From Octopus sinensis (taxonomy: Eukaryota), in contig NC_043003.1 in NCBI RefSeq assembly GCF_006345805.1, positions 17,980,001 through 18,044,000 on the forward strand: DNA of 64,000 nucleotides, in the 5' to 3' direction. Numbering within the stretch: position 1 is the stretch's first letter; every line of letters starts with the position of its first letter. Of the stretch, positions 1 to 64,000 are shown piece by piece. The notes under the pieces were generated by a model, which had not been told where the DNA came from, did no database searches, and was given only the letters and a program-made list of their open reading frames with translations. The position numbers and the translations under genes are program-made.

Positions 1-99
1 TCCTTATTAGAAACGTTCTACAATCTCAAACGGTTCTGCCAGCGAGCAGCCTTTGGGTAATTAATGATGGCTTCAAATTTTGGCAGAAGGCCGACAGTT

Positions 100-885
100 T
101 AGGGGAAGGTAAGTCGATTATATCGACCTCAGGACTCAGCTGGTATTTGCTTTATCGACCTCAAGAGGATGAAAGGCAAAGTCAAACTCGACGGAATTTG
201 AACTAACGATTCTCCCAGCTCGCTGCCGTACTGCCCTACCAATAATACTTTCTACTATAGGCACAAGGCTTGAAATTTGGGTGACGGGGATGATCGATTA
301 CATTGACCCCCAGTACTCAACTAGTACTTATTTTGTCTACCCCCGAAGGTAAAGTCGATCTCGGTGATATTTGAACTCAGAAAGTAAAGACGGACGAAAT
401 GCTACTAAGCATTTTGAAGAGCATGTTAACGATTCTGTTAGCTCGCCGTCTTACTGCTCTACTAATAATGATAATATAACAGAATTAAGGCGGCCAGCTG
501 GCAGAATCGTTAGCACGGCGGGCAAAATACTTAGCGGTATTTCGTCTGCCACTACGTTCTGAGTTCAAATTCTGCCGAGGTCGACTTTGCCTTTCATCCT
601 TTCAGGGTCGATTAAATAAGTACCAGTTACGCACTGGGGTCGATGTAATCGACTTAATCCGTTTGTCTGTCCTTGTTTGTTCCCTCTGTGTTTAACCCCT
701 TGTGGGTAGTAAAGAAATAGGTATTTCGCCTGTCTTTAAGTTCTGAGTTCAAATTCCACCGAGGTCGACTTTGCCTTTCATCCTTTCGAGGTCGATAAAT
801 TAATTACCAGTTGCGTATAGAGGTCGATCTAATCGACTGGCCCCCTTCCTAAAAATTTCGCGTCTTGTGCCTTGAGTAGAAAAGA
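100..885. mobile_element. Cluster of SINE family A copies (two on -, one dimer on +)
   Basis: Repeated GTCGACTTTGCCTTTCATCC / GAGTTCAAATTC motifs. Confidence 0.85.
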
Positions 886-1329
886 ATATAACATTGAGTA
901 TTATGGAGGAATACGAGTTAATGGAATTATCTACAATAATAATTAACCAGTTTTATATACATTTCCACCGAGGCACGCAATTAGGTACATAGATTTGAAT
1001 ATTCAGAATTATGACAAAATTTCCATATCTTTTCGTTTTCATATTCCTCTGACAGTGTAACTATTCTGAAAAACAAATCTATGTATGTGTGTATGTGTAC
1101 AACATTTTGTATGTGTGTGCATACATATGCATGTATATATTTATGTATGTGTATATATGTATATAACATTATATATAAATACACACACACACGCGCGCGC
1201 GCGCGCGCACAATACTAGTTATTGAATTACAAAAATTTATTAAAAAGCAAATTTGGATTTTATTACTTTCAATTTTCATTTTCTTAAATTTTCCGTTCAC
1301 ATATATTTGTATTTATTGTACGCTTCTCT

Positions 1330-1402
<73 letters not shown>

Positions 1403-1464
1403 CATCCATCTGACCGTCCGTCCGTTCGTCCGTCCGTCCGTTCGTCCGTCCGTCCGTCCGTACG

Positions 1465-1496
<32 letters not shown>

Positions 1497-1528
1497 CATG
1501 CATGCATGCATGCATGTATGTATGTATG

Positions 1529-1559
<31 letters not shown>

Positions 1560-2489
1560 CATATCGTATAATTATAATATATGAGTCGATTTCTATTTAA
1601 ATGTCGTACATATACAAATAGCGAAACACACCACACAATCACTTATGCGTTCTTTTCTCTTGTTCTTTTACTTGTTTCAATCATTTGACTGCGGCCATGC
1701 TGGAGCACCGCCTTTAGTCGAAAAAATCGACCCCAGGACTTAATCTTTGTAAGCCTAGTACATATTATATCGGTATCTTTTTGCCGAACTGCTAATTGGC
1801 GGGCACGTAAACACACCAACATCTATTGTCAAGCGATGGGAGTGGGTGGGAGCAAACACTGAGACTCACATACATATATTTATATACATATATACAAAGG
1901 GCTTCTGTCAGTTTCTGTCTATCAAATCCACTCATTCCGCCTACAAAATCCACATGGTCGGCCTGAGTCTATAGTAGAAGACTCTTGCCCAAGATGTCAC
2001 GCAGTAGGACTGAACTCGGAACCATGTGGTTGGGAAGCAAGCTTCTTACCATACAGCTTCACACACACACACACATGAATTAAGGCTTCCATTGGTTTCA
2101 TGTTAAGAAGAGTAGGAAAATATCTTAACGTCTTAACAATTTTTCAAGCCGATCACATGAAGATAAATGTTCGCCTTCATTTTGGAAACATTGTCGCTTC
2201 GTTTACGGGGTTTCTCGTAAATTCGCGTAAATAAAACAATGAAGCAATGAATCAAAAGACGTTACTGTTGAGTGGCATCTTTTGGATGTTTGTCTCCCTT
2301 GAATTTGTCTTTCGGGCAAATTTTTTGTGATCATTTGTTTGCATTATTTTGCCTAATTTTGTTTTTGCTCTGGGTATGTTGTTCTTATACTTGTGTGCTA
2401 AGGTAGCTTGTCATTGAGACATATTTCTTTTTTGTTTGAAATTCGTGTGCCCTGTGTGTTCACGTTCCGGAAAAGGGCTATCCTGGTAG

Positions 2490-2990
2490 GATTACCCTCG
2501 CGTATGTGTATTCTTCTTTGAAATATTTGAGTGTAAAATATTGTTTGTGTATGCAGGGAGAGAAGGTCTCATCTCTAATGTTTTGGATGTTACTGATGCT
2601 TGTATAAGGTTTAATTTTTCAGTAATACAGAGTTCACATTTTGTACCCAGTTTTCTGTATATTTTAGCTTCAGCAATAATTTCCCATTCTATCTGGGGTC
2701 TGCTTATTCCACTTTTTGTCAATGTCCATATCGTATTTGACATGGATGTAGTATGTTTTATGACATTTGTCTCTGAATGACGCCAGATGTGTATACATTT
2801 CCTTGAACGAGCTGACCGTCATTCCGATATGCGTCTCTGCCATTCCGCTGGGGTTCGTATATAGCAAATGCTATATACAGACACAAACTGTGAGTCGATA
2901 GCCAGCTAGAAAAGATGTTTTCCTGGGGCTGAAGCAACAGTAACATCGTCATTTATAGGACTGTGCCACGTTATGTTGGCATATAAACAT
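2490..2990 (-). mobile_element. Penelope-like element fragment (GIY-YIG C-terminal half)
   Basis: ORFs 2670-2867 (ETHIGMTVSSFKE...HLASF) and 2492-2743 (IW.L......IEWEIIAEAKIY...KCELCITEK) show the PLE endonuclease pattern. Abuts (TA)n at about 2995. Confidence 0.75.
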
Positions 2991-3028
<38 letters not shown>

Positions 3029-3070
3029 GAATAGGTAAATAAATGGAGTTAAACGAAGATATTATTAAAA

Positions 3071-3165
3071 TTCTTTTACTTTCGACATATGTTTCGAAGA
3101 CAATATGGTTTTATTCCAAAGGAATAAACGGTGTAAGATGCAATCTTCTCATCAGGAAAGAAAGA
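3071..3165 (-). ncRNA. Type I hammerhead ribozyme motif with intact core
   Basis: Minus strand reads CTTTC-CTGATGA-GAAGAT...TTATTCC ttt GGAATAA...GTCTTC-GAAA-C atat G-TC-GAAAG. All core nucleotides are present; predicted cleavage between 3084 and 3083. Confidence 0.85.
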
Positions 3166-3535
3166 GAGCCTCTCTCAACAACAAGACATTATAACAATTA
3201 CGATGTCTGCCTACATGATAAACAGAACGATATATATTCTGCCAGTCCATTGCCTTCGTAATGATGATAGCAATGCTTTTTACTATGGGCACAAGATCTG
3301 AAATTTGTGGGAGAGGGCTCGTCGATTATGTAGACACCAATACTCGACCCCGAAAGAACGAAAGGCAAAATCGACCTCAGCAGAATTTGAACTTGAAAAA
3401 CATGAAGCCGGTAGAAATGCCGCTAAGTATTTTTTTTTCGGCATGTTAACAATTCTTATTTCACACACCAACTTTCTCACCTATATATATATATATATAT
3501 ATATATAATATGATATGATATATATATATATATAT

Positions 3536-3572
<37 letters not shown>

Positions 3573-3772
3573 GTATATATATAATATATATAATATATAT
3601 ATAATATATGTATATATATATATGTATATATAATATATATATATAATATATATAATATATATATAATATTATATATATATATATATATATATAATACATA
3701 CATATATATGTATATATATATTATATATATATATATATATACATACATACATATATATATAATATATATATA

Positions 3773-3803
<31 letters not shown>

Positions 3804-4575
3804 ATATGATATGATATATATATATATATATATATAATACAAATAAGAAAATGGAGAAACAAATTTAGTTTGTTCATCAACTTTCAGATATTAGAATGCT
3901 GGATTATTTATTCCAGCATTCTAATATCCGAAAGTTGATGAACAAACTACATTTATTTCTCCATTTCCTTATTTGTATTATAAATTTACGGTAAAAATAT
4001 TTCTTTACCTTCACCCATTTAATACAATAAATGAGTTAATTGCATTGCAATTAAAAACATTTATGTATTAAGAATCTGGGTTCTTTACCAACAGTATATT
4101 GGATAAATACTATCCCTTAGTGGGTTACACCCATAACCCCCTAACTTACATTGTGTTATATATATATATGAATTCTTTATTTTGTCTTTTCGTTTTAGTC
4201 TACTTTAAGTCAAACATAATTCTGAAAAGCGTTTAATACATATAATGTCTATAACATATTTGTAATATTTATAATATTATATAATGTAATTATTTGAAGC
4301 ATTGACACAAGGCCTGCACTTTTGAAGTGGTTAGATCGATATCATTGGCTCCAGTTCTTGATTAATGGTTTTGGGCCTCGAAGAAGATTTATTGTCTGCT
4401 ATCCAGACAAATGGTGCTGTACTAAACTAGATTGAGTACGCTGATTCCGAATTTAAACTCAAAATTGCTGTAGTACGTCAGGATTTTGAGTTATGCGTAT
4501 AATTATATATTAATACCATATTAGAATCAGAAATAGTTAAATTCAAGGTAAATAATTATTATAATAGTATATTAG

Positions 4576-4746
4576 TAGGTGCAGGAGTGGCTGTGTGGTA
4601 CGTAGCTTGTTTACCAACCACATGGTTTCGGGTTCAGTCCCAGTGTGGCACCTTGGGCAAGTGTCTTCTACTATAGCCTCGGGTAGAATTTGGTAGACGG
4701 AAGCTGAAAGAATCCCGTCGTATATATGTATGTGTGTGTGTGTGTG

Positions 4747-4780
<34 letters not shown>

Positions 4781-5094
4781 TGTATGTATGTATGTATGTA
4801 TGTGTGTGTGTATGTATGTATGTGTGTGTATGTATGTGTGTATGTATGTATGTATGTTTATTTGTATGTATGTGTGTGTATATGTTTGTGAGTCTGTGTT
4901 TTCCCCCACCCCACCCCCATCGCTTGACAACCGATGCTGGTGTGTTTTCGTCCCCGTAACTTAGCGGTTCGGCAAAAGAGGCAGATAGAATAAGTACTAG
5001 GCTCACAAAGAATAAGTCCTGGGATCGATTTGCTCGACTAAAAGCAGTGCTCCAACATGGCGGCAGTCAAATGACTGAAACAAGTAAAAGAGTA
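4576..5094 (+). mobile_element. tRNA/CORE-like SINE family B with an internal microsatellite (further copies or fragments near 1655-, 15230+, 18125-, 21003-, 21295+, 25864+, 35455-, 44023+, 44685-, 45290+, 52575-, 54020-)
   Basis: tRNA-like head GCAGGAGTGGCTGTGTGGT...GGTTCAGTCCC; CORE-like ACCTTGGGCAAGTGTCTT; (TATG/TG)n centre; 3' part ending GACTGAAACAAGTAAAAGAGTA. Confidence 0.88.
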
Positions 5095-5330
5095 ACCATC
5101 TCATTTCATCTCAGCTTTTTCACCCATAAATTTCTAGTAAGGTCTTGGGGAAAGAGTCCTCAAGCTTGCCCTCTATCAGGTCCTATCAGAAGCAACGGTC
5201 TCCAGTTAACTCGGCTGGTTCCCCAAGCGTGACCAATTGAGCTCATGGATGTTATCCGACCATCTTGTTCACGGTCTACCCCTGGGTCTCCTGCCGATTG
5301 GTTTTACCCGTAAAATCTGTCCAGCGAGTA
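5095..5330 (-). mobile_element. RTE-type LINE C-terminal fragment
   Basis: Minus strand reads KPIGRRPRGRP*TRWSDNI, the G.R.RGRP..RW.D motif. Confidence 0.65.
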
Positions 5331-5777
5331 TACACACACGCGTGCGAACACACACACCAAGAGCAAAGTCATACAGATTTGCATTATGAAAGAAATTAAC
5401 CAGCATCCAATATTTCACAAACTTAAACAATATTTTGGCTCACAACGGAGATGCTGAAGTTGATATTCATTACAGAATTGAGAAAGTATCAGCAGTGTTG
5501 TCATCAACATGTTGTTAGATCCCTGTCGTTCGATGTTGAGAATTCAGAACTATCTGCTACCAAATTTACTTGCAAATGGATGAGAATCCAACAGACACGT
5601 GTAGCCTTAACTTAAATCATAGCTAATGAATCTCTGAGTTACAATGTGGCACACGACTATATGAATAGGAATTATAAATGAAATCTATCAGAGGGGCTTC
5701 TACATAGTTTTCATTTACTATAAGGTAGACGAAGAAGTCTATAGAGAATACCCTTTTCTTGAGCTGCTGTAAGCGAA

Positions 5778-5872
5778 ATTGAACACGTGACCTTGTGACT
5801 GCGAGTCGCATTGAACACGTGATCTTGTGGCTGTGAGACGCATTGAACACGTGACCTTGTAGCTGCGATGCG
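5778..5872. repeat. 32-bp minisatellite x3 (ATTGAACACGTGACCTTGT...)
   Basis: Units start at 5778, 5810 and 5842. Confidence 0.9.
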
Positions 5873-6314
5873 AACTTCTTAAACATTCGGCCATGTTGTA
5901 TAAGTGCAGTTATATTAATATTATATTAGATGCATACTAACTCTTCGATAGATATATTCTCAATTGCATACTCTATACACACATACAGATGCGAACAATA
6001 TTCTGCAAATAAATGTATATTAAATGGGAAATGTAAGCAACTGGAAATGTTGGCAAATAAAGATGGTTTGGCTGAAATTTATTGCTAAGCGAAAATATTA
6101 TTTTGTAAGAAACAAATATTGAATGAATTTCATTGATGACTATCCTTTGAAAAGTGCAATGGAACTTGAATCGAAAATATTAGTTATTAGAACAGCGCCA
6201 TTGTAGGGTAATTGTTGAAAGTGAAGAAATTGCCTGTTTAAAGAAAGAAACCAAATTATATTGATAAACTCGAAGAAGTAATGAAATAGTAATGATAATA
6301 ATAATGACTACAAA

Positions 6315-7240
6315 TTTTGGCACAAAGCCAGAAAGTTCAGGATATGAGGTAAGTCGATTGCAAGGACCCCAGTGTTCAAATGGTACTTACTTTTTCGACC
6401 CCGAAGGGATGAAAGGCTAAGTCGACTTCGGTGGAATTTGAACTCAGCACGTAAAGACGGATGAAATATCGCGATGCATTTCGCTCACCTTGCTAACGAT
6501 TATGCCAGTCTGTTGCCTTCGTAATGATGATAGTAATGCTTTCTACTTTCGGCACAAGACCTGAAATTTGTGGGAAAGGGCTCGTCGATTATGTAGACCC
6601 CAGTACTCGACCCCAAATGGACGAAAGGCAAAATCGACCTCAGCAGAATTTGAACTTAACACGTGAAGCCGGTGGAAATGCCGCTAAGTATTTTTTTTCG
6701 GCATGTTAACGATTCTTATTTCTTTACTGTCCACAAGGGCTACACACAGAGGGGACAAACAAGGACAGACAAACGGATTAAGTCAATTATATCGGCCCCA
6801 GTGCGTAACTGGTACTTATTTGGTCGACCCCGAAAGGATGAAAAGCAAAGTCGACCTCGGCGGAATTTGAACTCAGAACGTAGCGGCAGACGAAATACCG
6901 CTAAGCATTTCGACCGCGTGCTAACGTTTCTGCCAGCTCGCCGCCTTTTTTTAAGCATTTCGCCCAGGGTGCTAACGTTTCTGCCAGCTCGATGCCTTAA
7001 AATATATATTTCTTTACTACCCAAAAGGGGCTAAACACAGAGAGGACAAACAAGGATATACAAACGGATTAAGTCGATTACATCGACCCCAGTGCATAAC
7101 TGATACTTATTTAATCGACCCCGAAAGGATGAAAGGCAAAGTCAACCTCGGCGGAATTTGAACTCAGAACGTAACGGCAGACGAAATACCGCTAAGCCTT
7201 TCGCCCGGCGTGCTAGAGATTCCGCCAGCCCATCACCTTA
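6315..7240 (-). mobile_element. Cluster of four SINE family A copies plus a partial head
   Basis: Four head-to-tail minus-strand copies; duplicated head at about 6900-6995. Confidence 0.85.
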
Positions 7241-7792
7241 ATTAAAAAGATATATTAAGCAAATTTAATTGACGAATGTCGCCTCAAAAGTGAAATGAAC
7301 TTGAATCAAATCTATTAGTTATTGGCACAACGCATACTGGTTGCTGGAAGTGAAGAAATTACCTACTTCAAAGAAAGAAACCAAATTATATCCATGATAT
7401 CAAAAAAAGCCATGCAATAATAATGTTGATAATAATAACAGTAAAAATATTTATAGATTTCTACATATGTATTGAGGGAACTGCAACCGATTGTGTCTTC
7501 TGTCGAGAAATCGTTATGACATCAAAGTGATTATCGCGGACAGAAATGACAACATTTTGATTGGCCATAATCGTTGGACCCACCCAGAATTCTGTACAGA
7601 AACTTAGCTCTTTTAATTACACACACACACACACACACGTATTTGTATATAAAAGGCAATTTGTTTAAATCTGTCAATACATACCGTTTAGCTAAAACCA
7701 ATAGATATATTTGGCAGAACAGTATAGCATTAAAGCAAAACACTATTAACGAGTTACCAAGGTAACAGCAAATACATACATACATACATACA

Positions 7793-7823
<31 letters not shown>

Positions 7824-8533
7824 TGATTGTTATAGTATACGCTATTATAGATCCATTTCAGCCGATCATATGAATTTCCATCATACAAATTAGATAATTA
7901 AGCGACTACCTAAGACTGCGTTTGTTTGGGTGGCTGGAATGGGAAATATGGTGACGACGATTCTCTGCAACTAGACGTTAGTAAGAGTCGCATCCGGTTG
8001 TAGATGCTGTCGAAAAACGGAACGAACCCGTTAAAGAATTTTGGAAAGGAATTCCCTCGAGAGATATGTCGTTTGCCTCCCAACACCGAAAAAAAAAAGG
8101 AGTAAAACCCGAATGAGTGGGGTTTGAGTGCGAGCAGTATAGGGTTTATTTGTGAACATAGATGGTGGTGGAAAGAAGAGAAAAGTAGCGTGCCTAATCT
8201 GAAAACTACGTGTGGATGTGTGTATATATATATATATTATATATATATATGGGCCTTCGTGTAAATTTGGGTGTGGTCAACCCATTGCTGAACTCTCAGT
8301 CTGTGGCAGTGGAGGGGGACAGATGGTGGAAGTTTTAATGCTTATAATAACGATGAAGTCGGCAGGTAAATCAATCTCATATCTCCTGTCATGTGGACAT
8401 GCGTCCAAAACATCGCTTTTGCAGTTTGGGTAAGTGTTCGGTTGAAGAGTGTTCTTAGTATAGTTGAATGTTTTCTGGTTTTTTTACAGGTATCATGAAA
8501 TATGTATATCTGCATTACTAATCCATTGTGAAT

Positions 8534-8608
<75 letters not shown>

Positions 8609-8909
8609 CGTGAGTGCGTGCGTATGTACGTATATATGGATATACGCGTGCATGTATATATATGTGTGTGTTGGAAGGTGCAGGAACAATGTAGAATAGG
8701 AGTAGCCGAATAGAAGAAGAGTTGAATAAAGCATTAGATTAAGGAACTCAAAATATATAAAGTAACATATAAAAGTGAAAATGAAGATGAAATGAAATGA
8801 AATAAACATCAAAAATCAAATAAAATAGATTTAAGACCCCATAACATATAATATAACAAGAGCACTCAGAGAGCGCAAACCTCTGTCAACGCAACACCAA
8901 CGTCCTCTC

Positions 8910-9009
8910 NNNNNNNNNNNNNNNNNNNNNNNNNNNNNNNNNNNNNNNNNNNNNNNNNNNNNNNNNNNNNNNNNNNNNNNNNNNNNNNNNNNNNNNNNNN
9001 NNNNNNNNN
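8910..9009. other. Assembly gap (100 N)
   Basis: Run of N; true size and contiguity across it are unknown. Confidence 1.
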
Positions 9010-10800
9010 CAAAAGAAGTCGTAAATCACCACGCTGTAGTACGTCCGGTCGGTTTCTGTTTTTAGCAAAAATTTGGTTTACCTTCTCCACCAGGTATGAT
9101 GATGGGACTGCAATGAAAAATAGCCTTGCTTCATTCCACAGTAAAGAAAATTTCCCACTGCAATGCAGCCACATTTCACACAGGCCTTGATTTTCAAAAA
9201 TCCTCTTTCCTTCTTCGTCACATTGTAGCTTGACAATGTCCTCCTGCAAATCAATTTTTTGTTCCTCTGCTTTGCACATAAATGGGTTCTTTACCTAGTC
9301 AAGAATATTCAGTTCAATCAAATCTTTAAATCTTGTCTAAAAGTCATCACTGAGTTGCTGTAGACGTGCACAATAGACTCTCAGATCATATCCAGTAAAT
9401 ACATGGGAAATGCTTTCATGGACAGAAACTGACAAAATTCTTTCCTTTCCAGGTTTTCTTTGTACATATTGAATATGTTTATGAAACTGTTGATTGCGAT
9501 TTTTGCTTGAATGAGGGTGAAATTATTCGCTCGCAGTTGCAAATTTAGAATATTCTTCATCATTTTCTTCACATAATTGACAGAACAGTCTGGTGTTTGA
9601 AGCCTGAACTTTGATTTTGTTGACAACAGATATTATTACAGCTAGGTTAAGACGGCGAGCTCGCAGAAACGTTAGCACGCCGGGCGAAATGCTTAGCAGT
9701 ATTTCGTCTGCCGCTACGCCCTGAGTTCAAATTCCGCCGAGGTCGACTTTGCCTTTCATCCTTTCGGGTCGATTAAATAAGTACCAGTTACGCACTGGGG
9801 TCGATGTAATTGACTTAATCCGTTTGTCTGTCCTTGTTTGTCCCCTCTGTGTTTGGCCCCTTGTGGGTAGTAAAGAAATAGGTATGTTCTGAGTTCAAAT
9901 TCCGCCGAGGTCGACTTTGCCTTTATTCCTTTTGGGGTCTATAAATTAAGTACCAGTTGCGTACTGGGGTCGATCTAATCGACTGGCCCTCTCCCCAAAA
10001 ATTTCGGGCCATGTGCCTAGAATAGAAAAGATTATTATGGAAGAGAATCGTCAAGCATTTTCGCAACGAGATGTTTCCGGTGAATTACACAGTGTACTGC
10101 ACTTCTTTTTTCGTATGTGGCACCAGAACAGCTTGACGACCTGTCATAGATAGTGCACCATCAGTTGTGCACAATATCATATTGCTGAAGGGAATACAGT
10201 TCTTTTCGAAATAAGCTTTCAATGCTTCTTGTATTGTCTCTCCCTTTGAATAGTTCTCCAATGATTTACAAATAAACAATCTTCATAAATTTTCTTTTCT
10301 TTAATAAAGCGGACATAAGCTATCAGTAATGCTTCATTTCCTCGTACAGAATCCAGTCTTTCGGAGTTCCAAACACAACTGATTTTCAATATCTTCACTC
10401 ATTTTATCAATTCGACGAGATACGATGTTGTTGCAAAGGGGAATTAATTTCAAAAAACTTCGTATCAACTTTAAGAACAGCTGGAAGAATTTCGGAGACA
10501 GGCCATTATCAGAATTTTTCCAATTGTGTGCGGTTTTCCACATTTAGCTATAAACTTTGATATCCTGTATGAAGCAATGATACCATTCTCAATTTCGGGC
10601 TCAAGTGTTTTAAACATATTTAGGGTAGGGCGTCTTGCAAATGCCTCATTCATTCTTTGTAATTTTAATAAAGCATATGTGCTTTTTTCAGGGTGTCTTT
10701 TGTTTTTTGAAAGGTACTCCATTAGACGTGACGGTTTCGTAGCTTCATTTGACAATATATTTTCACAGAAAAGACACATCAGTCGCCGATGATCGGGAGG
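9010..10800 (-). pseudogene. hAT (Charlie/ZBED8/SCAND3-like) transposase relic, interrupted by a SINE dimer and by the assembly gap
   Basis: Frameshifted segments: BED finger CLFC..ILSNEATKPSRL..HPEK; SY.ISK.IAK.GKPHTIG; PL..N.VSRRI..MSED; CTTDGA.SM.G. Confidence 0.85.
9648..10032 (+). mobile_element. SINE family A dimer inserted into the hAT relic
   Basis: Head plus body, then junction AAAGAAATAGGTAT into a second body. Confidence 0.85.
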
Positions 10801-11369
10801 TAAAGCAATAAATCCATATTGGAAGTAGTTCTACATGATATTGCCAAACTTCGTTGGTAGTTTTTCTGTGTTTTGATGGATTAGCAGTAATAACTGGGTA
10901 GTTTTTTTCTGTTTTGATGGATTAGCAGTAGTAACTGAATCATGTCAATAATCCCGCTTGCTCATAATAGCAAAATAACTGAAAAAAAAAGAAAATCTTA
11001 ATAAGCAATGTTCAAACGAAATACCGGTATGTTCAATAAAAAATTTTAAAAGTATGCTTTTTCATCATGCACTGTAGTGCACAATATGTCGGATTTTATA
11101 AATGTGACAGTCTCCTACGACTCGATAGCCCTACATCAGTGTCTGGGTAAGGTTCTTTCATTAAAAAAAATTTTAATGTAACCCTAATACCCTTTTTATA
11201 GGCCACTACCTAAGCAGGCATTGCCTTTGATATAAAGCAAAGCGCTTCGATATTTTTCAGTTAGCTCCCCTATTTTATAAATCAGCCTAACGATCACAGT
11301 ATTCAGGATGTATTATGGACTTATCTTTGAAAAAGAAAATAGCAGGCTCGAACTAGAATAATGGTTGTT

Positions 11370-11560
11370 AGACATCCTACTTACGATGAATGCATACCTT
11401 GATGGTTTCCTGCGAGAGAAAGAGTTCAAAAATCAAACCGATGCTGAAAGTGCGTTCAAAGAGTTCATCAGCTCCAAGAACTCCAGATTTTTATGTTACC
11501 AGAATAAACAAACTTTGAACTCGTTGGCAAAAATGTGTTGATTGTAATGGTAATTCAGAA
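11370..11560 (+). mobile_element. Mariner C-terminal fragment
   Basis: Degenerate F.NQTDAESAFKEFI...RWQKCVDCNG. Confidence 0.6.
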
Positions 11561-11719
11561 TTTCTTCTCTCTTATTTATATCTTTATATCTCGTTATTCT
11601 GTTTTCGTGTTTATTACCATATCCTCTATATGGTTTATGCTATGACAAACTAAGGAGCTTTTTTATGAATACTACCGGATTACTTGAATCCATATAGCGT
11701 GACTTTAATGTGTATATAG

Positions 11720-12345
11720 TGGTTGTCTACTCTTTATGCAGAGTCTGACCACCTCTTGTACCTACACCTTAAATCCATCATGGTGTTTGATGTGGGATTT
11801 TTAAACCAGACAATGTATTGAAACCTACATAGATTGCATATCCGATTTGGACCACCAAGAGCTGCAGTTAAGTTCTGATCTTTGTGAATCTTAAATTGTC
11901 ATTTGACAATTTCCGTAAGATTTGCAGACACTGAATTGAAAGGTGTGTACAGATATATAGGCAAAATAGTTGGTGGAGGTTCGTTTTCCATGGGTCCGCA
12001 AATGAGATTTGAGCCCAGCAAAAGAAAGGCATGGTCTGTCACAAACTGTGCACACAAAAAGGTCACTGAGATACACTTTTTCGATCGCAACATTCTTCTT
12101 TGAATCTTTCTTGAGTCTTGCATGTCTCATCCTGGCCTTCTCAAAAACTTTCACCCCACCCCACACTTTTGTTCGCCATCAAGCTTGATGCAAAGCAAGG
12201 GTTTCTGTGGCCTTTGGATCCATTCCAAAAGACTTCATTGTAATCCTTATACAGTCCTTAAACAGCTTTGCAATCTTCTTGTTAGGAAGGAGTTGGTTTC
12301 TAAGAGATACAAAGCTCCACCACTGAAATCTAGATAGCAAAAGCA
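11720..12345 (-). mobile_element. RTE-type LINE 3' fragment with a C-terminal C2H2-like motif
   Basis: CTVCDRPCLSFAGLKSHLRTH. Confidence 0.7.
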
Positions 12346-12522
12346 GACTCACATTTTTGAATCTGAAAAAAATCTTGTGTATTTTTATTGTTCCATTAAC
12401 AGATTATGTGAAGGTGCATGGCTTAGTGAATAGGGTATATATATATATATTGTTGGTAAAAACGGTAAGATAACAAAAGAAAGAAAGAGACCTCAATATT
12501 ATGTAAATAGAGGAAATTTATC

Positions 12523-12651
12523 TATAAAATAATATGTTACATTACTCAATAGTCAAGATAACCGAAGAGATGGTGTTGTGGATTTCCACTTCGGCATCTG
12601 AAACTCAGAGTTTTATCTTGACTATTGAGTAATGTAACATATTATTTTATA
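12523..12651 (+). repeat. 39-bp perfect inverted repeat enclosing a degenerate hammerhead core
   Basis: Arms 12523-12561 and 12613-12651 are reverse complements. The spacer reads CCGAAGA-GATG...CATC-T-GAAA-CTCAGAG-TT. Confidence 0.8.
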
Positions 12652-12691
<40 letters not shown>

Positions 12692-13315
12692 TAACTATTC
12701 CAGTGATAATCACAGAAAAGCTTTTTTAATGGATCAGGCCACAAACCAAAACAAAGTAGTATAATATATAGTCGAATGCAGTTGAAACTCAGTAAATCCA
12801 ATTATTAATGATTGCTTTGTTATGAGTATATAAAATATTAAAACAAAGAGTATGTATGAGATGAATATGTTTTTTGTCCATATGATTACCATCGTTTCGT
12901 TGTTATCATAATAGAGAAATAATTCAGTTTAGCGTATAATAAATTCTTTTACAAATATAGAAGAATGTATAAACTTTCGAGAAATAATTCTATTTTAGAA
13001 TTAGATTTCGAAGCACGTATAAAACTATAAATAATAGCATTTAAGTATTACGTTGGAAAACCCTTTTGGATTAAAAATAAGTCGAAGATAGCCAGTGATA
13101 TTTTGAAAGAAATGTTAACATTTTATAACATACAAATAAATTAATCGTACAACCATTTTTTCTCCATTTACTTTCCTTCAATATTAATGATATATATATA
13201 TAATTACAATAATCCCTAACATATACCAGTTACTTTCGCATTATATGATAAAGATTAACTAGTGGTATATCTTGGATTGTATAATCCCAAATGAGGATGT
13301 AACTTCCTCGCATTG

Positions 13316-13353
<38 letters not shown>

Positions 13354-13588
13354 TATATATATACATACATACATATAGGGCACAGAAAGTGTGTCTATAG
13401 CCAGCTGGAGGAGATGTCTTCCTGGGGCTAAAAACTACAGTAGCATCCACCCTTAGGGGTTAGCCATATTCAAATGGCATATTTACATCACGATGTGTTT
13501 CTGCTACTGTTGATAACTCACTCTGATATTTATCATTGTTATTTATATATATATATATAATATATATATATATATACATATGACTATC

Positions 13589-13622
<34 letters not shown>

Positions 13623-13759
13623 AATATATATATATATACATACATACATACACACACACATATATATAAATCCATACATACATTCACACACACACGCACA
13701 CACGCACATATATATGTATGTATGTATAAATGTATGGAATAACCAACGTCTTTCACACC

Positions 13760-14260
13760 ATAAAATCGAACTTACCTATACTCCTACAAAGCCCCAAAAT
13801 GAAAAGTCTATTTGAAAAAACACTGTACGGAATAGTAGATGCCAACTAAAATATCTTAAAAAAACACCTCACTATGGCAAAATTCAAATCAGAGAATGAA
13901 TCAGAATACTTAGTAACAGAATGTGGAGATAGGTGATGTGAAACATGCAATATCAACAACTTCAAATACTTGGAAAGTGGTTCCCACATAAAATTCTAGA
14001 GTAGATCCCTTTTCAAGATAAATGCCGATATGAACTGCAAAACGCAAAACCTCACATAGTACATTACCTGCCCAAACTGCAAAGAAAATTACATTGGCGA
14101 AACAAATAATTCCCTCTGCCAACGTGCAAGAATCCACAGGCAACATATCCGACAAGAGGAATTGCGCAAGATTCCATTAAGTAAGCATCTGGAAATATGC
14201 AGCGACGGAAAATTCAAAATTTCCCTTTTACAAATGTGCACGGGGCAATCCGCAATACCG
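13760..14260 (+). mobile_element. Penelope-like element fragment (Cys-rich linker plus GIY-YIG domain)
   Basis: Read by hand: ECGDR*CETC...NADMNCKTQNLT*YITCPNCKENYIGETNNSLCQRARIHRQHIRQEELRKIPLSKHLEIC. Confidence 0.8.
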
Positions 14261-14559
14261 AAAAGCAATGGGACTACATTTCATCAAAATATTCTTTCCA
14301 AAATTTAATGTTTGAAGGGAAAATGGAGACAGTACATTTTGTATTTTAAATATAACTCAAATATCGGAAAAAATAATGCTCATCTCTGTAAATATTTAGG
14401 TGTATATGTGTGGCACTGAGATGTTCTGAGCTTTGCGTGTTTTACTGGTTTGTGTTATACTAATGTTCTCTAATGCAAAAACAAGAAATTGAAAGAGGTG
14501 TGATTGTGCTTTTCAATGCAAAACATCGAAGTTACACAGTATAAACATGGACATGTTCC

Positions 14560-14602
<43 letters not shown>

Positions 14603-15002
14603 TCACACACTCACACTTCATCAAGGAATTCTCTCCAAAATTGAATGTATGAAGGTAAAGCGGAGAATTTGTATTTTTTATTCCAAATGTGATTCATCTC
14701 TACAAATGTTCAGAAATACATTTCATCAAACAATTCTCTCTCCAAAAATTGAATGTCTGAAAGAAAAGCGGAAACAGTATATTTTGTATTCTAAATATAA
14801 CCCAGAGGAGAAAACGAAAGAAATGCGAAAAAAGGAAAGAGGAGAAAAGACGGGAAAAAAAGTGAAAGGAAAGAAAGGAAGAAAGAGGGGAAGAGAGAAA
14901 GAAAGCAAAAAGACTTTCAGTGATGACCTCACATTTTTTTTTTGAAGAGGTTACCATCCTTAAACCCATAAATGAGTGAATGATGAATAGTAAGGGGATC
15001 CC

Positions 15003-15043
<41 letters not shown>

Positions 15044-15432
15044 ACTCACTCTCTACCTATCTATCTACTTGTTTGACTATCTGTCTATCAACCTATCTAC
15101 CAACCTATATTTCTGTGTATCTATCTCCATTGTCATGGAAACATAAAGTAACCCGTTGTGTGTGTGTGTGTGTGTGTGGTGTGTGTGTGTGCGTGCGTGC
15201 TTGCGTTTGTGTGTGTGTGTGTAAATGTGTGTGTCTTTGTGCTTGCGTTTACGTCCCCGTAACTTAGCAGTTCAGCAAAAAGAAACTGATTGGATGAGTA
15301 CTAGGCTTTAAAAATATAAGCCCTGTAGTCGATGTGTTCGACTAAATCACTTCAAGGTGGTGCCCCAGCATGGCCGCAATCAAATGACTGAAACAAGTAA
15401 AAGATAAAAGGCAATAATTATAGGATATGACA

Positions 15433-15475
<43 letters not shown>

Positions 15476-15998
15476 TGTGTCTGTGTGTGTGTGTGTCTGT
15501 CTGTCTGTCTGTGTATGTGTGTATTTTACTTCGGTCGGGTCCGCCAGTTATTACTTTGTGCCTCACCACACCATACAAGATCTTCAGGCAAAGTGATTGT
15601 GCGCCAACTAAACTCAGAGTACAAGAGATTGACATGACCAAGATAAAATATTAATCTTTTTCGTGGTATTGAGTACTCTTTTATTTTTCGACAGATAACA
15701 CAAAACGGATGCATATACGCACACACACACACACACACAGACAACACATATGTATGTATGTACGGATATATAAATTGTATGTATACAAATATATATCCGG
15801 TTATATACGTTATATGTGTCAGTGAATGCGTGCGCATAATTATGTATGTGTGTGTGTCTTACATCCGGGTATATGCGTACATATATATATATATATATGC
15901 ATACATGCATACACTCATCTAATGTGTATATATTCATGTAACGTCAGTGTGTGTCTGTGTGTATATGTATATATATATATATATATATTATATATATC

Positions 15999-16029
<31 letters not shown>

Positions 16030-16036
16030 ATTAGAG

Positions 16037-16072
<36 letters not shown>

Positions 16073-16423
16073 TATATATACATATATATATATGTGTGTG
16101 TGTGTGTGTATATATATCCGGGTATGGCCTGCTTTCTCCACCTGCTTCACAAAAAAAGTTATATCTCCTTTTCTGTGTGTGGCTAATAAATGAATGTCAG
16201 CTTGCACAGTTTGTCTGTGTGATTAACAATGTCGCTATGCAACCGGTTTAACTGGGTTTGTACTTGTTACACTTACCAATAATTTGGCATGGAATTTTAA
16301 AGGTAGAATACGTTGCATATTTCTGAAACCCGTCAGATATAGTTTTGATTGGGAGGGAGGGAGGGGCAGGTTAAGTTTTAAGTAAGCATATGTGTATGTA
16401 TGTATATGATCATATATCTCACA

Positions 16424-16818
16424 TCTCTATATATATATAAAGCTGAAGTTGTCTGTGTATGGCAGGTTTGGTAGCCTTCAACTAACACTATCTCCTCTGA
16501 GACCCTGCGGCACAAGTTGACCAAAATTGAGAGTATGATAGAAGAAGGCTTGCTCTTCCTTCCGTAGAAGAAAAAATTCAAATCAGACCATGTTAACACC
16601 AAACATTATTTACATCAAAAAGGTGCTTTTTTTCTATGAAAATCCCTATTTTTTTACGATTTTTTGACTGCTGTGTCGCCATTTTTCGGTGTATTTAAAC
16701 CGGAAAAATGTTCACTGAAAGAGAATAACAAGCTACATAATGCAAAATTTTTACTTTTCAAAAATTCCAGTTCTAAAGGGTCGAAACAAACCCGAGCAAC
16801 GCCAGGCGATACTGCTAG
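16424..16818 (+). mobile_element. Non-autonomous Helitron, same family as 56426-56818
   Basis: Collinear with the 56426 copy; A|TC...CTAG|T junctions. Confidence 0.88.
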
Positions 16819-17620
16819 TTTATGTAATATATAATCAACTGTAACGTTAGCGGTTCGGCAAAGAAACCGATCGAATAGTGCTAGGCTTACAAAGAGTAAG
16901 TCTTGGGGCTGGTTTCTTTGACTAAACCCGGTTAAATGATTGGATAAAAGAATAAAATATCTATGTAGGTGTGTGTGTATGTATGTATCGGAAGACACCT
17001 GTTGTTATGTCCTGTTATTATATTTTTTATTGTATTTGTTTTTATTGTATTTATATTTGTGTAACTTTGTCCGTTTTTCCGTCCTTGTTTTTGTATAGAT
17101 TCGCTGCTTTCTTCCAAGGAATCTAATGCTCTTAGCTTAGTTTGTCCTTGTGGCGAACGTTGCATTGACTATGTTTTAGCTTCGTCACTACAGGAACTGA
17201 CCGTGTTCTTATAGTGTGGGGAGGGGGGGGCAACAATTCATTTGTAAAGATTTTTATAATAAATGCATGTATTGCATCATTTATACACCCACAAGTTAAC
17301 TATGCTTATGCCTCTACTTGTTTTGTTATTCAAAATGTTTTTCACAACCACATTGTTCCGTGATCAGTACCACTGCGCGACAGCTTACGTAAGTGTCTTC
17401 TACTATGGCCTGGGGTCGACCGAAGCCTTGTGAATGCATATAGTAGGCGGAAACTGAAAGAAGCACCTCGTATGTGTGTCTGTGCATTATATAATCACTC
17501 ATATACACATATACATACAAACATACCTACATTCATTCACAAAGTAGTATGTATACACACACACATATATATATATACATATATGAATAAAAATGGAGTT
17601 AACGCAGGTTTAAACAAGTA

Positions 17621-17716
17621 TTTTTACTTTCTACATATGTTTCAAAAATTCCACTGATACTTATTCAAAAGAATAAAGGTATAAACAATGCAATCTTCTC
17701 TTCGGGAAAGTGAAAA
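17621..17716 (-). ncRNA. Degenerate hammerhead ribozyme, same family as 3071 and 42867
   Basis: CTTTC-CCGAAGA (U4>C)-GAAGAT...ATTTTT (G.U-rich stem II)-GAAA-C atat G-TA-GAAAG. Confidence 0.6.
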
Positions 17717-17899
17717 AACGAAACTTGTCAATACGACATTTTAGCAAAAAATGATGGATTCGTATAGCGATAGACAGAACGCTATTAATATTGTTTAAAA
17801 AAACGTTATATGATATAACGTCATAAGTAGCTTGTGAGATTTTTGCTGCCCTGGTAACTATTCATTCATTTATCCGTGTTAATTGTTAACAAGGTAAAT

Positions 17900-19074
<1,175 letters not shown>

Positions 19075-19078
<4 letters not shown>

Positions 19079-20130
19079 CACTGTGTTTGGGGCCCACTTC
19101 TCTTCATCATCTACCATAAATGATATTACTGATACCATCAAACACAGTAACATCAGAACCTTCGCTGATGACTCCAAGCTCCAGAAGGTCATCAATGGCG
19201 TGGATGACCGAATAAACTTCAGTCAGACTACTGGCTGTTGTCCAATGGGCGGAAAAGAATAACATGTTGCTAAATGAAGACAAATTTGAACTGATCCACT
19301 TTGGAAGGGAGGACGCTCTGAAACTCCCATACTCTCTTCCTTCTGAGAAATTCCATGGCTTCCAACACATCAGAGACCTGGGAGTAACAGTGGACAACAA
19401 CATAAGCTGGGCTACCATATAAGCAGCAAAGTTGACATGGCCCGCAGAATGTGTTCCTGGATTCTCAGAACCCTTCCAGTCGAGAGATTCCCACGCTATT
19501 ATCCTTCTCTTCTCCACTTTTCGCCCGACCCCACCTTGAATACTGCTGTCCACTGTGGTCTCCCTACACAAAACAAAATATTATGAGAATTGAAGCTCCC
19601 CAAAGGTCAATCACAAAAAAGATAGATGGCATGTCTCAGACCTTGACTACTGGGGTAGACTAGAGAAGCTGAAATTGTATTCACTCCAACGACGCCGTGA
19701 ACGCTATATTATCTGTATGATGTGAAAATATTCCACCAGCACTGTCCGAATGATGTTGGCATCCACCTTCAAAATGCATCCAAGGCTTGGACCACGTGCC
19801 ATCCGTCCACAACAACAATCTAAATCGCATCACATAACGACAATACGGCACAACTATTCACCTCAACTGGACCTGCTCTCTTCACATTACACCAGGGCAC
19901 GTCAAAAAGAAACTGACCACACAAAATTCAAGACGTCTTTGGACAAATTCCTTCAAACAGTACCGGACAAACCACCCACACCCGGATATGTCTCCGCAAA
20001 CAATAACTCTCTGCTCGAATGGGCCCTTGGTGCCCAAATCCTGAACTGAAAGACTTCACCAGGTGGTGCTATTAAGTTAGACATGGCCTGGGCCAATACT
20101 GGCCAAAACCTTTCTAAGTTATTATACTAA
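19075..20130 (+). mobile_element. 5'-truncated CR1/L2-type LINE (RT C-terminus plus 3' end)
   Basis: FADDSK, RPHLEYCCPLWSP, RLEKLKLYSLQRRRER, F..SLDKFL..VPD.P...GY; short TAAGTTAT-type tail; flanked by (TA)n. Confidence 0.9.
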
Positions 20131-20142
20131 GTTATATATATA

Positions 20143-20208
<66 letters not shown>

Positions 20209-20279
20209 GCTTTTTAGCCATGCGGCTTGCAGTCTTACTGGAGCACAAACATTACCTTGTACCCTTTCCGAAACCTTCT

Positions 20280-20790
20280 TACGTGCGTATCTGGCACTTA
20301 ATTTATCGACCCGAAAGGATGTAAGGCAAAGTCGACCTCGGCGGAATTTGAACTCAGAACGTAGCGGCTGACGAAATACCTATTTCTTTACTACCCACAA
20401 GAGGCTAAACATAGAGAGGACAAACAAGGACAGACAAACGGATTATCGATTACATCGACCCCAGTGCATAATTGGTACTTAATTTATCGACCCCGAAAGG
20501 ATGAAAGGCAAGGTCGACCTCGGCGGAATTTGAACTCAGAACGTAGCGGCTGACGAAATACCTATTTCTTTACTACCCACAAGGGGCTAAACATAGAGAG
20601 GACAAACAAGGACAAACAAACGGATTAAGTCGATTACATCGATCCCAGTGCGTAACTGGTACTTAATTTATCGACCCCGAAAGGATGAAAGGCAAATTCG
20701 GCGGAATTTGAACTCAGAACGTAACGGCAGACGAAATACGGCTACGCATTTCTCCCGGCGTGTTAACGTTTCAGCCAGCTCGCCGCCTTT
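20280..20790 (-). mobile_element. SINE family A concatemer (head plus about 3 bodies, period about 182 bp)
   Basis: Junction GACGAAATACCTATTTCTTTACTACCC at about 20370 and 20552. Confidence 0.9.
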
Positions 20791-20935
20791 TAGATCGCTT
20801 CAGGATCTACCATAATTTGGCATATGTGGCGACCACAGCTAAGGTCAGTAGTACAGGCAGTTGAGAACAAAGGTCTTCCTCAGCGTCTACATTTCACACA
20901 CACACATATATATATATGTGTAAAGATTATATGTG

Positions 20936-21001
<66 letters not shown>

Positions 21002-22090
21002 TTCTTTACTCTTTTACTTGTTTCAGTCATGTGACTGTGGCCAGCTGGAGCACCGCCTTTTATCGAGCAAATCGACCCCCAGGACTTATTCGTTGTAAGC
21101 CTAGTACTTATTCTATCGGCCTTTTGCCGAACCGCGAAGTTACGGGGACGTAATCACACCAACATCGGTTGTCAAGCGACGGTGGGGAACAAACACAGAC
21201 ACACAAAAATACACACACACACACACACATACATATATATATACATATATACGACGGGCTTCTTTCAGATTCCGTCTACCAAATATATATATGAATGTGT
21301 GTGTGTCAGTGTTTGTCCCCCTCAGCCACCTGACAGCCGGTGTTGGTGCGTTTATGTCCCCGTAACTTAGTGGTTGGGCAAAGTGACCGAAAGAATAAAT
21401 ACTAGGCTTAAAAAAGTAAGTCCTGGAGTGGATCTGTTCGACTAAAACCCTTCAAGACGGTACCCCAGCATGGCTACAGTCAACTGACTGAAACAAGTAA
21501 AAGAATCGTTTGGTGATTTGGTCAAGCAGAAATTAGATCAGTTTTTGTTGTTTGGAGTCGGATTGCGGATGGCACCTATCTTCTCTTGTAGGCACAAGTT
21601 ACATGTCTGTCATAAATTCTTTAAAAGCTACTATCTTATTTAACGTCGCCCACGCTGGTGATCTCAAATTTGCTTGCTGAGCTGCAAATGTACTCTCAAT
21701 GTCCTGGGTCATTTTCCAGATGACAACTACAGAACGGCCTGTTATCCTGATCCAGAATAACAAATCAATTCACAGGAGACTATTATGTTAATTTATTGAG
21801 AGCAAGCGGCAACTTACATAGATCAAAATTGAGACCCTAGACTTGTGAGGTCCCCGAGCAAATTGCCCAGTGTGCCCCCATATCTTAAGATAGCATTAAA
21901 CATCAGCCGATTGTATAATTGTTTTTCTCCAAGTATTTGCCTTTTAGGATGCAAATCTCTGCTTCTGTTTCAGGTACGTGGCCCGAGTGCTTGCAGCAAA
22001 ATACACTCGTGACCGAATTAGTGATGTTAATTAGGCAGGACAATGAATTCAGTGTACGACTAGCATATATATGCATATATATTTTTTTTT

Positions 22091-22333
22091 CGCCCTTTTA
22101 AAGCCTAGCCAGGCTCATGGGCCCGGTTTCCCGGTTTCTATGGCGTATGTGTTCCCCAGCTGGACGGGACGCCAGTCCATCGCAGCGTCACTCATCTTTG
22201 CCAGCTGAGTGGACTGGAGTCAACGTGAAATGAAGTGTTTTGCTCAAGAAGACAACGCGTCGCCCGGTCCAGGAATCGAAACCACAATCTTACGATCATG
22301 ATGCTGACACCCTAACCACTAAACCACGCGCCT

Positions 22334-22335
<2 letters not shown>
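22091..22335 (-). mobile_element. tRNA-derived SINE family C
   Basis: Minus strand GGAGGCGCGTGGTTTAGTGGTTAGGG...TTTCGATTCCTGG...TTGAGCAAAACACTT...GCGATGGACTGGCGTCCCGTCCAG. Confidence 0.85.
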
Positions 22336-22390
<55 letters not shown>

Positions 22391-23331
22391 AGGCGGCGAG
22401 CTGGCAGAAACGTTAGCACGCCGGGCGAAATGCGTTGCCGTATTTCGTCTGCCGTTACGTTCCGAGTTCAAATTCCGCCCGAGGTCGACTTTGCCTTTCA
22501 TCCTTCCGTGGTCGATAATTAAGTACCAGTTACGCACTGGGGTCGATGTAATCGACTTAATCCGTTTGTCTGTCCTTGTTTGTCTCCTCTGTGTTTAGCC
22601 CCTTGTGGGTAGTAAAGAAATATATATATATATATAGTCACTATGTGTGATTGGGGGTGGCGAAACCCATATATTGTAACAAATAAAAATTAAAACTCTT
22701 AATGGTGTAAGAAGCGTGCGATATATACACTGACACAGGGGAGATAACCGCCCTGTGTCAGTGTATATATATATATTGCGCGCTTCTTACAGCATTAAGA
22801 GTTTTTAACTCTTATTCCTTGCAATATATGGGTTTCGCAACCCTCAGTCACGATTAGTGTCAATATATGTGTGTGTGTGTGCGTACGCAGGAGAAGGTAA
22901 TCGTAGCTGTATAAATGTAGACGTGTCTGTGTGTGTATATGTGTGATGTACGTGTATGTGTGAGTGTGCATGTGTGTATAAATGTCTGTGTGTAAATATA
23001 GGTTTGGGAGAAGAGAGAGAGAGAGAGAGAGAGAGAAAGAGGCTACGTATTATATCATAGCAACAGCAATCACAAAGAAAAAGATTTTTAAAAAAAACTC
23101 TTGTCAATATAATTATCTCACTGATTGTAATTTGCTAAATTTTCATTGGCTGTCGGTGTTTTTTTTTTTTTTTTTCATTGAAAACTTGTCTTTTTTTTTC
23201 TTCTGCTCTTTCTCGCTTTATCTTGTTTGTTTTGAATTTTCTTTCACTTTCATCTCTTTCGTTCTTTCTTTCTTTCTTTCTATGTTTTTTTTTAGATATC
23301 TCCTGGCGAAGAAAACGCAGTTTTACCAAAG

Positions 23332-23698
23332 ATGCAACTACAGTATTTCTCTGGTCAATGCGACTTTGCAGATTACAGTTGTGAGAAAGACGACCGAGGC
23401 TCTTGTCTAACGGATGACATTCTGCAAGAAATATTCGCACCTTATTTTCCGGCTGTCGCCCCTGACGCCGACCAATCAATTTTGTCGGTGCTGCAAGCAG
23501 GCAGTATAGATAACAACAGTTTTATTAATGAACACATGACCGAGCCAACTTTGAAGGACGCTCAACAATCGAATGGATTGCATGTATTAGAAGCGCCATA
23601 TACGACGGCCATGTCAGCTACAAATCACCTTCCGCTCTCCAACATCCATACAACAGAAGACTACGTGGGAAATACAAACCCAGTTCATTTTGATTCCA
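23332..23698 (+). CDS. EHF: ETS factor coding exon 1 (N-terminal acidic region, MQLQYFSGQCDF...NPVHFDS)
   Basis: Long polypyrimidine tract and TTTAG acceptor ending at 23295. Non-repetitive open frame. Donor A|GTAAGA at 23698/23699 is phase 1 and matches the next exon. The frame is also open from 23296 to the ATG, so an upstream coding exon is possible. Confidence 0.75.
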
Positions 23699-23727
23699 GT
23701 AAGATGATTTGCGTGGGTAATTTAGTA

Positions 23728-23760
<33 letters not shown>

Positions 23761-24144
23761 GCGTGTGTGCATCCGTGAATGTGTGAGTGTGTTACGGTGT
23801 GTGTCTTCTGTGTGTGTGTGTGTGTGCGTGCGTCTGTGTGTGTGTGTGTGTGTGTGCGTGTGTGCATGTGTGTGTGCGTTCGTGTGTGTGTGTGTGATTT
23901 CCTGTTTTATTTATTTATTTAGCCTGTTACGCTTGAAAACATTAACTTTTATCATTCTCATATTATTTATACATTTATACATTTATTTCGATTTTTGTAT
24001 TCTGTTTGTAAGATTTTTGATGTGACCTCGTATGTTGACACATTAATGTTGTATCTCGGGAGGGTCATTTCGCCAATAAACACCCGCACTGGTTCAATTT
24101 CACTTCTTTATTATTATCATTGTTATTATTATCGTTATTATTAC

Positions 24145-24184
<40 letters not shown>

Positions 24185-24363
24185 TAGTTTTATTTTTATA
24201 GCGTGCTTTCACTTCACTACCGAGCGCAGCTCTGTGTGCCTTGGGTATGTGCTGTGATTTGTTGTGATGCTCTGATGGTTATTGTATGGAAAGTGTTCTG
24301 CGTAGGATGTGTGCAGTGCCTAGTAGTGCAATTTTCTGTATGTTATCATTACTATTATTATTA

Positions 24364-24796
24364 TTAAGGTGGCGAGCTGGCAAAATTGTTAGCACACTGA
24401 ACAAAACGCTTAGTAGTATTTCGCCCGTTGCTGCGTTCTGAGTTCAAATCCTACCGAGGCCGACTTTACCTTATATTCTTACGGGGTCGATAAACTGAGT
24501 GAAATACTGGGGTCGATGTAATCGGCTATATCCCTACCGTTAAATTTCAGCCCTCGTGCCTTTAGTAGAAAGGACTATTATTATTTTTATTATTATTATT
24601 ATTATTATTATTAAGGCGGCGAGCCAACAGAAACGTTAGCACACCGGGAATTTTGTCCGTCTTTACGTTCTACGTTCAAATTCCGCCGAGGTCAACTTTG
24701 CCTTTCATTCTCTCAGGATCGATGAAATAAGTACCAGCTGAGCACTGGAGTCTTTACCCCTCCTTTGAAATCGTTGGCCTTGTGCCAAAATTTTAA

Positions 24797-24840
<44 letters not shown>

Positions 24841-25064
24841 CATTATTAAGGCAGTGGACTAGCAGAATCGTTAGCATGCCGAAAAAATGTTTAGCGGCAT
24901 TTCGTCCGTTTTACGTTCTGAGTTCAAATTCCGCTTAAGTTGCCTTTGTCTTTCACTATTTGGGGTCAGTAAAATAAAGTACCAGCCAAGTACAGAAGTC
25001 AATATAATCAACTAACCCTTTCCCCTGAAAGATTTCAGGCCTTGTGCCTATAGTAGAGAATATC

Positions 25065-25117
<53 letters not shown>

Positions 25118-25537
25118 TAAGGCGGCGAGCTGGCAGAAACGTCAGCACGCCGGGCGAAATGCTTAGCGGTATTTCGTCTGCCGCTACGTTCTGTGTTCAA
25201 ATTCCGCCGAGGTAGACTTTGCCTTTCATCCTTTCGGGGTCGATTAAATAAGTACCAGTAACGCACTGGGGTCGATATGATCGACTTAATCCGTTTGTCT
25301 GTCCTTGTTTGTCCCCTCTATGTTTAGCCCCTTGTGGGCAATAAAGAAATAAGAATCTTTGGCACGCTGGACGAAATGTTTAGCAGCATTTCGTCCGTCG
25401 TTACGTCCTGAGTTCAAATTCCGCAGGGATCGACTTTCGGGATCGCTAAAATAGTTGTGCACTGGGGTCGATGTAATCGACTAATCCCATCCCCTAAAAT
25501 GTCAGGCTTTGTGCCTATAGTAGAAAAGGTTATTATT

Positions 25538-25614
<77 letters not shown>

Positions 25615-25860
25615 CATTATCATCATCATCATCATCATTACTAGTCAGTTAAAGGTGACGAGCTGACAGAATCGTTACGACACCACAAAAAATGCTTAGC
25701 GACATTTCTTCAGGTTTACAGTCTGAGTTCGAATTCCGATGAGGTCAACTTTAACTTTCACGCTTTCAAGGTCAATAAAATAAGTACCTGTTGAGCACTG
25801 GAGTCGATGTAATCGACTTACTCCTCTCCCGAAATTGCTGGCCAAACTTTGAAATCAATA
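24364..25860 (+). mobile_element. Array of about 6 head-to-tail SINE A copies separated by (ATT)n/(ATC)n tracts
   Basis: Each copy starts (ATT)n-AAGGCGGCGAG or a variant and ends ...AGAAAGG-(ATT)n. Confidence 0.88.
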
Positions 25861-25863
25861 TTT

Positions 25864-26275
25864 AACCAGGCGCAGGAGTAGCTGTGTGGTAAGTAGCTTG
25901 CTTACCAACCACATGGTTCTGGGTTCATTCCCACTGCGTGATACCTTGGGCAAGTGTCTTCTACTATAGCCTCGGTCCGACCAAAGACTTGTGTGTGGAT
26001 TTGGTAGACGGAAACTGAAAGAAGCCCGTCGTATATATATATATATGTATGTGTGTGTATATGTTTGTGTGTCTGTGTTTGTCCCCCCAACATCGCTTGA
26101 CAACCGATGGTGGTGTGTTTACGCCCCGTAACTTTGCTGTTCGGCAAAAAAGAGACCGATAGAATAAGTACTAGGCTTACAAAGAATAAGTCCTGGGGTC
26201 GATTTGTTCGACTAAAGGCGGTGCTCCGGCATGGCCACAGTCAAATGACTGAAACAAGTAAAAGAGTAAAAGAAT
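25864..26275 (+). mobile_element. SINE family B, full-length
   Basis: Same head, core and tail as 4576-5094, with a short central microsatellite. Confidence 0.88.
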
Positions 26276-27009
26276 TAAACTAATCGATTGTTAGATTAAT
26301 CGATCAATCAATCAGTCAATCAGGCTAGTCAATGTCCTTTCGTCGCCATTTGCAATCACGTCTCCCAAGATACAGTTATACAGAATTCGTATTTATATTC
26401 TAGTCATGTATTAACGCAGTTGATTAGCATATAAGATGCATATTTTCCAAAAATAAAAATGTCTAAAAGAATTACCCGGATCTTAATATGCGAAGCTTGG
26501 CCTCCCATAAGCTAATTTTGTCCTTTATGCTCACTACGAAAGGCTAATTTTTATTTAGATAGTCTCTTCTACGTAATCTGACTCCATGTCAATAGTAATA
26601 TTTACTTTAACATTATTATTATAAACGAGCAAACACCCCCGTCCAATGGACGGTGCTGAGTTGTCAAACATTTAAACCAAATTTTCTCAAAACAACTTGT
26701 CCGACCATCCCATAGGCCTCCCCTTTGAGAAACACTGATTTAACTTAAATTTGAGACACCTGCAAAAGAAGAAATAAAGATAGACTTTTTTTCTATTCCA
26801 AGAAAAACGATTTTACAAATGCACGTTCCCACGGCTATATCGATCGCATTCTCACCTGGAATCGATTTTTGTAATTTTTTTCAAGACTTATACATGCCCT
26901 GATACCATCGGTATCTACATATCAAATTTGAGCGCAATCGGATGGAGAATGCCCGAGATCCTAGAAGACACACACACACAGACAGACAGAACGGATTTTA
27001 TATAATATA

Positions 27010-27464
27010 TATTAAGGCTGTGAGGTGACAGAATCGTTAGCACGCCGAGCCAAATTCTTATCGGTATTTCGTCTGCCGTTACGTTCTGAATTTAAATTCC
27101 ACCAAAGTCGTCTTTGCTTTTCAGCCTTCCAGGGTCGATAAATTAAATATCAGTGAAATACTGGAGTCGATGTAATCGACTGGTCCCCTTCCCCAAAATG
27201 GCTGCCCTTGTGGCAAAGTTTGAAACCATAATTAATATTATTACCAAGGCGGCGAGCTGGCAGGATTGGGTAAAATGCATATTTCTTCTGCTGTTACGTT
27301 CTGAGTTCAAATTCCACCGAGGTCAACTTTACCTTTCATCCTTTCGGGGTCGATGAAATAAGTACTGGTTGAGTACTGGGGTCAATGTAATCGACTATCC
27401 CTCTCCCCCAAATTTCAGGCCTTGGGCCTACAGTAAAAAAATAATAATAATAATAATAATAATA

Positions 27465-27518
<54 letters not shown>

Positions 27519-28105
27519 GAGGCGGGGAGCTGGCAGAAACGTTAGCACGCTGGGCGAAATGCTTAGCGGTACTTCGTCTGCCGCTGAGTTCTGAGTTCAA
27601 ATTCCGCCGAGGTCGACTTTGCCTTTCATCCTTTCGGGGTCGATTAAATAAGTACCAGTTACGCACTGGGGTCGATGTAATCGACTTAATCCGTGTGTCT
27701 GTCCTTGTTTGCCCTCTCTGTGTTTCGCCCCTTGTGGGTAGTAAAGAAATAGGTATTTCGTCTGCCGGTACGTTCTGAATTTAAATTCCACCAAGGTCGA
27801 CTTTGCTTTTCAGCCTTCCAGGATCGATAAATTAAGTACCAGTGAAACACTGGCGTCGATGTAATCGACTGGTCCCCTTCCACAAAATGGCTGCCTGTTG
27901 TTCAGGCGCCCGTGGCTTTTGTATGTTTTCCCACGTGGTCCTTAAAGCGCCTCTTCTATTGGGAGTTTTAAATTGTTGAATTTCTAATCGTTATATATAT
28001 TGTTTACGCGTTGTAAAACCCATTCTATCGTCCTGTTTTTGTCTTTTATGTTGTATGTGTTTTAATATAATTTTATGTAAGCCCTTGTGGCCAATAAACG
28101 AATTA

Positions 28106-28149
<44 letters not shown>

Positions 28150-28520
28150 TTATTACTGTAACGTTTCGCAATGTACTGCTAGATCGTTTTAAATATTACA
28201 AGCGTTAATAAGGCGGCGAGCTGGCTAAACCGTTATAACACGTGGTACAGAATACTTACAACATCTCTGTCTTAACGTTCTGACTTCAAATTCCGCCGAG
28301 GCCTACTTTGCCTTTCAGTCTTTAGGGGTCGGTAAAATAAGTACCAGTTGAGAACCGGGGTCGAGGTAATCGACTTACGACCTCGTCCACACGCACCTCC
28401 AAAATTGCTGGCCTTGTTCCGAAATTTGAAACAAATATCAAATGTGTTAATAAGGCGGCGAGCAGGCAGAATCGTTAGGAGGCCGGACAAAATGCTTACC
28501 GGTGTTTCGACCATCGTTAC
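27010..28520 (+). mobile_element. Second SINE A cluster, with an interleaved LINE 3' end
   Basis: Heads at about 27013, 27245, 27519, 28208 and 28452. Confidence 0.85.
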
Positions 28521-28800
28521 ATTCTAAGTGCAAATTCTGTCGAGGTGTTTCTTGTGTTCTTGAGCAAGACACTTTATTTCACGTTGCTCTAGTTCACTCA
28601 GCTGTAGAAATGAGTTGCGACGTCACTGGTTCCAAGCTCTATCGACCTTTGCCTTTCCCTTGGACAACATCGGTGGAGTGGAGAGGGGCGACTGGTATGC
28701 ATGGGCAACATAACCTTGCCCGGACTTGTACTTTCTAGGTGCAATCCCATAGTCATTCGTGGCCAAAGATCTTCAACGCACGCACACATACACACATATA

Positions 28801-28856
<56 letters not shown>

Positions 28857-29159
28857 AAATTTAGAGGAATGACCACTAAAGTGGACACCCTATATGCTAA
28901 ACGTAGACGTCAAATCGTCATTACCACGAAGAATGTGTTCTCAAGAAAAAATCTCAGCAAAAAAAACAAGAGATTGCTGAGATTTTTTCTTGAGAAAACA
29001 TTTGACGTCTATGTTTAGCATATAGAGTGTCCATTTTAGTGACCATTCCTCTAAATTTTGTATGTAACTCAATTTTTAATCTTCGGATTTTTTAAATATG
29101 TTAAGCCACTGGTATTAATTGATTAATATCAATTTCTACCCTTATTACTTAATTTAAAT

Positions 29160-29195
<36 letters not shown>

Positions 29196-29401
29196 CATAC
29201 ATACATAGGTGAGAGAGTTGGTATGTGAAAGCACGTGGTTGGATGTATAAAAGACAAAAAAAGAATTAAAAAACTACAGAAGGCCAGTGTTATATGGTTA
29301 AAGAATATATTTAAATCATTATGTTAGAAAAATGTTATAAATTTTAGCGTAACTTAGTTTTTGGGAAAATAACCAGCTTCGTATTTTCTTTTCAAATTTC
29401 T

Positions 29402-29435
<34 letters not shown>

Positions 29436-29544
29436 TGAAATATACAGTTTATTTAGAGCTTGTTAATGTTAACAAAAACTCCCATTAATATACAGATAGG
29501 AAGATGTAGTGCTCGTTTTGAGCTATATTCAAAATGATATTTTT

Positions 29545-30698
29545 ATGAAGGCAACACAGGCGGAGTCTAAAAGAACATACCGTAAATCCTCGAGTATAAT
29601 CCGCATTTTTTCCCCAAAATTTAAAGGTCAAAATCCCTAGTGCGTACTACATACGAGGTTAAAAATGAAAAATATTTTCTAAGCAATGTCCGAGTCTCTA
29701 TTTGCTGTCCGGCAATGTTTATTCAGACTCATATGTGATGTCGGGCGCGAAAATACCTTAAGCTAAGCCTGAAAGCAATGAAGTCATAAAAGAATCATCC
29801 ATAACTTGCAGTAAGCAACATTTATTAAACGTTATTACTGTTATTTCTTTTTATTTTCTGCAAACAAAATGCACAAAAAAGCTACACGTTTGCATTATGT
29901 TATATATACAATAATAATAAAGAACGTTACCGAATAGATTTTTACAAACCAAGGACGTTATATAGACCTCCTTGATTCAAGTTAGAGAAGGGGTGCGTAT
30001 TGTACACAAGGTTTAGGTTTTTCAGAGGTACCCCCCCCCTAAATATCCCCTGCGTATTATACTCAAGGACGGACTATACTCGAGGATTTACGGTAATTAA
30101 AATACACATTCGAAACTTATATAAATATATATATTCTCTATAAAATGGAAATAAAAATTCCAGAATACATAAATTTATATAAATGGACAAATGTCGATGT
30201 TAAACATAAAACACGATTTAATTTAAGAAAAATTTCTATTGTAAGTATATTTAAAATTATAAACCGTCAGCAGGTTGACCGGTCCTGGGTTGTAAATGTG
30301 TTTTCGAACTTTGTGTAACATCCTGATGTGGGGAGTGCAATGATTAATAATATGAAATTTGTCTTATTTCATGGCACATCTCTGAAACGGCCCCGTAGAT
30401 GTAATCCTTATATTATATTTTTTCTTATCGTCGTTTTTAGTAGGTATCCTTACTACTTAATCCTCTCCAGAAAATTTTTAATTTCATCATATTATATTAT
30501 AATTTTAAATGTACTTACAATAGAAATGTTTCTTAAATCCAATCGTTTTTCATGTATTACATCGACATTTGTCTATTCGTGTATATTTATGTATTCTGTA
30601 ATTTTTATTTCCATTTTATAGAGAATATATATATTTATATAAGTTTCGGATGTGTATCTTAATTATGTCCTTTCAAACTCCGCATGTGTTGCCTCCAT
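29545..30698. repeat. Large foldback element (about 200-bp arms), left arm interrupted by a MITE; degenerate hammerhead at 30318-30402 (+) in the loop
   Basis: 29545-29579 plus 30094-30262 is the imperfect reverse complement of 30496-30698. The loop contains ACATC-CTGATGT-GGGGAGTGC...GCACATCTCT-GAAA-CG GCCC CG-TA-GATGT. Confidence 0.75.
29580..30093. mobile_element. Tc1/mariner-superfamily (Tc2/pogo-type) MITE
   Basis: TIRs CCGTAAATCCTCGAGTATA.TCCG and its reverse complement; TA TSD at 29578-79 and 30094-95; no ORF. Confidence 0.88.
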
Positions 30699-31163
30699 TA
30701 TATATATATATATATATTATATATATATATATACATATGAGAGGGATGACCATTATGTGGACAACCCTAATGCTAGAAGTAGATCCGCTATGGTCTTACC
30801 ACTAAGAAATGTTCTCTAGAAAATTTAGCAAACACCAGAACGTAAGCGAGCAAGACAAATGAAAAGTAACACAAAAATAGATTAATCATAAACAATGTTT
30901 CACTATCAACAGATTACGTAATTTTACTTACGCAAGTTGTCCGTAGATCTTCAGTAAGTTCGTCCATACAAATATAATTTGCAGAACTACACACCAGACG
31001 TCCGCACGAGGTCGGACATGTATGTAGTTCTACCTATAACACTTGTAGTTATATTTCAAAAGTCCTCGTTTTTGCGCGCTAAATTACCGGAAACAATACT
31101 GCATAAAATAATTCACTGCAGTAGCTTTTGCCGGTTTGAGAACGAATTAATTTAAAATTATAA

Positions 31164-31222
<59 letters not shown>

Positions 31223-31224
31223 CG

Positions 31225-31261
<37 letters not shown>

Positions 31262-31269
31262 ATGTATGT

Positions 31270-32100
31270 ATGTATCAAGTGATCAAATGTTATATTTAAT
31301 TGAAATTTAATCATCAATGTACTTTCTCTGATTATCTATGACTTCCCTCCATCTATTTACAAACTTTTTAATCCCATCAATGTAAAACCCTTTTGGTTTC
31401 AAAGCGAAGAACTGTGAAATGTCAGCTTCGACCTCCTCCTGGCTTGCGAAAGTTGTCCCCCAGATGATTCTGTAAACTACGAAACAAATGGTAGTCTGAA
31501 GGAGCAAGGTCAGGAGATAAGGTGGATGAGGAATTTTTTTCCCAACCAGCTCTTCGATCTTCTGTGATGTGATTTTTGTAGTGTGGGGTCGCGCATTGTC
31601 CTGATGAAACATCACTCCTTTTCGAATCACTAAAGCGGCTCTTTTTTTCTTCAAAACTTGGTTCAAACGCTCTAATTGCTGACAGTAGACTTGAGCATTG
31701 ATTGTTGCATTAGGTGGTAACACTTCAAAGTGAATTACTCCTTTGCAATCCCACCAGATAGAGAGAAGAACCTTTTTTCCCATGAAGTTCACTTCTCGGA
31801 TGTGATTGGGCTTTTTGCCTTTTACCAAGCCACTGTTTACGACCTTTAACATTTCGATAGAAGATCCATTTTTCGTCACCAGTCACAAGTCTATCCAAAA
31901 AGGGTAGAATGAGTTCGCGAGAATGGAGAGAAGAGCAGATGTCAACTCTGGATTTGCGGTTGCTTACGGGCAATTCATTGGACTAGCATATTTTCCTGGT
32001 CCCTTATTCAGAAGGTTCTCAGAATCCATTCGGACATTCGCATGAACACTGCTGCCATCTTGGTCATAAGCATGGCAAACGTTGCTCATATTAATCTCGA
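31270..32100 (-). pseudogene. Mariner (Mos1/SETMAR-like, DD34D) transposase relic
   Basis: LVTGDEKWIFY, LLSIWWDCKGVIHFE, FHQDNARPH and PHPPY motifs across ORFs 31725-31973 and 31307-31879. Confidence 0.92.
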
Positions 32101-32149
32101 AATCACGCACTGCATGTGATTCTGGGATTGCCGCTCCTTTTAGTCCAAA

Positions 32150-32980
32150 GTGTCGTTGTTGCGACTTCTGAGCACCAATTAAATGGTAGCGGAGGGTTTG
32201 GAATTTGCATTAAATTGCATATTGTTTTCCTCGACCCATTTATATATGGCATCTAGGTCTTTCAGTAGAAGATTAGCATCAGAAGGTTCCTTCAGTACTT
32301 GTACTACTTTTGTGTCGTCGGCATAGCTAGTAAGTGTGACTGTCTATGAAAACGATGACATGTCTTAAAGAGCCATCATGAATAGCAGCGACCCCAATAC
32401 AGTTCCCTGAGGCACTCCACTCTCTATTACTGTCTCCTTAGAAGGACTCTATTGGCTGCTACTGTCTGGCTTCCGTTTTTTAAGAAGTCATGCAACCATC
32501 CTACGATTTTCACTGTTATGCCGAGTCTCCGCAGCTGGTGAAATATCATCCTCTGACCAACCTTATCAAAGGCCTTTGCAAAGTCGAGATATATCACATC
32601 CTCGTTTGAGCGATTCATTAACTGTTTCAACTCCCAGTCATAGTGCTACAAAAGCTATGTAAGGCAGCTTCTTCCTGATCGAATCCATGCTGAGTGTTAG
32701 GAACGCAATTAGTTTCTTCTTGAAAATGTGTTCCATACGACTTTAGGAGGTTAGAGAGACAGGTCTATAATTTTTAGTATCTTCTCTGCTACCTCCCTTA
32801 AGGATAAGACATATTTTGCCTTCCTTTAACTTTTTGGAAGTCACCCAGCTGTGAGGAAGCTCTGAATTAGAATCTGAAGTGGTCTTGAGAGAGCCCTTTT
32901 GCATTTCTTTGGGAGGATTGTTGGGAATCCATCAGGGCCTGCGGCTGAGTTTGAGCTCATTTCATCAATGGCCGATATTA
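32150..32980 (-). mobile_element. CR1/L2-type LINE RT fragment
   Basis: DVIYLDFAKAFDKV, GVPQGTVLG, YADDTK. Confidence 0.88.
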
Positions 32981-33456
32981 CATCAGTTTCCTCTATTTTG
33001 ATGCTATCAATAACTGACATTTCTTTGTGTATAAATGCATTAAAAAAATTAGAATATTTTATGTATTTAGAAGTACAACCATTTTATTACACACGAATTT
33101 TATATGGACCCCCAAGGGTCATATAGACCCCGGTTAAGAATCACTGCTCTATAGAATTGTTATATTTTCAACTAATGTTTTTTCTCTGCGTCTGTTTTGT
33201 GTTCTGTATTTGTAATGTACTCCAACAATTCCGTGTTGTAATTGCATTGGCAAGTCGCGATTAAATGTCGTACAATATTTCTTATGTAACATTTTCAGTT
33301 ACAATGTTTATAACTTTGATGAAACCCTTTATATTAGATTCTTATTTCAAGGACGTTTTATGGCTTGCAGATTTGTAATTCCATATTCATGGCGTCGTAG
33401 TTTCTCTATATATATATATATATAAATATATGTATATATATATAATATAATATATA

Positions 33457-33498
<42 letters not shown>

Positions 33499-34410
33499 AA
33501 ATATTATTAGAGACAAAACCACTATTTTGCAAAACAAACAAGGAAAGACTTAATCAATACATAAAATTTTAATAAATAGTCAAAATAAATAGACGTCATT
33601 GATTGGTTGAAATTGCAGAGAAATTGAGAAGAAAAAAAATAACAAATATCTTACAAACTATAGAATTTTCTCAATAAAGCTAAGAGAAAAAGATGTATTA
33701 TAAACACATTCTACCAGGATACGAAGTTTAAAAGTGTTTGGTTACGTGGAAATTATTTTAAAAAACTGCCAGCCAAACCGAAAAGATCCCGATATTTTTT
33801 TTGTTGTCTTTATGTGAGGTTGCACCGACATTGCTAATTTTGATTTTCTAACGGTCTTTTTCCCACACTTAAAACAGCATTTGTTTTTTATTCAAACTAT
33901 TATTACGTGCCATACATTTTATTGCACAGTTTTCTTTTCCTTCTAGTTTTCTTAAGAAACTATTTTTTGACTATTATTAAAATTTTATGTATTGATTAAG
34001 TCTTTCCTTGTTTGTTTTGCAAAATAGTGGTTTTGTCTCTATATCTTTTATATATTTTACTATCAAATCGATTTAATCCTAAATCTGATTTTTTCCCTGT
34101 AAATTGGATTTATTCCTAATATTTATTATTATATATATATAATATATATCTATATATATATATATTATATTGATAAAAGTGTTAAGACAGCAAAAGAATG
34201 AGACCTCGATATTATGTAAATAATATCGACTCCAATTACTAAGTGATACTTATTTTATCAACCCCGAAAGGCTGATATTTGAACTCAGAATGCAAAGACG
34301 GACGAAATGCTGCTAAGCATTTTGCCCGACGTGTTAACGATTCTGCCAGCTCGCCTTCTTAATTAATATGTTAAAATATATTAATGGTTTTCTTTTTCTT
34401 TATCTTTTAG

Positions 34411-34668
34411 TAGACAGCTTCGGTAGGAATTACTTAATGAAAACTTGGCAATACAAACACCCGAAACATTGGTCGAGAAGCGAAGTATTAGATTGGATTT
34501 TTTGGTCAATTGAAAATGAGAACTTAGATGCGAGTCGAATGCGAGGTGAAGCATTTCAGAACATTGATGGCGTTCAACTATGTGAAATGACTGTAGAGAA
34601 ATTTATACAAAAGGAACCCGACTACGGTGCCATTCTCTTTCAAATTCTCAGCTCTCTCATTCACAAAC
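34411..34668 (+). CDS. EHF: ETS factor exon 2, SAM/Pointed (PNT) domain
   Basis: Translates as DSFGRNYLMKTWQYKHPKHWSRSEVLDWIFWSIENENLDASRMRGEAFQNIDGVQLCEMTVEKFIQKEPDYGAILFQILSSLIHK, with the PNT pattern HP..W....V.DW......LDAS...F..IDG..LC. Acceptor TTTTAG/TAG at 34410/34413; donor C|GTAAGT at 34668/34669. Confidence 0.93.
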
Positions 34669-34704
34669 GTAAGTTCTATTAATGTTTTATTTTTCTTATC
34701 AATA

Positions 34705-35326
34705 ACGAATTGTCCGATAATCGTTTTTTGGATCTTTTCGGTTTGACCGGCAGTTTTTTCTAGCGGTGTCATATGAAATTGTCACCCATAATTATGACCC
34801 TAGTATCGATCTATTGCATTTCAATCTGTTTTAGGGTTAGGGTTAGAGTTAGGGTTAGGGTTAAGGGTGGAGGAAGGGTATCTTTTTTTTCTTCACAAAT
34901 GTAAATAAACCCAATCTGTTTCTTAAACGAGGGACATGTTCATACGGCACAGAATGTTTTCACCACAAGACGTCATTGATTGGTTGAAATTGCAGAAATT
35001 GAAGAAAAAAAATACAAATATCTTACAAACTATAGATTTTCTCAATAAAGCTAAGAGAAAAAGATGTATATAACACCCATTCTACCAGGATACGAAGTTT
35101 AAAAGTGTTTGGTACGTGGAAATTATTTTAAAAACCCTGCCAAAAACCGAAAAGATCCCATATTTTTTTTGTTGTCTTTATGTGAGGTTGCACCGACATT
35201 GCTAATTTTGATTTTCTAACGGTCTTTTTCCCACACTTAAAACAGCATTTGTTTTTTATTCAAACTATTATTACGTGCCATACATTTTATTGCACAGTTT
35301 TCTTTTCCTTCTAGTTTTCTTAAGAA
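34705..35326. repeat. Interspersed repeat with internal inverted repeats and a (TTAGGG)n tract; 3' 360 bp duplicated at 33591-33958
   Basis: IR 34730-34759/35130-35159; TTAGGG x4 plus variants at 34831-34867; near-identical direct copy upstream of exon 2. Confidence 0.75.
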
Positions 35327-36851
35327 TATATTTAACACAGTTAATGCCGTTTGTATTCGACTTCTATCGTACTACATTTGTTATGCTGATAGTTTTAGTT
35401 TTTCTTTTCAATTTAATGATTTCAAAAGTCAGGCATTCTTTATTGTTGTTTTTTTTTTTTACTTATTTCAGTCATTTGACTGTCGCCATGCTGGAGCACC
35501 GCCTTTAGTCGAGCAAATCGGCCCCGGGGCTTATCCTTTGTAAGCCTAGTACTTATTCTATCGGTCTCTTTTGCCGAACCGCTAAGTTACTAGGACGTAA
35601 ACACACCAGCATCGGTTGTCGAGCGATGTTGGCGGGGAGGGGGGGACAAACACAGACACACAAACATATCGACCCCAGTGCGTAACTGGTACTTAATTTA
35701 TCGACCCCGAAAGGATGAAAGGCAAAGTCGACCTCGGCGGAATTTGAACTCAGAACGTAGCGGCAGACGAAATACCTATTTCTTTATTACCCACAAGGGG
35801 CTAAACATAGAGGGAACAAACAAGAACAGACATAGGTATTAAGTCGATTACATCGACCCCAGTGCGTAACTGGTACTTAATTTATCGACCCCGAAAGAAT
35901 GAAAGGCAAAGTCGACCTCGGCGGAATTTGAACCCAGAACGAAACGGCAGACGAAATACCGCTAAGCATTTCGCCCGGCGTGCTAACGTTTCTGCCGGCT
36001 CTTCACCTTAACTACTCGTACAGTTCTGTGGAGAAATAAAAACCCCGAGGAAGAGTCTTCTTTTTATGAATGAATACTTATCCGTTTTTCCTTCGTGGGA
36101 TGTTTTCATATGACGTAGAAACAATCAACAACACGGAGTATGCCGATATAAACCACGATGGATGAAAGTGCTTACGGTAGAACTTTCTGACCAGCAACAC
36201 CTGACATTTCCACAACAGCAAGCACACCTTGTGACATGATAAGAGTAATACCAGACTAACGCAAGAGACAATAAACAGATTAAAACGTGACACACCTCCT
36301 CACTAAACCAAAAGATATTATATCTATACGTGTTCGTTGTGTGTACGTGTATGTATGTGCTTCTGTTTGGGTGTGTGTGTGTGTGTTGTGTGTGTGCCTC
36401 TAAGTATCTGTATGTGTCTGTACTTGTGTATGTGAGTGTATGTGTATTTGTGTGTAAGTGTGTGTGTGTCTAAGTGTATCAATGTGCGTCTATGTGTGAG
36501 TGTGTGTGTGTACTTGTATGTGTGTGTGTACTTGTATGTGTGAGTGAGTATGTGTGTGTATCTAAGTGTGGTGTGTGTGTGTGTGAATCTAAGTGTATGT
36601 GTGTACGTCTATATGTGTGAGTGTGTGTGTGTGTACTTGTGTGTGGATGAGTATGTGTGTGTATCGAAGTGTGTGTGTGTGAGTCTAAGTGTATGTGTGT
36701 GCATTTGTGTCTGTGTGTCTGCGTGTGTGTGTGTGTAAGTGTGAGTGTGTTTGTGAGTGTACATGTGTATGCGTATTTCTGTGTGTGTGCGTGCGTGCGT
36801 ATGTGTTGTGTGTATATATATGGTGTGTGTGGTGTGTGTGTGTGTGTGTGT

Positions 36852-36887
<36 letters not shown>

Positions 36888-37138
36888 AATTGTGTATTTG
36901 AATAGTTTATAGTTTGAATTTTGTTGTTTATATTTAGGTCTAAGCGTGTGGTTAACAAGTTCGCTTGTCACTACACATTCCAGACCATTCCTAGCAATCG
37001 AATCTCACTCCCTTCATCAACACACCCAGTCACCACCATCTTGAATCTTAAATATGTCGTCGCATATTTAAAGTAAAATTTCACTTTCGTCACTTTGTGC
37101 CAAATTAAAGAATGCAACCAGATTATGTTCTTCCAGCT

Positions 37139-37202
<64 letters not shown>

Positions 37203-37515
37203 TGTTAGAATTTTAACTCGAGACACCCGAAGCTAGAAAAAATACCGCAACCTATTTCATTCACCGTACAACCAAAAGTCAGACACGCACAACCAACTAT
37301 ATTCTATCATCAATTAATTTTAATTGATTTATATTCCAGAGGTTGTCTCCCTTGCTCTTTTTCACATGAATTAAGTGATTGAAGTAATGACTGATTTCTT
37401 TTACTATAGGTGTAATTTGACTAAAACATTTCTTGACTCATTACATTAGGTACATCAGCGTCCACCTTACCGGTCGTTTTCATGCGGCAGGCACTCCTAG
37501 GTATTTACCACCTTC

Positions 37516-37741
37516 TAAGGCGGCGAGCTGGTAGAAATGTTAGCACGCCGGGCGAAATGCTTAGCGGCATTTCGTCTGCCGCTACGTTCTGAGTTCAAAT
37601 TCCGCCGAGGTCGACTTTGCCTTTCATCCTTTCGGGGTCGATAAATTAAGTACCAGTTACGCACCGGGATCGATGTAATCGACTTAATCCCTTTGTCTGT
37701 TTGTCCCCTCTATGTTTAGCCCCTTGTGGGCAATAAAGAAA
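37516..37741 (+). mobile_element. tRNA-derived SINE family A, full-length with an 18-bp TSD (more than 30 copies or fragments in the window)
   Basis: Head AAGGCGGCGAGCTGGCAGAA (A box), GAGTTCAAATTCC (B box), body ...GTCGATGTAATCGAC..., end ...AATAAAGAAA. TSD TAGGTATTTACCACCTTC at 37498-37515 and 37742-37759. Confidence 0.93.
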
Positions 37742-38850
37742 TAGGTATTTACCACCTTCACACCACTATTTTATAGTTTGGTTGCTGCGAAGAGGGGTAA
37801 AAGTTCGAAATATTATAATAGCGAGACGTGCGGAATGCGATTAAAATTTATCGACCGTTGTTTGATGAAGTACAAATTACTCGATTGCTAATTATTTCTT
37901 ACTGTCTGCATATTACGATCAAATTCATGTTAAACAGGTTGAACTTGCAATTTCCGATCCCTCCTCACCTGACTAATGTCAATTTTATGACAATAAGAGA
38001 TAAAGCATGATAAATTTCAATGACGCTTAAACTAAACTGTTCCGATTTATGAAAATTCTTTTGCATCAAAGCAAATAGAAAACCGTTGTTAATAAACGGC
38101 ACTGGAATGTTTGTCTGGCATATGTTGGGAAAAACCAAGGTGGTAATGCTAACCAAAAACCGCAAAAGTAAAGACGTGTATGTGTCATTGACAGAGAGAG
38201 AGAGAGAGAGAGTTTCTAGTAATCAGTATGATATGCAATCAATCTGGTTGGGAATTTTCTGCTCGTGGCCGATCTGGGGTCACCTCACAAGGCGCATGGC
38301 AAACTACAATCATGGTACTGTTTAGAAAAAAAACAACCAATTGCAGTACATGAATATGAAAACCACACCTGCAACAAAAAATATAAAAGCCATTGTAAGT
38401 CCCATAGCCGCAGAAAAAACAAAAAGATAGAAACAAGGTAGTTGGTGAGGTTCATACTCGTTTAACGAATAGACAGCCATGATGTCTCTATGTATGAATG
38501 TAAGAATGCATATTTGTATGCATGTACAGGATGTGCCCAGAATACACACACACACATACACATACACACACACACATGCACAACACACACACACATACAC
38601 ACACACACAAACACACACACACACACACTGAATGATTATAAAGTTAGTGTTTATTAAAATATATTTCATTTTCAAAATTTAATAGAATCTACAGACAGAA
38701 TTTTATTATCTAATGAGCGATTGTTTTTAAACTGGTAACCGTTCAGGTCCCTGGGGTCGATGTAATCAACTAGCCCCTCGCCCCAAAACTTCAGACCTTG
38801 TGCCTATAGTAGAAAGGATTACTATTATTATTATTATTATTATTATTATT

Positions 38851-39392
38851 GAGTGAGGGAGCAGTGCATGCCATCAAAGTGACACTGGGGTACAATATAC
38901 GAAGCCCAGTATACCCATCATGACTACCCGTCTGATAAGGGTACACTAGGCACATGCATCACAACCATATGTGCGTGACATGGTAATCTCATATCAAGAT
39001 AAACAGCACATGACCTTGCAGGTGGGGCCCAGTCAGAATACTCTTCTGGTCGAGTAACCCATCCCGCACAAAAGGTCCCTGAATAAGGGTTATTTAAGGA
39101 TGGTGAATGGAACATCCATGTTTCCAGAGGTGATTTACTGAAACCCCAAAGAATCCCTCTCAACACATGACTATGATGTCCCCCCACTACTTCTGCTCGT
39201 GGTCAGAGATACATATATCGTCAGCAACTAAGGGACATGGTCAACTGGTTAAGGTCAAACAACTGACAAGCAAATCTGTGGTATTGAGCAGAATATTTGC
39301 TGTAGCCCATCGTTTATACCAAGACAAAACAATGTACATGATAACACTTCCAGATCAGAAGCCGCGAGAGCCACTCTGGTCCTGCATCAGGG

Positions 39393-39393
<1 letters not shown>
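38851..39393. repeat. Unclassified interspersed repeat of about 540 bp (family E), copy 1
   Basis: Collinear with 50017-50551; flanked by (ATT)n; no ORF, TIR or tRNA head recognised. Confidence 0.85.
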
Positions 39394-39442
<49 letters not shown>

Positions 39443-40401
39443 TATTATTATTATTAAGGGGGGGAGCTGGCAAAATTGTTAGCACACTGGACAAAATGCT
39501 TAGCCTTTCATCCTTTCGGGGTCGATTAAATAAGTACCAGTTACGCACTGGGGTCGATGTAATCGACTTAATCCGTTTGTCTGTCCTTGTTTGTCCTCTC
39601 TGTGTTTAGCCCCTTGTGGGTACTAAAGAAATAGGTATTTCGTCCATCTTTACGTTCTGGGTTCAAATTCTGCCGAGGTCGACTTTGCCTTTTATCTTTC
39701 CGTATGTACCATTTAATGAGTGTGGTCGATTTTATAGACTTATCCCCACCCGCCAATTGACTAGCCTTGTACCACATTGAGAAATCAATATTCGTATTGT
39801 TCTAAGGCGGCGTGCAAACGGAATCGTGAGAATTGTAATTGATGTAACCGATTTCCCTCGCCCCCCCCCCCCCCACCCCAACCTTGCTGGCCTTGTCCCA
39901 TAATTTGAAACTGTTTTTTTATGGCCTTGTGCTTTAGTTTGAAACCGTTTATATCCTTGAGTAGAAATAGTAAAAATAAAGCCAAGTATAACTTCTTGTT
40001 AGTTGGATAAAGCCTGACAAAATGCTGTTGCCAGCTCACACAGGATTCAAGAAAGGAAATGGAGAGGGACACTAAACTGAATAAGTTTGATGGGAACGTC
40101 CGTAACAAGTGAGAAGTGAATCTTCCTTTCAGTTCAAAAGACTACCATTTAGAGTCAGTCTTTGTAAAAGGACAATGTAAACTAAAATGCAACAATGCCG
40201 GTCTCTTGAAATAGTCGCTTATATTGTTGAGTCTCTCATGGTAAAACTACGTGTAGCTTCTTTAACCGTCGTCAGTGTGAATACGTGAGTAGTTTGGACA
40301 TGTAGTTTGTACAAAGCATATCTTTGTTGTTCATGAGGAAACAAAATAATAATAGTTGTATACTGTCAATTTAATGTGAAAGTCCCATGAAGGGAATAAT
40401 A

Positions 40402-40812
40402 CTTATTTCTTTATTACCCACAAGGGGCTAAACACAGAGGGGACAAGCAAGAATAGACATAGGTATTAAGTCGATTACATCGACCCCAGTGCGTAACTGG
40501 TACTTAATTTATCGACCCCCGAAAGGATGAAAGGCAAAGTCGACCTCGGCGGAATTTGAACTCACAACGTAACGCAGACGAAATACCTATTTCTTTATTA
40601 CCCACAAGGAGCTAAACACAGAGGGGACAAGCAAGAATAGACATAGGTATTAAGTCGATTACATCGACCCCAGTGCGTAACTGGTACTTAATTTATCGAC
40701 CCCCGAAAGGATGAAAGGCAAAGTCGACCTCGGCGGAATTTGAACTCACAACGTAACGCAGACCAAATACCGCTAAGCATTTCGTCCGGTGTGCTAACGT
40801 TTCCGCCAGCTA
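40402..40812 (-). mobile_element. SINE family A dimer (period 184 bp)
   Basis: Two near-identical units starting ATTTCTTTATTACCC at 40405 and 40589. Confidence 0.9.
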
Positions 40813-41102
40813 TTTAGCCCTACTGCTATTTAGCCCTAGGAAGCAGCAACGCTTCCTGTCGGCTTTGACACATTTCCCTGTGTCTTTAAGTTTGCAAGGG
40901 GGAGATGAGCACCTCCACCCAGCTAAGCCTGCACCCAGAGACTAGTTTCTAGTGAATGTATTTCTCTAGAATTCTTATAGTTAGATAGGCATCTCCAACT
41001 ATCAGGCTATGCTACCCCAGACACATAATTCCCGCCTCAGAAGAGAAATCAAATATCAGGAATATAAAATAAAGACCAATCGTTATTTATTTTCTAACTA
41101 AA

Positions 41103-41104
<2 letters not shown>

Positions 41105-41145
<41 letters not shown>

Positions 41146-41762
41146 CCGTGTGTGTGTGTGCATGTGCGTGTGTGTGTATGTGCATGTGTGTGTGTATGTG
41201 CGCGCGTGTGTGTATGTGCGTGTGTGTGTATGTGCGTGTGTTAGAAGGGAGTAGTAGTCATTTACTTTGATTTCTAAATAGAAGCATATGGGAAATAACA
41301 CTTACTGACCAGAGACAAAAAAATAACTTTGTTACACAGTGTAGTAAATGTTCTATGAAGTGTGCGTGTGTGTGTGTGTATGTGCGCGCGTGTGTGTGTA
41401 TGGGCGTGTGTGCGTGTGTGTGTGTGTGTGTGCATTTGTGTGTATGCGCGTGTGTGTGTGTATGTGCGTGTGTGTGTATGTGCATGTGTGCGTGTGCGCG
41501 TGTGTGTGTACGTGCACGTGCGTGTGTGTGTTTGTGCGTGTGTGTGTGGGTGTATGTGCGCGTGTGTGTGTATGTGCGTGTGTGTGTGTATGTGCGTGTG
41601 TGTGTGTATGTGCGTGTGTGTGTGTATGTGCGTGTGTGTGTGTATTTGCGTGTGTGTGTGTATTTGCGAGTGTGTGTGTATGTGCGTGTGTGTGTGTGCA
41701 TGTGCGTGTGTGTGTGTATGTGCGTGTGTGTGTGTGTATGTGCGTGTGTGTGTGTGTGTGTT
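41105..41762. repeat. Compound (GT)n/(GC)n microsatellite ending about 50 nt upstream of exon 3 (similar tract at 36370-36890)
   Basis: Direct reading. Confidence 0.97.
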
Positions 41763-41811
41763 TACTTACTCATCGTCTACTAAAACAATTTTTCTTCATT
41801 ATTCATTACAG

Positions 41812-42321
41812 ACAGTCAATGCAACCAATATAAGACATATCAGCCACCACATCATTATCATCTACAACAGCAACAACAACAACAACAGCCGCAACAGCGA
41901 CAGCAACATCAGCAACAACACCATCATCATCATCACCAACATCAGCAGCAGCAGCAACAGCAGCAGCAACAGTCACAGCAGCAGCAGCCACGACAACAAC
42001 CATATGTACACGAGTCCTACCCACAACTGTTACTACATAATCAACCGCAACAGCAGCAACAACAACAACAACAAACACAGTTGCAACAACTACCACATCA
42101 ACAACAACTACAACGTCAGCACCAACAGTTAGACGAATTCATACCAAACCATTCCAATACGACGCTTATTAGTTCTGATATGAACCCCTTCTCTTCGTCC
42201 CCGTCGTTGCCATACTACTACCCATCGTCTCAGTTGAAACAAAAGAAGCGCCCGGGAAGGCCAAAAATGAACAATCTTTTCAATGACAAAAATATGAAGA
42301 GTGGAAACTGTAAAAAGCGAG
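41812..42321 (+). CDS. EHF: ETS factor exon 3, polyQ/polyH low-complexity region plus KKRPGRPK basic (AT-hook-like/NLS) motif
   Basis: Acceptor TTACAG at 41811; stop-free frame (H)[20 protein letters not shown]...[11 protein letters not shown]...CKKR; donor G|GTAAGA at 42321/42322. Phase 1 at both ends joins exons 2 and 4 in frame. Confidence 0.88.
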
Positions 42322-42866
42322 GTAAGAATTTCCCTTCTTTTGCTTTGATCTTTAACAGCCAAACAAGACCACCACTCTCAAGAAGCTTTCTCCTACTACG
42401 TGGCATCTTGGACAAGTGCCTTCTACTGCTGCCTCGGGTCAATCAATGCCTTAGGTATGAATTTCACAAATGCAGACTGTGTGTAACCCTGACGTATATA
42501 TATATATATATATTTGAGTAGTTGAATGAATTATCTTGTTATGGATAATTCGGTTAACCGATACCTGGGTAGCAAATTCACATCAGAGAAGACACGTTTG
42601 AAGTTACGTGCTTTCGTGTGGAAATTTGTATGTTTTTTTTAAAATATAAATATATGTGAGAATGGAGTTGAACGACGAATTAACAAAAAACTTTAAGATG
42701 ACTGCTCACACGGAGCCCATAGTGAAAATGAGTGTCTCTTTAAAAAATTCCTTTATAAGGAGTGACGTCAAAATGGTTGGATGTAGAAGAATCTAGAAGG
42801 TTCTAAGGGTTCAAAGGTTCAAACGAAGTAGGAGAAGAGAGGTATAAGAATAGGAAGGTGTTTTTG

Positions 42867-42965
42867 TTCCTTGCTTTTCCTGATGAGAAAGCGGCATAAT
42901 ATACTCCTTATTCCTTCGCAATTAGGAATATGCAGCCTTCGAAACACATGTCGAAAATAAAGGAA
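42867..42965 (+). ncRNA. Type I hammerhead ribozyme motif with intact core
   Basis: Stem I TTTTC 42875-79/GAAAA 42953-57, extended by TTCCTT/AAGGAA. Core CTGATGA 42880-86. Stem II GAAAGCGGCATA/TATGCAGCCTTC (10 of 12 pairs, G10.1-C11.1). GAAA 42941-44; stem III C-ACAT-G; GTC cleavage triplet ending at 42952. Confidence 0.85.
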
Positions 42966-43004
42966 TTTTGTTAATTCGTCGTTCAACTCCATTCTCTCAT
43001 ATAT

Positions 43005-43106
<102 letters not shown>

Positions 43107-43129
43107 TAGATAAACTTAGATATGTTTCG

Positions 43130-43400
43130 ACCAAAGATTGGTCCAGGCCATGTTAACTTAGTAGCACCACCTGATAGGATTATCTAAATCCTGTTTAAGT
43201 CAAGTTTTGTTTATGGTCCATTCAAGTAGTGAGTTCTTGCTGGGTGAGTTGTATCCAATTATGGGTGGCTTATCCGGCATTCCTTGAAGAAATCTATCCA
43301 GACTCCGTTTAAAGTTGATGTGATCCTTTTCCTCTTTGATCTCTTTCGGGATAATGTTAAATAATAATAATATTAAGGAATATGATTGCAAACTTACAGG
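43130..43400 (-). mobile_element. 3' end of the same LINE family as 19075-20130
   Basis: FKRSLDRFLQGMPDKP...GY....NSLLEW. Confidence 0.8.
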
Positions 43401-43730
43401 GAAAAATTCAATTTAGTAATACTAAATCAAATTTCACAATATATAATATATATATATAAATTAGAGAAGAACCACCATGTAGCAATTCAACAATGATATA
43501 TCCTTCAAAGATGAATTCCAAATTAGCGGTTCTATCTTACCTGTAAGTTCCATAACCGATGAAAATGAGCGTAAAGAAACTATAAATATATTTATAACCT
43601 ACGTTTAATGTGTATCTTTACTCTCATTTTCGCCGGCTATGAAACTTACAGGTAAGATAGAACCGCTATTTGGAAATTCATCTTTGAAGGATATATTATT
43701 GTTGAATCGCTACATGGTGGTTCTTCTCTT

Positions 43731-43781
<51 letters not shown>

Positions 43782-43799
43782 ATATATATTATTATTATT

Positions 43800-43945
43800 A
43801 TTATTATTATTATTATCATTATGGCTGCCCCCTCGTTATTGAGTATGGCCATTGCACGAAGCTTAACTGTTACTGGTGCCGTGATCGAATGTGACTTTTT
43901 AGCCCAGCTAAAGATCTACAATGTCTTGTACAGAATTGGCAACTA
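43800..43945 (-). mobile_element. Short RTE-type LINE 3' end with (TAA)n tail
   Basis: CQFCTRHCRSLAGLKSHIRSRH* followed by a short UTR and an (ATA/ATG)n tail. Confidence 0.65.
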
Positions 43946-45261
43946 ACATACATACATACATACATACATACGTACATACATACATACATACATATGTGTG
44001 TGTGTGTGTATGTATGTAAGTATAGGCGCAGCATGGCTGTGTGGTAAGAAGTTTGATTCCCAACCACATGGTTCCGAGTTCAGTCCCACTGCGTGACATC
44101 TTGGGCCAGTATCTTCTACTGTAGCCTCGGGATGACCAAAGTCTTGTAAGTGGATTTCGTAAACGGAAACTGAAAGAATCCCGTCGTATATATGTGCGTG
44201 TGTGGGTGTTTCTGTTTGTCCCCCCCCCCATCGCTTGAGAGCCTATGTTGGAATGTTTACGTCCCCGTAACCTAGCGGTTCGGCAAAAGAGACCGATAGA
44301 ATAAGTACTAGGCTTACAAAGAATAAGTCCTGGATTCGATTTGTTCGACTAAACACGGTACTCCAGCATGGCCGCAGTCAAATGACTCGAAGCAAGTAAA
44401 AGAATAAAATAATACACACACTCAGGAGGTTTGCTGAAAAGTTCCTGCCTTTGGGTAAAGGAAAATACGAGGGGATCAGTTAATTATGATTTTAACCAAC
44501 ATATTCCCCTCTCAGATTCACACACTTATTGCAGTAGTTATTCAATTGTTCTTAGCCCCGTAAAAGAACCCGAAATGCTGGGCTGCCAACTTTCATGATA
44601 CTCTTAAAGTCAGAAACACTTCAGCACCACCACCACCCCTTATATCGTTCACGTCGTAAGACTTCATAAAGTTTCGAGAGAACTCTTTTACTGTTTTTTA
44701 CTTGTTTCAGTCATTTGACCATGGCCATGCTGGAGCACCGCCTTTAGTCGAGCAAATCGACTTATTCTTTGTAAGCCTAGTACTTATTCTATCGATCTCT
44801 TGTACCGAACCACTAAGTTACGGGGACGTAAACTCACCACCATCGGTTTTCAAGCGATGTTGGGGGGACAAACACAAACACATAAACACACATACATATA
44901 TACACATATATATACATATATACGACGGGCTTCTTTCAGTTTCCGTTTACCCACAAGGCTTTGATCAGCCCGAGGCTATAGTAGAAGACACTTGCCCAAG
45001 GTGCAACGCAGTGGGAACGAACACGGAACCATGTGGCTGGTACGCAAGCTACTTACCACACAGCTACTCCTGCGTGAAGTAAATATTTTTTCATCAGTCC
45101 TTTTTGTTTAGGATCTCGAAGCACATAAAGCTATAAATAATACCATGGAACCATTGGGTTGCAAAAATATTTTTTTGGAAAGGAAAAGTCGAAGGCTGCC
45201 CATTGGACTCGAGCCCACAGCCCCAGTTGACATTATAGGCGTACAACCATACATGTCTGTT

Positions 45262-45295
<34 letters not shown>

Positions 45296-45927
45296 GTGTG
45301 TGTGTGTGTGTGTGTGTGTAACCCCCATCGTCTGAACTGCTTGACTACCGGAAATGGTTTGTTTACGTTCCCGTAACTTAGCGGTCCGACAAAAGACACC
45401 GTTAGAATAAGTAGCAGACTTTAATAGTAAATAGGTACTGGAATCGGTTTGTTTCACCAAAAGCCCCTCATGATGGTGCCCCAGTATGGCCGCAGTCCAC
45501 TGACTGAAGCAAGTATAAGATAAAAGACTATATCTCTTCCAGCCCAGTACTTTGGCTGATATTAATTTCCTTGAAGTTTGGTTATTGAAGAATAGAAGTA
45601 TTTTCTGCTACTTTCCCGGTGAGAATCACGTACTTCTCTTTCAAAGACTTAAATACGAAATAATATTTTGCACCAATTTACCTAGATACACGCATACACA
45701 TACCTACACACATATACACATAGTTTTAAGCGGTCGAGGGGTGAATTTCCAACTACACAGCCAAATCAGCGGCTGCGGCATTGTTTTTACCTTCTATGAT
45801 GTACCAAACATAAGATTTATTCAAAATCAACATTGCCACCGAAAGGCTTCGTAATCGTTAAGGAATCATTGAATGAACCTTGAGAGTTCATGAATTGAGG
45901 AGTGTGCCTTAAAAGAAACATTTTTAT

Positions 45928-46238
<311 letters not shown>

Positions 46239-46255
46239 TACATATACGTGAAAAT

Positions 46256-46564
46256 GTGAAGGCGCATGGCTCAGTGGTTAGAGCCTTCGAGCTTACGATC
46301 GTGAGGTTGTGAGCTCGAATCCTGGACCGGGCTGCGTGTTGCTCCATTTCACTCAGCTGTAAAAATGAGTTGCGACGTCACAGGTGCCAAGCTGTATCGG
46401 CCCCTTTGCCTTTCCCTTGGATAACACTGGTGGCTTGAAGAGGGGAGGCCGTTATGCATGGGCTACTGCTGGTCTTCCATAAACAACCTTGCCCGGATTT
46501 GTGCCCGGGAGGGTAACTTTCTAGGTGCAATCCCATGGTCTGCGTCGTGACCGAAGGTGGGTCT
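46256..46564 (+). mobile_element. SINE sharing the family C head and centre but with a different 3' end (also at about 28500-28775)
   Basis: GGCTCAGTGGTTAGAGC...CTCGAATCC head; CACTCAGCTGTA.AAATGAGTTGCGACGTCAC body. Confidence 0.8.
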
Positions 46565-46565
46565 A

Positions 46566-46659
<94 letters not shown>

Positions 46660-47009
46660 TAATTGTTATCGCCATATTAATATGCATTCTTATAGATATA
46701 AGAATAATCGCTGCCGTTGGTCAGCTCCATGAGGTCACCGCCTTAAGATAGCTATTGATACACGATCTGTATCCATTATAACCTTCGAACAAGGGAGGTC
46801 AGCCGCTTCACACTGCCAGATCGTGTATCAATAGCTATCTTAAGGCGGTGGCCTCATGGAGCTGACCAACGGCAGCGATTATTCTTATATCTATAAGAAT
46901 GCCATATTAATACGGCGATAACAATTAATTTCCAGTAAACGCTGCCGTAATCTCTTTTATAGAGACTTAGTAATTTTAATATTTCTATCATATATATATA
47001 TATATATAG

Positions 47010-47130
<121 letters not shown>

Positions 47131-48021
47131 AAGAGAGAGAGAGAGCACCTGGATGACGTGAAACACTTGTCTGTCCGTCGCCTCTTTTCACCAGGAACCT
47201 ATATCAGTCATCACCAGTTGTCTCTATGTTCTAATCAGCGTCGTCATCGCCGCTGACTCACCCGTCAATTCCAAACAACCAACGCCTAGCGGAATTCAAG
47301 AAGTGCTTTAATTTACAAGTCGATTTTTATGGTTCAGGTGTTAATATTAGCCACCCTTTGTGTGAGAATGGGTGTTTACTTCATTCCAATAGAAAATATA
47401 AAGATTTTTCTTTTTTAAGTGGAATATGACTAACAGCTGGTTCCCAGTCGTATTTCCTATGCGCGTCTGTCGTCTTACAGACTACATTTCGGTGAAAGGG
47501 CCACGCCTGTATGGTTCTTGGTCCCCAAGCTTCTCCCGCTGTAAAACCTACCCTAAATTCTAGAGCGGTGGTTCCCAACCTTTTCCCTACCAAGGACCCC
47601 TATTATTTAAATGAGTTTCCCAGACCCCAAGATATTGAAAGGTCTGTCAGCTTAACATGATCACAAACCGCCAGTACTATGTTTGAGGACTCCCAGAGTT
47701 CTGCGGACCGCAAGTTGGCTTTCAATACCTTGTCCGAAACCGAAGATTACCCGTTTCAGTAACCAGCTTAACCCCAGGCTTTTAGGGCATCGTGTTTCTT
47801 GAGTGCATCTGTTGTCTTGTAGTTGACCTCACGCTCGTGTCTTGACCCCACTTCCCACAAGTTTTATTCGATGTAAAACTTGCTCTATATTCCAGAGGCT
47901 TTCAGGATCTTGTCCGAGACCGTAGACTGTTCAGACCAATGATCAGCTTAGCTCCTATATGCATGTATGTATGTATGTATGTATGTATGCATGTATGTAT
48001 GTATTTATGTATGTATGTATG

Positions 48022-48053
<32 letters not shown>

Positions 48054-48815
48054 TGTATGTATGTATGTATGCATGTATGTATGTATGTAAGCACGTATAT
48101 TTCTATTATGCCAATAGAGAAAGAATTGGTTTCTAACCTAGATCCAAGGATCTTTCATTGGAATTTCAACATCAACAACAGGGTATTTTTGTATGTATGT
48201 ATGTATGTATGTATGTATGTATGTATGTATGTATGTATATGCAGATTTGTATGTTTTATGTATGTATCCTCATGCATATAGCTGCATATCTAGACATGCT
48301 CATATATATTTAAATTTTAAACTTCTGGAAAGTTTTACAGATTTTTACAGTTCCAGTTATGGACTGGATCTGTAGTCTTCGAATTAGCTAACTACTTTCT
48401 GGCTTTGAGAAGCCTAATTTCTCAGGATTGGTATTTAGGCAGTGGGTTACATATCCCAATGTCCCAATGCATGTACGTACGTACGTACGTATGTATGTAT
48501 GTATGTATGTATGTATGTATGTATGTATGTATGTTTGTATGTATGTATGTATGTATGTATGTATGTTTGCTTTTATGTTCAGTTATAATAATAACAATTT
48601 TACATTAATCTGAAAGGTTACTCTATACTTTTGTTGAGTACAAATTTATTATTCTGAAACAAAAAAATGTTATTGCCAATGACTTCAACGTTTCGGCCTG
48701 CCAAACCAGTCCGACGATGGCCAAGCTGGCCGAAAATTCGAAGTCACTGTCACTAATGTTCTTGCCGAATATGAAGGAATAATTGTGAGAGATATCAACT
48801 GTCAGGTAGAGTCTA

Positions 48816-49197
48816 GGAGCACTCCGTCGGTTACGACGGCGAGGGTTCCGGTTGATCCGATCAACGGAACAGCTTGCTCGTGATATTAACGTGCAAGTGG
48901 CTGAGCACTCCACAGACACGTGTACCCTTAACGTAGTTCTCGAGGAGATTCAGCGTGACACAGAGTGTGACAAGGCTGGCCCTTTGAAATACAGGTACAA
49001 GAGAAACAGAGAGAAAGAGCGAGAGAAAGTTGTGGTGAAAGAGTACAGCAGGGTTCACCACCACCCCCTACCGGAGCCACGTGGAGCTTTAGGTGTTTTC
49101 GCTCAATAAACACTCACAATGCCCGGTCTGGGAATCGAAACCGCGATCCTCCGACCGCGAGTCCGCTGCCCTAACCACTGGGCCATTGCACCTCCAC
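48816..49197 (-). mobile_element. tRNA-derived SINE family D with a 13-bp TSD (head of another copy at 63944-64000, +)
   Basis: Head GTGGAGGTGCAATGGCCCAGTGGTTAGGGCAGCGG...TTTCGATTCCC; TSD CAGGTAGAGTCTA at 48803-48815 and 49198-49210. Confidence 0.88.
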
Positions 49198-49558
49198 CAG
49201 GTAGAGTCTATACGTAAAACGAGCAGTTGGAGGAGAGCTGTTTGTGGTCGCTCAACCGGATGGAATGAGAACTCAGCTTTCTCCCATATCATACTGTCTT
49301 TTTTTTCAAAAACAAAAAGAGGGTGTGGTGGGTAGATAACTTATTTTTAGATACACAATGCTGAAAAAAAAAGAGAAAAAAGACAGCAGAAGGAAACAAC
49401 ATTCATATACCCAAAATTATTGGTTTGTCACCAAGAACTGTTTTGTGAGAAGAAACGAGAAAGGCGTTGCACGATGAAACTCGTTTAACTAGTTTTATTT
49501 GTATCACTTATATTTTAACTGTATTTTTTTTTTTAATTTAATTATTTGTTTATTTCAG

Positions 49559-49751
49559 TGAAGAATCAGTTACTGTGGGAATTCCTGTATGATGCACTGA
49601 AAAACCCTGGTTACAATCCACGATTCCTAAAATGGGAAAACGAAGTGGAAGGAATCTTTCGATTTGTCCAATCAGAAATGATGGCTAATGTTTGGGGAGA
49701 ACTGAAGAACAATGATAACATGAACTACGAAAAACTCAGCAGAGCTATGAG
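49559..49751 (+). CDS. EHF: ETS factor exon 4, N-terminal part of the ETS DNA-binding domain
   Basis: Translates as (V)KNQLLWEFLYDALKNPGYNPRFLKWENEVEGIFRFVQSEMMANVWGELKNNDNMNYEKLSRAMR, with the three conserved Trp and the YEKLSRAMR recognition helix. Acceptor TTTCAG at 49558; phase-2 donor AG|GT at 49751/49752. Confidence 0.96.
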
Positions 49752-49761
49752 GTGTGTAATG

Positions 49762-49840
<79 letters not shown>

Positions 49841-49877
49841 CATCATCATCATTATTATTATTATTATCATCATTATT

Positions 49878-49942
<65 letters not shown>

Positions 49943-49957
49943 TATTATTATTATTAT

Positions 49958-49992
<35 letters not shown>

Positions 49993-50016
49993 TCATCATC
50001 ATCATCATCATCATCT

Positions 50017-50551
50017 AGTGAGAGAGTAGCGCATGCCATCAAAGTAACACTGGAATAAAATATACGAAACCCAATATACCCATCATGACTACCCGTCTGA
50101 TAAGGGCACACCAAGCAAATGCATCACAACCATATGTGCGTGACATGATGATCTCATATCAAGATAAACAGCGCATGACCTTACAGGTGGGGCCCAGTTA
50201 GAATTTTTTTCAGGTCGAGTAGCCCTTCCTACTCAAAAGGTCTCTGAATAAGGCTTGGTTAAGGATGGTGAATGAAACACCCATATTTCCAGAGGTGAAT
50301 TATTCAAACCACAAAGAATTCCTCTCAACACATGCCTATGATGCTCCCCCACTACTTCTGCTCGTGATCAGAGATACATATATCATCAGCCACTAAGGGA
50401 CATGCTCAACTGGTTAAGGTCAAGCAACTGACAAGCAAATCTGTGGTATTGAGCAGAATATTTGCTGTAAGCCATCTTTTATACCAAGACAAAATATGTA
50501 CGTGATAACACTTCCAATCAGTTAAGATCAGAAGCCATGAGAGTCACTGCC
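50017..50551. repeat. Family E repeat, copy 2
   Basis: See copy 1; preceded by an (ATT)n(ATC)n(AGT)n tract. Confidence 0.85.
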
Positions 50552-50553
50552 AG

Positions 50554-50930
50554 AAGGCGGCGAGCTGGCAGGAACTTTAGCACGCCGTGCGAAATGCTTA
50601 GCCGTATTTCGTCTGCCGCTACGTTCTGAGTTCAAATTCCGCTGAGGTCGACTTTGCCTTTCATCCTTTCGGGGTCGATAAATAAAGTACCAGTTACGCA
50701 CTGGGGTCGATATAGTCGACTTAATCCGTTTGTCTGTCCTTGTTTGTCTTCTCTATGTTTAGCCCCTTGTGGGTAGCAAAGAAATAGGTATTTCGTCTAC
50801 CGCTACGTTCTGAGTTCAAATTCCGCCGAGGTCGACTTTGCCTTTCATCTTTTCGGGGTCGATGAAATAAGTGCCTGTTACGAACTAGGATCGATGTAAT
50901 CGACTTACCCCTCCCCCGAACTTGCTAGTC
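50554..50930 (+). mobile_element. SINE family A dimer
   Basis: Head at 50554; junction AAAGAAATAGGTATTTCGTC at about 50780. Confidence 0.88.
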
Positions 50931-51174
50931 TTGCTATCTACTAAACTATGTATGTAAACACTCACCTATTTATTAGTAATTGGCATAGAAAAATCGTAAA
51001 CAATTGCAGTCGTGAAGGAGCGCCGGTCTTTCATGTACATGGTGTTACATACCGCATGCTGAGCATGGTTTCAAAAAAATGTCGATTTTAATCGTTAAAA
51101 AGAAAATTTCCTTACTGTCAGCGAAGACAGAAGTCACGTGCTTTTCTTCTTCACAGGCTTATTAATTAATTATA

Positions 51175-51740
51175 TTGGGTTGTCCGGAAATTTGTGTCGA
51201 TTTTTAAACGAAAGAAAAAGGTCAATAAATACTTGCCATTACATTTTTAATCAACCAAATATGAACCATTTTGTTGCACAATGTGTCTCCATCTTTCCTT
51301 TAACTTGAAAATACCCTCTTCCCAGAATTGAGGTGGTTTCATGGCAAAGAATTCATCAAGGTATCTTTTTACGTCATCCAAAGAATTGAAATTTTTACCA
51401 TTAAGACTATTCTGCAAAGACCTGAATAAGTGGAAATCCGAAGGAGCAATATCTGGTGAATATGGAGGGGGGGGGTAACACATCCCAGCCGAGCTGCAGC
51501 AATTTTTGTCTGGTTCCCAAAGCATCAAGTGCTGAAAATGAACTTTCTTATCTTCCATTTTAAAGGGTCACAGAATTAACACAGGTTATAGGAACATAAA
51601 CCTTCTTCCACGAAAAGATAGCTTAAACTGTGCTCTAAATGGAGGTGTAGTCAGATCCTAGTTTATGGACTCAACCATGTTCTAAAATAAGTCGAAAGGT
51701 AAGCTACTATAAATCGGCACGAACTTTCCGGACAACCCAA
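51175..51740 (-). mobile_element. Internally deleted mariner element with both TIRs and TA target-site duplications
   Basis: TIRs TTGGGTTGTCCGGAAA.TT.GTG.CGATTT at both ends; TA at 51173-74 and 51741-42; internal YSPDIAPSDFHLFRSLQ motif. Confidence 0.92.
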
Positions 51741-52732
51741 TACATTTAACATTAAATTCCCGCCAGTCAACGAGACGGCTGGCCTTCTATATGGTTGTGC
51801 AAAGTCTATTAAAATAACAACCAAATTTCCTGCAATTGCTAAACCCTACAAGGATGGATGCAAGTCCGTGGTAGTATATGTCGAGTAAAAAGAAACAGGG
51901 TGGTCAGAGTTGGAATTCCTTTGATCATATATCTTGAAATTAACGACTTGTGCCCGTCTTTTTATTAGAGGTGGCAACGTTTAGTAATTGAGGGAAATTT
52001 GGTTGCTATTTCTTAATAGATGTTGAGCGACTATATTGAAGGTCAGCTAGTACGATCGAAGTGTTTACCATTTGACCAACTGCTCTGATTTACCTTACAA
52101 TGTCGGGGGTATCTTAATACCCAGAAGGAAAACTAGTGCCCATGATTCTTTACAAGGTTTCTGAGACTGGTGGGAGAAAAAGCAGGCGGGAGCTATCGTT
52201 AAACAGAAAACCTTGCTCCAAATGTTTACAATGCACTGGACTCCGCTAAAGATAAACATCAGGTGTTAATCTGCCAACAGATTACGTCTACTAATCTACT
52301 CGGAATGTAAAGAACTTTAACAAATGCTACAATGCATTTGGCCCAACTTTCTTAAGGTTCTGCTAATCCGCTACTTTAGATTAATACTCTTTCTTTCTTT
52401 ATATCGAAAGGATGAAAGGCAAAGATGACCTCGGTGAGAACTGAGCGCGAGGAATGAATTCAGAAGAAATACTGACAAACACTCTACCCGGTCCTACAGA
52501 CTGCAAACTCGCTGTCTGTGGAGATCTATTATCATAAATAGTATTTAAATTTGATTTTAGGTGGAGGCATAGCAGTGTGGGTCAGTCCAACAAAGCAGCA
52601 CCTTGGTACTTATTCTATCGATCTATTTTGCTGAACCGCTAAGTAACGAGGACATAAACACACCAGCACCGGCTGTCAAGAGGTGGTGGGGGACAAACAC
52701 AATCATAAATATACACACACACATAGATATAG

Positions 52733-52774
<42 letters not shown>

Positions 52775-53058
52775 GACAGGCTTCTTTCAGTTTCCGTCTA
52801 CTAAATATACGCACAAGGCTTTGGTCGGCCCGGGGCTATAGTAAAATACATTTGCTTAAGGGTGCTACGCAGTGGGACTGATCCCGGGATTATGAGGTTG
52901 GGAAGCAACCTTCTTACCACACAGCCACGCTTCTTCATTATCATTTAACCTGCAAATGTATAAGGAATAATTATTTAAACTTCATAATCAGTTAATTTAT
53001 TAAACACCTATATAACCCATTGTTAACGTTTACTTGCTTTTTTTTTTTTTTCGTATAG

Positions 53059-53161
53059 GCATTACTATCGCCGAGGGATCTTGGAGAGAGTAGAAGGCAG
53101 GCGCTTGGTATATAAATTCTCAAGAAACGCAATAGAAAAATTGAAATTACGCTCAAAATAG
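53059..53161 (+). CDS. EHF: ETS factor exon 5, C-terminal part of the ETS domain and stop codon
   Basis: Acceptor after poly-T...TATAG at 53058. AG+G completes Arg, then HYYRRGILERVEGRRLVYKFSRNAIEKLKLRSK* with TAG at 53159-53161. Missing from the supplied ORF track because it is too short. Confidence 0.95.
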
Positions 53162-53377
53162 TTCCACACTGGAAGCATTCGTCAAAACATTATACAGCCA
53201 TTTTCTTAAAATTAGTTTATCATTTAAACTATTGAATGATTATTGCTGCTGACAAAAAAAAGAATCTACAACATTGCGCAAATTTAAATTCATTTTCATA
53301 ATTCAGCACTTAGTGTCTTCCATATATGATAACGCAACTCCTTATTGAGGAGATTGTAATACAAATATAAAATTTTA

Positions 53378-53383
53378 AATAAA
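53378..53383 (+). promoter_or_regulatory. Candidate polyadenylation signal AATAAA in the AU-rich 3' UTR (further AATAAA near 53620 and 53663)
   Basis: First AATAAA downstream of the stop codon. The sequence is very AT-rich, so actual use cannot be judged. Confidence 0.35.
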
Positions 53384-54019
53384 CCATTTACAATATTATT
53401 CAAATTTCAATTAATTTTCAGTCATTTGTGTCTTCCATATACAACGCAATCCTTTGTCAAAGGGATTGAAAAATATGCAAAATTTAAAATAATATTAATA
53501 ATAAGCATTAAAAAAAACTGAAATTATCATTAATTTCCCAAGAGACGTTAAATTACGTTTGAATGTATGAATATCGTCCATGCGTGAATACATGAATGGT
53601 TGAATGGATATATAAATTAAATAAAATAGTGTTCAATATTTAATGTTTTCATAAAACTGATTAATAAAAAAAAAGTTGAGAAAAGAGAACTACGTCAACA
53701 TTACAAAAACAGAGCTGGATAAGGTCGTGAATTATGATGAAAGGACATTGACAAACCTAGTTGATTGACTAGCCGAACGATTAATCAAAAAATCGATTAA
53801 TTAACTGGTGGAATGGTTAACCAATTAAACAAAAAATAATAAAGAAGTGAAATAAAACCAGCGTGTGTGTGCTTATCATTGGCATAATGACCCTCCCGAG
53901 GTACACCAAAATTTGTCTCAACACACGAATTCACAAGCTAAATACAAAAACGAAAGGTTCATTATCGTTTTTAATAAACAAACATTTTTCATCATTTGCA
54001 TTTTTGTTTGTTTTTACTC

Positions 54020-54440
54020 TTTACTCTTTTTACTTGTTTCAGACAATTGACTGTGGCCATGCTGGAGCACCGCCTTTAGTCGAGCAAATCGACCCCAGGA
54101 CTTATTCTTTGTAAGCCTAGAACTTACTCTATCGGTCTCTTTTGCCGAACCGCTAAGTTACGGATATATAAACACACTAGCATCGGTTGTCAAGCGATGT
54201 TGTGGGGGGGGGGGCAAACACAGACACACAAACATATACATACACATACATATATACATATATATACATATATACGACGGGCTTCTTTCAGTTTCCGTCT
54301 ATCAAATCCATTCACAAGGCTTTGGTCGGCCTGAGGCTATAGTAGAAGACACTTGCCCAAGGTGCCAGGCAGTGGGACTGAACCCAGAACCATGTGGTTC
54401 GTAAGCAAGCTACTTACCACACAACCACTCCTACGCCTAT
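54020..54440 (-). mobile_element. SINE family B, full-length, downstream of the ETS stop codon
   Basis: Reverse complement of the family B consensus. Confidence 0.88.
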
Positions 54441-55859
54441 TTTTCGTCATTCTTTAAAAAATTTCATTTTCCGTGGCAGTAATTCTGCCAAAATTTTATG
54501 GCGTTGAGCTGACAGAATCGATATCGCGTCAGAAAAAAAATGCTTAGTAGTATTTCTTCCGACTTTGCGACCTGAGTTCAAATGCCGCAGGGTCTACTTT
54601 GCCTTTCATCCTTTCAGGGGCGATAAAATAAGTACGGGTTGGACACTGGGATCAATGTAATCGATTTATCGCATTCCTCTAAATTACTGCCCTTGTACCA
54701 ATATTTTACCTTTCCTAATGCAAACACGAAGATATGACTGAGCCACCGAGTAAGTCACTCCCCATTCACACCTAAATCTCCTCCAATCGTATTCTACTGC
54801 ACAGGTTTCCTAAACTTACCCCTTTAGTGACATAACATACTTTTTAAAGATAAGTTGTTCTTTTTCGTGACGCCTTAATTTTGTTATCAATTCAGTATCC
54901 TATTGTCAAGCGCCATACCGTGTCTAATTGCTCACAGATGTATCAGGTCTCATACACTTAACAACTAAAATGTGGTTAAAATTTATCAGAATTGATTTAG
55001 TTTCGTAACGCACATAGAGATTATTGGCGACACACCAAGGTCACCTTGGTGTGTCGCCAATAATCTCTATGTGACATATAAATTGGAAACTAGTGTCTTA
55101 AAATAAAAATGACGCATTTAACCTTCTAGTCCCAGAAATTTCTGGCGCTCCATCGGTTACTTAATCCGTTTGTCTGTCCCCTCTGTTTGTAGCCCCTTGT
55201 GTGCAATAAAGAAATAAGACTGGTCCTTTGAATTACAGGTACAACTCATTTTTGCCAGGTAAATGGACTGGAACAACGTGAAATAAAGAAACCTGCTCAA
55301 GGACACAAGCGCCATCGGTAATTGAACTCATGACCTAACGACTGTGAGCCGACTACCATGGCCACTAAGCCACGTGCCTTCACAAGTTTAAGAAGTATTA
55401 AAAGATGCGATAATCCTGACTGGGAGGCATTGTCCAAATGAACGCATGTTCAATTTGGATTGATTTGGACTAAACAAGCAATAATACATGGGGTATTTTC
55501 AGGGTAGATAAAATAAATACCAGATGTAACCGACTTAACACCTTCCTTGAATCTGCTGGCCTTTTGCCAAAATTTGGAACCAATTTGGGACCAAAATTTG
55601 GAACCGATAATGTAGTGTCGTAGCTAGAGTATGTGTCATTCAAAGCAGCCCTTCGGTTTGCTGCCCTTGCTTTGTGCATTCCCAATCCCTATACAACTTT
55701 ATACAGCAGACCTAAAAGTGCTGTAAAAATGATGCCCCGTTGTCCCTTGGCCACACTAATGAGATAATAGCTAGAAGCTCGATCCATCTTTCGTAAATTC
55801 TTTAAAATCTACATGGAATTACACACTACAGTCTTGTCCTATATGTTTTAATTATTTCA

Positions 55860-57400
55860 GTTATCGGACTGTGGCCACTGATATTATTATAAACAAAAAT
55901 ACCCAACTAAGATATTGTATATTCTTTTGAGCTTGAATTTCGGCAGCTGAGTTTGAGTATCCTTCTGTTCGTAAGAATATAACTATTGTATTAAATAAAT
56001 TTACAAATCTTTCCAAGCAGTTGCCTTTGGATAGCCAACGGACAGCGATATGCAAAAGAAGCTTTATGTATTGTTCGTCAGCATCAGCACAAAATTTTCG
56101 AAAAGGACAGTCGCATTTATTGTTAGATTTAAATTTTGTTTATTGTTTTTATAACTGTTCAATGACTGGTTTAGAAAATTGCTTATATTTTTGGCCACGA
56201 GGTTATGCCTGTGTAGCCCACAGTGTATAACTAGAATTTCGGGGCACAACTTTTTTAAATGAAAAATAAATCCTATTCTTTGTGTCTTCCAGCCATAGAT
56301 ATTGCACCATCTGTAGTACATGAAACTAAATTTCCATAATATGGAATTTCTTTTTCTTCATAAAACGTTTTCACTGCAGAAAATATAGAAGCGCCCGTTG
56401 TGTCATTCTCCAACAGTTTTACAAATCTCTCTATATATAAAGCTGAAGTTGTCTGTGTATGGCAAGTTTGATAGCCTTCAACTAACACTATCTCCTCCGA
56501 GACACTGCAGCGAAAGTTGACCAGAATTGAGAGTATGATAGAAGAAAGCTTGCTCTTCATTCTATAGAAGATAAGATTCAAATCGGACCATGTTACCACC
56601 AAAAATTATTTACATCAAAAAGGTGCTTTTTTTTCTATGAAAATCCCTATTTTTTACGATTCTTTGACTGCTGTGTCGCCATTTTTCGATGTATTTCAAC
56701 CAGAAAAATGTTCATTTAAAGAGAATAACAAGCTACATAATGCAACATTTTTACTTTACAAAAATTCCAATTCTAAAGGGTCGAAACAAACCCCAGCAAC
56801 TCCGGGCGATACAACTAGTAATAAATATTCTTGTAATGCACAGTTTCTATCAAAATAGCGTACATATACCATTAAAAGGGTCTTGATGTCAATAACTGTG
56901 CTTTTGTCAATTTGAATAGAAAAATTCGTTGTTTTCAATCTTTGAATTAGTACATCTTCGATATGACCTGACATTTCATCAATTATCCTACGGATAGAAT
57001 CATTGCTCAACGGTAGAGCTTTAATGATAGATGAAGGATCTTGATTCATAACTTCTGATATTACTGCTTCTGCTGCATAAACAATAATCTTTTCATCTAC
57101 CGTATGTGCACTACCCGTTTTTGCAATAATTTCTGCAATTTTGTAGGCAGCAATCAGTCCACCGTCATTAATTTTTGTCTGTTTCTTAAAAAATGATTTA
57201 ACAGTACTCCGATTTTCAAAATCAGTTTTCAATCCCTCAAAATATTTAATAGGCTTGCCGACTTTTTCAGGGTGTTTTCTTTTCATGTGGTCAGAGATTC
57301 GAGAATGCTTCATTGTTTTATTGGACAAAGATTCATAACACATCATACAAAAGGGCTGTAGAGTTCTTGATAAAGCTATATTGTAAGTACTCATCGATAT
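55860..57400 (-). pseudogene. hAT (Charlie/ZBED8-like) transposase relic, interrupted by a Helitron
   Basis: CMMC..LSN..MK.SR..HMKRKH; FSIQID.ST; YVRY; CTTDGA.SM.G; IHC.LHRHNL; VRWLS. Confidence 0.9.
56426..56818 (+). mobile_element. Non-autonomous Helitron (393 bp)
   Basis: Starts TC, ends with a CCC..GCAAC.CCGGG hairpin and CTAG. Inserted between A and T with no TSD. Removing it restores the hAT reading frame. Confidence 0.9.
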
Positions 57401-57469
57401 ACTGTCAACACTTTGTTTTCGCCGAGCCTACCATAAAAAGTGGGTGAGAATGAATGTAAATTAGTAAAC

Positions 57470-58090
57470 ACTAAACTGACTATTATAATAACAATAATGA
57501 TGAAATTATTGTATACAATGCTCAGGTGCACCACAACTTGTCAAAAGTGCATATAAAGCATATGCAGTAATGTACAAATGTCTGGAAAGTGAACAATATA
57601 TGAGTCACATGCTTGCGTGTGTATGGAGGGGAGAAAATTAGGTGTAGTGTTGGCGAATCTCAGGAAGCATGGAAGTTTTGAAGAATGCAGTGCTCCGACA
57701 ACTGATGCCGGCAGTTTGTTCCATACTTCAGCAACTCTTAGCGTGAAAAAATGTTTCAGAAAGTCATGGGAGCTGTGCTGTTTTCTGACTGTGTAAACAT
57801 GTCCACGGGTGTTAGACAAGTGGAGTTTGAAAAGGTGCTCAGAGTTATTGTTAGTAAGATGGTTAATAATTTTATGGGTGTCTGCCAAGTCAGCTGCCAT
57901 ACGTCGGAGTTTCAATGTATCCATGCTCAGGAAAGTAAGACGTTCAGAATATGGCAAATGCCTAATGGAGGGTATTCTCTTGGTTGCACGTCGCTGAACG
58001 GTTTCCTGAGCAAGATAGGGGTTCCAGACCGGTGATGCAAATTCCAGGTGAGGTCGCACCATAGCTATATAAAGCCACAGATAGATAGCC
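57470..58090 (-). mobile_element. CR1-type LINE 3' fragment
   Basis: VRPHLEFASPVWNP, VQRRATK, YSERL, TRGH, FF..RV..VWN.LP. Confidence 0.9.
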
Positions 58091-58377
58091 GGGTCCAACG
58101 ATTAAGTCAGAAAGCGTCAAATTCAGACAAGCGCCGTGTATTCAACGTATCACGCATCCCATCGGCCAGTGTCATAGGAACAAAGGAAAGAAATTCAGTG
58201 ATGAATGAATCATTATAAATCGTTGGACTAAATCGGGGAAGATAACGCATTTTTTGAATTGCATAGTTACTGAATTTGAATTAAGAAAAAAGAGTTGGTT
58301 TTACGGCTTGACTGCAGTTACTGAGAAAAGCCCTTGTTATCATGATGCACAGGATGCGTGATTGCCTGTTGTGAGTA

Positions 58378-58610
58378 CATATTTCTTTACTACCCACAAG
58401 AGGCTAAACACAGAGGGGACAAACAAGGACAGACAAAGGAATTAAGTCGATTACATTGACCCCAGTGCATAACTGGTACTTAATTTATCGAACCCGAAAG
58501 GATGAAAGGCAAAGTCTACCTCGGCGGAATTTGAACTCAGAACATAACGGCAGACGAAATACGGCTACGCATTTCGCCCGACGTGCTAACGATTCTGCCA
58601 GCTCGCCGCC
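58378..58610 (-). mobile_element. SINE family A, full-length with a 16-bp TSD
   Basis: TSD TTGCCTGTTGTGAGTA at 58362-58377 and 58611-58626. Confidence 0.92.
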
Positions 58611-58881
58611 TTGCCTGTTGTGAGTAGAGTCGCTGATCGAAGACTGCATTCATCACCCACCAAAATTTGATTTTCGCCCCCAAGGGTACAATTCGCCCCC
58701 GATTGAGAACCACTGCTCTAAAGCATAGAGCAGTAATGTATTTATAAGTAGTTAAGTCTATATCCGGACTTAGGGGGACCAATGGTTTCACATCCACAAA
58801 TTCCTTAGCCCTGTGAACTTCTCGTCACCAGGCTAAGCATTTGTCACTCTATGACCGGAAATAGAGTCAACTACTTATAAA

Positions 58882-58917
<36 letters not shown>

Positions 58918-59597
58918 CATACACCCATTTGTACATATTTGTGATGCAGACATACACAGACAATAGACGTGAGCTGCACTTGTATTCTTCACACGGACGA
59001 CTATTTATAGAATATGTGGTGAATACTGCCTCTAACATTAACGCCATGGCTATCGAGCTTGTCTTTGGCGATTTTCGTCTCAAAGTCTTATACCTAAAGG
59101 AGGAGGAGAGGGGAGGAGGAGGAAGGAAGGAGGGGGGACGACGACGACGACAACAACAACAAAAACAACAGCAGCGGCGGCAGCAGCAAGATCCAAGAAG
59201 GAACAACATGGGAAAGGTGAGCCGAATCAAATAAGCAACTATGATTGGACAGTTTTTTGATGACACGCTTGCTATTGAACGCCGGGAAGATAAAGCCGAT
59301 GCTTTTGTTGATTTTTATGAATAGAAGAAACGAGACTGAGAAGGACTTCGTCCGGAGATAAAATATTTCACATAAAAACGATTAGCAGCAGCAGTAACAC
59401 AAGCAGCAGCAGCAGCAGGACTGTATATGTATATATATATATATATATGGTAAATTATTTTAATTACATCAGTTATATTTAGACTAACTACAGATATAAT
59501 TGTTTTTCTTTAATTACATAGCTACAAATTGGAGACATTTCTACTCTGTTTGCTAAGGTTCCATTTGAAATAAATAAATATATAGAGTTCTTTTAAT

Positions 59598-59662
<65 letters not shown>

Positions 59663-59676
59663 AATATAATATATAT

Positions 59677-59743
<67 letters not shown>

Positions 59744-59757
59744 GATATATAATATTT

Positions 59758-59796
<39 letters not shown>

Positions 59797-59892
59797 CGGG
59801 AAGCTTTATGAAAATAAACAAAAGACGAAGGCAGGTGGAATACAAACAAACAATTGTATTAGTATGGCGCTCAGGAATATAAATAAAACAAG

Positions 59893-59929
59893 TCTTTTAC
59901 GTTTCGAGCCTACGCTCTTCAACAGAAAG

Positions 59930-59930
<1 letters not shown>
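59893..59930 (-). ncRNA. Minimal hammerhead-like motif with variant core (CTGTTGA)
   Basis: Minus strand reads TCTTT-CTGTTGA-A-GAGC gtag GCTC-GAAA-CG-TA-AAAGA. It lies in a short element flanked by (TA)n on both sides. Confidence 0.5.
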
Positions 59931-59977
<47 letters not shown>

Positions 59978-60451
59978 TGTGTGTATGTGTGGTGGTGGTT
60001 AGGGATGATGGTGAGAGTATGTGATGTGAAAGAAAGTGGTGATGGTGGAGAGGGGAAGGCGACGAAGTCAAAGGTATTGATGGCAGTATATGGCATTAGT
60101 GGTGGCGATCGTGGTGGTGGTGGTGATACTGGTGATGGTGATGTTTGAAAACAATCAACAGAACAAAATGAGTGAAAAAGAAAGAGGTTAGATAGAAAAG
60201 AAATTGTACTGACCCCACCGAATAGGAGGCCAAAAAATGTTGTTTATCATGCAACTTTGCAATAAGTTCCAAGTCGACAAATTGAATCATTGTTTTGATG
60301 AAAATTGTTCATTGCTTGGAAAATATTGATCAGGTTTAATAAAATTTAATATGTACTCAACTTATGAAGTGTCATTATTGGGCCCAAATCCTAATGAAGA
60401 GCCCTCCACATCGCCGGCTTTTAAGCTAGTACATATATATATATATATGTG

Positions 60452-60483
<32 letters not shown>

Positions 60484-60516
60484 GTGTGTGTGTATATATA
60501 TATATATGTGTGTGTA

Positions 60517-60593
<77 letters not shown>

Positions 60594-60659
60594 TATATGT
60601 GTGTGTGTGTGTGTGTTATATATATATTATATATATATATAGCATATAAATAATAAAAT

Positions 60660-60904
60660 CGCCCTTTTAAAGCCTAGCCAGGCTCATGGGCCCAGTTTCC
60701 CGGTTTCAATGGCGTATGGGTTCCCCAGCTGGACGGAACGCCTGTCCATCGCAGCGTTAGTCATTTTTGCCAGCTGAGTGGACTGGAGCAACGTGAAATG
60801 AAGAGTTTTGCTCAAGAACACAACGCGTCGCCCGCTCCAGGAGTCGAAACCACAATCTTACGATCATGATTGCTTACACCCTAACCACTAAGCCACGTGC
60901 CTCC
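60660..60904 (-). mobile_element. SINE family C, second copy
   Basis: Collinear with 22091-22335. Confidence 0.85.
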
Positions 60905-60933
60905 ACTACATATATATATATGTGTGTGTGTGT

Positions 60934-61000
<67 letters not shown>

Positions 61001-61010
61001 CATATATATG

Positions 61011-61047
<37 letters not shown>

Positions 61048-61057
61048 ACACACACAC

Positions 61058-62949
61058 AAATATGAACAGATTAAAAGATGACAAAACAGTAACAATCAAA
61101 GAGGCTGATAAAGGGAGTGCAGTTGTCTTAATGGATACGGTATACTATATAACTCTAGTACTATCCATATTGGAAGACACGACAAATTATGAAAAGGCCC
61201 AACACTACAGTCAGCAGAAAATAATGAGAGACCTAAAATCCATGTTAAACCTATACAGAGAAGGGCTCACCGACAAAGAATATGACTATATGACCAATTT
61301 CAAAAGTAAAACCAGTCAATTCTGAGGTATTCCCAAGATACACAAAAGTGAGAAAATAAGTAACTCATGTAGGATAGCCACAGACATAATAATCTAAGTC
61401 CCTACTCCTAATGACCTCAAATTGAAACCTACAATTGCAGGTCCCGCATGCGAAACCCACCGCCTCTGTAACTTTTTAGATACCCTCTTAAAACCATTCC
61501 TCAAGCATTTCAAAAGCTATGTAAGGGACGACATGGATATCCTCAATCACCTTCCTGAAACAATAAACAAAAACACCCTACTAGTATCCTTCGATGTAGT
61601 CAACATCTATTCCAATATCCCCCACAACCTAGGAATAGAGGCAATTTAATTCTAGCTAAACAATTTCGCCAACGAAGTCCCACATCGCATCAAAAAAAGA
61701 ATTCGTACAGAAAGGCTAAAATTCATCTTGGAGAATAACTACTTCGTCTTCAAAGACAACTTCTATCGACAAAAATCGGGGACTGCGATGGGTACGAGAA
61801 TGGCCCCCTCCTTTGCTAACCTCGTCATGGAATATCTAGAAATCAGTCTTTATTGCAAGGTTCTAGAAAAATAGGGCAGCCCATTCTCTCTCTACATAGA
61901 AAATAACTGGAAGAGATACCTGGATGACTGTTTCATTTTTTGGCATGAAAGTATAGAGAGACTTAAAGAATTTCAAGCACTCATAAATGTATTTGACGTA
62001 AACATTCAATTCACGATGGAATATAGCCATCAACAACTTCCCTTCCTCGACATCCTCATTAAGAAATCTAACAACGTAATAGAAACATATATACTATAAG
62101 CCCATCTACCGTTCAACTCATGCCACCCCAGACACACCAGAATGAATATCTCCTTCAACCTAGCAAAAAGGATATGTACTATAGTTTCTAATACAAGCAC
62201 CAGAGACACACGACTATATGAACTAAAAGATACACTCAACACCAGGAACTACCTACATTCACTAATTGGCATATGCTTTCAACGTGCCCTACAACTCAGC
62301 ATCCACGAACTCAGATATCCCAAATTAAAGAAGGATTTACAACCAAAAGCCCTATCAAACATCTCCACATACAACCCTCTTAACAATGAAGCCTTCGACA
62401 CCATCCTTCAAAACATTCCCCTGCTAAAAAAAGGACCACAGAATGAACTTAATCCTCCAAACACACACCATCATAAAAAGCAAGACACAACCCAAATCTA
62501 TGAAAAGTCTCCTAACACAAGCCCGAATACGCTCAACAACAACGCAGAAGCCGTCAGTAAAAAAATGCGGAAGACCCAACTGGGGGATATGCGTCGATTT
62601 AATTGAGGGATCTGAGTTTTCCTTCAAACAGGGACAACGTTTCACAGTGAAAAGCAGTTTCACAGTGAAAAGCAGTTTCACATGTGCTTCGGAGAACCTA
62701 ATACACGCACTAACCTGCTCTGGGTGTCAAGAGCAATACATAGGTCAAACAAAAAACAGTCTACGTGAAAGGATGACCCAGATCAAAATTCCCAAAAACA
62801 GAAAAATAGCATTCAGCATCCACATTTGCGCCAATAACAAAAATCCAAGCTTCAGAATTTTCTCCTCTACCAATTCAGGAACGATACAACCTGTAGCCAA
62901 CGAAATAATAAAGAAATTCTCTTTGTTACAAAATACAGACTCCTTTTGA
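61058..62949 (+). pseudogene. Penelope-like retroelement (PLE) ORF relic: reverse transcriptase plus GIY-YIG endonuclease, 5'-truncated, with many stops and frameshifts
   Basis: Motifs IKEADKGSAVV, F*GIPKIHK, PTIAG, LVSFDVVNIYSNIPH, FYRQKSGTAMG..MAP, WKRYLDD, QLPFLDI, a CG...C..C linker and LTCSGCQEQYIGQT. Starts directly after a (TA)n/(CA)n tract. Confidence 0.92.
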
Positions 62950-63284
62950 ACGCATCTACAACAAACGACATATCCACCTCGGCTTTAGAATAACACAAAC
63001 ACACACGCAAATATCAAAAATGATACACTCAAGAGATACCCAAGAATTCATTAAAAAAACAGTCACTGCTATAATCCACAACGAGTTTCAAATATAGTTT
63101 CAAATGCTTTTACATCGGCCATTCCTTTCACTATCTTAACCGCCACTGTGAAATTCTATCTAAATCATTTGTTGGGCCTGTGATAAAAGCTGACTCATTT
63201 ATAGATATTTGACACATTTTTATACTTACATATTTATGCACTCACACACACATGTATATTATTAGTCATAAATGCAACTAGTTT

Positions 63285-63316
<32 letters not shown>

Positions 63317-63320
63317 TACA

Positions 63321-63375
63321 CTAGCAGAGATACCCGGCGTTGCTCGTGATTAAAACGGTATAGTTTTTATTGCTT
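63321..63375 (-). mobile_element. Helitron 3' end fragment
   Basis: Minus strand ...CACGAGCAACGCCGGGTATCTCTGCTAG|T, the same hairpin-plus-CTAG end type. Confidence 0.6.
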
Positions 63376-63544
63376 TATTTATTTCTGTCATGTGACTGCG
63401 GCCATGCTGGAGCATCGCTTTTGGGTCACTTGACCATTTAACATCCTACTACTATCATACCACCTGCATTCCTTTATTGTTCTCTCTTCTCTTTCTCCTT
63501 CTTCTTTTTCGTCTTCTTCCTCTGCGCCACCTCCTTCCTTACTT

Positions 63545-63579
<35 letters not shown>

Positions 63580-64000
63580 TCCTCCACAACAAGTCACTTT
63601 CAGAGCACTTGACCATTTTACACCCTACTACTATCATGGCATTCCCGCATTCTTCTTCTTCTTCATCTTCTTCTTCCCTGCCAAGAATTCACAACGACCT
63701 CGAACCCACAAGAGTAAACAAAAGAGAAAAAGACAGGAAGAAAAAAAGGAAAATGGCCCTTGTATTTGAATACTATGGAAATATTCTTTTAAAACAACTT
63801 TTCATTACTTTTACCAACATTTAATTGTTTTCTATACTTACAGTTGAAAAAGTCACAATGGCTGAAACCGGTACTGAAAAAATTTTCTAAAATTACTTAA
63901 GCATTTTCTATCTTGACTTTTTCCATATATATGTGTGTGTGTGGAAGCGAAATGGCCCAGTGGTTAGGGCAGCGGACTCGCGGTCGGAGGATCGCAGTTT

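What the first reader, a model, noticed from the sequence alone, without database searches (positions are those of the whole stretch)
42651..43003. Intact hammerhead ribozyme in sense orientation inside intron 3 of the ETS gene
SEEN: every catalytic nucleotide is present (CUGAUGA 42880-86, G10.1-C11.1, GAAA 42941-44, GUC ending at 42952), with an 11-bp interrupted stem I and a 12-bp stem II. It lies about 560 nt after the exon 3 donor. The element is framed by 38-bp inverted repeats (42651-42688/42966-43003, one mismatch) and abuts (TA)n. Stem III is minimal with palindromic ACAUGU. KNOWN: such minimal stem III hammerheads cleave weakly as monomers and can be activated by dimerisation; intronic hammerheads are known in amniotes. 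INFERENCE: if active, it would cut the nascent ETS pre-mRNA and could influence splicing or transcript output.
Basis: partly seen in the sequence, partly recalled or inferred. Interest (0 to 1): 0.88.

Follow-up and report, generated by a model that had tools for sequence, protein, structure and literature searches.

The report
Retrotransposon-borne hammerhead ribozyme in ETS intron
The hammerhead ribozyme motif is real, but it is one of thousands of copies carried in the tail of an abundant octopus Penelope-like retrotransposon, and it landed in this ETS intron as a truncated fragment, so it is most likely a passenger and not a regulator of the gene.

Summary
All hammerhead core nucleotides, the three helices and the 40-nt inverted repeat are at the stated coordinates. 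The motif lies on the sense strand 558 nt after a GAG|GTAAGA donor of an Ets-domain gene.

It is not chance. A descriptor scan found 2 hits in the window and 0 in 300 simulated 64-kb sequences. Rfam Hammerhead_1 scores it 25.4 bits, below the cut-off of 34, because helix II carries a 50-nt insertion. Six diverged subfamilies of the same repeat keep the core; one single copy has U4 changed to C. Helices I and II covary (8 of 20 pairs change on both sides).

It is not specific to the ETS gene. The motif lies in the 3' UTR of a roughly 3.4-kb retrotransposon encoding a reverse transcriptase plus GIY-YIG endonuclease. Its protein motifs and (TA)n insertion preference match the published Hydra clade of Penelope-like elements. 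The genome holds thousands of copies.

The window locus is two 5'-truncated copies lying head to head between (TA)n tracts. The "framing" inverted repeat is the segment they share, and the minus-strand copy has lost its ribozyme.

Helix III is minimal, there is no sense-strand partner in the window, and a strong competing hairpin is predicted. Efficient cleavage of ETS pre-mRNA is therefore unlikely and remains untested.

The parts
42866..42966 (+). Type I hammerhead ribozyme motif, complete (stem I, core, helix II, helix III, cleavage site)
   Evidence: Sequence; RF00163 25.4 bits over 42874-42958; descriptor hit; covariation across subfamilies
42866..42879 (+). Stem I, 5' strand (GUUCCUUGCUUUUC)
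   Evidence: Pairs with 42953-42966 as 5 bp, a 2x2 loop, then 6-7 bp
42880..42886 (+). Core box C3-A9 (CUGAUGA)
   Evidence: Among subfamilies A, B, C, D and F only N7 varies (U or A). The E copy also has U4 changed to C
42887..42940 (+). Helix II, 54 nt: G10.1...C11.1, proximal helix with 10 of 12 positions paired, plus a distal 7-bp hairpin (UAUUCCU/AGGAAUA)
   Evidence: Seven of its 12 proximal pairs change on both sides between subfamilies
42941..42944 (+). Core G12 A13 A14 A15.1 (GAAA)
   Evidence: invariant in all subfamilies
42944..42951 (+). Minimal helix III: A15.1-U16.1 and C15.2-G16.2 capped by tetraloop ACAU (family consensus AUAU)
   Evidence: The T-to-C change at 42947 breaks the consensus 8-nt palindrome ACAUAUGU
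42952..42953 (+). Predicted self-cleavage site, after C17 (GUC|G)
   Evidence: Position inferred from the hammerhead numbering. No cleavage data
42953..42966 (+). Stem I, 3' strand (GAAAAUAAAGGAAU)
42866..43016 (+). 5'-truncated copy of the subfamily A retrotransposon 3' UTR (consensus positions 642-791, 98% identity): hammerhead plus 40-nt terminal segment 'a', ending in (TA)n
   Evidence: blastn against the family consensus
42683..42860 (-). Second, inverted 5'-truncated copy, part 1 (consensus 444-621, 97%)
42495..42688 (-). Inverted copy, part 2 (consensus 742-935, 97%): segment 'a' plus the ~135-nt tail X'. A 120-nt internal deletion (consensus 622-741) has removed this copy's hammerhead
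42649..42688 (.). Left arm of the 40-nt inverted repeat, which is segment 'a' of the minus-strand copy
42966..43005 (.). Right arm of the inverted repeat, which is segment 'a' of the plus-strand copy
42492..42515 (.). (TA)n tract at the 3' end of the minus-strand copy
43004..43102 (.). (TA)n tract at the 3' end of the plus-strand copy
   Evidence: Family copies end in (TA)n
42829..42882 (+). Predicted competing hairpin in the sense transcript. It pairs the end of the inverted copy with stem I 5' strand and the first three bases of the CUGA box
   Evidence: MFE -22.7 kcal/mol, z -4.4, 0 of 200 shuffles as stable
42321..42322 (+). Exon/intron boundary (GAG|GTAAGA donor) of the Ets-domain gene, upstream of the insertion
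49573..49752 (+). Ets-domain exon (first part), which fixes the gene strand
   Evidence: Pfam PF00178, 69.3 bits
53057..53119 (+). Ets-domain exon (last part)
   Evidence: tblastn. Pfam PF00178 gives 23.4 bits, below the 26.9 cut-off, for this 21-aa piece alone
3024..3233 (-). Related short (~205-nt) element of subfamily D with an intact hammerhead core, antisense to the ETS gene strand
   Evidence: nhmmer; descriptor hit; RF00163 18.8 bits; at least 2422 genomic candidates
17576..17911 (-). Related diverged copy (subfamily E) with a broken core (CCGAAGA)

Best explanation
The motif is a genuine, evolutionarily maintained type I hammerhead ribozyme that belongs to a retrotransposon, not to the ETS gene.

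What the element is (shown). The hammerhead sits on the sense strand of the 3' UTR of an abundant octopus Penelope-like element, about 60-190 nt from the element's 3' end. [quoted passage not shown] Its protein motifs and (TA)n insertion preference match the published Hydra clade.

How copies are laid down (shown). Copies are 5'-truncated and inserted in (TA)n microsatellites. An inverted 5'-truncated copy often abuts the 5' end.

What the window locus is (shown). It is such a compound insertion. A 151-nt plus-strand fragment (hammerhead plus terminal segment) lies head to head with a minus-strand copy, and that copy has lost its own hammerhead through a 120-nt deletion. The inverted repeat is the terminal segment shared by the two copies.

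How the ribozyme works in the element (inferred from published work on the same class). The 2-bp helix III with a palindromic tetraloop is the form that is weak as a monomer. It becomes active when two copies extend helix III as a dimer, or when the element's own protein assists folding.

What it does in this intron (inferred). It is transcribed as a passenger of the ETS pre-mRNA. It has no sense-strand partner in the window, it carries a loop mutation that weakens dimer pairing, and a strong competing hairpin is predicted. Self-cleavage is therefore expected to be inefficient or absent, and an effect on ETS output is unlikely.
For: Core and helices:
- Core nucleotides and helices are at the stated coordinates.
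- RF00163 gives a full-model alignment at 25.4 bits.
- The descriptor null gave 0 hits in 300 simulations against 2 real hits.

Repeat family:
- At least 1917 first-look candidates for subfamily A, 3195 for B, 2332 for C and 2422 for D.
- 26 of 33 sampled A arms and 25 of 35 B arms keep an intact descriptor.

Selection on the structure:
- Subfamilies A, B, C, D and F keep C3-A9, varying only at the free position N7, and all seven rows keep GAAA and helix III. The single copy E has U4 changed to C.
- In the 7-row alignment (six subfamilies, A twice) 87% of cells are paired, against 36-47% when partners are slid.
- 8 of 20 pairs change on both sides. Covariation score is 0.279 against 0.168 for shuffles (0 of 500 reach it).

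Locus anatomy:
- Mapping to the consensus.
- Typical family copies have no terminal inverted repeats.
- Head-to-head pairs recur in other loci.
- 3' ends abut (TA)n.
- Coverage falls off gradually towards the 5' end, as 5' truncation predicts.

Element identity:
- A full-length example, L084, has an 877-aa ORF followed by a 3' UTR with the hammerhead 60 nt from the (TA)n.
- That ORF aligns with P0160 at E 1e-67 through the YRDD box.
- The AF2 model of P0160 (pLDDT 82.7) matches reverse transcriptases, telomerase, LINE-1 and R2.
- For the model of the octopus C-terminal domain (pLDDT 85.3), five of the six best PDB matches are GIY-YIG nucleases: T4 EndoII, Hpy188I and I-TevI, with UvrC N-terminal domains next.
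- The protein family consensus shows RWK, DKT, CxCX5C, CxxC-E and N...CxH, as described for the Hydra clade, which is also reported to insert into (TA)n and to carry hammerheads (PMC8557442).

Literature on this ribozyme class:
- Weak as monomer, active as dimer (PMC4209133; PMC7229834).
- Protein-assisted and dispensable for insertion in vitro (PMC11167929).

Local context:
- No other sense-strand copy in the window.
- Competing hairpin of -22.7 kcal/mol. The whole-locus MFE structure pairs the inverted repeat and does not form the hammerhead.
Against: - No cleavage or RNA data exist for any copy.
- The motif is below Rfam's curated threshold.
- Subfamily C gets no Rfam hit.
- C, E and F have G10.1-U11.1 instead of G-C.
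- The hammerhead-constrained fold is 4-5 kcal/mol above the MFE in subfamilies A-D.
- C, D, E and F are each represented by a single copy, not a consensus.
- The GIY-YIG structural matches are weak statistically (best E 0.08).
- Hydra-clade placement rests on motifs, not a phylogeny.
- In this family the common compound form is inverted, not direct tandem. The usual cis-dimer activation route is therefore not evident.
- Structure predictions cannot exclude co-transcriptional folding of an active monomer, or trans-dimerisation with abundant element transcripts.
Confidence: 0.85

Rival explanations
1. Exapted cis-regulatory ribozyme. This intronic copy self-cleaves the nascent ETS pre-mRNA and tunes splicing or transcript output.
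For: - Intact core in sense orientation 558 nt into the intron.
- Heterodimer pairing with a consensus copy in trans would have 7 of 8 helix III pairs (my count on the sequences).
- Element transcripts could be abundant, given the thousands of copies.
Against: - The copy is 97-98% identical to the family consensus, like its neighbours, which points to a recent neutral insertion.
- It is one of thousands.
- No cis partner in the window.
- The loop mutation weakens dimerisation.
- A competing hairpin and 40-bp inverted-repeat pairing are predicted.
- Hammerheads of this class are weak in vitro and protein-assisted.
- Vertebrate hammerhead repeats are reported as depleted from introns (abstract of 10.64898/2026.07.22.740005). 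That argues such insertions are tolerated or selected against, not recruited.
Confidence: 0.05
2. The conserved hammerhead-shaped RNA is maintained in the retrotransposon for a non-catalytic role, for example as a binding or positioning platform for the element's RT-endonuclease near the reverse-transcription start. Self-cleavage would then be negligible in vivo for all copies.
For: - In an Anolis Poseidon element, hammerhead mutants did not affect insertion in vitro, and no RNA-seq reads ended at the cleavage site (PMC11167929).
- Low in-vitro activity of Penelope-like-element hammerheads (PMC4209133).
- G-U at 10.1-11.1 in three subfamilies.
- No sampled truncated copy starts exactly at the cleavage site.
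Against: The positions that stay invariant are exactly the catalytic core, including unpaired nucleotides with no role in a simple hairpin platform. The only variable box position in five of the six subfamilies is N7. That pattern is most simply explained by selection for catalysis.
Confidence: 0.2
3. The element is a miniature inverted-repeat DNA transposon (MITE) bounded by 38-40-nt terminal inverted repeats that happens to carry a hammerhead.
For: - 40-nt, 98% inverted repeat flanking 277 nt, with TA-rich flanks.
- Some other loci also show inverted arms.
Against: - Typical family copies have a single arm and no terminal inverted repeats.
- The repeat extends 150 nt beyond the left arm in the window.
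- The arms map to the same 3'-terminal consensus segment of two oppositely oriented, differently truncated copies.
- Long copies carry an RT-endonuclease ORF and show graded 5' truncation.
Confidence: 0.01
4. Chance occurrence of the hammerhead consensus in AT-rich intronic sequence.
For: - The MFE fold of the isolated segment is not the hammerhead and is not unusually stable (z -1.7).
- No Rfam hit at the gathering threshold.
Against: - 0 of 300 simulated windows contain a descriptor match.
- The motif is the family consensus and is retained with covariation in six diverged subfamilies.
Confidence: 0.01

Closest known systems
Hammerhead ribozymes of Penelope-like elements, specifically the Hydra clade of C-terminal-endonuclease elements (Craig, Yushenova, Rodriguez & Arkhipova 2021, PMC8557442; Cervera & de la Pena 2014, PMC4209133)
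   Same: - Single RT + GIY-YIG ORF in a short element (about 3.4 kb here, against under 3 kb reported).
- RWK, DKT, CxCX5C, CxxC and CxH motifs in the protein family.
- Insertion into (TA)n.
- 5' truncation and an inverted 5'-truncated copy at the 5' end.
- Type I hammerhead near the 3' end with a tiny palindromic helix III.
   Different: - Helix II is 53-55 nt (a 12-position imperfect stem plus a distal hairpin) instead of 4-8 bp, so Rfam scores it below threshold.
- Direct pseudo-LTR tandems were not seen in my sample. Inverted pairs dominate.
- An optional tail of about 135 nt, against the 30-40 nt reported.
- The linker cysteines are degenerate in the subfamily A ORF.
- The clade was reported in molluscs only as 'a small number of families'. 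Here the population is very large (at least 12,641 first-look ORF candidates).
Amphibian satellite / axolotl HHR_Amex1 and Schistosoma type I hammerheads; metazoan non-LTR retrozymes (Cervera & de la Pena 2020, PMC7229834)
   Same: - Type I topology.
- Helix III of one base pair beyond A15.1-U16.1, capped by a palindromic tetraloop.
- Expected dependence on dimerisation.
- Residence in AT-rich, high-copy, non-autonomous or truncated retroelement copies.
   Different: - Retrozymes are head-to-tail tandem repeats of 170-400 nt expressed as circular RNAs. The copies sampled here are dispersed or inverted, not tandem.
- No canonical loop 1/loop 2 tertiary contact motif is recognisable, because helix II is long.
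- A separate, canonical short hammerhead in a 431-nt tandem does exist elsewhere in this genome.
Conserved intronic hammerheads of amniotes (Rfam HH9, HH10)
   Same: Hammerhead located in sense orientation inside an intron of a protein-coding gene.
   Different: - Those are single-copy, orthologously conserved elements with stable helices. This one is a recent copy of a multi-thousand-copy transposon.
- No Rfam match to HH9 or HH10.

Membership tests
Hammerhead ribozyme, type I | Conserved catalytic core: C3 U4 G5 A6 N7 G8 A9, G12 A13 A14, A15.1-U16.1, H17 not G | tested here: met
   All present at 42880-42886, 42941-42944 and 42951-42952. Invariant in subfamilies A, B, C, D and F except N7. 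The E copy has U4 changed to C
Hammerhead ribozyme, type I | Three helices around the core with helix I open-ended, and G10.1-C11.1 closing helix II | tested here: met
   Helix I is 5 + 6 bp, helix II is 54 nt, helix III is 2 bp plus a tetraloop. G-C in A, B and D; G-U in C, E and F
Hammerhead ribozyme, type I | Helices supported by compensatory change in relatives | tested here: met
   8 of 20 pairs change on both sides. 87% of cells are paired, against 36-47% when partners are slid. 0 of 500 shuffles reach the covariation score. Helix III never varies, so it says nothing either way
Hammerhead ribozyme, type I | Score at or above the Rfam RF00163 gathering threshold (34 bits) | tested here: not met
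   25.4 bits for the window copy, 18.8 bits for D, no hit for C. The window-copy alignment spans a 50-nt insertion in helix II
Hammerhead ribozyme, type I | Mg2+-dependent self-cleavage 3' of H17, giving 2',3'-cyclic phosphate and 5'-OH ends | not testable with these tools
   No RNA or biochemical data available
Hammerhead ribozyme, type I | Tertiary contact between helix I loop or bulge and helix II loop | not tested
   An internal loop in helix I is present in all subfamilies, but no recognisable canonical loop-loop motif. No 3D modelling was done
Penelope-like element, Hydra clade | [quoted passage not shown] | tested here: met
   - 877-aa ORF in L084 aligned to P0160.
- RT fold for the N-terminal ~400 aa.
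- For the C-terminal domain, five of the six best PDB matches are GIY-YIG nucleases, though E is 0.08 or worse.
- GIY / YIG / R / H / E / N motif pattern
Penelope-like element, Hydra clade | Clade motifs: RWK, DKT instead of DKG, CxCX5C linker, CxxC and CxH around the conserved E and N | tested here: met
   All are present in the consensus of the protein family to which the octopus ORF belongs, compared with the description in PMC8557442. In octopus copies, DKT is present in L084, CxxC-E and CxH are present in L003, and the linker cysteines are degenerate in L003
Penelope-like element, Hydra clade | Absence of the CCHH zinc-finger motif in the endonuclease domain | not tested
   I did not examine the endonuclease alignment for this motif
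Penelope-like element, Hydra clade | Phylogenetic placement of the RT within the Hydra clade | not tested
Penelope-like element, Hydra clade | Insertion architecture: 5' truncation, adjacent inverted 5'-truncated copy, microsatellite (TA)n targets, hammerhead near the 3' end | tested here: met
   Direct pseudo-LTR tandems were not observed in the roughly 80 loci examined
Metazoan non-LTR retrozyme | Head-to-tail tandem repeats of 170-400 nt, each with a hammerhead | tested here: not met
   No same-strand tandem pairs among the sampled A-F copies. The only tandem hammerheads found belong to a different, canonical motif (L046/L047)
Metazoan non-LTR retrozyme | Expression as small circular RNAs | not testable with these tools
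   No transcriptome access
MITE / DNA transposon with terminal inverted repeats | Terminal inverted repeats at both ends in family members | tested here: not met
   Typical copies have no terminal inverted repeats. The window's arms are one consensus segment in two inverted copies
Conserved amniote-type intronic hammerhead (HH9/HH10) | Single-copy, orthologously conserved intronic element matching those Rfam models | tested here: not met
   Multi-thousand-copy repeat. No HH9 or HH10 hit. Orthology could not be tested

The most novel reading that the evidence does not exclude
The long-helix-II hammerhead may be catalytically competent when assisted by the element's protein or by trans-dimerisation with abundant element RNA. 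If so, the thousands of sense-oriented intronic copies in the octopus genome, this ETS intron included, would make host pre-mRNAs conditionally cleavable whenever the retrotransposon is expressed. That would be a genome-wide, transposon-driven layer of transcript attenuation.
Probability: 0.05. Interest if true: 0.7.

Novelty: new member of a known kind. Interest (0 to 1): 0.3.

Why it matters
For the ETS gene it probably does not matter. The ribozyme is a recent transposon passenger.

For ribozyme and transposon biology the value is modest but real:
- Octopus carries a very large, young population of Hydra-clade Penelope-like elements.
- Their hammerhead has an unusually long, covarying helix II that escapes Rfam's threshold, so standard annotation misses thousands of ribozyme motifs.
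- The six diverged subfamilies supply natural covariation data for a minimal-helix-III hammerhead.
- The dominance of inverted over tandem arrangements poses a concrete question about how such ribozymes are activated.

Tried and rejected
- **MITE reading.** My first reading suggested an 830-bp element with 140-nt terminal inverted repeats. I rejected it after typical copies showed no terminal inverted repeats and both window arms mapped to one consensus segment.
- **L008 as the canonical copy.** Its 5' part turned out to be inverted relative to the majority consensus.
- **Rfam at gathering and on 451 nt.** No hammerhead hit. The hit appeared only when 111 nt were searched.
- **MFE folding of the isolated motif.** It does not give the hammerhead. 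This is expected for a 2-bp helix III and is not decisive.
- **Truncated copies starting at the cleavage site.** L055, L080 and L081 start 3-7 nt upstream of it, so they give no support for cleavage.
- **The conserved tail motif GCTACCCAGGTATCGGTTA.** It is absent from the canonical-hammerhead loci and from the D, E and F copies.
- **Pfam scans of the octopus ORF and its homologues.** Nothing significant. The precomputed families PF26215 and PF28514 are not in the local library.
- **PDB sequence-profile search.** Nothing.
- **Word-based homologue search with the single octopus ORF.** It found only one Octopus sinensis uncharacterised protein.
- **Supplementary hammerhead tables of PMC8557442.** Not held.
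Full report
**1. The observation**

- CTGATGA at 42880-42886.
- A 54-nt helix II from G 42887 to C 42940.
- GAAA at 42941-42944.
- A two-base-pair helix III (A15.1-U16.1 and C15.2-G16.2) capped by ACAU.
- GUC ending at 42952.
- A stem I in which 42867-42879 pairs with 42953-42965 as 5 bp, a 2x2 internal loop, then 6 bp.

The inverted repeat is 40 nt and 98% complementary (42649-42688 / 42966-43005). (TA)n follows at 43004-43102.

The gene context also holds. Ets-domain exons lie on the + strand at 49573-49752 and 53057-53119. A polyQ-rich exon ends at a GAG|GTAAGA donor at 42321/42322. The motif therefore lies 558 nt into a plausible intron, in sense. I could not verify the exon numbering.

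**2. Is it more than chance?**

Rfam at its curated thresholds finds nothing in the window, nor in a 451-nt search at E up to 10. When only 111 nt are searched, Hammerhead_1 (RF00163) aligns 42874-42958 over the whole model at 25.4 bits, against a gathering score of 34, with E 1.3e-4. The alignment spans a 50-nt insertion in helix II.

I also wrote a hammerhead descriptor requiring:
- the CUGANGA box;
- a G-C closed helix II with at least 4 of its 5 proximal positions paired;
- GAAA;
- a short helix III, then U and H17;
- five contiguous stem I pairs.

It hits the window twice, at 42880 (+) and 3155 (-). It hit none of 300 simulated 64-kb sequences with the window's dinucleotide transitions.

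**3. It is a repeat, not a locus-specific element**

The window is G000:C7:17980001-18044000 of a 2.72-Gb genome. One encoded protein is identical to a place in this genome and close to an Octopus sinensis entry.

The 357-nt element has at least 1917 first-look candidates, and the scored ones are 94-99% identical. Typical copies carry only one copy of the hammerhead arm and have no terminal inverted repeats.

I mapped the window to a consensus built from 28 oriented copies. The result:
- On the minus strand, consensus 444-621 corresponds to 42860-42683, and consensus 742-935 to 42688-42495. This is a 5'-truncated copy in which a 120-nt deletion has removed its own hammerhead.
- On the plus strand, consensus 642-791 corresponds to 42866-43016. 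This is a second copy, truncated exactly at the start of stem I.

The two copies lie head to head, 5 nt apart, each ending in (TA)n. The "framing" inverted repeat is the 40-nt 3'-terminal segment that both copies contain.

The same head-to-head arrangement recurs in many other loci: L011, L018, L020, L060, L062, L067, L068, L073, L078 and L016.

**4. The hammerhead is selected in the family**

The subfamily A consensus (34 arms) has the same motif, but with loop AUAU. The window copy carries a T-to-C change at 42947. In the correct register the consensus A15.1-U16.1 stretch, ACAUAUGU, is a perfect 8-nt palindrome. The window's ACACAUGU would leave two central C x A mismatches in a homodimer.

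Searching outward gave more subfamilies:
- B: at least 3195 candidates.
- C: at least 2332 candidates.
- D: a short element of about 205 nt, at least 2422 candidates, one copy at window 3024-3233 on the minus strand.
- E: window 17576-17911, minus strand.
- F: in a full-length element, L084.

These candidate counts are first-look lower bounds and may overlap between subfamilies.

Across these subfamilies the arms diverge to roughly 65-83% identity. Even so, A, B, C, D and F keep CUGANGA with variation only at the free position N7. All seven rows keep GAAA, C-NNNN-G and UH. The single decayed copy E has U4 changed to C.

On a 7-row alignment with the hammerhead pairs imposed (the 6-row version is):
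- 87% of cells are standard pairs, against 36-47% when partners are slid by 1-3 columns.
- 8 of 20 pairs show changes on both sides. Examples are stem I position 5, U-A to C-G, and helix II positions 5, 6, 8 and 11.
- The covariation score is 0.279 against 0.168 for column shuffles, and 0 of 500 shuffles reach it.

In each subfamily the 53-55 nt between the two core boxes fold on their own into a hairpin. In four of the five it closes directly at the core.

About three quarters of sampled A and B copies retain an intact descriptor. The window copy is therefore one of thousands of intact motifs.

**5. What carries it**

Coverage of subfamily B loci falls gradually towards the 5' side and stops sharply at the 3' (TA)n. 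That is the signature of 5' truncation.

Longer A and B copies contain an ORF, and L003 holds an intact 329-aa frame. In L016 joined to L083, a 178-nt inverted copy of the hammerhead arm abuts the 5' end of a copy that is truncated inside this ORF.

The ORF has 2611 homologous cluster representatives. The longer ones (about 700 aa) carry these motifs:
- FDIxxFYPSI, MGSxDGAE and GLYRDDGL;
- FLDxTL, SNHPP and WFNPP;
- CNCRxxxxCPLxGxC;
- a VVYxAxV...YIGxT...R...H...E...N pattern.

Pfam and PDB sequence searches were blind to the family. Structure prediction was not:
- An AlphaFold2 model of P0160 (pLDDT 82.7) matches reverse transcriptases: DRT9, retron, G2L4, telomerase, LINE-1 and R2.
- For a model of the octopus C-terminal 131 aa (pLDDT 85.3), five of the six best PDB matches are GIY-YIG nucleases: T4 EndoII, Hpy188I and I-TevI, with UvrC N-terminal domains next. 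The E-values are weak, 0.08 at best.

The genome has at least 12,641 first-look candidates for this ORF, many with open frames of 850-914 aa.

One full-length example is L084. Its layout is:
- (TA)n;
- an ORF of about 877 aa, E 1e-67 to P0160 across the RT;
- a 3' UTR of about 760 nt, with the hammerhead on the sense strand 60 nt from the end;
- (TA)n.

**6. Comparison with what is known**

Craig et al. 2021 (PMC8557442) describe the insertion hallmarks of Penelope-like elements:
- 5' truncation;
- partial tandems;
- an optional tail;
- microsatellite targets.

They also define a Hydra clade of short C-terminal-endonuclease elements. Its features are an RWK motif, DKT instead of DKG, a CxCX5C linker, CxxC and CxH around the conserved E and N, insertion into (TA)n, and readily detected hammerheads. 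They found it in Cnidaria, Mollusca, Echinodermata, Arthropoda and a hemichordate.

Every one of those protein motifs is in the family consensus, and the architecture matches. I did not run an RT phylogeny, so clade placement rests on motifs.

The ribozyme type is the one described for amphibian satellites, Schistosoma and Penelope-like elements: helix III of one pair beyond 15.1-16.1, capped by a palindromic tetraloop. It is weak or inactive as a monomer and active as a dimer (PMC4209133; PMC7229834).

In an Anolis Poseidon element the hammerhead was protein-assisted and dispensable for insertion in vitro. No RNA-seq reads ended at its cleavage site. Two internal reverse-transcription start sites explained the optional tail (PMC11167929). 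This last point offers an explanation for why about half of the A copies end after segment 'a' and half after the ~135-nt tail X'.

What differs here:
- the very long helix II;
- the sub-threshold Rfam score;
- the dominance of inverted over direct compound insertions;
- the size of the octopus population.

The genome also holds canonical short type I hammerheads. The best RF00163 hit is 48.2 bits, and one pair lies 431 nt apart in tandem. These are a separate family.

**7. What it does in this intron**

Shown:
- There is no second sense-strand copy in the 64-kb window.
- The neighbouring copy is antisense and has lost its hammerhead.
- The loop mutation weakens dimer pairing.

Predicted:
- In the sense transcript the end of the inverted copy pairs with stem I 5' strand and the first three bases of the CUGA box (42829-42882, -22.7 kcal/mol, z -4.4).
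- The whole 364-nt locus folds into a hairpin closed by the 40-bp inverted repeat, without forming the hammerhead (-126 kcal/mol, z -9.4).
- The hammerhead-constrained fold is 4 kcal/mol above the MFE.

Inferred: efficient self-cleavage of ETS pre-mRNA is unlikely. It cannot be excluded without RNA data, because trans-dimerisation or protein assistance is conceivable.

**8. Verdict**

Its correct description is [quoted passage not shown]. It is a new member of a known kind with an unusual helix II. The regulatory reading for ETS is unsupported.

**Caveats**
- Copy numbers are lower bounds from a capped search.
- Subfamilies C-F rest on single copies.
- No experiment or transcriptome was available.

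Noticed in passing
window 3024-3233 (-): A short (~205-nt) hammerhead-bearing element of a diverged subfamily (D) with an intact core. It lies between long (TA)n tracts, and the genome has at least 2422 candidates for it. It looks like a SINE-sized non-autonomous derivative of the same retrotransposon tail.
   Followed up: partly
window 17576-17911 (-): Another diverged copy (E) with a broken core (CCGAAGA) but well-paired helices I and II. Its 5' part resembles the tail X in inverted orientation.
   Followed up: partly
window 2597-2858 (-): Weak tblastn similarity to the GIY-YIG region (aa 550-636) of the retrotransposon protein family. This is a coding remnant of another Penelope-like element next to the D copy.
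   Followed up: no
window 42645-43008 (+): As sense RNA the compound insertion is predicted to form a long hairpin closed by the 40-bp inverted repeat (MFE -126 kcal/mol, z -9.4). This is a candidate double-stranded RNA, and so a possible A-to-I editing substrate, inside the ETS intron.
   Followed up: partly
L046/L047 (G000:C16:25146363 and 25146794); L041 (G000:C13:29988995): The genome also contains canonical short type I hammerheads above the Rfam cut-off (best 48.2 bits). They have the same C-AUGU-G helix III. Two lie 431 nt apart on one strand, which looks like a tandem retrozyme-like repeat distinct from the family studied.
   Followed up: partly
G000 genome-wide; example L084 (G000:C7:86594300-86599800, element on - strand): At least 12,641 first-look candidates for the RT-endonuclease ORF, many with uninterrupted frames of 850-914 aa. 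This suggests a very large and apparently young Hydra-clade Penelope-like element population in this octopus.
   Followed up: partly
window 42395-42455 (+) and 18150-18280 (-): Fragments of a SINE-like repeat (…GGCAYCTTGGRCAAGTGYCTTCTACT…CCTCGGG…) lie next to the (TA)n tracts that host the hammerhead elements.
   Followed up: no
window 8910-9009: A run of 100 N, which is an assembly gap.
   Followed up: no
window 41100-41780 and 41784-42321 (+): A long (CA/TG)n-rich tract, followed by a polyQ-rich coding exon (…KKRPGRPK…) that ends at the donor upstream of the insertion.
   Followed up: no
protein family of L003:134-1120 / P0160: A protein family with 2611 cluster representatives gets no hit in the local Pfam-A copy. 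Precomputed labels PF26215 and PF28514 exist for homologues but could not be resolved here. Only structure prediction showed the reverse transcriptase and GIY-YIG folds.
   Followed up: yes
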